The position numbers and the translations under genes were made by a program. Shown in pieces: positions 1 to 64,000 of a stretch of 64,000 nucleotides of DNA. Below the pieces are notes generated by a model. It ran no database searches and had not been told where the DNA came from. It worked only from the letters and a program-made list of their open reading frames with translations. Source of the stretch: Neoechinorhynchus agilis (taxonomy: Eukaryota; Animalia; Acanthocephala); the NCBI GenBank assembly GCA_051530055.1, contig CM121341.1:11138784-11202783 (forward strand). The letters are read 5' to 3'. Position 1 is the stretch's first letter; the number at the start of each line of letters is the position of its first letter.

Positions 1-658
1 GAAGGTCTTTCAGTTTCAACTTTTTGCCACATTGAACGCATTCATCGACCATTGCGTCCTGACATTTTAAACAAAACACTTGACTTCCTACTCTTAAAAT
101 ATCCATTTCCTCAATCTTTTTATTACAATGCTCACAAAAAAAGCAGTCTGCATGGAAGAGTGTCGAATCGTTCATCAAAACAACTTCTCCTTCTTCAATA
201 AGTTTCTTACATTGGAAACAATCCTTTTCAGTGATCATATCAGCCGCACCGAACACACGAACTGAACAACAATCTGAACAATTCAAATCATTGTTGTCTC
301 GTACAAAGTCTGTATTTTCCAACCGCTTCTCGCATTTTTTGCACTTTAGACAATCATAATGAACAAAATCATTGCGACCAATTACTAGCGTTTGTTGTTC
401 TCCTTCAAAAAGCAGTTGATTGCATACTACGCATTTCAGATTCGAACTACACTGTGAACAATAAATAAGAAATTCGTCATTCGAGGACGTGGATATGCAC
501 TTCATTAAATATCGACTTTGTTTCATGTTTTCACCGCAATCAGCGCATTTTAGACAATCCGCATGAATACGAGTATCGTTCACTAAAACGTGATCTTTTA
601 AATCGCGGATTTCTAATTTGCAAATTGGACATCTAAATGAGTACTTGGAGGACAGCAT
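1..658 (-). CDS. Multi-LIM-domain zinc-finger protein, 3'-partial (runs off the window)
   Basis: Hand translation from ATG at 658 is open to base 1: MLSSKYSFRCPIC...HADCLKCADC...CSQC / CVVC...HYDCLKCKKC...CSDC / CFQC...HADCFFCEHC...CLKC / CVQC. This gives three complete LIM motifs and the start of a fourth. Absent from the ORF track because there is no stop inside the window. Confidence 0.9.
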   Translation of the reverse strand, partial: MLSSKYSFRCPICKLEIRDLKDHVLVNDTRIHADCLKCADCGENMKQSRYLMKCISTSSNDEFLIYCSQCSSNLKCVVCNQLLFEGEQQTLVIGRNDFVHYDCLKCKKCEKRLENTDFVRDNNDLNCSDCCSVRVFGAADMITEKDCFQCKKLIEEGEVVLMNDSTLFHADCFFCEHCNKKIEEMDILRVGSQVFCLKCQDAMVDECVQCGKKLKLKDL

Positions 659-825
659 GTTTAAATAAATCGAGTAAAATTTACTTGCAACTAAAATGAT
701 TCTATGGTGATAGTTATAAACGATTTAGTGGGAAAAAGAATCGCAAACAAGATAGGAGGCGAAATAGTCAGACGATGTGACTGCATCATTTGTACTTTGT
801 TTGATGATTGAGGAAATAGAGATTC

Positions 826-1785
826 ATTTATTAATTCCCTTTGTGGCAATATTTAGTCCGTATCGTTGGACTTTTTCAGGTTGTAAAAGTGTTTAATGCG
901 CACTTGAACGTCAGTTCAGAATTTTGATTTTTTAGTAAACAGATAAACCAAGGATCTGTTTGGTTGTTGTAAAGAATTTGTTTCATGGATGTATTTTGTT
1001 CGGTGTGATATAGAGATTTATTAATTCCTTTGTGACAATATTTCGTCCGTTTCGTTGAACTTTTTCATGTTGCAAAAGTGTTTAATCCACACTTGAAATC
1101 TCAGTCCACAATTTTGATTTTTTAAAAAACGGATTAACCAAGGATCTGTTTTGTTCCTGTAAAGAATTTGTTCATTCATGTATTTTGTTTGATGTGATAT
1201 AGAAATTTATTAATTCCTTTTTTGACAATATTTCATGAGTTTCGTAGGACTTCTTCAGGTTGTAAAAATGTTTAATCCGCATTGGAAATCTCAGTCCAGA
1301 ATTTTGATCTTTTTTTAATAAACAGGTAAACCAAGAATCTGTTTGGTTGTTGTAAAGAATTTGTTTCATGGATGTATATTGTTTGGTGATATAGAGATTA
1401 ATTAATTCCTTTTTTGACAATATTTCATCAGTTCCGTAGGAATTCTTCAGGTTGCAAAAGTGTTTCATTTTCAAGCGCCGATTAAACACTTTTACAACCT
1501 GACGATACGGACGAAATATTGTCAAAAAAGGAATTATTAAATCTCTAAATCAGACGAAATAAAATTCATCCATGAACAAATTCTTTAAAACAATTAAACA
1601 GATCCTTGGTTTTTCTGTTTACTAAAAAAATCAAAATTATGGATTGATGTTCAAGTGCGGATTAAACACTTTTACAATTTGAAGAAGTCCCACGAAACGG
1701 ACGAAATATTGTCACAAAGGGAAATAATCAATCTCTATATCACCAAACAAAATATATCCATAAACAACTTCTTTACAACCACCAC
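826..1785. repeat. About 190-bp tandem array (about 3.4 direct copies) followed by about 1.6 inverted copies
   Basis: ATTTATTAATTCC-type anchor recurs at 826, 1016, 1205 and about 1397. Reverse-complement copies occupy about 1484-1785 after a turn near 1465-1485 (GTTGCAAAAGTGTTT...AAACACTTTTACAAC). Confidence 0.9.
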
Positions 1786-2349
1786 TTGTGAATTTTCGTG
1801 ATGGCTCAATAATTCGGAGGTGTCCAGCCCACAGTTTTTGATCCACAATCCAGCGGCCAATCGCCAAGGGCGGAAAGATTTGCACGAGATCGTCTTCCAC
1901 CACAATGAGGAGTACGATTCTCATTTTATTCTGACTAAGCTGTCCGACATGACCAATTTAGCCAAATGAAGTTCTTTATCGTATAAGTAAAGCAACTTAG
2001 GCTTATGATTATTGGGCACCGATCTGTCAACCGTGGTGAGGAAGGAGAATTAGCTGCCAGAAATTCATTGATGTCCCGTAGAGCAGATAGCTGGTTGCAT
2101 CGAAAAAGGAGAATATTTCTGTCGAAATCCCATGCTATAAAATCATGGCCCGATACCCTGAAAAGGTTTTGTTTTTATATGGCGGAAAAATTGAAGTATT
2201 TTATTGAATCTTACAAGTTTGATAAAGGCACATGATTGTGGCTCCGAAATATCGGATCGCCATAAAAAAGGCATGAACAATTTAATCTTCGTTGGTTTAC
2301 GGAGCATTTATTTTTCCAGAAGCAAAGGCCAAGCAAGCCCGCTTAAATA

Positions 2350-3190
2350 GCCTTATTTATTGTTATTATTTTAGTCGCTCGCTTGTGAACACCCGAGATA
2401 AATCATTAAAGACTAATGTATACATTCAAGCAATAGAATTGATCGTTTCAGTCATATTTACGGAATCGGTCGATAATGGAAGCATCGAATGTTCAGTTCA
2501 ACCGATGGAAGATAATAACGCCGGCATCAGTTTAAAATTGCCATTGAAAAGACAGTGGTGCTCTAGATTAGAGGTTTTAATGGACAACGAGTCCAGGAAC
2601 ACGGGTTATAAAAACCAGTCCACAAGATAACGCTATATTGTTTGTGTTTTAGATGACAAACTTGGGCGAAATGTCGGAATCATCCAACGTGAAATATCGG
2701 GGAAATAAATTAGTGAATTTAGATCAGAGGGTTGGCAAAACTAAGAAATAGAGTCAGACATCAACTTTAATATATTATAATAACACGTTTTATTTTGTTA
2801 AAGGGGAGGAATTAAGTACCTCTGAATCCTCGTGAACACCTGAATTAGTGAACACTTGAATACTGTCAGGATAAATAAATGTGATTGTCTACTTTGGAGT
2901 GGATGACGGATCTGAACTTTGGGGTGGGATACGGGTCCGGAGAGGTGGATTAAGGATCCGGAATTTGGAGTGGATGAAGGATGAAGGAAGAAGATGAATA
3001 ACGGATCCTGAAATTTGGAGTGGATGACGGATCCGAAATTCAGCGTGGATGAAGGATCCGGAACGTGGATGACGAATCCAGAAGTGGATGTGGATGACGA
3101 ATCCGGATGACGGTTGACTGATGATTGATTCATATCGAGTGTTCATAAGCGACCGACCTAAATAAAAATCCAATAAACAGACCGAATACA
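2350..3190. mobile_element. Putative non-autonomous inverted-repeat element carrying a GGATCC-rich minisatellite
   Basis: 2368-2410 (TTATTTTAGTCGCTCGCTTGTGAACACCCGAGATAAATCA) is an imperfect inverted repeat of about 3125-3165. Degenerate 20-27-bp units GGATCCGGAATTTGGAGTGGATGA(A/C) occupy about 2895-3115. Confidence 0.5.
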
Positions 3191-3728
3191 ATCCTCAGTA
3201 TTTATTGATTTTACCGTCTTCATTGCCACCTTCATACTATGGTTTTCGTAGTGTGACGACCCTCGGACTCAAATGTTTTGATAATAGCAACGTGAAGTAA
3301 TTTCATTTTAATATTCCGTGCTCCACGAGGCATAATGAGAAATTCTGAAGAAGTTTCACTTAGAGGACGAAATGCTAAATTGTAATACTTCGCCTGAACC
3401 GAGAAATTGCTTTATTTTGACACTGTTTGAAGATTGCACTATTCTGAAGTTTGTTTTGGCGAAAAAAATTAAAGGAATTTTGGTCAAATCCGATTATTTT
3501 CGAAGCTTCATGGGAGATTTCAAGTGGCCGAGCAAAGAGCCATTAAGGCCGAAGAGGAAATATTAGGAAACTGCTTTTCTCATACTAAAAAGGGAGCTTC
3601 CAAAATCCTTAAAACATATTTCAAATGAATCAATGCTTTGATTTAATTGGAAGGAAATCAAATAAAGATTGAGGTGCAAGGGGCGAGACGGCTAAAATTG
3701 AGCAGATCGTTTCTTAGGGGATAAAAAA

Positions 3729-4720
3729 TACGACACCAATTTTCCCTAAATTCCCTTCCATCTCCACCCCAATTTTCCCCATAAAACCTTTTCATGCGTC
3801 CACTGCGATTCCGGGTATCGTCCCCTGTCGTGCCACATCGACGGCGTATTCCGTCAATCGAGGACTCGCTACTTTGCGCCCTATGTGCTCGTTTCCGACT
3901 AGAAACTCGGGAGCGAGGACGAGAAGGCGAGTCACCGTAACGATAACGCCGGCTCCGATGATATCTCATCTAAAAAACAAATTCAAAGAAAGATTAATCA
4001 ATTTGGTCTGAGATCATGCGAACATACAAAATGTGACTTACACACAAAAATCAAAACTCAAATTGTTGGAGTTGAACGTTTTGCAAAAAATCCATTAAAG
4101 GTGCTTTGAACGCAAATTCGCAATGCGAAAAAGCACGATTGTTCCCAAGATACTTAAGATTTTTGAGCAAAGACAAACAATACTTAGAAGTTAATGAAAC
4201 AAACTGTTTACCGTTGTCACATACCGACAAATAATACTCGCTAGAAACTAATTAGTTCGATTGAGTTTTTCCTTCGAGGGGCTCAGTTCATTTTCTCTAT
4301 ACGGTGAGTTTTTCACTAGAAGATTTATTTGTAAACATGCAAATTTTCGAGGCCTCAACCTCCTTATCAAGTATTGTTTGTAAGTTTCAAATAATCTCGA
4401 CGAGGGAAAAACTCGCCATATAGAAAAAAGGCAACTAATTAGTGGCATTGCTTGGATAGCCATTTCGCAACTTTGTTCTGAAAGACAGCTTGAAATCGGG
4501 AAAAGAATATTTGGTGTTTGATCAAAAAGGTCTTAGCTATTTTACCTTTTTTTGGTCGAAGTGTTTGAGGATTCACCGGATTTAACCAAAATTCCTTCAT
4601 GTTTCCGAGGCAAACAATCATTGTTTGTTGGAACATTGCACTATTCTGGTGTTTGTTTATGGCGTAAAAATTAAAGGAATTTTGGTTCCGATTGCTTTCG
4701 AAGGCAAATCTTGTACGCGT
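3729..4720 (-). pseudogene. Inverted near-identical duplicate of 22862-23855, including a truncated copy of the RS-rich exon
   Basis: ORFs 3658..3969, 4248..4463 and 4439..4636 (-) match 23615..24037, 23119..23334 and 22946..23143 (+) almost residue for residue. The copy stops matching after ...ENWCR and runs into unrelated sequence. Confidence 0.9.
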
Positions 4721-4850
4721 CTATCACAAGGTTTCTGGTAAGTTTTCTACCATTTAAGTTCCACGTACAAGAATGCGCCTCCTACAACAACAATCGGATT
4801 TAATCAAAAATCCTTTAAATTTTTCGTCATATTTTGACACTACATCAAAA

Positions 4851-4858
4851 TGACGTCA
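4851..4858. promoter_or_regulatory. Palindromic CRE/ATF-type site TGACGTCA upstream of USP14
   Basis: Perfect TGACGTCA about 72 nt upstream of the USP14 ATG. Function is inferred from position only. Confidence 0.35.
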
Positions 4859-4929
4859 CGATCGACTACGGCAGAATCCTAAGTAAGGGGTTGCATGGCT
4901 CCAGGTTTTCGTAAGCTGAGAATCCAAAG

Positions 4930-6291
4930 ATGCCAGAATTCAATGTGAATGTCCGTTGGAATGGTAAAATGTTACGTTCGATTGTTCTCTCGACGGAGGA
5001 GAGTTTGAATGATTTTAAAGCGAAAGTGTACTCCTTGACTGACGTGGTTCCCGGACGTCAGAAATTGATTCACTCAGGTCGAATCATTGATGAAGAATTG
5101 TTGCGTAGTATAGAATTCAAGGATGGTCTAACATTTATGATGATTGGTTCTGTGGATGTTAAAGAACCACCGCATCGCCTTCAAAATAACACTTCTAATG
5201 AAGTTACATCGAAGCGGACCACTGCTCCTCTACCGGGGATCGGTCTTTTGAACCTCGGAAACACTTGTTACTTCAACGCGGTGATTCAGCTGCTCAGATC
5301 GGCTCGTGGATTCATGAACGAAATTGTTGACGGCTCGTTTAGTGCAAAACAGAACAGTATTCTAGTTGATGGAATCGCTTCTTTACTAAAACAAACTGAA
5401 TCCGGCTCGCAACAAGGTGGAGGAAGCGTTACGTTCATATTCCCTAGCTTTATTTCATCTTTTCCCCAATTCGGAAACAACGCTCCCGGTATCTATAAAC
5501 AACAAGACGCCAACGAATGCATGCAGTGCGTTTTGAGCTTATTCAGTTCAACTGACGTGGTGATGAAGTATTTTGGCATCAAGATGACTTCTACACTTAA
5601 ACAAGTGGATGGTGTCGATGAACGAACCAGTACTGAAATGGTCTTGAATTTGAGTTGTTATATAACGAAAGATGTTAAGGATATGATGGATGGCATTAGG
5701 AGTAAATTAGACGAAATCGTCGACATGAAATCGGATTCCGCGTCCGAGAATGTTCGATTCGGTCGAAAAGTGCAAATATCTCGCCTTCCGCAATACTTGA
5801 TGGTGGTATTTGTCCGGTTCTTTTATAAAGAAGACGTTGGTGTTAGCGCTAAGATTCTAAAGGAAATTAAATTTCCGCACAAACTCGATATGTCTTCACT
5901 ATGTGACGATGAACTTCGAGAAAAGATCAAGTTGAACCGTGAACTTATTATTAGATATGATGATCAAAAGAAAAAGGTTCTGAGTGACGATAATACTCCT
6001 ATGACTAATCCGAATTTTGGTGATGATCCGGGATCCAATAATAGTGGAATGTATGAACTCGCCGGCGTGCTTACTCACAAAGGACGATCTTGTTCCAGTG
6101 GTCATTATGTCGCTTGGCTCAATCGAGCTGAACCGGGTAGAGCTTGTTTTTGGTATCAATACGACGACGAAACCGTGACTCCCGTTGCTGAGAAACACAT
6201 TGACAATCTCGCTGGCGGAGGTGATTGGCATAGTGCCTATATTCTCATGTATAGATCCAGATCAATTCCTTCTAGAACCGAAGATTGGTAG
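4930..6291 (+). CDS. USP14: Ubiquitin carboxyl-terminal hydrolase 14 (UBL plus USP domain), intronless
   Basis: N-terminal UBL (VNVRWNGK...FKAKVYSLTDVVPGRQKLI...FMMIGS), Cys box GLLNLGNTCYFNAVIQ, QQDANEC, His box LTHKGRSCSSGHYVAW and a GGGDWHSAYILMY tail typical of USP14/Ubp6. Confidence 0.95.
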   Translation: MPEFNVNVRWNGKMLRSIVLSTEESLNDFKAKVYSLTDVVPGRQKLIHSGRIIDEELLRSIEFKDGLTFMMIGSVDVKEPPHRLQNNTSNEVTSKRTTAPLPGIGLLNLGNTCYFNAVIQLLRSARGFMNEIVDGSFSAKQNSILVDGIASLLKQTESGSQQGGGSVTFIFPSFISSFPQFGNNAPGIYKQQDANECMQCVLSLFSSTDVVMKYFGIKMTSTLKQVDGVDERTSTEMVLNLSCYITKDVKDMMDGIRSKLDEIVDMKSDSASENVRFGRKVQISRLPQYLMVVFVRFFYKEDVGVSAKILKEIKFPHKLDMSSLCDDELREKIKLNRELIIRYDDQKKKVLSDDNTPMTNPNFGDDPGSNNSGMYELAGVLTHKGRSCSSGHYVAWLNRAEPGRACFWYQYDDETVTPVAEKHIDNLAGGGDWHSAYILMYRSRSIPSRTEDW

Positions 6292-6817
6292 TGATGTTTA
6301 CGAGCGCGATATATACTTCTTTGTTTTAAGGTCGAGATATGTGGTCTTGAATCATTTTCTAGATCTAAATTTAGGTCCTAAAACACAATACTCTCTTGGG
6401 TTTTTTGGAGAAGATTTTTCACAATTTATTAGAACTTTTTTTCAGTTTGCTTAAAAGTTTTTCTTACTAATCATCAGAAACCTTTTCTCACAAAAAACGA
6501 CAAACAATCATTATTTTTAATTGTGGCGAATATTTTGCTGGTCTTGGGGTTATCATCACCACAATTCAAACATTATAAAATCCATTATCACCGGGCTATG
6601 TGGCCAAATTCAGCCGCGTACGCTTAGGATTTTTCTCAAAATCTAAATGAAAAAAATTGAACGAATCAAAATTTTATCTTTCTTTGGGTACCGAACTGAT
6701 TTGAAGCTTTACGACGATAGTTTCAAAATAAAACCTGTTCACATACACAAATAAACAAAAGTAATGGAGTTAAATTGATGGACTTAATTGAGGCTAATTT
6801 CAAAAAATACAATTGCA

Positions 6818-7119
6818 ATCGACGTTCGCAGCCAGCAGTTACCGCCGGTGAGGAACGCAAAAGGACAAAATACAGGGAACTGAGTCGAAATCATTATTTT
6901 GTTCCATTTGGCGTCCATACACTCGAGTCGTTTGGACGCAGGACCTGATCAAGCAATTGCTCAAGAGATTGAGACGATTCACTGGCGATACGAGATCAGG
7001 AGCATTCCTCCTACAATACATAAGTCTAACTCTGCAACGGGGGGAACGCTGCATCCGTCCTTTCGAACATTACACCAGGAAAGAAGCTGAGTGATCCAGA
7101 GCGGTGGTGTGAATGTTGG
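6818..7119 (+). mobile_element. 3' fragment of a CRE-like (RLE-type) non-LTR retrotransposon
   Basis: Encodes ...RKRTKYRELSRNHYFVPFGVHT, typical of the C-terminal RLE region. Clearly homologous to the inverted copy at 32010-32494, with a shared 3' end GTGATCCAGAGCGGTGGTGTGAATG. Confidence 0.8.
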
Positions 7120-7998
7120 TAAAATTTGGTAGAGATAAGACTGCAAACTAAACTAATTTAGCGCTAATGGACAACTGTTTAAATTCTCGCCTCCTTTTCG
7201 ACAGATTGTGACCATCCAGTCGGCTTTATGATTTCATTCTCTCTATGAATTGAAATGAGGCTACATTTCTAATCTGCAAATCGAGGGAATTCACATTCAG
7301 TCTTTATTTCGACTATGAAGCTCTCCCCAGCTAAATCACTTTCATGATCCTTTCCAAAAATCAAAAAATTAATCTTTTCTTTGTGTTCACGTGAAAGCCG
7401 CTGACAAAACGAGATGCATTTATTCTTATGAACGTTATAAAATCATGTAGAATCGTGTATATTCACGAGATTCACCATTGTAAATTTTACGAAACTACGA
7501 ATTATCTAAGCAGGCCGCTTTAAAGATCTCATGTGAACGCTGTCGTGCTCAAGATATTCTTCCTAAATAAGCATCATTCTTGCAAGTGCCTAAAAGTGCA
7601 AATTTTGAAATCAAGATTTAAATTATGAAATATGGATACCATTTTAAAAAATCCTTAGATTTCCTTACGACGATCGGCATTTTATTTGCAAATTTAATCA
7701 CGATAACTATTCAAAACAACGACTCGAAACATTGTTTGGGAACCACTTTAATTTTTCTTTCAAAACCTATGAGGTAAAGAGCTCACTCAGCTAACGTAAT
7801 TAAAAGTTCTGATTCACGAGTTAGCATTCCTTCGCTTGCTTTCAAAACGCGAGTTCTACTCAATTTTTATACGGTCTCTTTTTAAACTATTGTCTGATTA
7901 GCGAGTTTTACAACGTGTCTGACAGGTACTCTTTCAAATGTCAATCCGCTCCCACCATGCTGTCTAATTTGCTAGATACCGAGTGTTTTTTCGCACTT

Positions 7999-8410
7999 AC
8001 CAGGGTAATCTTTCCGAATAACGCTCAGAATCTAGACATTCGAAAACATAGACCCGTTTTGCCAGTGAAGCGTGGAATATTTTTACGTTCCCCCATTTTC
8101 GTCGCCCTTCGTCGTAGAACCTTTTGAGACATCTAGCATGTCTATTTCAACAAACAATATATATATTTTGTAGTCAATGGCGCCTATCAGCACCACGATA
8201 TGTCTGTAAAACTGCAGGGAAAACTTCGAAATTGAATCCATTTTGGTAATTTTTTAAACCCTTACTTGGAAGTTCCGATACAAAGACGTAGTTGTTGCAA
8301 TCTCAGGCAACATATCCATGCAATGAACATCTTGGATTATTATCTTCGATGGAAAAGATACCTCCTTTTTCTTGGTGATACCTCCCTCGTCGAGTTGAAA
8401 TTCACTAATC
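7999..8410 (-). other. Candidate coding exons of an unannotated multi-exon gene
   Basis: Open segment bounded by CAATAG| and |GTAAGG reads ISEFQLDEGGITKKKEVSFPSKIIIQDVHCMDMLPEIATTTSLYRNFQ. The next segment begins after CTGCAG| (FYRHIVVLIGAIDYKIYILFVEID...), and a GTAAGT donor lies near 7999. Product not recognised. Confidence 0.3.
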
Positions 8411-10030
8411 TATTGCCGATATTTTACGACAAACCTAGCGAAATCATCCGAATTATCCGACGTGAAATATCAATAATAAATTAGTTAATTTAAATTCGGT
8501 GAGGGTGGTATAACTACGAAAAAGAAAATTGTTGGATATATTTAAAAGTTAGCTGATGTCGTAAATTCTGTAAAACATTTCCAAGTGTATAAGTGAACAT
8601 CACTTACATGGCTGATTATCTTCTTTGGGCACAGATCCCAAAATTGGTAAGTTGTGCGCCCATACATAAGATAAAGTAATTCTCTAATATTTTTGAGGAT
8701 ATTTGAAGAACGTTCCGCTAACAAATAAAACCCAGCAAATGAGGCGATTTGCTTTTTGAGCAAAACTTTTCAAAAAAATTTGTGTTATGTTTAGAAGAAG
8801 TCATTTTTGTACATTTCGATATTGCAGAAGCAACACGACAAGCAAAATCCTGCTCTCATTCACATAGTACCAATCTTGACATCGATTTATATTATCGATC
8901 TAAGAACCTTGCGTACTCGAAAAATGTTCCGTGATCTATCAAGGTACAATGGGTATTTTCGTGTTTACAAAACATACTTGGGATATATTACTCGAAAGTA
9001 GATCAGAATATGTGTTATTTTTCGGACTCTGTGAGTTATTCGCACAGGAACAGTAGAAAATATAACAAATGACTTGTCGTGTATATTCGTTGCTTAAAAC
9101 TCAATAATATTTCCTTGACGTCTGATAAGAAAAAATGACGTTAAAACGATATCGCAATGAACGCTTCTAGAATAAACGCAAATTGATAAGGGTTTTGATG
9201 TCAAACTTTATCAAAAAAAACACAAACTTTCTCGTATACTCTTGTAAATCGAATAGAAATATTTAAAGGCCACAGTACGTTTTTATTCTGATGTTTTCCA
9301 TGTACTTATATCGGTATAAATGTCCATTAACTGTAGCGACGTTTTTATTTCTCAGAAATATACAAACCACTCCTTTTCCAAAGTTTTAGTAATCGTTGGG
9401 CTGAAATTCGCTCAAGGAGAGCCCAAAATCCTGCTTTGTCCTTAATTTAATAAAAAGAGTGCGAAGCTAACAAGGAAAATCTGGTCTAACAAATTTGCCT
9501 GCAAGTCAAGATCGGTCTCCCTGTGTAAGTAATGCAAGTTTAAGGTGAGCACATTAAAATAAGAGCACATTTGGTGTAAAAGCTTGCCATCGACTGTTTG
9601 TTTTGTGAATTTAAAGTTTAATATTAAATAGATGCAACGGGCTACTGTAAAACGGCGCCATCTCTAAAGCAATATAAAAGAGTCATTTTCTGCACTGACC
9701 TGAGAATCCATGCTCTCGTCTTATGTTTTTTGTAACACATTTGCGTTCCATACCGGTGCTCAGAAAGGTGGTGGAAAGTGATACGTTTGGATTTCTCCCA
9801 AAGGAGTAGTAGATGGCACCCATAAGGCGACGAAGGTAAAAGGAATTTGGTAGTCAACAATTGCCTAATAGTTTAGCGGAATGCACATGGAGCCTTCCCT
9901 CCCCCAACCATCTAATAATCAATTGCTTTTTGATCATGTGCATGGGAGCGCGCATAAACGGGGCGGCGGCGGTGGTGGTGTTCATGCTAGTTCATAAAAT
10001 TGAGTTTTTTAGAGTAAATCACAGAACGCA

Positions 10031-10279
10031 ATGACTGACTCATTGGGTTCACAAAGCCAGAATTATCAGCAACGCTGTCCCTGCTACGAACTCCCTCGGC
10101 AACGCGATGAACCATCTCCGTTATTAAAGGATTTGTTTCGAGCGGACCGTCCCCACGACTACATTGGATATCGTCTTACTGACCCCAAAATACTGGCCGC
10201 TCGACGAAAGTCGAGCCAACGACAAGAAATGGATAACAATAGTGGTCACGAATACGCTACTAACACTGTCGATATGTGA
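10031..10279 (+). CDS. Hypothetical 82-aa protein
   Basis: ATG-started ORF with higher GC than its flanks. No recognisable motif. Confidence 0.3.
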   Translation: MTDSLGSQSQNYQQRCPCYELPRQRDEPSPLLKDLFRADRPHDYIGYRLTDPKILAARRKSSQRQEMDNNSGHEYATNTVDM

Positions 10280-10453
10280 AAATTCGGATTAAACATGAAT
10301 AAATTCTAGTTTGCGACTCGTTTACACATAAAATCCGTCAGTGTATGTGTTTGCATGTGAAAAATCCAAAGCGTGATTCAATAAGCAACTCGTTTGAACT
10401 GGTAAATCCTATGCACTACGAACAAAACCATATTACACACACAAGAAGAATAC

Positions 10454-13091
10454 ATGCCTTCGAAAATTGAGTATATTGAACCCGTTATGTTCCTCGCGGA
10501 ATTCGGACAAATCGCTTCCATGTTCATCACTCAGGTCGTTCTTCTTAAGAAGTCGTGCATTGTGTCCGCTAGTGAGTACTTTGTACATACCAATCATTTA
10601 CTTAATCGCTCACATGATGTTCAACTGAGTAAAGAGTCGACAGAAAACTTGACTCAGCTTCTTTTAAAGGTAGAATGTCGATTAACGGAAGGCTCATCGT
10701 CTTAGATTTATAAGTCATTTTTATAACCAATGGTCTCCTCTGGTGGCATTCACTACGGTTTTAATCATTGATATAAAATCCTAAGGGATAATCGCTATTT
10801 ATAATTGTGGTGAGCACACTCAGCCCAAACATGATATATTTTATTTATTACGAAATATTTCAAGAGGTAACCTCGACACATCAGTCATTGTTAAAGTTTT
10901 ATCCGTTGCGAGATTAGCTTGTGAAATATTTTAAGTGAAATGTATCATAATCGGGGAACTATGCTCACCACAATTCTAACTACGGTTTAAGTTTTTGAAA
11001 CTAAATTCTGATTGGTTAGCAATGCATGAATTATACGGACATGCGGTATCCGGCAATTTATCACTCGGCCATTAAAGCACTGAATTAAAATTAGCTTCAC
11101 TTAATTTTTAACTTTTAAAATGGCACGACACTAGTTTCGAAGCGGCTAAAGATTCCTAAGCCTCTTGAAAATTAAGAAGGTAGAAAAATAATTGGCAAAA
11201 GGACACTTCGTTTGCTTTAACCACGCGAAAAAGGTGAACAAACGCGATTGGTCGAATCTAAGATACTGGATTGTTCGTAATTGGTGATAAAATGCCAAAA
11301 CCTCGTTTTATCATCCTATTCTTTTTCTCAGAGTCTATCAACGTCCTACCAATAAAAAATGCTCGGCAATGGTGCAACTCACCTCAAAACGAAACCAAAC
11401 TGATTACTATAATGAGGGAAGATGCAGCGCGAAGAACAATAGTCGCCACAATACTCTATTCAGTTGTATCGATGGTATCTGTCAACCTATTTGGGTGGAT
11501 TGCAAAAACATACGGTGTTCGTCGGAGTCTTCTTGGGATCCTGATCGCTAACTGCATGGTCGACATTGTACGTTTCATGCTAGCAGTTATTCCATCCGCC
11601 GAAGTGGCCATCCAGGTATTACTTTTAATTAATGTCCTCGATGGAGCAACTGGTGGGTTTGTGACAATTAACGCTGCATGTGGCGCTTACCTGGGAATTT
11701 CACTTCGATGTGGCGAGACAAAGTTCGCATCAATGCCAGTATTCCGGTTCGGAATAATGGACGCCTTCTTTTTCCTCGCAATTGTTATGGGTCAAATAAC
11801 AGCAGGAGCTGCAGTCGACAAAATACTTTTTGAACGCTTCTTGGCAGCAGCATTTTCATCAACGACTGTTTCTGCCCTCTATGTGGCTTTTATTCTAAAA
11901 GACGATAAACAAATTAAAGGAAACAAAGTATCAATTGAATCAGTAGATACTTGTCGATCTCGAAAATTCTCGTTTAAAGAGTTTATTAATAACTTCAAAT
12001 GCATGTTCAGGTGTGGAGAACAATATCGGGACAATAAACACAAACAAAAACGACTCGCTCTAATCATTTATTTGTTTATTTATTCGCTAGCGACGCTTGC
12101 AAATTCAGGTAAATTTAAATTATATGCGATGGATATCGATTCGATTTTCAATTTTTTTTAGTTAATCACACAAGTATGTGAGGTAAAGATCGAGGAGATT
12201 CGAGTTTCGGGAACACCAGGGTCAAAATTGCAGTTCGAAAATAAGGACCCCTGATTATGAAAATTATATGCTAAAAATATTTGAGAAAAAGTATCAATAG
12301 AGATACATGATAGCGTGATTTTTTTTGAAATTAAATAGCACAATCAGCAAGTAATTAATGCATACTTTTTAGAAGCGAGATCGCATCTTACCTATTTGTA
12401 GAACTTTTAAGTGACCCAAATCTTACTTAGCGGAATCCTTGATTCTTACCATATTTGTATCTGCGTACCGGCAGTCTTGCATTTACCGATTTTGAATTCG
12501 CAATATTTTCATCGCTAAACCAAGGATTGAGCGGGTTCGGACTAGTTATAATATTACCTCTTCTCAAGAAGTTTTGCCACATGAGCAACATTTTTCTGTT
12601 CAATCTGAGCTTAGTACTAAAAATAGTTATGCTATTTATAACAGCGTTTGCAAAGAATAAAGTTTGGATATATTCAAGTAAGTTTTCATAAAATAACTGA
12701 AACTTTTAAAGCATAATGCCAAAAATGTGTTAAGCTCTAGCGCTGACCTCACTCAGTTCATTCGAAATACCAGCTATCAAATCTCAAATGTTGGGACTAG
12801 TAGAGAAATCCCATTTAGGTAATATTGTTTATTCTTCAATATCGCGATGACCAATGTATATAAATAGCGATCTTATTTGGTCTTCTTGGTTGCATTTACG
12901 GATTGTCTTATCTTATGAGTACAGCTGTGTTTCAACATATATACATTGCGAGTCTTCCAATATTTCCTGGACTGATATTCATCGTTGCAAGCTTCATTAT
13001 AGTCTTAACGTTTCCTCTCAGGTACGTTTTTATGCTTCAAATAAGATTGATGGACAAAGTTAAATTGATTTTAGTGCTCGTGTTCAATTAA
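10454..13091 (+). CDS. SLC46 (PCFT-like) MFS transporter, about 5 coding exons
   Basis: Proposed exons 10454-10571, 11332-12108, 12431-12677, 12741-12818 and 12868-about 13091 with GT-AG boundaries. Multiple hydrophobic helices and SLC46-like motifs (YIEPVMFL, GWIAKTYGVRR, LINVLDGATGG, RFGIMD, LFGLLG). An apparent +1 frameshift near 12447 is needed to join exon 3. Confidence 0.75.
10803..10975. mobile_element. MITE with AATTGTGGTGA terminal inverted repeats (in SLC46 intron 1)
   Basis: AATTGTGGTGAGCA at 10803 and TGCTCACCACAATT ending at 10975. Related termini at 6519-6566, 20394-20581, 21577-21785 and about 57410-57600. Confidence 0.7.
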
Positions 13092-13149
13092 TAAAATTTA
13101 CTAAAGAGACTGAACAGGGGACACAACCGTCAGCAAACGAACAGCGGTT

Positions 13150-15350
13150 CTAGAAAATCCTCGTGATTGGAGATGTAGGTAGAAAAGCCTTCTCTTCGAT
13201 AAAGCGTCGTCCGATGTGATTAATTTTTGCTTGTGTCGCAATTGTACTGCGAGCTTTGCTTTCAATCATGCCAAATAAATAAGGATTTTCTCTTAACATT
13301 GCTCCGTAAATGTCCGCAGTCTTCTTAATTTCCTGACTTAGAATATCGCCACCAATGTGCGATTGGACGAGTGTAGTTATGAGGCGATTTGAGCTAGCAT
13401 GAGAGAGCCTGGATAGGATTGAGAGTTGAGTAAGCATTGATGTGCATATCAGATGGAGACAATGGAGATCCGGATGAGAGTTGGAGTCACCGAAAAGACG
13501 CTCACTTGCAATCTCAAAAGCACTTCTTAGACATCTCAATGTGCTTTCCACTTCGTTCGAATAAGACCAAAGTTCACGAGGAAGGTGCTCCCAAATGTCG
13601 TACAAATACGCCAGAAACTCGATAAAGACGGAATCGAAATGCGACCACAGAGCAAACTGGATAAGTTTATTTTTAAAGCTCTACGCGCGAAAAGGGGAAA
13701 TAATGTTCGAAGGTAATTTTAACAGGATTTTCGAATTCGTCCTAATTTAATAATAAAACTATAATCGATCCAATCAGAGAGCGTGAAAGACGACTATGAA
13801 TTATTATTATTATTAAGGAAAGGTCTGACCAAATTAAAAATTAAGTATTTCACAAAATAGATGCCGATAAGCCTACAATAAAGAATCGAGTTTCCAGGTT
13901 AAACTTTTGTCAGTGTAGGGCTGTTGAAATACCTTGAAAGCCATTTCCTAGTTCGATTTTTTAATGTAAAGTCATAAAACCGTTTCTTTGGTTCTTCATG
14001 ACTGATCACAAGTCTCTTGAGCTCATTGATGGTCAGAATATGTAATGGCAGAGGTCCGAAACCAACTCGTGATAAAAGATCCACACTATGGCGTATCCAG
14101 TTTGATGCGCTGTGGTTCTTACTAACACTCCGTCGGCCTATTAGATCATCAAAAGTATTCAAGAGTTCCATAGACTTTTTTAGAGCATCGTAGGCCATAA
14201 TATTCAATTCTATGTTACATAGGGCATACTCGCTTCCCCAATTATCATCAGGATACCAGTTCCTGAAAAACGTGGACGTCTCTACCACATAAAATCTATT
14301 GATACTTTCCTTATACAATCGTTCATGATCAAGATGCATTGTGTCATTGAACAGTTCTGGTTTTTCCACGTCTAAATAATCCGGATCTTTTTCGGATTCT
14401 TTTATTTGAGTTTCATTTCTCATAATGTTTATAATTTCATTTAGAAGAGATCTGCTTAGTCCACAACAAAATGGGAGAATGTGCTTGTAAGTGTGATCGG
14501 TCAATAGACGAGTCAAAAAAGCCACATACTCAGCCGATGAAGCAGAATTTGCTTTCACGTGAATTCGAGGAATCACTGCGTTAAATTCAAGACTATAAAG
14601 CTTTACAATGTCATCTCCATAGGTCTCATTTCGTACAACGTCACTCAAGTCAACGACGGCAAGGTCGAGATGGTTCGAATCATGACAATTCTTGGCAACC
14701 ACTAATACCTCTCTCGTACGTCCATCTACCAAACAAATATTATCTTTTTTCCCGTAAAGTTTACCATCGTCTTTTATCACAGTTTTGATCGATTGAAAAT
14801 CGATTCCTGAATTTATTTCGCTACACGCAAAACCAATAGACAATGGCTCCTTTGGAAGTCGCGCTATTACGTCGGCAATCTCAACACAGGCTTCGATTCC
14901 TGGCCAATATTTAAGGCAACGGTGTACCCATTCATCGTGAGTTATCAAATTGATTAAAAGTCCAGGAAGGTACGATAGTTCCTCGATTAATACTGGTTCT
15001 GTCCAAAGTGAACAATCTGCGTCGTTTTGACTAAAAAGGTGCCAACTATTGATTGCTCGATCATAGATTTCATCAGACACCGGCAAATACTCGCCTTTAG
15101 TAAATCTCCTTACACTATAATGAAGAATCTGAAGAGAAAACGATAGATCCTTCATTGTAGATATTTTTCCACAAATCGACGGCACGTCCTTACGACGGGA
15201 CAATCTTAACTGCGGCAATAGATTTTGACCTTCCTTTAATTTCTTACCAAGGCAAAAAGTAACGAGTAAACTGTCTGGTCCTTTTGCGGCCAAGGATGAC
15301 GTCGAAATCGACCTCGTAATCAGATATCTCACATAACTCGCAAGGAGCAT
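13150..15350 (-). CDS. Uncharacterised protein with mitochondrial-type presequence; probably two exons (15350-13905 and 13656-13150, about 650 aa)
   Basis: 483-aa ORF begins MLLASYVRYLITRSISTSS (Arg/Ser-rich, no acidic residues). The downstream 151-aa ORF has no early ATG but is open back to a CAG acceptor at 13657. A phase-0 GT at 13904 joins the two in frame. Confidence 0.65.
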
Positions 15351-16012
15351 TCTAAAGTTTAAAACTCACATATTGCGCATCGATATGAGAGTTAAGATAC
15401 AATGCGCCGCCCCTAAGGCATTCATACGAGTCGCCTTGTTCTTAATGGTAAAATATTGTTTTCCGAAATTCCAAGACTGATAAATACGTCACTTTCCACG
15501 AAAGAATCACTTAAAGCAGTTTGCAGTACGGCAAAATATGAGAAAATCACAAGGTTGTAAATCGACATTGGCCTTACTATTTAACGAAATAAGGAGGCTG
15601 CATTCTCTTTTGATTGAAAATTTAAGAATTGACGACAATGACAAAGCGAGAGGGCTAGGATAATATTGATTTATTACTCTTAATATATCGACGCGAAACA
15701 ACCTGAAGAATTCTGACTACATAGACAAAATATTGAAAATAATAAATCAATATCTATTTTTCTTATCATCAAAAAATACATTGATAATATTTGCTTCCGT
15801 CAATGCTTACAGCGCTTACTTGAATTTTCTTTTACGGCAAAAGCTCGGAAATAAAGATTTTTCTTTTTGTCATTACAGCGGCCTATTGACAAGGGTTAAT
15901 TTTCGAAAACAAAACTTGATCATTGTGAAGTTTTAATTCCAAAGATAGTTTTTGATCAGGTGAAATACAGAAAAATGATTTAATTTAATATTTTGTCCTC
16001 TACGCGTGGGAA

Positions 16013-16105
16013 TGCTGAATTTAATTGTCGTCCAGTTAAAATCAATGGAGAACATAATTTGCCAACGAATGAGCCAATTGAAGCAGACTTTCCTGGTGTA
16101 AATCT
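16013..16105 (+). repeat. Left arm of a roughly 93-bp inverted repeat flanking the CRE element
   Basis: TGCTGAATTTAATTGTCGTCCAGTTAAAAT...GCCAACGAATGAGCC...ACTTTCCT matches the reverse complement of 18478-18570 at roughly 80% by eye. Confidence 0.8.
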
Positions 16106-16201
16106 AACTGTTTTGTTATGGCGGAAAATTGAAATAATTTATTACATTGTAATTTATCAAAGTTATCGTCGAGGATAAGCAAAAACTTACAAACAATCCG
16201 C

Positions 16202-18400
16202 ATGTCAACGATTTCACCGCGGTCCCCTCGCTCCATTCGGAACTTAACCATCTCACCAAACCACGATTCGCCGCATGTCGCACAGCCCATTCCTGACGCT
16301 GCTGACGCAGGCCCCCTCAACGCGCCACCTGTTGATCACGCGGATCACGAAAGGACCGACGCTGCAAATTCACAAAATCAACTTTGGTCCGAACAACCTG
16401 TTGAGAACAAGCAGCAAACGGAAATTTCAAGTGCTCTGAGAGGTGAGGCCAATGCTGCCCGAGATCCGAAGGTCTTAACACATAATTGCCCGTTCTGTGA
16501 CAAGCAGATCAAAATTACGAAAGGGGAGAATTTTGGACTCACGGCTCAAGGGATTCCCGATGTGTTGGTTCCGGCCTTATGCTAGCATACCCAGCTCCTC
16601 AGCTCAATGAACCTCGTCAGAACATAGCCCCTTCGTTGCTGGAGATCGTACGCTGCCCAGAAACATCCTGCAACTGTCTCGAGACAAATACCGAGATATC
16701 TTGGGCACGCCTTTTCGCATTCCCGAGACTGGTACTTTGTGCTAGAGTACCATCTGACGAGTCCCTTGCTACCCTCATCAAAAACCGGATGTCCTTCGAC
16801 AATTCGTTTGGAGAGGTCATACGCAAAGCTCGCGTTTTAGGGGAGATTTTTCACAGCCACCGAATCAGAGCCGAGTTTCAACCCGTTCAATGATCCAGAG
16901 AATGTCTTCTAAACTCGTCGATGACGAGGCGCGGTTCGCATTCTATCATCCACCAACGAATTCGCAAGAGATGATACGAAAACTCTCCAACTTCTCAGAG
17001 AGAAACATCCTTGACCCACTGGTCATTTAGAATATTCGGAGATGATCCCTTCGGGCACCCCGTTAGAATTTTCGCTTGATGCTATTAAGATAGCCGTTTC
17101 TTCTTTCGCAAATGGGTCAGCACATGCGCACATGCGCTCGACGGACTTCGGCCTCAGCAACTAAAGGACATGATGTCCTTCTCCGTAGGTGATCAATCCC
17201 ATGTTCTCCTGAACGACTTGACTCTGTTAGTCGACGTTTTCTCTGGAGGCAACCTGTTCTCTAAAGCGATCGAATTGTTTTTTGGCGCTTCCCTCTGCGT
17301 TTTAGAAAAGAAGGACGGTGGGATTCGTCCCATCGCGATTGGCTGTACATTGAGACGACTAGCAGGGAAAGTGATTTCTAGGCGAGTCTCAGAAGGTGTT
17401 GCTGAAATTTTTCGTCCAGTTCAACTAGGTTGCTGCACACCTTGCGGGGCGGAAGCCATAGTCCACGCACTCCGTACATTTGTTATTGAGAACGTCAAAC
17501 CGTGTGATCCTGAAATTAGATTTCCGGAACGCCTTCAATTCGGTTAATCTCGACTCGCCCTTAAAGGCTGTCAGAGATCACGCACCGGATGCTTACGGGT
17601 ATTTTAGAAATTCGTAGGGAGCTGCAACTCTTCTTGTATTCAACGATCACATCATTCCTTCCGAAAGAGGCGTTCAACAGGGAGACCCATTAGGTCCCAT
17701 TGGTTTCGCGCTCACTGTGAACAAATTAGCGCATTCTCTTGATGCAGAATTCAATGCTTGGTACCTAGATGATGCTGCGCTGGGAGGCAATCCCCAGGTA
17801 GTTCTTCGTAACCTGGAGAAAATCAAGATAATGACAAGCAAAATGGGCATTGAATTGAACACAGAAAAGTGCAAAATTCAATTCCGTAACATAGAGAGAG
17901 GCCCTGCAAAAGACGTAATAAAGCGCCACTTTGAAAATGTTGCACCCAGGATAGAAATGATCGACCTAGACCGGCTTAAGCTTTTGGGCAGTTGCGTCTT
18001 TGATGGGAATATAGAACACGAAATTAACTGCCTTCTAAAGAAATTATCGATGCCAGCAATCTTAAGTTCTCGGTGGTTCAAGCTGGAAATGCAGCAAGCG
18101 CGGCGGAAGGACGGAAAACGGCGAAATACCTCGATTTAGCCCGGGCCATGTGTTTGTGCCTTTTGGGATTGAGACCTACGGATTTCTTGGTAGCGAGGCT
18201 CTTCAACTCCTGAGGGATCTGAAGCGACGCCTTCAGGTTATAAACGGTGATGCAATGTCAGGTCAATACCTGGTTCAAAATATAAGCATCGCCGTGTTGA
18301 GGGGCAACATTGCAATCATACGGGCGCAATTGAGGACAAGGACGGCGAATAATTGTTTATATCTTCAAAATAAAACCTATGATTGTAAAAAAATTATCAA
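16202..18400 (+). mobile_element. Degenerate CRE-clade non-LTR retrotransposon (RT plus RLE remnant)
   Basis: RT motifs across frames: LFFGASLCVLEKKDGGIRPIAIGCTLRRLAGK, QLG...GAEAIVH, GVQQGDPLGP, WYLDD. C-terminal FVPFGIETYG...QNISIAVLRGN. Frameshifts, stops and an internal deletion near 18046. Confidence 0.85.
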
Positions 18401-18477
18401 ATTAAAATTAAATCATTATTTCTCCTGACTGGGGTTATCACAAAACTTAGAAGCAAATTTCATGCCTAGATTTGTGA

Positions 18478-18570
18478 AAGATTTCCACTAGGAAAGTTTG
18501 ATTCAATGGGCTCATTCGTTGGCAAAAATGTTGTTCATTCATTTTAACTGGTCGACAATTAAGTTCAGCA
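18478..18570 (-). repeat. Right arm of the inverted repeat flanking the CRE element
   Basis: Reverse complement of 16013-16105. Confidence 0.8.
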
Positions 18571-18713
18571 ATTCGCGGAAAGAAAAAGTACGAAAGTATT
18601 ATTAATAGCCAATAAGAATCGGCGATATACGCTTGACAATACATCATTCAATTTTAGTCAATCCCTTTCTTGTCCGGCTTATTTATTTAGGCATTAAACA
18701 TTTTTTTATTTTG

Positions 18714-19160
18714 TAAAGATGTTTATCATTTACTTTTTTATAGCGAATTATAATAATTGATTGATTGATTGATTGATTGATTTGATAATTTTCGGCCTTC
18801 GCGTAGGCCTTCTTCAGTCTATCTAAAATGCACCCAAGAGGCGCTCAATTTCGTTTACCCGGTGGTATTTGCAAATTACTGATGTGAGTTCGGCAATTGT
18901 GTCCTGTATTATGAGCAGTGGGCACCGGATTAATTTTGATGGTACTACGATTCTTGCGCGGAGTGATGTTAGGAGCGACAGGGTGACAATGGAGGCCATC
19001 ATGACAAAAAACGGATACGTTTGCGGCAATTAAGCGGATTACACACTCAATCTGCGGATACCACCGGATGAACGAAATTGAGTGCTTCTTGGGTGCATTT
19101 TAGGTAGACTGAAGAAGGCTTACTCGATGGCCGAAAATTATCAAATCAATCAATTATTAT
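18714..19160. mobile_element. Foldback element with arms of about 110-130 bp and a (GATT)n tract
   Basis: GATAATTTTCGGCC...TTCTTCAGTCTATCTAAAATGCACCCAAGA...CTCAATTTCGTT at about 18783-18880 is inverted at about 19055-19145. Shares AATTTTCGGCCTT...GGCCTTCTTCAGTC with the insert at 33813-34006. Confidence 0.75.
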
Positions 19161-19182
19161 AATGTTGAAAATAAAATCCATA

Positions 19183-19324
19183 TGTTTGAGATATGGGAAT
19201 TTGAAGAGCTTTGTTTACTAGAAATTTTTCTTCGGAAACAAATTGCTGAAGAAGATCCTAGTGTGGATCGAAATATTCAATTCAATAAATTAATTCTTTA
19301 CTTCAAATTCCCATATCTCAAACA
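19183..19324. mobile_element. MITE with 24-bp perfect TIRs
   Basis: TGTTTGAGATATGGGAATTTGAAG ... CTTCAAATTCCCATATCTCAAACA. Confidence 0.65.
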
Positions 19325-19817
19325 ATTATTATAATTTTTTATTTCTCAGATCACGCGAAAAGGTAGAATTTTTTCGAACACAATACAAAAAAGTACGCTT
19401 TAATATAAGAAAATCGAGTTAAAAGATTTATTTAAAGCAAGAAAATAGTTTTCGAGTGTGAAATTCGGCGAAAAAGCGATAAATAATGTGGTTAATATCC
19501 ACACACAAAAAACATGACAAATTATGAATTTATTAACAGGTGCTAAATTAGCGTTATTGAACTGAAAAATGACTATGCGAAAGTTTTCGTTTCTAGCTAG
19601 GACGTTATTCTGTCTATTTTGCGCTCATAGTCCCAATTTCCACTAGAATCATTATTTAGCTTCGAAATCTTACGGTATGTGCAAACGTGCCACCATCAAT
19701 GATTCGCCTGTTAAAAATTAAACACTGTGCCTTTTGTTCTCGCGGTTTTCATACTCGTTTCTTCCGTGGTAAATCCACCGCTCTTCTTTTTTTCGTAAAA
19801 AATAGTATTTTTGTCGA

Positions 19818-22414
19818 ATGCAGTCTATTCGAGAACTTGTGCGATCCATTCCTCCAATAACGCGAACATGGCTGTTTGGATCATTGTCACTCACTATTAT
19901 GGCACGAGCTGGTCTTGTGCGTTCAGATAGTCTGATTATCCTGACCACCAAAGCTTACAAATTTCAATGGCCTGAAATCTGGCGATTGGTGACGTCAGTC
20001 TTGCTCTTTCCAGCGAAATTGCAATACATTACACGCTTGAAGGGTTGCAGATCCTGGGGCGCTTATGAATACTTTTGCTACCCTTAGCAAATGCTCCTCT
20101 TTTTTCTCTATACCCAATGCAATCAATTAGAGCTGAAGGAATTTTCTAACTCTAGGCCGGATTTTGCCTACTGTATTACCATTTGCTGGCTCGTCAATGT
20201 TGCCATCGGTGTAGTGTTTCCTTATCCGGTAAGATTTTGTTTCGTAAGGTGCCAATGAAAATGTCCGTTTATCGGGAATTTATGATTCTAGGATCTTTTT
20301 TGTACTAAAAAGTCTTAGGCGAACGACGATCAGCCATTTTACTTTTTTGTTGTTATCGTAATCAAACTTTAAATATCCTTCGGGATGATAAAGTTAGAAT
20401 TGTGGTGAAGATACTTCTCCTCCCCGGTTAAGAGGTATTTCATTTTACACTAACTTAAGTCGTAAAAACGTTTAATCAATCACCCGGATGAGACGAGGCT
20501 TCCAATTTCGAAATATTTCTAGATTCAATAAAATACCGCTTATCCGGAGGTGGAGCGAGCGTATATTCACCACAATTCTAACCAAATATTAAAATCACCA
20601 GCATTGTTGCATAGAAATCTTTTTTCAATGCTAGGCTCGTGTTCAATGTTTTTAAATCGTTATTAATCTAGAAATCGGTCACACTAATCCCGAATGAAGC
20701 ATATTTTATTCAATTAAGAAATATTTCGTAAAAGGTAGCTTTATCTAAGCTTTTTTGTAAAGAATGACCCGGATGAGGCGAGGCTTCCACTTTCGAAATA
20801 TTTCTAAATTCAATAAAATATATCATCCCGAATTATTTTCATTTGATGCCCTCATTTTCTGTTAAGTTGAACATTTCATTAAGCCGGTATTCATAAGGTA
20901 TTGGCGATTTTTATGTGCTGTTTTTTTGCTCAGTTTGTCTGTGTACAATTGTTCAACTTTTGCAATGTCGAGATGAAATTTTTCACTATTATGCCGTTGT
21001 TTAATACGCATAAAGCCATTTTGACTTATGGTGAAGATAATCCCGGTTAAAAATCATTTTATTATTAGGAAATATTTCGGAAGAGGAAACCTCGCCTTAT
21101 CAATCATCTAAAAAAACGTTTTTGGTTATGGTTCGTTTTTATGTTTTGTCTAGTTGGCTCGGGTTGACAGATTCGCCACTTCCAACAAGGTTCGGGGACC
21201 GTGTTCCCTGCTCGTAAACCCTGCACTGTATCGTGTGTGTGTTCTATTGATTTTAACTTCGTCACTGGCAGGTAGTTTTACGCTAAAATTCGCCTTATTG
21301 CCCTTCATTTTATTGGGATAAGGCGAGGTTTCCTCTTTCGAAATAGTTCTAAATTCAATAAAATGATTTTTAAAAGGGGCGAGTAGAGTTGAGAGGTATT
21401 TTGATTGTCTGTGGAAAATCTTATGTAAGTATTTGGCGGGTAGTGGAAATGATCAAATTCTCCCTACGGATAAAAAATCTCTAGATATTTCGTGGCTTAG
21501 ATGATCGATGAGGCCTCCCTCTCTCGAAACATCTCAATGGAAATATTTTCTATCAGGAGGGTAGATTATGATAACCATATCGAGAGAAAATCCATCGGGA
21601 TGATAAATTTTAACGTGTGGTGAACATAATCCCGCTCACATAATTAAAAACTTACAAGCAATAATTGATAAGCCGAGCTTTCCTCTCTTTCCAAACTATT
21701 ACAAAACAATAAAATGATTTTTAACCTGGCGAGTATATCCACCACAAGTCAAAATTTACCATCCCGATGGATTTTCTCTCGATATAATAAAGCCATTATA
21801 GGTTTTATGAATTCCCTAAAACGAATTTAGTTCATAAACTGGCACCTTTTCATATCCACATTCATTAATCGAAACGTTATAAAAGTAGCTCCTTTTTGAA
21901 CAAATGCTTTCAAGTATGATCTACGTTTGCAGTCAAAAGAATCGCAATGCTGAAGTAAGTTTTTTATTCGGAATGAGGGTCAAAGCTGTTTATTTACCAT
22001 GGTTAATGACTGGTTTCAATTGGTTCGCGCACGGAAAGTAAGTCTAGTATGAAAAAACGAAGACTTCGAAAAACATTTAGTTTTCTTCCTTACTTATCTG
22101 GAATCTTGGCTGGACACGTCTATCACTATTTCGCCAATATATATCCGGTCAATAATCCAGGACGTCAACCACTTAAAACCCCACAACGATTGTAAGTGTG
22201 ATTGCATCATTAAAGGCGGCAGAAAACGATTTGGTTACATTCCGAGTTTAGTGCTGATTTCATTGAGACTTTGGTTCCAACAAATACACAACGAGCGCCT
22301 TTTGTGAGGTTAAATAATCAACGGCAGCATCTACGACCAGCAAGAAGCGGGCCTCAAACTCGTCAGGCAACGTTTAGGCCATTCTCAGGCGTAGGACATC
22401 GTCTGGATGATTGA
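19818..22414 (+). CDS. DERL1: Derlin-1, 5 coding exons
   Basis: RSIPPITRTW, EIWRLVT..FP, FFLYTQCNQLE...RPDF (20088-20228), exon 21889-22037 (VSFLFGMRVKAVYLPW), exon 22081-22191 (GILAGHVYHYF...KTPQ) and last exon 22252-22414 ending in the SHP-box-like FSGVGHRLDD*. The first intron boundary is unresolved. Confidence 0.9.
20394..21785. mobile_element. Cluster of nested or related MITE-foldback elements in the large Derlin intron
   Basis: TIR pairs at 20394-20581 (TTAGAATTGTGGTGAA), about 21020-21390 (GAGGAAACCTCGCCTTATC / GATAAGGCGAGGTTTCCTC) and 21577-21785 (ATATCGAGAGAAAATCCATCGGGATG). Confidence 0.75.
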
Positions 22415-23614
22415 TTGCTGGTATTGATTTACAGATGATGGAGTAAACCACAATGCATTTCTGGTTGTTGGAATCCGCCAGTAATTTTACGCCATGTTAT
22501 CGTTCTCACCAATTACAAGAGTTCACAGGAAAATCGCTTCAAAACAATAACTTTTAATTTCTCTTACGTTTGTTACTGACGATAGATTATTCTTCCGTGT
22601 TGTCAACCAGCTTTTCTCGGAGGTTTTCCCTTATTGTTGTCTTATTCTTTAGTTTCATTAATGCTGCTTAGATGCAAACTATCACGCTTTTGAACTTATT
22701 GGTTTTTAATGTATCATCAGCATTCTTATAAATTTGCACCGATTTAATTTTCTTTAATTTATTATTCAGAAAAGGAATACTGGATGCAACAGGGGATAAG
22801 GATAAGCATAAAATCGTGCCTCTATCAAGGTTGCTTGTAAGTCTTTTTCAACTCTTAATAAACGCGTACAAGATTTGCCTTCGAAAGCAATCGGAACCAA
22901 AATTCCTTTAATTTTTACGCCATAAACAAACACCAGAATAGTGCAATGTTCCAACAAACAATGATTGTTTGCCTCGGAAACATGAAGGAATTTTGGTTAA
23001 ATCCGGTGAATCCTCAAACACTTCGACCAAGAAAAGGTAAAATAGCTAAGACCTTTTTGATCAAACACCAAATATTCTTTTCCCGATTTCAAGCTGTCTT
23101 TCAGAATAAAGTTGCGAAATGGCTATCCAAGGAATGCCACTAATTATTTGCTTTTTTTCTATACGGCGAGTTTTTCCCTCGTCGAGATTATTTGAAACTT
23201 ACAAACAATACTTGATAAGGAGGTTGAGGCCTCGAAAATTTGCATGTTTACAAATAAATCTTCTAGTGAAAAACTCACCGTATAGAGAAAATGAACTGAG
23301 CCCCTCGAAGGAAAAACTCAATCGAACTAATTAGTTTCTAGCGAGTATTATTTGTCGGTATGTGACAACGGTAAACAGTTTGTTTCATTAACTTCTAAGT
23401 ATTGTTTATCTTTGCTCAAAAATCTTAAGTATCTTGGGAACAATCGTGCTTTTTCGCATTGCGAATTTGCGTTCAAAGCACCTTTAATGGATTTTTTGCA
23501 AAACGTTCAACTCCAACAATTTGAGTTTTGATTTTTGTGTGTAACAGTCACATTTTGTATGTTCGCATGATCTCAGACCAAATTGATTAATCTTTCTTTG
23601 AATTTGTTTTTTAG

Positions 23615-24033
23615 ATGAGATATCATCGGAGCCGGCGTTATCGTTACGGTGACTCGCCTTCTCGTCCTCGCTCCCGAGTTTCTAGTCGGAAACGAGCACA
23701 TAGGGCGCAAAGTAGCGAGTCCTCGATTGACGGAATACGCCGTCGATGTGGCACGACAGGGGACGATACCCGGAATCGCAGTGGACGCATGAAAAGGTTT
23801 TATGGGGAAAATTGGGGTGGAGATGGAAGGGAATTTAGGGAAAATTGGTGTCGTAATGATATTAGCCGAGGGGATCCGATCAATGGAAAATGTCGAAGAC
23901 AAATTAATCTTATTCAGGAAGAGCAATCATGTGATAATGAACGGAAGCCGAGTCCACCAAGGGATTCGAGGTACAGCGGACGGTCGTCCAAGAGAACGAA
24001 CCGAAGGGATGGAAATAGTCGAAAAAGGAGAAG
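23615..24033 (+). CDS. Arg/Ser-rich exon; candidate alternative N-terminal exon of the CLK kinase
   Basis: ATG directly after TTTTTTAG and RS/RD-rich translation. A strong GTGAGT donor at 24034 in phase 2 matches the phase of the CLK acceptor at 29569/29570. Confidence 0.55.
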
Positions 24034-24605
24034 GTGAGTAACATGTTTAAACTGAAATTTTCATTTTTTTAACTTAACTAATTTTAGAGAATTGGTGGCT
24101 AAAAAGCAATCTTTTCCTTGCTTTTAAAAAACTTTTAAAAATGTTCTGAATTCTTTAATAAGCAGAATTGTTTTTTTATAAACTACATTATTCACTTGTT
24201 CTCGTAATCGTGGGATAAAAACAATTTCCCTTTTCGTCACTCTTTTTTTCGAATATTCTTCAATTCTGTGAAAGTTGGCGTTTCAATGATGAGATCTATA
24301 GAAGATTTTTCACTTTTTATATTTCCCATTTTATTTCTAGAACTTTTCCCTACAGCAAATACCATAATTATGAAACTCGCTCATCATTAATTCTTAACGA
24401 TTTTCGCCTTTTATCGTTTTTCGACCTACTCGTTGTTGCTCTTGTGAGATAGGGGAAGTGGGAGGACTTGATGAATATGTTCACACAGATGACTTCTATT
24501 CCGCTAATGTTTGATAAACACTCACTTCACTGACACTCTTCTACGACTCTTCTACCCGCCTTGTCACAAGTTGCGCTATTGATGGTTTTCTCGCCAGTTA
24601 CAAAT

Positions 24606-24867
24606 TCAGTCGTAACGCTTCATCCTTTGGGCTAATATCAATCTTAAAATTCCACCTGGGAGGGCACATTCGAAATCAGGATACCAATGCCTGATTTGTT
24701 TGTACAAACACTCCAATTCAGGTTTTTGTGAATATCGATGTTTCACTAATATCAGAATTTGTTTCAAGTTTTCTTTATTTTAAATTTCAGTGCTGATTTT
24801 GTATCTAAAAAACCAAACTCGGGATCAACAATTTTATATTTCCGTTCAATGACGTCACTAAAGTTAG
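24606..24867 (-). other. Candidate small coding segment needing one -1 correction
   Basis: After CACTAACTTTAG| the frame reads DVIERKYKIVDPEFGFLDTKSALKF. An adjacent frame continues NKENLKQILILVKHRYSQKPELECLYKQIRHWYPDFECALP. The switch falls at an A4 run near 24780. Confidence 0.25.
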
Positions 24868-25334
24868 TGTTTTTATTTCAAAAAGATTTTCGCCCCTTGT
24901 CATCATTTCGTTCGTAAAATATACTCGTCTCTCTCCTCTCTTTCTCTCTCGCTGCGGACCAAACTTCAAAAAACTCTAAAACGCCGCAATCGTTGTACAT
25001 TTATTATACATCAAAAAAGCTCAAATGTCCCAACAAATTAGGTACCTTTCTCGTATCCCATTTTGAGCGATCACTTTTCACAATCCGCCTTCTTTGCCCC
25101 ACTTCAGCATTTCTAGTACGCTAATTCGTCTATCAAACACACACGAACCCCACACGTTTCATGACGTCACGTCCTGGTCGCAGCGTGTCCACGCGAATAA
25201 ACATTAAAACGCATGCGTGAATTCGTATGCATTTAAGAGACACGATTCGTGCGAGCTGATTCTCAACTCATCCACACAGACATTCTCTTCCGCTGCTCCG
25301 ATGATCCCAACCAAAATCGTAAAGTTTTGATTTG

Positions 25335-26552
25335 TCCACTTTTGCCACAAATTTAGCTTTTTATTCGAAGCTTTCTAGTTCCATAAGTTTTAGTCGGGGG
25401 TTTTTCTACTACTTTTCCATCGATTTTTTGAAAGTCTTACTCAGTGACGTCAGAGTTTTTAAGCAAAATTATCGCTGTTTATGGCGGAGAAATTGTAGGA
25501 ATTTTATTAAGCTCGCCATAAACAAATTCAATCTTCAAACAAAATTATCGCTTAAATGTCGTCTATCGTTATGATAGTGACGTCATTCCACTTTTGCCAC
25601 AAATTTAGCTTTTTATTCGAAGCTTTCTAGTTCCATAAGTTTTAGTCGGGGGTTTTTCTACTACTTTTCCATCGATTTTTTGAAAGTCGTACTCAGTGAC
25701 GTCAGAGTTTCTAAGCAAAATTATCGCTGTTTATGGCGGAGAAATTGTAGGAATTTTATTAAGCTCGCCATAAACAAATTCAATCTTCAAACAAAATTAT
25801 CGCTTAAATGTCGTCTATCGTTATGATAGTGACGTCATTCCACTTTTGCCACAAATGTAGATTTTCATTCGAAGCTTTCTAGTTCCATAGGTTTTAGTCG
25901 GGGGTTTTTCTACTACTTTTCCATCGATTTTTTGAAAGTCTTACTCAGTGACGTCAGCGTTTTTAAGCAAAATTATCGCTGTTTATGGCGGAGAAATTGT
26001 AGGAATTTTATTAAGCTCGCCATAAACAAATTCAATCTTCAAACAAAATTATCGCTTAAATGTCGTCTATCGTTATGATAGTGACGTCATTCCACTTTTG
26101 CCACAAATGTAGATTTTCATTCGAAGCTTTCTAGTTCCATAGGTTTTAGTCGGGGGTTTTTCTACTACTTTTCCATCGATTTTTTGAAAGTCTTACTCAG
26201 TGACGTCAGAGTTTTTAAGCAAAATTATCGCTGTTTATGGCGGAGAAATTGTAGGAATTTTATTAAGCTCGCCATAAACAAATTCAATCTTCAAACAAAA
26301 TTATCGCTTAAATGTCGTCTATCGTTATGATAGTGACGTCATTCCACTTTTGCCACAAATGTAGATTTTCATTCGAAGCTTTCTAGTTCCATAGGTTTTT
26401 GTCGGGGGTAATTCTGCTACTTTTTCATCGATTTTTTGAAAGTCTTACTCAGTGACGTCAGAGTTTTTAAGCAAAATTATCGCTGTTTATGGCGGAGAAA
26501 TTGTAGGAATTTTATTAAGCTCGCCATAAACAAATTCAATCTTCAAACAAAA
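25335..26552. repeat. 252-bp tandem satellite, about 4.8 nearly identical copies
   Basis: TCCACTTTTGCCACAAAT recurs at 25335, 25587, 25839, 26091 and 26343. Each full unit has two TGACGTCA and an internal hairpin TTTATGGCG...CGCCATAAA. Confidence 0.97.
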
Positions 26553-27509
26553 TAATCGTTATAATTAATAATGAAGTCATTAAATCTCAAATTTTTTCAA
26601 CGTTTGGACTATGCATTCGGTCTCGGATTTAGTTAGGATTTTCTTCGTGTACATCCGCGTCATCAGTATGTCAGTCGTCGACACAGTTTTCCCTTTAATT
26701 TTTGTGCTCATCTACATGAACGCGCGTTTTCATGTTTATATTCTTTTTTAGTCTTTTCCGTATGACCTTTCATGAATGCCACACTAAACCAGACGCATTA
26801 AGTCTATAATATTACGTCGCTCCCGCCATCTTCAGCTTCTCCTTTTTAATCTCATTTAAACGACGGCCACTTTGTTCCAAAAAAAAGATTTTTTTTCAAA
26901 GTCAGCGTCGAACTCTCGACCTTTCAACAATGTGAGTTTTCTTTTCCCTATTTTCACTGGCGACTCTAGGAAACGTCTACTTTAAGAAACACATTTTACA
27001 CCAGTAGGTTTTTCTCAAAAATACAATCGTCTACATTTAATGGCGCGACATATTGGTAGGCTTATTAACTATTTTTTGGTGGATAATTAAACGTTTTGCG
27101 GATCCATCTCCGATAAGCGTAGGCTCAGACGTGACCAAATCGATTTAAGTGGCTCGCTAAATACACTTTCAACGGTGCTAAAAGAAAATGATGTTGTCTA
27201 AGAGAGATAACGATTTTGAAGTGTACAAATCGAATCTGAAACATTCACCTTAATTCGAATTATGTGACTATTCATGTAGTTACGTTTTGTGGGCTTTTTA
27301 AGCGTTTGACAAGCATGTTACGTGCAGTGAGTTTTGATGCTCTTTCGCTGATAGAAAAGATGTTTCTCGTCTTTTCGCTTGTAATTTGCAATATTCGTGT
27401 TGGACAATTAGTAAAATTTAACCCTCTTTTATATACTTTTTATTACTCAGTTAAATGCTTCAATGTTGTTGTTTTTCTTTCTTTTTGTTAATATTTTGTC
27501 AGATTTGGC

Positions 27510-27960
27510 AATGACCAGTACGATTAGTGGAAAAAGACGAACTTTTAACATATTTAACGACACAAACGCTCTTTTTTCTCCTTCTTTACAATTTTGATAA
27601 CCACCACCATGACAACGACCGGAATTGGGCTACGACTAGTACGATTATTGAAAGAGGACGAACTTTTAACATTTTCACGACGAAAACGCTCTTTTTTCTC
27701 CTTCTGTATATTATTGTCCACCACCATGAGTGAGATTTGGCTACGACCGGTAAGATTATTTCCGTTTTTCACGGCACAAACGCTCTTTTTTTCTCCTTCT
27801 GTATAATTTTGATAACCACCATGGCCACCATGACGACGACCGGAATTCGGCTACGACGAGTACGATTAGTGGAAAAAAGACGAATTTTTAACGTGTTTCA
27901 CTGCGCAAATGCTCCTTTTTTCTCCTTCTGTATAATATTGTCCACCACTACGACGACGAC
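27510..27960. repeat. Degenerate tandem repeat of about 110-120 bp, roughly 4 copies
   Basis: AGTACGATTA(G/T) and AAACGCTCTTTTTTCTCCTTCT(G/T)TA motifs recur at regular spacing. Confidence 0.85.
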
Positions 27961-28484
27961 CGAGATGGTCAATTTCTTTAAAGCTTTTGGTTTTTGATTT
28001 GTTTCAAAGCGTTCTATGAACGAGAGAGGTCACGACATCGATATCGTTATGCGTATGACACTTTTGCGCTTAGACTATAAGCACATCATCTCTCGTTTGT
28101 TCGTATGTAGTGCCAGTGTTCTCATAGTTTGTGTGCGTAGACCAGGATCCTCCTCTGGTAGTCGTTTTCGGCTGAGGGAGATCAGACTGTTGCCATCAGA
28201 GCAGCAGCATCAGCATCAGCACTTATAGCGTGTTACAGCTGCGATGGGAGCGTCGAGCGCGTTAGGTTCCCACGCTTAGTGTATGCACTCTGCTAATGGT
28301 GCACAGAAGTGTCAGAAGAGGTGATCACTCACACACACTGCGATGAGCATAGAAGAAGAGCAAACGAAGAGACGAAAACATTCTTGTGTTAGAGAGAGTA
28401 CGCGCAACCTCATAAAAACTTAGATGCTTCCACCACAAACACCCGCCGCTTCTTAACGCGCGTCCGTCTGTATGAACGTACACA

Positions 28485-31110
28485 ATGCCGCCACAACTTT
28501 CTACCACTACCACCAACCGGAATCAGGCGGCGACGGCGGCCTTCAATAGCCACTATCATCAGCCGAGCTCATACGCCTCAAACCGACCAGTCTGGTGCTA
28601 TGTAAACTCACCAAGCCAACTGGCAAGGAAGTACGCAAGCATTGCACCTGTTTGGTGCCATATTACTAAGGACGGAATGTTCATTCATCAAGGCCTAACG
28701 TCTGAACAGTCCGCAATAAACCAAGACAACTCAAGTCAAAGTATCAGTCTCAGTACCCTTCTGCTGCCACGAATTCCATTTCAAATAAAAAACAGCCACA
28801 AAATGAACCTGAACCTAGTATTAACAACGATCACAAGGTGGTGACTTCACCCACAGCCCCTTCTACGAATCGACAACCAAGTCCGATTTTATCCGCCGCT
28901 AGAAGACGGGCTAGGATTGACCATCTTAAAGAACTAGTTTTCAATACCGAAAACTTACCGGACACTACGTCACAAGTCAATCGGATTCCCATATCTTCTT
29001 CGGCCTACTTTCCATCAGCGGTCAATACGAACACAAACCACTCAGCAACAACTCTCCATCCGTCCGCTTCAACCTCTACCGTTCTGACTTCTACCGTTGT
29101 TCCGTCGTCCCAAAACACAACCATCACTGCTGCTACTGGTAACGGCACCTCGAGCTCGGCGCAAGCTGCTGCAAAGAGGAGAATCAGAAAATATTTGATG
29201 GCTAAAGGTGGTGGCAGTGGTGCTTCTACAAAGATACAATCGCCTGCATCCGGGTCGTTGATCGGTATCAGCGGTGGTCCACCGGGCAGTGGTAGTGCGT
29301 ACCATCTACATCACCTAACGGAACCAATGCTTTCATCTCTTCCCAGTCTGTCTGAAAAATACGGGCTAACCGGTGGTGGAAGCGGTATTTTATACGGCAC
29401 TGCTGGAAACAGGTGTGGATCTTGTTGCGCTCTAGTTTCTTACGTCACATTTTGCTTTGACCAGCGTATTTGACTCAAAAAATCATCATTTTCTATTTTT
29501 TTCTTTCTACAAGCTTGTCGTTTTTTCGTCTCAATAGCACGAACGCACCTTAACGTATCTTCAATTTAGTCGACGCCATTTACTGACCAGTGAAAGTTTC
29601 AGGAATGTTCCGAATGGAACCAGTAACCGGACGGGTGGATACGAGCATCACCACCACCAGCCGCATCAGCAGCAGCGTTACATAGGTGGCGCTTATTTCC
29701 AGAGTTCTCGAAAACTGCGTAAATCCCCTAATGGCCGTCATTCTTCTTCATCTCCAATTCCGCAGACAAAGAGTACTTACCGTCGTCAGATTCCGATTCC
29801 ATACCCTCGGAGAGATATTGGGCGCTTTCAACCGATCGATCTATCATCGTCTCCACGAGTCGCACAACCTCAAGTGCGGGATGATGAGAATGGACATTTG
29901 TTGTTTTCGCCCGGTGATCTTATTCAATCTCGATGTGAGTGTTAGTGTTTCTCTCTCTCGATGTATGCTCTGTTCGGTTCTAGTAACGTTTTTTATTTAG
30001 ATGAGATAAAACGGACACTGGGTGAAGGTACATTTGGTCGTGTTGTGGAAGTTCGGGAAAAGTACCAGTCTCCTTCAACAGCGCCGATGCCTCCAAAACG
30101 AATAGCTCTCAAGATTATTAAGAGTATATCAAAATACCGTGAAGCAGCTCGACTCGAGGTGAATGTGTTAAATAAACTTCAAGAGCTTGATCCACAAGGC
30201 AAATACCTGTGCATAAACATGCTCGACTGGTTCGACTACCACGGTCACGTGTGTATCGCTTTTGAGATGATGGGTCTTAGTGTTTTTGAATTCCTAAAAG
30301 ACAATAACTACATTCCATATTCTTTGAGCCAAGTAAGGCACGTCGCCTATCAGCTGTGCCATGCTGTGAATTTTCTTCATGATAACCGTTTAACACATAC
30401 TGACCTAAAACCTGAAAATATCCTTTTTGTCGATTCCAGCTACGATACGGTCTACAACAGTCGCCGAAGACGAGACGAACCGGGTGGTTCGAAGGACTGA
30501 CATAAAACTAATTGATTTTGGATCGGCTACTTTTGATTGGGAACATCACAGCACTGTAGTGAGCACAAGGCACTATCGCGCACCGGAGGTCATCCTTGAA
30601 CTCGGATGGTCTCAACCCTGCGATGTGTGGAGTGTTGGTTGTATTATTTTTGAACTTTATGTCGGTTATACTCTCTTTCAAACCCACGAAAATCGAGAAC
30701 ATCTTGCTATGATGGAACGAATCCTAGGGAAAATCCCATATAGAATGATCAAAGCCACAAGACGAACCAAATATTTCTCAAGGGGGGAACTAGATTGGGA
30801 CGAACGATCAGCTGCTGGTCGATATGTACGAGAAAATTGCAAACCATTGAAAAGGTACATTCTTGAAGATAAACACGAACACGTTCTTCTTTTCGATCTT
30901 ATCGCAAGAATGCTTGAGTATACTCCACAGGACCGAATAAACCTCACAGATGCTCTTAAGCACGAATTCTTCGATGACCTGCGGCCTGAACATAGATTCG
31001 AACCAGCAAGTACCCGTCGAAACGAGCCTCACAATAGCGGAACCGTTAATGCTACAAATAATGACGATGGCACAGACACAAGATTGTCCATGGAAGACCG
31101 AAGCAATTGA
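28485..31110 (+). CDS. CLK: CLK/Doa (LAMMER family) dual-specificity kinase with a long low-complexity N-terminus
   Basis: Proposed exons 28485-29412, 29570-29934 and 30001-31110. [17 protein letters not shown]|[40 protein letters not shown], and the signature [11 protein letters not shown]. One-base frameshifts near 28757 and 30481. Confidence 0.92.
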
Positions 31111-32009
31111 AAGATTCGTCGACCAAATGTATATTTTGGATCAGTCATCGCGAGCGAGAGAGAGTCTACATTATTATGCGAAAAAGTCATGAACAATGCT
31201 CGCTGTGTGTGGTGAATTATTCTTTTAGAGAAATTTCGGAGTACTCGGAACTTTTGCCCTATCCTTTATTTACGTTATTTTAGATTATAAAAAAATTGCA
31301 AATGGGAACACGCCACTTCATTTTCTAAGATTTTTACTGGTCCGCCATGAACGAAATCCGCATAGAACCTAAAGAAAATTGCTACACACGCTGAAATTTA
31401 ATCGCGATCAATCAAGAGACAATTTTTTGAAAGCCGGTTTTGGACGCCTTCAAACAATTCCGAAAAAATTATATCCATTTTTACTAGCGCAAATCCCGTA
31501 CATTTTCGAATTTTAGTGTCTTTCATTTTTTTCTATGCAAAATGAAAACGAGTTATCTGAAATTGCTATCGACATAATATAAATGTCCGATTCCCATATA
31601 AAGAGAAAAGAATTACGTAAAAACGGTTTTTCATTTTTTACCCTATAAGCGCAACATTTTAAAAGTGCATTCAATTTTTATTTCGTGTCTGCAACATGAC
31701 TTTTTGTTTGAAGCGTAAATCCAGTTCATCGCAAATTTTTTTTCTAGCTTTTTCCCAATAAAATGAAGTTAGGTAATCTGAAATTGTTATTGAGAAGCCC
31801 AAAATGTTCGATTTCCATTTAAATGTTAAATAATCAAGTGAATAGTGCGTTTTAATTTTTCAGCAAATAATTAGAAATTCTAAAAAGTGCATTCAATTTC
31901 TATTTTGTGTTTGCAACTTGACTTTTTGTTTGAAGCGTATATCCAGATTATTTTAATATTTCAGGTCTTTTATGTTTTTTCGCACTTGGAATGAAATTTA
32001 TATAACACG

Positions 32010-32494
32010 TTAGATCATTCACACCACCGCTCTGGATCACTCAGCTTCTTTCCTGCTGTAACGGTCGAATGGAAGGGAGGCAGCGTTCCCTCGTTGAAGG
32101 GGCAGACTTATGTTTTGTAGGAGGATGCTCCTGCGCTCAGGTCGCCAGTGAATCGGCTCAATCTCTTCGACAATTGCTTGACCAGGTCCTGCGCCGCGAT
32201 ACCAAACGAGCGGAGCGTCTCGATGCCAAAGGAAACAAAATAATGATTTCGATTCAAGTCCCTGTATTTTGTCCTTTTGCGTTCCTCACCGGCGGTTACT
32301 GCTCCCTCTCCGGTTTAATAGTGGCGAATTTTATGTTGCTGGCTGCGAGCGTGTCCACGAACGTGGCGGCCCAGAGAGGGCATTTGGCTACCTACCGTCC
32401 GGTCTACGGCGGCCATCGAGTCGGCAAAGATTGCTCGGCTCTAGGATGTTGGGCGCATTCACAGTATTCAGGGCACCACTAAGAGCACTGCGTT
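32010..32494 (-). mobile_element. 3' fragment of a CRE-like non-LTR retrotransposon, cut by the gypsy insertion
   Basis: Minus strand reads LEPSNLCRLDGRRRPDG...VDTLAAS...RKRTKYRDLNRNHYFVSFGIETL. Homologous to 6818-7119. Confidence 0.85.
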
Positions 32495-33812
32495 TGTGGT
32501 AGCCATATAACAACTAGTTTTTATTCGAAGTCCGCCTTCCAACTAGCACAGGCTATCTATATATGTGTGTGGTCCGAATCGATATTCAATGCGACACACA
32601 TACTTTTATGTGTATCGCATGGATCGATACTTTGCGTGCATCACAACTTATCTTTCCCTTCCTTTTTAGGAATCATATCGCGGGTGTTGTTTACGTTCCC
32701 TCGATCCCCATCTTGGAAATGTTATTGATGGGTTTGTTTGTTCTGTGTCTTCCACTTCAGTGCTCCCGGCTTCTTGACCTTCCTGTCCATGACTTAGTTG
32801 TGATCTATTCTGTTCCTTCGCACATGCTTCTCCTACCGATCTTTTCCTTATATCTGAAGCGTCTTCTCAAATTGACACCTTGACTTTCGACATTGTATGA
32901 AGTCCGAGCAATTCTATTCGATACTCTTCCTTCTTTCCACGAGTTTGAGCTGCGACCGCAAATCCACACACTATCCGAAGGTTTGAACACTCTAATTTCC
33001 GATCGAGCGTCGTGTTTGGATTTTTGTATATTTCGTCTCCTGCTTATAGTCGATCGTAAATTCGGACGTATACGATCAAATACGGTCTTCAACCGCCGTC
33101 CAAGTAATGTCTCAGCTGGTGTTTTTTGGCTAGTGTTGTGTGGTGTATTCCAGTAACTTAAAAGAAATTGGTGAATTGAGAGCGTATTTTTGTACTGATC
33201 GTTTTTGACGTGTACTCGTCTCTTGAAAGTTCCGATGAATCTACCAAACTGTTGGTTTGAGGATGGTAGATAGATGAACTGATATGCCTTATCCCATTTG
33301 TTGAACAAAACTGTTTAAATTGTGCGGACTGAAAGGGTGGGCCATTGTCAGATATGATTTCGGCTGGGACTCTGAATCGCGCAAAAACGGATCTTAATTT
33401 GTCGATGGTTTCGAATGCAGATGTTGAGTGTCTTGGAAAAATCTCCGGCCAGTGGCTATACGCGTCTATAAGCACTAGAAACGATTGTCCATTGATTGGT
33501 CCCGCAAAATCCAAATGGATTCGGGTCCACGGTTCCTCTGGCACGTCCCATTGGTACATCGGAGTTTCTGCTTCATCTAGTCTCCTGCTCTGGCAGTTCA
33601 CGCACGTTCCCAACTTGTGCTCGATGTCCTCTCGTATGGATGGCCACCAACAATAATACCTTGCTAGGTCTTTCATTGCTGTTATCCCGGGCTGTCCAGT
33701 ATGTAAGACATCAAGTGCTTTATACCTCAATGCCTGGGGGATTATAGGGAGCTGCAACCATAGAATGACTCCGTCCTCTACTGAAAGCTCTTGTCTGCGA
33801 AACGAATATTGG

Positions 33813-34006
33813 TTCAATTTAACTTAGCGATAATCACTCAGAAAATTGATTTATATTGAAAATTTTCGGCCTTTTCGTTGGCCTTCTTCAGTCAGATCTA
33901 CAATGTTTAAGGCCAACGAAAAGGCCGAAAAAATTTTCAATATAAATCAATTTTCTGAGTGATTATCGCTAAGTTAAATTGAAACAATAATGATTAATTT
34001 CTTTAC
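33813..34006. mobile_element. 194-bp hairpin insertion with an 11-bp target-site duplication, inside the gypsy pol
   Basis: ACGAATATTGG at 33802-33812 and 34007-34017. Removing the insert and one copy restores ...PPELHQYSFRRQELSVEDGV. 33813-33983 is a near-perfect palindrome. Confidence 0.9.
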
Positions 34007-36760
34007 ACGAATATTGGTGTAGTTCCGGAGGGACAGTGGATGGCCAACCACTAACTAAGTACCGCTTCACCTTACACAATGCCGAATCTGATTCAGTCGC
34101 TTCGCGCATACTATCCATAGTCAATTCCATCTAATTTATCATATAATCTTGAATTAGTTCAATTTCGTTCTCTTCGTCGTTGGGGACTGAGCATGTGAGT
34201 CGGGAAAGTGTGTCAGCTATGTGCTTATTTTGTCCTCTAACGAATTCAAGCTCATAGTTGTATTGTGATAATTCAATGCCCCAGCGGACCAATCGTTGAT
34301 TTGTCATATTGGACAAGTTTCGGTTAACTCCATAAATATATTTTAGCGGCTTATAGTCACTACAAATCTTAAACTTTCGGCCTGCTAAATATTGGTTGAA
34401 TTTCCGAGTAGCAAACATGATGGCTAGGCCCCCTTTTTCCACCTGAGAGTGGTTTTTCTCTGGCCCCTTAAGGATTCTCGACGCATACGCCGCTGGTAAT
34501 ATGCTTCCATCTGCTTGTACTTCCATTAATACCGCCTCAAGGCCTTTGTCGCTTGCGTCGCACCATAATTCAGTTTGTTTGTCCATTTGAAATGTCTTGA
34601 GGAATTGAGCTTTCGTTAAGGATTCACGCACTTCCTGGAAAGCATGCTCGTGTTCGGACTTCCATTCCCATCGTCTTCTTTTTGTGTCAGCTCATAAAAA
34701 GCTCCACATTTAGGTTGAAGTTCTGGAATAAATTTGTTCAGGAAATTGACTGTCCCGAGAAATGACCTAAGTTCCCCTTTATTCGGTTGCCGCGGTAAGG
34801 CCAAGATTGCTTGAATCTTTTGTTGACTTGGTTGAATGCTGTCTCGATGTAACATGTGTCCGAGGAATTCTATGGTGTCCTGAAGGAATATACATTTTTT
34901 TCTATTTAATTTCAATCCAACTCGATTGAATCTATTAAATACTTCGGATAAGCTTGCTAGATGATCGTTGAGAGTTCTTCCTGTAATTAGTACATCATCC
35001 AAGTAAATTGCGATGCCAGGAATTCCTTCGAGTAGTTCATCCCTGTAACGTTGAAAAACTGCCGGAGCTGAGCTGATTCCAAATGGCAGTCGTTTGTATC
35101 GGAAAAATCCTCGATGGGTCGAGATTGTCAAGGATTTACTAGAGTCCGCGTTGACAGGTAGTTGCAGATAAGCATATTTCTAATGGAGCCTTGAATACTG
35201 CTCACCTCCCGCTATTTGGTTGACGATCTCTTCCCATGTAGGAATGACGTAGTTATCGATTGTTAGATGTGGATTAATTGTTACTCTAAAGTCTCCGCAT
35301 ATCCTGATATCACCACTGGTTTCCTTGCAATCACAATCGGCGCAGCTCAATCGATAGAGTCTTTACGTAGATCCACTTTCTCCAGCACATCTGATTCTAA
35401 TTGCCTTATCAACTCGTTTTCTACTTTGTTCTTCAATGTCAGTGGAATTCTTCGACTTGCACATCTTCTCGGTGTGGCATTGGGTGCGATTGCTAGTGAT
35501 ATTTCGGTATTATTGACAGGAGTATTCGATTCATCGAAAATCGACTTATTCTTCAATAGTAGCTGATCGATTGAGGTAACGACCGAATCGATATCTGATT
35601 CTGTTTGCTGGCTATCAAGCCTGTGGCATATGACATCAGGCCAAGGAATTTCGAAAGCGTCTATCCAGGGACGCCCAAATAGGCTATACTTACCGTTTCG
35701 TACCACCATGACTTCTAACTGCTTTTGTCTTTCTCCCAAACTCGCATTGATATTGCATTTTCCCAGGGTTACTAACCGTTTGCCACCATACGCCTTGAGG
35801 GGTTTGGTAGCATTCAAAGTTGGCTGGCCTATTCTACGCCAATCTGACATAGTCAACACCGATACACTGGCACCAGTATCATATTCCATCGTTATTTGTC
35901 CCATTTATTTGAGCATCTATTCTTGGAATCTGATTCGTCACTATCGTTGTATGGTTCACATTTATTATCGTATTTAGTTCTTCAATTTGATCTACCGGGT
36001 ACCTTGATCGGCAACACGATCTGAAATGACCCGTCCTTTAGCGCTTGAAAAACTCTTGTTCTTTGCTGGACACTTCGATATTTCGTGCTCTAGTCCACAT
36101 CTTTTACAGCGTTGTTTAGGTCTTTTCTCTCTTTGATCACGTATATTATGCCGTTTTGGAATCGTGTCAATTTTGAATCTTTCCGTCTTGCATATATTTT
36201 GCTGTGCTGTGTATGAATCATTCGGAAGTTCTTGACCTACATACTGCTTCCTCCACGACGTATCCTTTATGATTTTAAACGTTTCACAAATCTTCATCAC
36301 GTCGCTCAAAGAAGGTGCTGCCATTTGCAAAATTTTGTTCCTCACCTCATCGTGTGGCGTTCCAATCGCTATCTGGTCTCTGATCTGCTCGTCGATCGCA
36401 TCTTTTTCCGAATTGATGGATTTATTGAAAAATTGATACAATCCAGCTTTTTCTCGTAGGTCTGCAATCCATGATGCATAAGTTTGACCATTTTTCATTT
36501 CGTATTGACTAGATGCATATGGATTGGGCGTGAGTAATGGGTATCCAGCAATTCTATTAATTCATAGCAATCATAATCATTGACATCTTTTCCCGTACTT
36601 AGATTGGACAGTAGTTGGCATGCCGAGGGCCCAATCCATGATGGCCGGAATCCCGTTGCTCGCACATTATCCTTCCTGGCAGTCGTGTTCGAATTATCCC
36701 ACGTTAGCAACTGTTCTAATAATTGTTGCTGTTGTTGGAGAATTGTTCTCAATAAACCAC

Positions 36761-36771
36761 CCTCGTCGCCA
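36761..36771 (-). promoter_or_regulatory. Primer-binding site TGGCGACGAGG, complementary to a tRNA-Ser(GCU)-type 3' end
   Basis: Plus strand CCTCGTCGCCA lies 2 nt from the LTR edge at 36774. It matches the 3' end of eukaryotic tRNA-Ser(GCU) as I recall it. Confidence 0.8.
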
Positions 36772-36828
36772 GTTGTAGTAGTCATGTAACAACTAGTTTG
36801 TTATTCGAAGTCTGCCTTCAAAAAAAGA

Positions 36829-39800
36829 TTTATTCGAAGTGGGAACATCTTATATAGTCTTGGAGCTGGACTGAGTTATATGATCAACACAGTCTTCAGA
36901 ATAGGCTCCACCGAGCTAGTGCAGTCCATTTCAAGCTTTTAGTGGCCCAGTCAGCAGAAGATGCCCAATCAAAGGGTAGTCTGGATAGGATTTCTAAAAA
37001 TACGCAGCGGAACTTCTGGCGTTGTTCGGGTGGTCGGCCTATGGAATAGAAGACCAGACTGGAGATTGCCCATGAGCACCATATAGTCTTGCATACTTTG
37101 GCGCTTAGGCCCAGACGGACAGCACGCTTTGCCTTAGCTCTAGCAGCCTTCAACAATTTCTTCATTTTGCATATATCAGGTGAAATGGACAAATTAGCGG
37201 TGAGAGTGTAACCTAAAATGTTAAGCCATTTATTTACGGCGTAAAAATCTAGATTAAAAAATGCTTAATAAACTCCCGTATGCGCCTTTTTCCAGTGGAT
37301 GATTTTGATTTAATTAAAAATTAGGTTAGGTAGATATTCCTTTAAAAATTTCAGCACGGCAGCAAGTTTTTCTCGTGCTCGTATATAATTTGCCTCCTTA
37401 ATTACAACCGAAAGATCATCGGCATACATAGTATTTGATTTGCAAACATTGCAGTTTTTACAATATATTGAGTGGCTATGCAAAACAAAATGGGCGATAG
37501 AGGGGATCCTTGTGGTAGCCCTTCCTGCTGATAGAATATGGTTCTAGAAGGATCATCTGAAAAGTAGAAACGATTAGATTTTAATGTATTATTTACCCTA
37601 GCTATCAGATTAACAGGAAAAAAATCTTAAAATATTCATAACAAAATCAATATCAATGTTATCGAATGCCTTGCTTATATCAAAAAATATCAAAATGTTC
37701 ATTGACCTTTGAAATTTGAAGTTTTCAATTATTTGAGTCATTGCCGTGTATACAGATTTCCCTGGAACAAACCCGTGGCAACGCTCGTCAATTATCTGGT
37801 TTTGTACAGCGAAGTGTAATATTCTCTTGGCCAAAACTCTTTCTTATATAAAAACCAATGCATTTTGTATTGAAATTGGTCTGACATCGGTAGCTGACTT
37901 GATGACCCATCCTTTCTTCTTACATAAAAAAATCCATTTAGCTATGTTAATCTTAGTCCACTCATCGCGAGAGAGCTAGTAGCAAATGACGTGCCAAAGA
38001 ATTAACATTTTTGCCGTCGATTACATTGGTAGCCTTGAAGCACGGCGAATGGCCGTTATGTGAGTTAAGGTTTCTTGATCCCCACCATATCGACAAGCCG
38101 TCCAAGGAAATATCCGACCTTCGAGGCTTGATTCTAATGAAAGTGGAAGCCTGGGATATTATACTGGCTCCGTTCGTGTGTTCGGCGATGAGCGCATTGA
38201 CAACATTGTTAAACCCAGCAGTTTTTATCCACTGTGCCGCGGCCTTTTTCCATGGATGAAACTTTTTCTTCGAGATTATTTGCCACCAAGGAGAGGAATA
38301 ACACAATAATGGTCCCATTCTCCTTTTATCCTGGGAAAATTGAAAGCGAACCCGGCAAGGCCAATACAATGAGGCCCAGAATTTTATAGAATCATGAACG
38401 CCCCTGGCTTTATAGAGTTTCCGCCCATATAGAGACAAACGTTTAGGTGTATGCTGTCGATGAGATGGAGTTCTAGCTACCGAGGTAAGTATATTGTCAC
38501 TGGTCCTCACAAGGAAATCATTTATTCCTTCCAAATCCTTGAACGCGTTAGTAACGCACATTAAATCGGTGAGAGAATTAAAAATTGATATATTGAGAGC
38601 ACTTTACTTAAAAATACGCGATAATAAATTATTTGTACCCATCCTGAAAGGAGCAGACTGGGAGACAAGCCTAGGCTTGAATCGTGAGTTATTTTTTGCA
38701 ATGCACAGGTCGATAACCGAGTGTATCCGACCATCAGTAAAACTTGGGTAATCCGGAGTAACGAGACTATGTGAGTCTCCCGAATGAACAATAGCATTGA
38801 TACATTTATGCGACGGATCGTTAAAATCTCCGAACAAAAAAAATCAATCCCAGAAGCTAGTAAATTCTTTAAAATAGCTTTGTTGTGTGTGCTATGGATT
38901 TTTTTGGGGCGTATATAAATATTCCCGAAAATGTGTTTCCTCCCATTCCAACACAATGAAAATATAGCGTATGATAAGTCCGGAGATGTGTATTCGCATA
39001 GAAGTAGCGGGTAGAGTCAAGAACGAAAAATTGATAGAAATGGGTGGCGTGCAAAAAGCGTGTATTCTCCTAAAAAAGCATTAAAACACTGAGGCAAACT
39101 AGGAATGGTATATAGAGACTTGGTCTCCTGGGTGAAAATCGCGTCATTTCTCCTCACTTCGGATAACAAGCTGAGAATTCCCGAAAGGCCGCCAGAATTC
39201 CACTGCGCTATTTTCAGTTCCATTCAGAACTACCCTTAATTAAATTTTGGGTACCTGCGGCACAAACCTGAGTTTGTCGAGGATTGTTTGTACGAATTCC
39301 TCTTCTTCTGTCCTGTTTATGTCATCCTTATGCTCATCTTGATTCAAGATGGACCGCTTCCGAGTCCGTTTGCATGGGGTATGATGTGCTTCTAAGGACA
39401 TCGGAAGCGTGCTCAGTCTCGTCGTTACTGTCTCGAGTAGGACATTGAGATGAGCCGTCATTCTTCTTTCCAGTCCCTGGATCGCTGAAGCTATTCGCAT
39501 ATCTACCATCTGCATGACTTTGTCAGAAAACTCTTTGAGCTTCACTTCCAGTGAGTCTCCTTGACATGGTCTCCCATGTCCGTTATTACTCAATATTCAT
39601 GGACGTGAATGGGGTTGCTCATTGGTTGACCACGTGTCGGATGGTTGACATGTTGTTTCGCAGGACCCAAAGCACGTATCTCTTGAAATTGTCGCAGGAT
39701 TTAGAGAAAGCACAGTGACCTTCTTGAAGGCAATTTACACAACGCTTCGATGTCCTTGGGCAGTTCGAGGAGCTATACTCCTCCGTGCAGTAGGCAAAAT

Positions 39801-40135
39801 TAATCTTTTTCGATGGACATTTCTGCATCCAGTGCCCCCATGCTTGGCAAATGGAACATCTGGGGAAGGCGTAGTCGTCTTGTAGGGATATTTCGTTGGA
39901 GCTGAACTTTATTTCCATCGTATGGAAAAAATATCGCTCATTTGTAAGAGTATCTCTTCTGTCGACCGATGCTTAAACAACCGCTCTCGGAATCGGCATC
40001 CCAGTTCTCGCCGATTTCAAGAAAAACAACAGTTTACAGTTAAATTTCGTTTCAAAGTCTTTCCTGTCTTCCTCATCGATGTCAGGTGAAATTCCATTAA
40101 CAAGAAAGGTAGATTCGTAACTTTGGTTGATTATT
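36829..40135 (-). mobile_element. APE-RT non-LTR retrotransposon (I/Jockey/R1 group), degenerate, 5'-disrupted
   Basis: ORF1 with CCHC-type knuckles (CSICQAWGHWMQKC; CVNCLQEGH), APE start MELKIAQWNSGGL...QETK and GDFN, RT FFDISKAFD, PQGSPLSP and YADD. Confidence 0.88.
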
Positions 40136-40139
40136 TGTA

Positions 40140-41330
40140 CTCCTCTCGTGTCGCATTTATTATTTATGTGGGAAAAATTAACATAACACGCCGTATCCTC
40201 CTGGTTAAAGGCAAAAAACATACAGTTACTTCCCCATCTGACCTGAGGCCTATCTCAATACAAAATTCTCTTGTATCGTTATATGACAAGGCACTCGCTG
40301 ACTACCTCATGGAATTTTGTGTGGAAAAGGACATCATCGCCTCAAACTGTCATGGTTTCTTCGAGGGTAGGTCGGTCATTTCGGCCGTTAGGATATCTAT
40401 TCTGCTCTTTCCCTCAACCCATGCAAATGCAAATGCCTAGTTTCTTTTAATTTCTCAGCGGCCTATGACAATATCAACCTGTAGTTTCTGCTGAGTTATG
40501 TCTTTCCTCAATTTTCCTAACGATATTCTTGCCCGTCTGAGGGATATACTTAGCTCAAAATCCTTTTACTTCGAGGACGACATGGACGGCAAAGTTTTCT
40601 TCCCAACTAAAGGTCTCCCTCAGGGTTCACCGCTATCCCCAATACTATTTCTGATTGCGATGCAATTCATCTCGGGCTATTCAATAAATGGGGTGAAAAT
40701 GATTATCTACGCAGACGACATTAGCGCGGCTCTTTTTACCGATAACTCCTGAAAACTCCTGGTGTTAATGAGAGACATCGTATCTTTTATTAATCGACAG
40801 TCAAACTTAATGGGCCTAAGCTTGAATTGCAATAAAACAAACATTATGGTCGCGGCTGTTAGCCTTATATTATCAAAAAGTTAAGAAGGATCATCAGGGA
40901 ACAAATCCTACCAATTGTAGACCAAGATCCAAATAACAAAAAATTCAACCGAATTATGATTTTAGGATATAATTTTAATGCAAGGTTGAATGAGAAATTT
41001 GACCTGACACATTTTAATAAAATTCTTAAATTAGCAAAACGTTTTTATATTAGAGCAAGTAAGCTGAACCTAACGGACAAAAAACGCGTTCAAATTTGGA
41101 AAGCATGGGCCATCTCTGGCCTTACGTTTTTTAGTCGCGATAGACGTCCAGAGCAACGTCTTATTTTTGGAGAGGTTCTGCTAAAAAATGCACTATTCCT
41201 CAAGCAGCCAGATATTGACTCCTTGAAACATAATCTATGCAGATGGATGGATGTTCGAAATGCATGATTGCACAACTTATGTTATGGCCCTCTGACACTT
41301 TCCTGTTCGTACGTATGATCAAATAAAATT
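40140..41330 (+). mobile_element. 5'-truncated APE-RT-family LINE copy (RT to 3' end), a diverged relative of the adjacent element
   Basis: SDLRPISI, CHGF, GLPQGSPLSPILF, YADD and WKAWAISGL..F...PEQR parallel the minus-strand copy. AATAAA near 41322. Confidence 0.85.
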
Positions 41331-42179
41331 GTAATTGTTATTGAGTACCTCCCGACTGATTATAAAAATCTTGAAGGTCTAATTTAGCAAGAGTTGAACG
41401 GCTTTATAGAGCAACACTTTTATTCGATTTTACGTTTTCCTCAAATATACAGAATCAATTTTAGGCTGTCTTATATAATTATGACGGATTGACTGTGTAT
41501 TAAATGAATAATGCTACTAAAATTATTGAGGGCAGAAAATTCCATAAAATTTGAAGCTCTAATTTTAGAGATTAGGTCAAGCACTTTTTTCATATTCGAT
41601 TCCAATAACGAATTCATGCATCCGTCAACAAAACTTCCACAGCAGTCTATTTGTTCCTAAAGTTCATACACAAATATATCAAATGAATTGTAGTCTGTTA
41701 GAATCCCATATCGAAGTTTTGTTATAAATTCAATCCAAATGTGATTTCCTCATTAACCAAATTTATTTCCAACATTCATAGAATCAGCATCAGTTCGCAT
41801 TAAAATGCGGATGCGAGGATTTTTACCAACATTGAAGTATTGCGTCTACTTCTTATCTAAGTAATCCTAAACCGATGGTAATAGTCCTTCAGTGTGATAA
41901 ACTGATTGTTCTCGCTAAATTGGATCGAGATCCGCGATAGAGCTATTTAAGGAACATACAGCTTTTATTCATTGTGCGAGTTTGCCAAGCAGCACTAAAC
42001 GGAACTTTGTCTTAGAGGAGTGCATTATACTATGGATCTTTAATCACATTGTTTGTAAAACAGTAGAGTCAATTCAGTTCCGTAGAGCAAGGCTATTCAA
42101 GTTTGTGCTTTTGTGTTTGCATAACCGATAAAGATATAAGTGCAAATGTTCCGTCTAGACTTCAGAAATTCCAGCACTC

Positions 42180-42521
42180 ATGAAACATTCTTTGGCGATC
42201 ATCACACTTGCAGTGTTCCTGGTCAGCGTCGGTTGTCGTCCTGATTTCAACAACTACGATGTTGGTAAGCGACTTGTTGACTTTCGAAAGCGTTCAGTTG
42301 GGCTGCCTAAAATCATCGACCAGCAACCGTACGGATATCTTAGTGACATCTGTAGGAAATATTCAACCGCCCTACCCGTTGAGCCTTACTCGAATAACAT
42401 TATGAAACTTGTATCAATGGAATGCAGGTCACCGAATCCATTTGACGGAGAATGTCGCTGTTTTTGGGAAAATAATGTGGTTACTTCGATAAAGCTCGAC
42501 CGTTGGAACGCGAACTACTAA
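42180..42521 (+). CDS. Small secreted prohormone/neuropeptide-like precursor (113 aa), intronless
   Basis: Signal-peptide-like N-terminus MKHSLAIITLAVFLVSVGC, a GKR amidation/cleavage site, an RKR site and a C-terminal segment with 4 Cys. Confidence 0.7.
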   Translation: MKHSLAIITLAVFLVSVGCRPDFNNYDVGKRLVDFRKRSVGLPKIIDQQPYGYLSDICRKYSTALPVEPYSNNIMKLVSMECRSPNPFDGECRCFWENNVVTSIKLDRWNANY

Positions 42522-44347
42522 TGAATTTACTTTGTCCTTCATACTCCCAATCTGTGTTCATGTCTGTATTTGTCTATCAAATCCACAAAAAATAAATTGA
42601 CGTTCGCCGTGTGATATTTTGAAGAACTAAGTACAAACTTCATCACCGTTTCCACTAGGAAGTCCCTCGGCTAGAGTGTTTGGAGCAATAACGATGGCGA
42701 AACTGGCGTTTTGAAGAATTCTCAAATGGATTACTCCACATTTTAAGATCATCCAAAATCCCGTGAGATGTATGTAAAAAACATTTTAGGGTATTTTTAG
42801 TATCTTGAATATAAGCGCCTTAAACGGTTCAAGGTAATCAATAAAACAATAGCATTCTTTATTTCGAAAATTTGTCGTTTTTCTGTCAATAATAATTTAC
42901 TCTCGTGTTATTTGATGCGTTTTTAAATATTATGTCATAGCAGGTAATTTTTAGAATCTTTTAAAAGTACGTTCTTTAACCAATATTTAGTTTTGATCAG
43001 GAGTTGAAACCGTTGAATACGATTAGTTATTGCGGAGTGACGAAAATTTGCGAACAATATAACGGGCCTAAGAAAAATATATTCACAACATGAATTTGCT
43101 TTGGTTTCGTTATTCGGACCGAGATATACATTAATTTTAGGTGATGTTCGTGTTTAACAAAAGTATTATATTCAAGATGAGCCGGGAACGCAATCCGATT
43201 CAGACCAATCTGCATTCGCTTAACAATTGCAAATGATTCTAAAACCACTCTACCCGGTTGAAATTTATGGCGACGAGTGCATTTAATTTAACTTAATAGT
43301 GTAAATTGAACAAAGGCAGAAATCCATAGCTTACGATCTACTAACTCAACTTATTTTAGTTTTAAAGGTTTATAATTCACTTTAGATAACTTGCGGCAGT
43401 CAATCTCTTGGACATTTTTTTGGAAATGAAACGTTAGTTATTTAAGAGACCTTTAAAAACCGCATTGCGTATATCGCAATTTTTATGAAAGGTTTTTAAC
43501 GAGGGATCGGCGTTGAACAAAGACATTTTTGTAATTTTGAAAGCGAAGAGATACTAAAGAGTAAATGTAGATGACCTCGTCTAAAAATTGCTCAGTAGAC
43601 CACTGTTCTGCCTAAAATAGCAGAAGCTGCGGAAATATTCAATGGCATCCATAATCGTCCCGTTTGCCGATTAGGTCTAAATTAGATAACTGCGATGTAT
43701 GAAAATGTCGATATGTGAAGTACCGGGGAATGTGATTCGAATTATTGTTTAGAAGTCTACACCCGCGATAAATGATTATTTATTGAAGGCGTTCTGCGAA
43801 CCTCGTAGGGTTCATCATCAGTTCTAAAATACAAGTGGATGAGTAACTATTTCACTCTCATGCGCGCTTATGGTAACACGAACAGCGTAGACCGAAATAT
43901 CAAATTTGTAAAATGAATGAGTACACTTAGATGATTCTCTTTTCAGTTACTTTCAAAATTAAATTGATGAATGATACGTGGTAAAGGCTGCTGATTTGTT
44001 GATGGACTAAATGTAATTAATTATTTGGCGTCCGTTTGATTGTTTGCTCTCCACATAAATCCTTGTTTACGTTTTGTAAAAATGTTGTTGTTTTTAGGAG
44101 ACTTCGAGAGTTCAGTATTGTCAATGTTATGTGTCAAACATTACACATCACGATTAGAAATTGATACTATTGACGTCTATATCGAATAGTAAATAAGTGC
44201 GACATTTATGTATTGATCACAAATCTTCTCACATATCGACCCTTCCTTTTTAATTGACACTCCGTTCCTTTATATCTAATTAATATATATCACAGCTCGA
44301 TACTAAACGACTTCTCCACAAAACTCATCACACTTTCGATTGTTCAG

Positions 44348-45271
44348 GTCCTAACTTATCGCCCGGAGAAGATATCAGAGAATATGCGGTACACTTCATT
44401 TCGCTATATGGTTGGTATGTCTTGTAAATATGTCTAACTTCAGATTTTGCAAATTTTAGCTACGAAGACGATTTGTCTTATTCATAGAACGGTTCATGTA
44501 CAATCCGCATAGATCCCAGAGGAAACCGGCAAATTATCCTGACGATTTTGTTATTCCAGACGAATCCACAGATAACCGTTCGAAAAGGTGAATTTAAGCT
44601 ATCATTTCAATGAACAATATTTTTCTTGTAGATTCTCTATCGCTACCGTATCAGAAAAATCATTCGAGCATCGAGATACATTGCTCAACGAACATCACGT
44701 AACAATTCATTCAAGATGTACTTGCATGTCCAGCAGGTAAATCAATCTTTTTCGAGTCGCATGTCTCAAAAGTCTCGTTATTCTTAGACACAATAATCTA
44801 CTCAGAATTTTTTACATGTGGACGATTAAGAACTTTAAAGCATATCATCATTACCCAGATGAAATCGTTGCTCTCAAAAGTGGAATATTCTGTCCCATAG
44901 AGCCTCAACAAAATTTCGGTGAGCTTGAAGCATCTGCACCATTGCGATCTATGGATTGGCGCATTATTTGTTCGCCTGTGAAAAAATGCGGAGATACACA
45001 GCATTATTGGGAACTAAGGCTTGTTTTAGAAGACGGTATGAAACCAGTTCGAGCTAAAGCTCAATTTTATATCGAACGTTATGGTCACACGAAAATTAAG
45101 GTTGACGGGGATACTAATTTTAAGGCATATTATCCTGGAGTCACATCGGACATCGCTCTAAAGAAACCACTAGCATCTGTGCCAAATAGAGACCTTTTCT
45201 GCTCGATGGATACTCTTGGCAGAGTTCGAATATGCATCAAGATGGCAATACACGAGGACTTGGAATATTAA
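44348..45271 (+). CDS. MATH (TRAF-like) domain protein, 5'-partial multi-exon model
   Basis: The last exon reads FYMWTIKNF...WRIICSP...ELRL...VRAKAQFYI (SPOP/MATH-like). Upstream GT-AG exons at about 44348-44410, 44461-44588 and 44631-44736 join in compatible phases and look like a second degenerate MATH domain. Confidence 0.7.
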
Positions 45272-45789
45272 GAATAGCTAAATTAGTATCTTAATTCAAG
45301 ACTTAGTGCATAGAAAGATAGAAGGTAATAGACAAGTTAGTACGAAAATAAATAAGGTCATTATTTAAGCGATCTGTTTCGGAAAGCCTTCGAATCAGAC
45401 GAATATGTATGATAGAAGTTTTGACTTATCAATAGGCAAAAGAACTTATTTTATTCTGGGAATGGAAAATAGATTAAAACGCATCGTTTAAAATGCGTCG
45501 ATTCCTTTACATCACCTCTGTAAATTCATTTAGCTGATTTTATGTCTTTGTCTATGACAACGATCAAAACTGGTTGAAGAAAATATCGCAAGCACTTTCA
45601 TTCAAGTTAAGTCAAATATCATTTATATATAAAGTGAGTTTCACGACCTACGAAAAATTAAGTATATAGACACTTCCAGTTTTAAAATATTATTAATAAG
45701 ATATTAACTGTCTGTTTAGATTCCTCGGCAACGAAATTTTCACTAAATAGGAGTTCAAAATGTTATAATTTTGATTATATCTTTAACTA

Positions 45790-46030
45790 AATTAATCTTA
45801 TTGCTGGAATTATTGTTTAGGTCTACACCCAGTAAATTATTATTTATGAAAGACGTTTCGAACCTCGTCCGGTTCATCACCAGCTTCGTCTATTACTAAC
45901 AAACAAACGGATGATGAACCCGGCGAGATTAGCAGAACGTCTTTAATAAATAATCATTTACCGGGTGAAGACTTCTAAACAGTAATTCTAATCACATTCC
46001 TCAGTACCTAAGATATCGACATGTTAATGT
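45790..46030. repeat. Foldback copy of a dispersed repeat family (also at 43700-43825 and 54317-54910)
   Basis: GAATTATTGTTTAGGTCT...GAACCTCGTCCGGTTCATCA followed by its inverted version TGATGAACCCGGCGAG...CTAAACAGTAATTC...ATCGACAT. Confidence 0.75.
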
Positions 46031-47390
46031 TATAACGCTTGAATGAAACACAGCTCTGTATTTCTAAATGCAAATTGTTGTAAGAATTTTCCAGAAGGGA
46101 CGATAATTCCGAGTGAAACCCCTGTCGTCGCACAAAATCACATTCGAGATCCTCGGTCACAATACCAACATTGAAAAAAGATTACGAATTTGAGTACCGA
46201 AAATGTAAGAGAATGCTGAGTTTTTTGGCGATCGTTTTCCTAAGACCAATAGACGTCCGCATAATTCCGAAAGTTGAAATATATCTTGATTACTATCTTT
46301 GAACGCTAAAACTAGCAAGGAAGTTTAGACACTTAAGCGAATTAACATTAACCACTCGTTCGTTCAATAATATCACTTACATTCCAAATATATCCAAAAG
46401 CATTTATGACGTGATACTTATTTGAGTAATGATTTTCCCTAAACCTTGTATTAATTCAATAATTTAATAATTAAACGTAATTTTAATAGCCAAAAGCTAT
46501 TTTAGTGTAAAACGATCAAATTCCCGCATCTTCAAAGAGTATTTTAGATCAAAGGATTTATCGGAGATATAAATGCGTTTGATTTAACCCTCCTGCAAAA
46601 AGAAAACTTTTATTATAAATTACAATAAAGTCATTATTTCTGATTGCCGCAAGCTAGGTAAAAATGAATTCGAAAAATTATGTAAATTTCACTTTACTCT
46701 TCTTGTGAAGCGATGGTTCAACTAAAGTGAATTTCCGAAGGCCAACGATATTGGTGCGAAGAATTATTCGTAATTTAATGCAGCGAATAACGGTGTTTTC
46801 GATTTGAAGGATCATGGAAGAGGTTCAAACATTGACAACATTACGTTCCTCTCGTTGGTGATAAAACGTTGGACTTTCTATTTGGCGATAGTCCATCCGT
46901 ATCTGTTCAAAATGTCCTATTCAATTCATCAGTGAGTCATCATGAATGCATTTCAAGTAAAAAGCAGAATAAAAGAAAAGACCGTTCAAATAAGCGGTCT
47001 TCCCCAATGACTAAATGAGTGGTGTGAATCACAGAGAAATCATTGTCTATAGATTGCTTTCTCCACTTCATTCTCCGCGTTCCATTTCCTTCTCCTCTGC
47101 AGTTTCCTTTTATTCTTCTCAGGTGTTTCTTGTGTGTTCAATTCTATAAAAAGGCTGGTGGTAAATTCTACGACACCATCTTCACCTTCAACCTTAAACA
47201 AGAGGTAGGTACAACAGTCTCCCGCTCCGCATTTTACGTTTGAGCTTGAGTCGAAAGCATCACACGCGCCAATATGACCTGTCTTCATCATTGTTTCACG
47301 TTTCTATAACCTTTTTGAACACTTTCTATCGTTTGAGTTTCCTTTCTACGACTGCCGAGACATTTCCCAGAACACTAGTTTCAAATTGAA

Positions 47391-47558
47391 ATGGGTTTCC
47401 TCAGTAAAAGAAGACGAACTACCATTTTTGTGCCGGTCAACTGCTGTTGTCCGCAGCCCCAAGTGATCTGCTGCAGCGGAGGAGGAGGAAATCAGAGGGC
47501 GCCAGTGCCCATATATTTGCCCCAGATGTCGTGCTGCTCCAACTGTTGCTGCTGCTAA
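47391..47558 (+). CDS. Tiny Cys-rich protein 1 (55 aa, below the ORF-track cutoff)
   Basis: Hand translation: MGFLSKRRRTTIFVPVNCCCPQPQVICCSGGGGNQRAPVPIYLPQMSCCSNCCCC*. Same architecture as the neighbour at 48050. Confidence 0.8.
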   Translation: MGFLSKRRRTTIFVPVNCCCPQPQVICCSGGGGNQRAPVPIYLPQMSCCSNCCCC

Positions 47559-48049
47559 CGCAACCAAGGCAAAGGCGAACGAGAGCGAACCATAGGCTTC
47601 CCCTTGCACCTATCGGGAACCGATCATCAATCGAATGTATCATGCAATCTTCCACTCATAAATGATCGTTGATCGTTCCCGTACATGTCAAAAAATCCAG
47701 TATTCTCTTTAAACAAGAAGGTTATTCAGAACCAATGAACGGTAATTATTTATACTCGGAAAATCACACAAGGAGGAGATGCGTGGATTATATGGACGTG
47801 TAGAAATTCCTTGCAAATCCCCGATGAAGACAGAGAAATTCTACAATTTCGTTCTCCTTGCTTCAATGTCCTCCATATCACTCAATACTGCCGTCGTATG
47901 TGATACCACATCGTGACCGAGTGAACTTCCTTCTCCTGAATAAACTGAGCTCTCATCATCTCTTTAAACGCTTGTCTCACACTCCTTGTCTTTTTTTGTC
48001 GATCTCGTCGTACATTCCTGATTTTAATCAATTTAGATCACTCGATTCG

Positions 48050-48325
48050 ATGGGAAAGGGAAGCAGGAGGTCTGCCGTAAGAACCGTTCCAATATGCTGT
48101 TGCTGCTGCGGCGGTGGTAATTGTCAGCCTCAAGTTATTCGCGTGAATTGCGGCGGTTCGCAAGGTCCACTAATTCCAATTCCGATTCCATGCGGCGGTG
48201 GCGGTTGCAGTCAATGCTGCTGTAAAAAGACATGCTGTTGCTGCTGCCAACCTTGCTGCTGTAATTGCTGCTGCCAACCTTGCTGCTGCAATTGTTGCTG
48301 CAAACCATGCTGCGGCTGTTGCTAA
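48050..48325 (+). CDS. Small ultra-high-Cys protein 2 (91 aa, 33 Cys)
   Basis: MGKGSRRSAVRTVPICCCCCGGGNCQPQVIRV...PLIPIPIPC...CCCQPCCCNCCCQPCCCNCCCKPCCGCC*. AATAAA follows at about 48342. The likely start is the ATG at 48050, not the TTG at 47858. Confidence 0.85.
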   Translation: MGKGSRRSAVRTVPICCCCCGGGNCQPQVIRVNCGGSQGPLIPIPIPCGGGGCSQCCCKKTCCCCCQPCCCNCCCQPCCCNCCCKPCCGCC

Positions 48326-51300
48326 CTCACTAGTCACTCACAATAAACAATAATGCACCGCACACAATTTTATTTATTCACGCCTAAGTTTTCCTTTTAC
48401 AAATCGGCAAGTTCATAAACAAGCATACTCCTTGTATATTCAGGCACAACAAGGAGACTCAGTATTTTCAAAATATGCAGAGTTAAGACAATTCCTGCGT
48501 CTACACGTGAGTTGATAGACGAAACTTTCGGCTATCGTTATTTTCAAAATCCAACACGGCACCAACCTTACCCTTCAATACCAACGGAACAGTCGTGGTT
48601 TTATAACCACAACGAGCACCTTATTCAATATTATACTACTTGCTTCCCCTATAAAATCCCATGAAAGTTCTGTACAAATGGGTGTCACTGTGTAATTATT
48701 GGTCGTCTGGTGAGTCGGCGCGGACTAAGGACAAACACTTATATCACAATTACCAAAGTCGAGACGTTCAGGATGCTTAGACTTTCACCTTCCTTTATTA
48801 ATATTCTTCAAACTAACCAAATCCTCAGCGATTGTTGACCTATTTATACCATAATAAATCATAGATAACAAGTGCGCGAGAACAACCAATCAGATTCAAA
48901 CTTAGAGAATTCCTACATTTTATTGCTCATAATAAATAAATTATTCGCTTTGTATCAAAATTTAGATAACTGAACAAAAAAATGCCGCGTATGGACGTTA
49001 TCGTACATGACGTTCAAGAAATGAAAAATACTCACATTCCTTTAGCAGTAAATTTGACATCCATGGCTATTGGCGAAACATCAGAAAGTAACTAGCGAAA
49101 ATTTTCACCAATAAAAAATTATATTATTTGTTTGCAGTTCTTAAAAAATTTCTTCGTCACTATTCTGTGTGATAAATTGGAATGAATTTTTGATGCTAAC
49201 ATTCTGACAGAATAAAACGATGAGAACAATCTTTTTGTCCCATGGTTGACTGTTGAATAATTTTCCTCTACATGTTCGTTGTGTTAGACATTTCCAAACA
49301 GAATAAAAACGTTTGAAATTTACGATTTTTTTTGCTTTTAATTACCATTTGAAAATGACAGTTTAGCTTTTTCAAGAGTGGGTCAAAATTTTATTTTTTA
49401 CAGTTTTTAACGGAAATCGGTTTGAAAATATTTGCAGCAATTTAATAATCACCATCTAAACTAATTCAAAATAAATTTGCGCCTTAAATTTAACTGCCTG
49501 ATTTCAAACTATCACCATGCCTTTTATGTGATTTACTAGATGTGCGTTTTCCAGGTTCAAAACGTAGTAATTTTTTTACCCTTATCATACTTATCAGGCC
49601 GATCCAATAAGCAACATCATCTTCATCACATAAAAATGAATGGATAATAAAAGAAAGATGAGGTTCTGGTTTAGTTTGACGGTTGCGTTGTGTAAACGTG
49701 GCGTTGTGTATTTTGAATACCGTTATTTCAGTTTATAAACAAAAGCACGACCTTTTCGCGATAATTTAATGCTATTAGCACTATTTAGCAAACCCATTGG
49801 CACACTGATAAACTAAGTTATTGCTCTAAAATGTCATGTGTACGCAATTGATCATATTTTTAAATTATTGACTTTATGTATCGGCGTTTAAAATTGCGGA
49901 AATTTTAGATAAGATTCTGGAAATAGACATTGATTTACGAATTTATTGATTCGTGCATGGATTAAATATTAAAAGGTAGTAAACGTGGCGTTTATGTTAC
50001 CGGTTTACAGATTTAAGAAATTATTTCACCACTATTAGTTTTAAACGTTATTAAGAGGCCTTTCTTCATATTTCAAGAAATCAATTTCCACCCGCGGTTT
50101 TTACAATTTATAATTTTTCAGTTGCGAATTATTTCAATCATTCGTGTGAAAATTGCCATTTACTGTAGACTAATTGAATATTTATCGTACGAATAGAGAC
50201 CAAGGATTTCTCTATTTTTCTGAGTAGAAATCAATCCCATGTGACCACTCGATTGGTAATTTTTGCGTCAGCGTTACCAATTTTCCCAGCAGTTTATTAC
50301 TTAAACTATTTGGAAATCATCCCTAGGGCTATTTTTAATCACTAATGTAGTAGGCGTTTACCTTGGCAATGGGCGGAGAGACTTCATTTACCGTTCGTAG
50401 CTCATTGTGCCTGCCTGTGGGGATCATTAGGCACGAGTTAAAGTAATAGCCGAAAATTTGAAGTCCATCAATTTGACTTGTGCAAAGAATGGCTGCTACT
50501 GGCGCCACATTCTAGAGCCGACTATTCGCTTGATTCTATTATGTCATGTGTCGTCTCAACAAATTGATGGGTGGAAGTGACAGATAACCGGAAAGACCTA
50601 TCAAAAGCAATAGAGAATTATTTAATTTAGAATTCTTTAATAAAGAGATTTATTTCGCAGATACGCCTAGGCAATTTTTAGCCTAGTTCCGCCTCAGAAT
50701 TAGACCATGAGCGTTATTCATCACATCGCTCTAATTAATTCATTTCATTCATTATCATCAAAGAAGATTATACCTCTGATTTGCGTGCGGTAAGATGGAT
50801 GTTCAAAAGATTATAAGCAAACCGAGTAAGATGTTGCGCAACGCCATAAATGAGCTGCGGACGTAATTCAAATTTCAATTATTGAAATTGATCCATATTT
50901 CATCAATTGTTGCGCAATGTAGGTTTCATGATTTTTGCGATTTATAAATATTTTTTAAGATATGATTACGCAAATGTTAAAGAAACAGCCAAAGAGCATT
51001 TGCGAAAATGATGATAGAAAAATTATCTTTTTTTATTTCTAATATTTAAGCCTAAACTCTTCTAAGTGAGTAGGAAAAGAAGTTAATGAATTTTTTAATA
51101 TCTTATAAAAGGAGCTAAAAAATCCCTCAATGTATCATATCACTTATGCGATCCGAAATAAAGATGAATATTATTTCAGTGAAACACATCACAAAAGAAA
51201 AACAACATTTTATAATTTTCGAAAATCGATTTTCATTTGCTCAGCAAGATACCTCTGAAGTGTACTTGAGCAATTAAAAATAATTTTTGTTAATATTCGG

Positions 51301-52279
51301 TACAATTCCCTCGTGAGATAGAAGGAACACAGCCTCACGGAAATCAAACAAGCTTCCACAAAAGTGCTATTCTAGTTACGGTAAACATTGGCTGATTGTA
51401 ATAACAATATAAATTCAAGTCTAACACATCGAATCACTGGGCATATCATTGGTAAAGATCATAAAATAAATAATCGATTCGGGATTTCTCGATCAACACT
51501 TGGGTGTTACTAGTTATCAAGTAGGCGTGTCGCAAGCAAAGTAGGCAGTAAAGTTTAATCCTTGATCTGTGACAACAAAGAGAACCTTAATCGCAAGTGT
51601 TCACTTAAAGAGCCACGCAACTGAGCAAAAAAGTCAACAGCGCATTTCTCGCTTTTAAATGATTATTTTAAATGATAATCAACGGATAAACAGTCTCCAT
51701 TCTGATTGGCTACACGAATGTTGCCTTGCATTAGCAACCAATTAATGCAGCAGTGGTGGCATATGCAGCAGAAATAACGGGGGGGAATTAATCGATAGAC
51801 TAAAGCCACTCTCTTGCTGTTAACTTCTCGTGTGTGGGTACGTATCTCACTTACTGCTATTAATTTAGTTGAAATTATTAAAGTACGCCGTGCGTCTTTT
51901 CGCTCCATCCTTCTTCGCATCGCGCACAATTTAATTGATCGGTACCAACGCAAATAAGAATCTCTTTGAAGAGCACTTGTGCCTATTCGCTTGGTACTTG
52001 GTTCTTTATGTGCACTACCATTCGTTTGGTGGCTGAAGCATATAGTTAACATTTCTGCCTATTTTGTACGCTCGGCTGAGTGGTTGAAGAAGTGGTACAG
52101 CATCTCCCGAATCGGGCAATATAAAGTAGTCTGTAGAGCCACTTTTCCCTTTCAAAATCGGTTTGATTGATTCTTAAGCTTTCACCACTCGCCGCCAGCC
52201 CGCCCTCTCACTTTCAATACTCAATCGCTAGGCGAGCACTTCAAAAATCGACAAGTACACTTTAGATCATATTATTGCT

Positions 52280-53618
52280 ATGTACTCTTCTTATAACGAC
52301 AAACTTGAACCGTCCAGCTCTATGGGTCTTATGAGTAACGGTGCTCTTGGCAATGTGGAAAGTGTTGCTAATGAATGTGTTGATGGCAATTCAACCGGCT
52401 TCAACAAGCCAACAAATGTGCACTTTGCAGTCAATAAAATTCTAGACGAAGCACAGGAAAATTATAATAAAATTAACGATGCTACTGTTCAGCAACTTTC
52501 GATTTATCCGCACTACGATCATCATTCCGGATATCATCACCACCAAAGAAATTTTGCCAATCAACCAATCGACGCAAGACCGGCGAAATTGATAAAAACT
52601 GAACAAGCGAGTGGGTCGTCGGTTTCACCGCGTCCCAAATATCAAATCCTCGATCCATACAGTGTACAATATAACAGCAGTGGCAGGCAGTGCCAACAGA
52701 ACCTTGTTCAGTCTTTAAAATCAACCGACCAGCAACCACCAACCCTGGATGGTCAACCAACGCAACAGCAACAAATTTATTCTGCAAATCAATTTCAGAA
52801 TTTCTATAATGACGCAGCTGCCGCTTACATGCAACAGAATTATCCGGCGGCTAATTCAGTCCAAACCTCTGTCTATTCCCAACCACTTCAAACAGTCTAT
52901 CCAAATTTGTCTTCTACAGTCCATTCTTTGCAAAATACACAGCACTCCTCGATGGACCCAGCAAACTTTAATCCATATATTAATCAAGCTTATCAAATGG
53001 CGACTAACCAACACTGGTACCCGTATTCTACTTACAATAACATGACTGCAGGTAATTTGAAAATAAGATTTTCTTCACGCACACGTGGGGGCAAAACGAA
53101 TTTTGTCTGATTCGATTGATTTTTTCAAGTGGTACTTAAGCGCCTCTTGAACAATAATTGATCTCTTCAGCCATCAATTCGTCGTTCCGATTTAAATATG
53201 CTGATTATTTAATCTGAGCTTCAATTAATTTATGCCTGAATTTTGGATATACCAATGCCTTTCTTTTTTAGCTGTCGGTCGTCAACTTGGCCCTGCCAAT
53301 GCAGGAATTCAAAACTCATTTAACTACAGTTTAACTGAGCAACTGAGACAAAGAAATGACAGTCTTCAACAACCAAAAAGGAAACGGCGGGTATTGTTCA
53401 CACAGCGCCAAATCCTTGAGCTGGAAGCAGAGTTCCAAATTCGGAGATATTTGGGCGGAACCGAACGGGAAGCTTTAGCTCAGCGACTGGGTCTAACATC
53501 GACACAAGTAAAAATTTGGTTTCAAAATCACCGGTACAAAACTAAGAAGGCAGAAGCCGAAGAAAGACAGCGGCACCAAAATGACGGTGTTGAAAACGGA
53601 CCGAGGTACACCCGATGA
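52280..53618 (+). CDS. NK2-class homeobox protein (vnd/NK2.2-like), 2 exons, 372 aa
   Basis: Exons 52280-53051 and 53272-53618 (phase-1 GT-AG). Homeodomain KRKRRVLFT...[15 protein letters not shown] with the NK2-diagnostic Tyr54. N-terminal eh1/TN-like HFAVNKIL. Confidence 0.92.
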
Positions 53619-54316
53619 ACACTAAATACGTACTGAAAATTGTAATATAAAACATTAACATCCGCAAAAAACTGTGAATTACCGTTTGTATGCTATTTGT
53701 GTATTTTTGAATAATTTTTATTTTGCTTCAAGTATACGATTGAATAATATTTATGCACATATAATTGTGTGTGCGCATAGATGAAAGGGTTTGCTTTCAA
53801 GGCTTTCAGCAATAAGTATTGAAGTAATACCAGCGAGAACAATAGGCGGTACTCTTAAGAAATCGAAGTGGAACGCACAATAAATGGAAAGAAATTAATA
53901 AAAGTAGTAACCACAATGGAAATTAGACGAGAATATTTAAATTTGTGCCATTAATTTCATGTGCAAATATTCAGTTGTTATTTTTAATTTCTGTCCACGC
54001 GCAGTTTCCGTACTGTAATCAACAATTTAATGGACTGGCCACAAGTGGACACTTCGCAAATTTGAATTCGGCGTTTAATTATAGAAAATCCAAAAGGGGA
54101 GATCAAGCATTTGGATTTGTTTAATCTCATTACTCGACCGAAAGATTATAATCAAATCGGCAATGATTAAAGTTTACCGCCTAATCACAATCAATCATTT
54201 TCAAGAGTACATTTTAAATTTATGTAATTGAATTATCTTGAGCCTAAAAGTTTCACTAAAATTCGATTTATTAAGTAGAACATTTCAGGTGTTGGAAATG
54301 TCATTTAGGTCTTCAT

Positions 54317-54910
54317 TTCGAACCTCGTCGGGTTCATCATCAGTTTGTTAATATTAAAGGCGTTTAAGACCATCAACTTAATTTATCTGGAATTATTTTG
54401 TTTCCAAATGTCGATATGTGAGGTACCGGAGTATATGATTAGGATTATTGTTTAGGTCTTTACCCGTTAGATAATTTTTTATTAAAGACGTTTCGAACAT
54501 CGTCGGGTTCATCATCAGTTTGTTATAAAAATGCGTTTAAGACCATCAAATTCATTTATCTGAATTTATTTTGTTTACAAATGTCGATATGTGAGGAGGT
54601 ACCGGAGTATATGATTAGGATTATTGTTTAGGTATTCACCCGTTAGATAATTTTTTATTAAAGACGTTTCGAACATCGTCGTGTTCATCATCAGTTTGTT
54701 ATAAAAAAGCGTTTAAAACCATCAATCTAATTTATCTGCAATTATTTTGTTTCAAAATGTCGATATGTGAGGAGGTACCGGAGTATATGATTAGAATTAT
54801 TGTTTAGGTCTTTACCCGTTAAATAATTTTTATTAAAGACGTTTTGAACATCATCGGGCATAAAAATATTTACCGGGTAAAGACCTAAATAATAATCCTA
54901 TTTTGTTTCC
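54317..54910. repeat. About 175-bp tandem array (3 full copies) ending in an inverted partial copy
   Basis: TTCGAAC.TCGTCG.GTTCATCATCAG at 54317, 54492 and 54668. Inverted piece TTTACCGGGTAAAGACCTAAATAATAATCCTA at about 54870-54900. Confidence 0.92.
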
Positions 54911-55361
54911 ATTTATTTCAAAATAGTTTATATGTTTGTAATCAAAATTAAACTCGAGCAATGACGTTAAAGTTTTAACCATGGTTAATTTTTGGCATAT
55001 GTAATTTTTGCTTCGGTAATCCAACATAGACTTCAACCACGTTGTCGTTATTTTTAAACCGAAGTAAAAATAAGCGATAATATACTTTACTTGTAAAATA
55101 TTTCAGTGATAATGTAAATCAACATATTTTAAAGAATTTATTAGAAACACGGATTAAGATTAAAAAAGAAACTCAGAGCAAATATACGCGAGTAAATCAT
55201 AAGCAGCGTAATTGAAATGCATGGGAATATTAATTCAGGTGTAAATGAAGTATAGTAAAACATAAACGAGAACGCCATTCGCTGCATTAACCGTTAAATT
55301 TACCGAATGAAAATTTGATTTAACTATGGGAAAACACATATCACAGAGTGACTCGGAGATC

Positions 55362-56518
55362 TCAAACAATTTTTTCAAGATCATTTTTGATGGCAGTTAC
55401 GACTATTTCCGCGTCGATTAAAGTGTCTGTAAGATATCCTTTTGGACCGCGACACGCCCATCCTGCAACGTATAAACCAGGTTCGATCCTTTGATCTTTG
55501 TCAATATTGTATCCTTCCTCTCCGGTGTGAATTAAAGAATTGCTTTTGTAACCAAAGCATGCAATACTAAGATCTGTTTTAACGCTAAAAACTTGATCCT
55601 TACATTTATCTAGGCAATGTATCGCTTTAACTTTTCCTTTTTTATCGGGTACTAAATCCAACGGACTGTGGAGGAATAAAAACTTTAGCCGCTTGGATCC
55701 TTGATTACGCTGGAGGGCATTGTTAAACAATTCATAGAACCTAAGAATCTTTCGAGTAGATTTATATTTTTCATGTGGTTCGGTTAGATTTGAGACAGAT
55801 ACAGAAAGGTCAGGAAGGTTTAACAAGTGCCTTAATTGTTTCACATTGAACGCCGCTTCATACAAAGCTCCCCGACCAATAATCGTAATCTCAGGGTTAT
55901 GACGCCGGTGTAATCTTTTGGTTTTCATAAAACAAAACGAAAGTCAAAAGTTAAATTCTCTTTAATCATTGGGTTCACTTTCTGAGATTCTGGTTTAAAA
56001 TCCTCGCCGTTTTTTAAAAGTATTCTCGCCACATCCATCGCTACGTCTCCAATACCTACAATACTGATATTTTTTACGCTTTCATCAAAGTTTATTTCGG
56101 GGTTCTCGGAAGCGCTATCCCAACTATTATACCAATTAGCGATTTGAACACCAGTAAAACAATTTTTAAATCGTGTGAATTGCTTAGAGACTTCGCTTAA
56201 AGCTCCCGCTCCATGACTAAGAATTACTGCTTGATGGGCACGCCTGATATCATTTATAGAGACATCGCGACCTACTTCCACTCCGCATCTCATATTTACT
56301 CTTTCATTCATTAAGACTTTTTCCTCGAGTGAAACCATTGCCTTCTTCATGTCGTCGTGATCAGGAGCGACACCGTATCGTAGAAGTCCAAATGGAGCAG
56401 TAGCACGTTCGAAGATATTCAATTTAACTGAAGGAAATACCGCAAGTAGCTTCTTAGCGGTGTACAGCCCTGATGGACCGGCGCCGATAATTGCTACTCG
56501 TCTCAGTTGTTCTATCAT
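55362..56518 (-). CDS. FDXR: NADPH:adrenodoxin (ferredoxin) oxidoreductase
   Basis: RVAIIGAGPSG, PFGLLRYGVAPDH, IVGIGDVAMDVARIL, IIGRG and LYVAGW..RGPKG. Two overlapping ORFs, best joined by a 44-nt intron at 55915-55958. Confidence 0.9.
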
Positions 56519-57409
56519 CTAAGAAAAACTGCCTTGTAATCAATGTCTAAAATGGAAAGCGCGAACTAGTCAAGCTTAAAAACGTTAGAATGTCTCAACG
56601 CCTCCATGAACCACAAAGCAGTGGGTAAAAAATTGCAGAGATTCAATGAGCTAAATTTAGCTTTGATCCGTTTTAGTGGAAATTATGAAGTAAGATTTAA
56701 AAAAATAAAGCACATTTTAAAGTTGTTGATTTTCAAACTAAGCTATAATCGATATGATTTTTGCAATCTAATAATTACTCGTGCACTTTAGCCCTTCAAA
56801 TTATGAGTGTGGAAGAGAATATCGAACAAAAATTGTCATTAAGAATCTTAAAACTTTTGGTGTTTTCTTGCTATATTAGATCGTTCGATTGACTGCAAAT
56901 TATCACCAGTTCATCGACAATGAATTTTGGAATATAACGTCAGGAATGAACTTTTGTTGACTATAAACGCCCACATTTTGCTTGGTAAATGACGAGCCTT
57001 CTTCTATGAAACCGACTATACGCCCTCGTACTTTGAATCACTTTTCATTCTCCTTCCTGGCGAATAATATTCCCATCCGTGGACATTTACTTTTAAATGA
57101 GTTTGATATTCCACTCATGCATGATTTTGATAGAGTTGTGGCATTTCTTGTGAAACTGAATAAATACTTTAAAGTGTTGATGCAATAGGGGAGATGCACG
57201 GTGAATTGAGTGAAAATCTCTTATTTTGAATTGGATTCGCTCACATAAGCTGCCATTACCTAAGATTCCATATCATTGACCAAATTTCCGACCATATCCG
57301 ATTTTTATGTCAAAAATAACAGAAGTCGCATACAAAATGTAGGGAAAATTACCGGATTAAATGTATAGAGATATGTAATATTGGTGATCATAATCCCCGC
57401 AGGATAAAA

Positions 57410-57655
57410 CATATTTTGACTTGTGGTGAAGATAATCCCGGTTAAAAATCATTTTATTGTTCTGAAATACGAAATCACATATTTAAACACTTACAAGCAA
57501 TGATAGATAAAGGGAGGTTTCCTCTTTCGAAATATTTAGTGGCGAGTATCTTCACCACAAGTCAAAATTTACCATCCCGATGCATTTTCTCTCGATATGA
57601 AAAACATATTTTATTGTATTGAGAGATGTTTTGAAAGAGGAAGCCTCGCCTCATC
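57410..57655. mobile_element. Member of the TGTGGTGAAG MITE/foldback family
   Basis: TTTTGACTTGTGGTGAAGATA...TATCTTCACCACAAGTCAAAA, then TTTACCATCCCGATGCATTTTCTCTCGATAT, shared with 21577-21785. Confidence 0.7.
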
Positions 57656-58747
57656 AGCCATTGCTTGAAGTGATTAATACAGAGATGTAAAGATTCGTTT
57701 CTTTGTCCTACGAGTCAAACTGTTATCTTTGCTTCACTTTTGGTATTGGGAAATCGCATATTCGCGCGGTCTAACCCATGAACATATCAGAACTTGTCAA
57801 AAGCGAGCGCGGATACACGACTCCGGATTGTAGCGCAAATTTTTTAAATGTTTGATGAAAAATCGAACCTCTTCAAGATAATCATGGGGCATTCAAAAGT
57901 TCTTTGGATAAGATTTGGTCAGGTTCGATTTCATTGGCTTTCACCTTTCAATGTAAAACGAAGGTTCACTAAACTTTGCTGAATCTTGCTCGTTCAATGC
58001 AAGCATTCGGATTAATGGAATGAAATAAATTTAATACAAAATCTTACTGAAATAGTCCATTTTCATCATTGCGACGAGTGAGTTTGAATTGCTTACAATA
58101 ATTGATTTTGAAGTATTGTTTTATACGTTAGTTTGAGAAAACATTAAAGATCGTGACAAACGTTTAAGCTTGAAGTGAACTTTACGAATTCTAAAATAAA
58201 CTTCAGAAGGGTTGGGAAGATTTGGGCGGTAAAATAGTAACTAAACGCATAATGGCCCATGCTTTTAATCTTTCTCGTTTTCACAAGTGTTTGAGGTTTG
58301 AGATCCCAAAGTTCACACTATCCGCCTCGAAAAAATCTCGATGCAATGGAGGATATAGATATTTCGCGGTCGGAACTTTGAGCGTTTGAAAATGTAAATG
58401 AATTAAAATAACCAAAAATCACCACAAACATCCAAAAAGTGTATTTTCCGTATAAAACACTTAAACTGCGACTGGTACCTCCTTCGAAATATCCCAGCAA
58501 TACTTATCGCCGCAACATCTCCAACTATAAACCCCAAGGATTTTCTCATTTCTTTTGAGGATTAATTTGTATAACTTTTACCCGATACACAAATTCGATT
58601 TCGAAAAGTGTTAAGACACATTAAAATCAATCAAAACTTCATATGACACGAATATAAGATGAACGCTGAGTTACTTTAACGAGAATTCGAAAGAACTCAT
58701 TTCGATTCGGTTGGCTTCTTTTCCTTTAATTAAAGCAGCCAATCAGA

Positions 58748-61700
58748 ATGGACAAAGAAGACTGCGGAAAAATCAAGTTTGATGTGCTTTGTGCGATTTT
58801 AGAAAAATGCAGTTCACATAAAGGAAAACAAGCCAAGATGCAAATCCTAATTGATTTTATGAAAAAACTTAGACCACTTGCGAAAATCCAACATTCGAAC
58901 TTTTATCAGTTTGTTTTTGACGGGTGGATTTTCGGTTCGGAAAGAGCAAAAGTCCTTCTGTCAGCTAAGACTTTTAGTGCCTTCAGTTGATCGTCGCAGT
59001 TTCGGTATTGGTCAGAAAACCTTGGGTCGTCTCATTATTACAACACTTGGTCTGAATTTAAAGAATAGTGAGGATGCGAAGGCATTAATGTCTAATGGAA
59101 ATGAAAGTCACTTGATTAAAGGAAGCAGTAGCGATTTCGTGGAGTTGGCTGCGTTGATAATGAGCCGAAGATTGTCTATGATATCTGGACATGTACTCAT
59201 CGAACGGGTCAATGAGTTTTTGAACGACATATCAACATCCAGCGATAAGTCATCTGACTTTTCCCAACTACTAAATATGCCCTTGAAGTTGGTCCACATA
59301 AAATGGCTTTTCCGAATTATTTTAAAGGAGGTGGATGTCGGGGTTGGCTTAAGTGATCCATCATTACTCCGGTGCATTCATCCGGATATCGAGAAAGTTC
59401 TTAAAACGAAAGCAAGCTTGCAACACGCGATTGAAGTCGTATTTTGTAGTGGAAACGATGAGGCTAAAGATAAGATTCAATTGTTTTTACCTTTGAGACC
59501 AATGCTTTCACAAAGACTGAATGGCAAGGACTTGGAAAGTAAATTGGCAGAATATGGGGCTAAACCGTTGATTATTCAATTAAAACTCGACGGAGAAAGA
59601 GTACAAGTTCATTACAAAGGAAAAAAGATTATGTATATTTCTAGAGGCGGATTCGATTATACGGAATCATATACGTCTAGCATGAATCATGATTGGATGG
59701 CGGCGGTTGTTCCGACTGCTGTTGATTTTATTTTACAGATGGAATGGAGTTTTCAATTTGGTAGAACGATTGAGGATGAAAGTTTTATTAGTGAGGGGGG
59801 ATAGTTACCTATTGCCGCATTATTTGCCAGATATTTATGGCACATTTTGATGTGTTGGATTATTGTCTTCGAGGGAAAAGATACTTTATTTTGGTTGTTT
59901 TCCGATATTTCAAAGGATAATTCCGACATTATCAAGGTTTATCATAGTTAAAATATTGAGAAATCATAAAAAATCATTGTTTTCGTTAACGAACTTTCAT
60001 TGCGAAAAAACTGCACAACTTTCTTTACTATTTCTCAATACTTTAACAATGGCGAACCTTGATAATGTCGAAATTATCCACCTGCTAAACTCAGTAATTA
60101 AATTATAAAGGGATACTATGATGATATTTGACAAGTTTTGTAATAATTTTTTATCAAAAATATTATGTATTCTCGATGTAATTAACCTCTCAAAATTTTA
60201 AAACTACCAACCTCGATTTTGCCTTTGATAGAACAACTGGGGATGAAAGTTTTATTAGTGGGTGTTAGTTACCTATTGTCGTAAAGTTCGATGATTGCTT
60301 TATGTGCCAGATATTTATGGCACATTTTTATGAACAAAAATATCTATAGAACTGGTTTACGGTGGAAACATACATGAGAAACTCTATACTTCCTGTAGAA
60401 TTTTAGGCCTCGAGCCGGATTTAAGAAAGTTTACCTCCTAATATCAGTATTTAAATTATAAATGAATGCTTTAATGAAAGCTCTATACTATAGACGGAGA
60501 AATGATGATATTTGACAAGTCCTGTAATAAACTTTTATCAAAAGGATCATGTGTTCTCGACGTAAAGAACCTCTCAAAATCTTCAAATTACCAACCTCGA
60601 TTTTGCGCTTTCGATATAATTTATCTTAATGGTCGCAACCTATGCTATTTACCATTTATCCAAAGGTCCAAGATATTAAAAGAGACGATCTGTTCGTATC
60701 AATCGATCTATGTGTTGCCCGATATTGCCATAGTTGAAAATGACACCACTGGTGTTGACAAGATACGATCAATTTTAAATGAAAAGACGAACGAAAAAGA
60801 AGAAGGAATCATTTTGAAAGTAAGTGATTCAGCCTATGTACCGAACGGCCGAGAACGATGTGGATGGTTCAAATTAAAACCTGATTATGTAGAAGGTCTT
60901 GCAGATGATCTTGATCTTTTAGTGGTTGGAGCAAACTATGGTGCTAAGCGAGGACGAAATACCGGTATATTTCATTCATTTGGCGTTGCAATAAAGGATG
61001 ATGAGAAATCTCTATTTCGATTAATTGGGCATGTTTCATCTGGATTTTCGAATGCTGACATTGAACAGCTAAAGGAAAACGTATTCACAGCCGAGAAAGT
61101 GTGTCGGGATGTTCCGGGACATTGGCTTGTGTTAGACAGGCAGTAACTCGGACATTTCTTGTTTTAAGGGACAGGTCGGGCTTCGAATTTCAAAAGGCAC
61201 GAAATTGTCAAAAACTGCGATTTTCTGTCACATTTTTCATCGCTCGGATTATAGGGTATAAATTAAAATATCAACTTAATGTAATTACCACTTCGAAAAA
61301 ATCTGTGCTCAAAATCACTTCTTTTCAGAAAAAAATGTATATTGAGTACTTCAATTGTATTTGTATGCAAAACTCTTTTGAATGTAAAGGTGGGCTAGAT
61401 GTTTTTATAGTAACTGTTTCCCTTAATTGTCTTGGAAGTTTTTTAAAAACAACAAATGCCCAATCGGAAAGATGTGATATTTACGCGTGTGAGCCACAGG
61501 ATTGTAAAGTTGGGACGATTCGTTCAGCTGAAGTTAGCTTAGATGGTGCAGGTAGATTCGGATTAAGGTTTCCTCGCTTGATTATACTGCGAACAAAAGA
61601 CGAGAAAAATTACGAAGGAGTATGTTCGCAACTGGAAATGAGTAGGATAGCTCGGCCTTTGACTGGATGCGGAGAGCAGCCCAAGAAAAGAGAAATAGGT

Positions 61701-62408
61701 AAAAGACGTTTGAACCATCAAGTAAGAGGAGAAAAGCAAAAACTTGAGTTTAGAAACTCTCCCGTTTTTGAAGCTAAAAGCAGTCAATCGGACGTTCTTA
61801 GTGAAAAGAAAAGTTGTTTTTCCGGAAAGGAGATATGCATTATGATTAAGGACGACATTGAATCGCGCTACATAGAGTCTCTAATCAGTGAACACGGTGG
61901 TCAATGCGTTCGGTTACCTCGACAAGGTGAGACGTGGGTAGTGGTCGTAGACAACTCGACATTTTCCTCTCGATTGGGAGTGAGAAGTAAGCGGATTTTA
62001 AGGGATTTTCGAGTTGTATCCACAGATTGGATACGGAGATATGTAGAAGGTGAAGTCAATGACGACGCTGATTGGATTTCAAAACATCGAATGTGCACCA
62101 GGATTAACATACTTAAACGAGAACTGAGTCTCATTGCCTCTTCGACTAATGTTGACTATGATTTCATAAAGCGTATAAAAATAGACTGCGGTGTGTTCAG
62201 AGGTATGCGGTTCGCTTCATCGTCCGTAGGTCTTAAGCCATGGATGATTGAAGTTAAGTTAAATGGTGGAGTTGTTGTAACGGACGAAGCAAAAGCGACA
62301 CATATTGTGTTAGACGATGATGAAGTTTATTCTAATTTAAGGGATAATCAGACCTCAGTAACTTCAAAGTGGATTATGGAACTTACGGGTAACGGTTGTT
62401 ATTCATAA
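58748..62408 (+). CDS. LIG4: DNA ligase IV with C-terminal tandem BRCT domains, about 4 coding exons
   Basis: Proposed exons 58748-58912, 58965-59760, 60494-61142 and 61439-62408. Motifs IKFDVLC, FLRLLVP, KLDGERVQVH, SRGG, DGEM, EEGIILK, GWFKLKPDY, DLDLLVVG, LRFPR, and two BRCT-like segments. The boundaries of introns 2 and 3 are uncertain. Confidence 0.92.
59915..60079. mobile_element. MITE with about 25-bp TIRs in LIG4 intron 2
   Basis: GGATAATTCCGACATTATCAAGGTT ... AACCTTGATAATGTCGAAATTATCC. Confidence 0.7.
60107..60330 (+). pseudogene. Degenerate duplicate of the LIG4 exon 3 start plus intron 2 start
   Basis: 60117-60230 mirrors 60501-60620 (ATGATGATATTTGACAAG...ACCAACCTCGATTTTGC). 60231-60330 mirrors 59762-59850. 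Confidence 0.85.
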
Positions 62409-62761
62409 TGCATAGTTCAGAGTATAAACATAAGTCAAGTATTTGACGTCTGTGAGTTCTTTGGACGGTTCAAACTTTTGAATTAAGTATATCTACAAAT
62501 CGTTTACAATTACAAAATGTTGTCTAAACTTCTTGGAAGACTCAAGAAGATTCCTTTATACGTCCATTTGCACAAACCCTTATTTTTATTAATCAAAATC
62601 GATATTATTAAATCTAACAATGGAAAATTAAGGCTGTGCATGTAGTAACGATAAACACGATTCGATGTGCGTGCATAAATTGCTTAAATTTCCGCGAAGA
62701 AATTTAATGAAACCTTTAATCTCAGCAAATGCGATAAATGATATTGCAGGTTGAAATTGAA

Positions 62762-62911
62762 GTAATTTATTAGGTCCTATATTTCGGCACAATATTATGT
62801 TTTTTATCAAGATTATTTGTACGTTTTCTACTATTTGAGCTAAAAAACCTACAAGCAAACATGATAAAGGCACAATATTTTGCTTCCGAAATATAGGACC
62901 TAATAAATTAC
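62762..62911. mobile_element. MITE with 26-bp perfect TIRs
   Basis: GTAATTTATTAGGTCCTATATTTCGG ... CCGAAATATAGGACCTAATAAATTAC. Confidence 0.7.
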
Positions 62912-63471
62912 CTCGATTTTTTCGCCATATAAAGGAATGAAAATTCAATCTTCAGGCAATATCAGTCACAGCGAACTTGGTTAATCTATAAAGAGTATTA
63001 TTACAAGTACAATCGTAGAAGCATCTTCTAAACACTATGAAACCTTTAATTCTATGTGCACTCAAGAGGAGGCGATTCGAAAATTCAATGGTTTCACTTA
63101 GTTTAAGATGAAAAAGCCGTTTAAAACGATGTTATTTGTTTAAAGTATAAATAGATTGATGGTACCTACGATGATAAGTTGTCGACTTCAATTTACTGAA
63201 ATTTAAATGCGGTGCACTCAGCGTTTTTGCCCATCTCCAATTTGTACTTAAAATTAGCCCATAAGCGATATTTTCAACACGTTATTTCTATTGATCCTAA
63301 GAAAACTAGAAAGATTACGTGGTTTGGATTGGCTACTTTTTTCAGCACGTAAAATAAGTAATTTTCTTGTATATCAAGGAGAACCTTGCTTTGATTAAGC
63401 GCCCAAACCAACCTGTTTCATTCAAACTTGTAAAAATCGCTATTTATACAGTCGATCGGCCAAATAGCCCA

Positions 63472-64000
63472 TCAGCACATTGTGGATCGAATGGAAGGAT
63501 TTCTACTTCTGCGACTTTGGGTCGCATCATTATTCCAACAGTAGCTTGCCTGTCGAAATGCTTCAAGATCGGTCACCTCGGAAGGATAGAAGTAGCTGTT
63601 AACTTCAAGATCGCATAGCACATCAAGTTCAGTAACATTGCACTTATTAACAAATCGATTTCGTTCCCTTACCATTTCAGCTAGTTTTTTTCTATAGATA
63701 TCTCTCTTCAATTTCGACGCCTGATTAAACTTAGCTCCGGCATACATGCTGGTTCGCCGCTCAATGACAACACGACGAGTGCTTGGTAAACGAGGGATCT
63801 TTTTTGTCTCGCTAGGAATTTCATTTGAATGCGGAGAGTAGTTTTGATAAGGAGAAACCGTATTCTTTACTTTTTGGGGCTTACGTTCATCGCTCGGCAT
63901 TTGACCAGCAACGCAAATCTTCTCGTTTTCTTCAGATGAACTATGCACTATGGACTGTTTTGCCTCGACTGAATGCCGTCTCCTGCGACATGAAGCTTGC
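63472..64000 (-). CDS. Hypothetical protein, 5'-partial (frame open to the window edge)
   Basis: The 158-aa ORF frame stays open upstream to the end of the window (QASCRRRRHSVEAKQSIVHSS...). No recognisable domain. Confidence 0.5.
   Translation of the reverse strand, partial: QASCRRRRHSVEAKQSIVHSSSEENEKICVAGQMPSDERKPQKVKNTVSPYQNYSPHSNEIPSETKKIPRLPSTRRVVIERRTSMYAGAKFNQASKLKRDIYRKKLAEMVRERNRFVNKCNVTELDVLCDLEVNSYFYPSEVTDLEAFRQASYCWNNDATQSRRSRNPSIRSTMC

Follow-up and report, generated by a model that had tools for sequence, protein, structure and literature searches.

The locus

The window analysed here comprises 64,000 nt of contig CM121341.1 (assembly GCA_051530055.1) of the acanthocephalan Neoechinorhynchus agilis. 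An FDXR-like gene on its minus strand is divided between two open reading frames, ORF1 and ORF2, and is neighboured by a DNA-ligase-IV-like gene on the plus strand (Table 1). An earlier note, made from the sequence alone, had described the two FDXR-like ORFs as offset by 2 in frame, as both the ORF listing and a frame check agree.

The exons were searched separately, the joined protein being translated locally only, for frame continuity. Searched alone, the exon with ORF1 matched residues 4-167 of bovine adrenodoxin reductase (1cjc; E 6e-28) and also aligned with FprA of M. tuberculosis (1lqt). The exon with ORF2, likewise searched alone, matched residues 191-219 and 359-394 of 1cjc, and this match includes the C-terminal GW..RGP.G motif (...GLYVAGWACRGPKG...). 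Together with the N-terminal GxGxxG FAD fold and a second nucleotide-binding motif, all expected FDXR features are present and are collinear with the solved FDXR structure. Pfam returned only sub-threshold matches on ORF1, to the Rossmann-type families Pyr_redox_2 and NAD_binding. Judged by these sequence features, the host gene is an FDXR-type reductase, and since its two ORFs are out of frame, something between them must be removed.

In the public record of CM121341.1 only the 188-aa ORF2 is called as a gene (L001 3001-3567), without a Pfam match, so that an essential mitochondrial enzyme, FDXR, seems to be broken or missing. Gene finders based on GT-AG borders are unable to model the FDXR-like gene. 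An exact-protein look-up found no record for the 197 aa of ORF1 and, for ORF2, only the source assembly GCA_051530055.1; when close relatives were sought by a word search with ORF1, only six distant short matches (33-48% identity) came up. The spliced product, only 371 aa long, stops about 65 residues short of the C-terminus of bovine adrenodoxin reductase. Just downstream of the 3' end of the gene, three tandem ORF-like repeats (...LIKNYLTGKDLNNNPNHILRYL...) occupy positions 54393-54861 of the minus strand.

Table 1. Features of the FDXR-like gene and introns of the neighbouring ligase-like gene (positions in the window).
Feature	Position	Strand	Remarks
FDXR-like coding sequence	56518..55362	minus	
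ORF1	56518..55925	minus	197 aa
ORF2	55928..55362	minus	188 aa
FDXR exon 1 in mRNA	55952..56546	minus	contig pieces 55952-56546 in X2-X4, up to 56940 in X1
FDXR start codon	56518-56516	minus	
FDXR 41-nt intron	55911..55951	minus	RNA skip; equivalent placements up to 55914-55954
TTA direct repeat, upstream copy	55952..55954	minus	5' boundary
TTA direct repeat, downstream copy	55911..55913	minus	3' boundary
Outer stem, 5' arm CUUUUG	55945..55950	minus	start 1-4 nt into the intron, varying with register
Outer stem, 3' arm CAAAAG	55915..55920	minus	predicted fold
Inner stem, 5' arm UUUCGU	55937..55942	minus	predicted fold
Inner stem, 3' arm AUGAAA	55923..55928	minus	predicted fold
FDXR exon 2 in mRNA	55299..55910	minus	contigs terminate at 55299-55328
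FDXR stop codon	55364-55362	minus	
Ligase intron 1	58914..58965 (or 58915-58966)	plus	52 nt, non-GT-AG, RNA-confirmed
Ligase intron 2	59734..60490	plus	757 nt, TA at each border, non-GT-AG

A 41-nt segment skipped in the mRNA

Four public RNA runs of one study (X1-X4), which hold 90-93% of the words of the FDXR gene, were available as assembled contigs, a form of data that drops rare variants, rather than as raw reads. These sets behave as transcriptomes, with zero depth between genes and contigs of 1.2-2.8 kb that end in Illumina adaptor; a common 5' leader and the skipping of 757 nt in the next gene give them the same character. Apart from the differences described here, X1-X4 are 100% identical across 1.2-2.7 kb.

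In all four runs, a single contig at a depth of 64-174 joins position 55952 directly to 55910, with 0 mismatches and no indels, thereby skipping the 41 nt from 55911 to 55951. Placements of the cut shifted by as much as 3 nt are equivalent ('both' = 3). Depth over the 41 nt is zero, and the bin depth amounts to 159/200 of that of the flanks; no contig therefore retains the segment. The earlier idea that an intron-sized, non-canonical intervening sequence interrupts FDXR is thus borne out by the skip, which has no canonical ends, and a sequencing indel as the cause of the frame break, an option that the earlier note had left to be checked, is ruled out together with the model of one continuous frame, as the contigs match the genome without indels and the skip is exactly 41 nt.

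The joint creates one open frame of 371 codons (...KVNPMIKENL|HRRHNPEITIIGR...), and 25 residues span the joint, compared with 23 in bovine adrenodoxin reductase. The contigs terminate 35-60 nt beyond the stop codon, and the 41-nt intron is therefore the sole intron of the FDXR gene. The break in this gene is thus a real intron, of 41 nt, that lacks normal splice signals.

The FDXR mRNA is also trans-spliced. Contigs from X2-X4 carry 23-24 extra bases, ending in ...ATATTTAAAAACTTACAAGCA, just 5' of position 56546, immediately upstream of which the genome has TTTTAG, an acceptor placed 28 nt before the ATG on the minus strand. The X1 contig, unlike those of X2-X4, runs unspliced to 56940. Because this trans-splice acceptor is a normal TTTTAG, recognition of AG has not been generally lost.

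Two copies of the leader occur in the window, at 57479-57499 and at 21640-21660 (plus strand), with one mismatch each, where 0.01 would be expected by chance. Each copy is enclosed by the two arms of a foldback repeat (57413-57449/57532-57568 and 21577-21631/21731-21785, respectively) and is directly followed by AT, not GT. A scan of the window with Rfam for snRNA or SL RNA found nothing. A peak of RNA depth at 57401-57600 surrounds the first of these copies.

Anatomy of the FDXR intron

Read on the gene strand, the ends of the intron are AC..TA, AA..TT, TA..AT or TT..GA in its four equivalent registers, none of which has GT-AG, GC-AG, AT-AC or GA-AG ends. This ambiguity of register arises because a TTA direct repeat is present at both borders; by chance alone, a few percent of cases should show a boundary repeat of 3 nt. 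The 3' end (...GAAAACCAAAAGATTA) is purine-rich and lacks a pyrimidine tract; in no register does it terminate in AG. Within this U-rich intron, UUGAC is a possible branch site.

The 41-mer is predicted to fold end to end into a hairpin of 12 bp, made of two 6-bp stems, with a minimum free energy of -8.7 kcal/mol; this structure accounts for 86% of the ensemble, its z is -2.96, and among 200 dinucleotide shuffles 2 reach an equally stable fold. By these computed values the statistic may be called moderate and the predicted hairpin modest. The outer CUUUUG/CAAAAG stem begins 1-4 nt from either cut. The perfect terminal stem thus has 6 bp, or 9 with a bulge, as the flanking UAA and UUA can, judging from their complementarity, lengthen the stem if one A bulges out. 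A blastn-short search found no second copy of the 41-mer in the 64-kb window.

Two further introns in the neighbouring ligase-like gene

The two introns of the ligase-like gene were also seen as exact skips in RNA. For intron 1, the joint 58913->58966 was found in X2-X4 ('both' = 1, 0 mismatches), giving the product ...TTTG|TAAG... and keeping the frame (...FYQFVRLLVP...). An in-frame GT..AG pair at 58913-58964, one base off this intron, is not used in the RNA. The whole intron is predicted to form a hairpin (-21.1 kcal/mol, z -4.39), and when it is folded with its flanks, a 5-bp exon-exon helix is predicted, with both cuts in one internal loop. For intron 2, the joint 59733->60491 was found in X1-X4 ('both' = 2); its possible registers are TA..TA, AC..AT and CA..TA, and its removal restores the ligase motif ...DFILDGEMM.... 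The pairing of its ends is marginal (p about 0.04). Contigs from inside intron 2, among them 60072-60239 and 60082-60304, have a depth of 2-6 and agree with the genome throughout (0 mismatches), and this intron sequence therefore exists in the animals sampled for RNA.

All three introns seen in this 6-kb stretch are non-GT-AG, and they have no end dinucleotides in common. The excised pieces are alike in that their ends, or stretches near the ends, pair, and in having short repeats at the boundaries. The distance from stem to cut follows no fixed rule among the three introns, the sums of the offsets being 5, 4 and 18.

Ligase intron 2 also carries internal direct and inverted repeats, as well as a decayed copy of the start of the downstream exon (60118-60222 against 60502-60606, 87% over 105 nt), as if the intron-exon border had been duplicated locally. 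In two of the three introns, the FDXR intron (55945-55951) and ligase intron 1 (58915-58921), a heptamer, TTTTGAC, is found 1-3 nt inside the 5' cut, a suggestive but post hoc observation. It is also found in a foldback-repeat arm (57415-57421), and both strands of the window together contain it 23 times.

Comparison with known intron systems

In Oikopleura, GA-AG and GG-AG introns have a non-GT donor at a fixed position and keep the AG acceptor. Like the FDXR intron, these are short, come from an animal and have a donor other than GT, but the FDXR RNA shows neither the combination of a GA 5' end with an AG 3' end nor the junction that such ends would give. The internal eliminated sequences of Paramecium are short, TA-flanked segments with inverted ends that are cut exactly from DNA, leaving one TA. 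The segments described here are likewise TA-flanked, have inverted ends and interrupt coding sequence, whereas their removal is known from RNA alone.

Three features of hairpin-closed nonconventional introns, namely exact removal from mRNA at non-canonical borders, ends that pair and a short direct repeat overlapping both borders, are present in the FDXR intron. In the euglenids Euglena gracilis and E. agilis, nonconventional introns have non-GT-AG borders, no pyrimidine tract and a wide range of lengths; base pairing near their ends joins the borders, and repeats resembling target-site duplications occur at the junctions (PMC11282704, PMC12501133). The FDXR intron has the same non-GT-AG borders, paired ends and duplication-like repeat, and also lacks a pyrimidine tract; the introns seen here likewise differ widely in length, from 41 to 757 nt. 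The Euglena signature 5'-N3CDG ... CHGN5-6|R-3' (PMC12501133), however, is absent from every register of the FDXR intron, which has no C-D-G at +4..+6, and the host here is an animal.

Non-canonical introner elements of the dinoflagellate Amoebophrya have inverted repeats at both intron ends and direct repeats of 3-5 nt over the exon/intron borders, with no fixed end dinucleotide and a border that is ambiguous within the repeat; they form multi-copy families with inverted repeats of 8-20 nt (PMC7789003). Inverted ends, a direct repeat at the border and an ambiguous cut position are shared by the FDXR intron, but its perfect terminal stem has only the 6 bp noted above, and the element is single within the 64-kb window. 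In the tunicate Fritillaria borealis, most introns depart from GT-AG; they are thought to derive from MITEs, prefer AG-AC and AG-AT ends, and the spliceosome has been implicated in their removal (PMC11282704, PMC13326754). Both are animal lineages with non-GT-AG introns, but the ends here differ between introns, and the likeness is looser than those to euglenids and Amoebophrya. In literature searches, no paper came up on non-canonical introns of Acanthocephala or of this genome.

Proposed removal and alternative explanations

It is probable that FDXR contains a single 41-nt, hairpin-closed, non-GT-AG 'nonconventional' intron, with borders marked by structure and repeat, which is likely a transposon remnant removed from RNA. 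In the pre-mRNA, the element would fold on itself through the CUUUUG/CAAAAG stem and the inner 6-bp stem, drawing both borders together. The RNA would then be cut and rejoined at TTA, of which each border has a copy, and a single TTA with an intact 371-codon frame would remain. Structure and a repeat resembling a target-site duplication, rather than GT and AG, would set the borders. The paired ends would act as the recognition signal. In origin, the element is most likely what remains of a small transposon with inverted repeats, which the cell takes out at the level of RNA; a modified spliceosome or some other machinery could act as the enzyme. All three introns may descend from small inverted-repeat transposons: the TTA repeat would fit a 3-bp TWA duplication, and the TA repeat a duplication of the Tc1/mariner type.

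Two models with other splice sites restore the frame of FDXR on paper. The earlier note had proposed a GA-AG intron of 44 nt, and deleting 55915-55958 does indeed yield ...MIKELHRRHNPEITIIG with the frame restored and good spacing. As a spliceosomal intron at 55958..55915, this model now retains next to no probability: the RNA joint is 55952|55910, not 55959|55914, in all four runs, the length removed is 41 nt, not 44, and the four transcript contigs contain positions 55952-55958, giving ...KENLHRR... and not ...KELHRR... at the joint, while positions 55911-55914 lie within or beside the repeat. The statement that the only GT-AG option would delete about 18 residues was mistaken, as a 44-nt GT..AG pair at 55933..55890 restores the frame with equally good spacing; this pair is nevertheless ruled out, its bases 55890-55910 being contained in the transcripts. 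An 89-nt GT-AG pair at 55978..55890 fails likewise, with its bases present in the transcripts. That the upstream GT is unused holds true, the transcript joint being elsewhere. The 41 nt are thus exactly absent from the mRNA of four samples, and the nearby GT..AG and GA..AG pairs are not used. The hint of a relaxed 5' splice site combined with a normal AG acceptor does not fit either, as the 3' end is not AG and usable GT..AG pairs are ignored in both FDXR and the ligase-like gene.

An ordinary U2 spliceosome with relaxed site choice might also remove the 41 nt, the hairpin and the repeat being then relics of a transposon. The non-GT-AG introns of Fritillaria have been attributed to the U2 spliceosome (PMC11282704, PMC13326754), and the U-richness of the FDXR intron, with UUGAC as its possible branch site, would suit such a mechanism. 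This explanation appears unlikely, however, given that no end dinucleotides are common to the three RNA-confirmed introns, that the AG-AC and AG-AT ends preferred in Fritillaria are absent from all three, and that in-frame GT..AG pairs were passed over twice; moreover, the purine-rich 3' end without pyrimidine tract or AG contrasts with the canonical TTTTAG trans-splice acceptor of the same mRNA. Still less probable, to a degree that makes it a distant alternative, is that the transcribed DNA itself lacks the 41 nt, whether as a private insertion polymorphism, an assembly artefact or a ciliate-like, TA-bounded somatic excision. The TA/TTA borders and inverted ends do recall those of DNA transposons or of the eliminated sequences of Paramecium, and the 41 nt are retained in no contig. 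Against this, FDXR is a single-copy gene, whose frame the insert disrupts, and three inserts in two adjacent genes would be needed, all private to one animal, when the four RNA samples are otherwise identical; in addition, the RNA runs contain contigs from within the 757-nt ligase intron, which speaks against a simple insertion polymorphism. Removal from RNA rather than from DNA is the reading that we infer.

Exact removal of a 41-nt hairpin that lacks splice-site dinucleotides, with usable GT..AG pairs ignored, points to recognition of intron borders by RNA structure in a metazoan, a mode for which most documentation so far comes from euglenids and from a parasitic dinoflagellate. With an animal whose genome and RNA data are public, the question of border recognition would become testable. 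The TTA and TA repeats, along with the inverted ends, are consistent with the view that a genome with such a pathway can put up with small transposons inserted into its coding sequence. A broader and more tentative possibility, which we regard as somewhat short of an even prospect, is that this animal has a second pathway of intron removal, similar to that of euglenids, guided by structure, independent of GT/AG and possibly of the spliceosome, that acts on tiny TA/TTA-flanked hairpins in essential genes such as FDXR and overrides adjacent in-frame GT..AG pairs.

Other sites in the window

Two additional coding regions of the window have unusual breaks. In a Derlin gene (20010-20100, plus strand), exon 1 matches Derlin-1 up to ...LLFPA, and a second coding piece, in the same frame after a stop-containing stretch, has no significant match; a candidate removal of 66 nt, with a boundary repeat of 4 nt, can be proposed from the sequence. 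In a gene for a CLK-like kinase (30460-30500, plus strand), two ORFs overlap with a frame change of +1 within about 10 nt (...YNSRRRRDE / ...), which leaves no room for an intron; the change is possibly a 1-nt assembly indel or a real frameshift.
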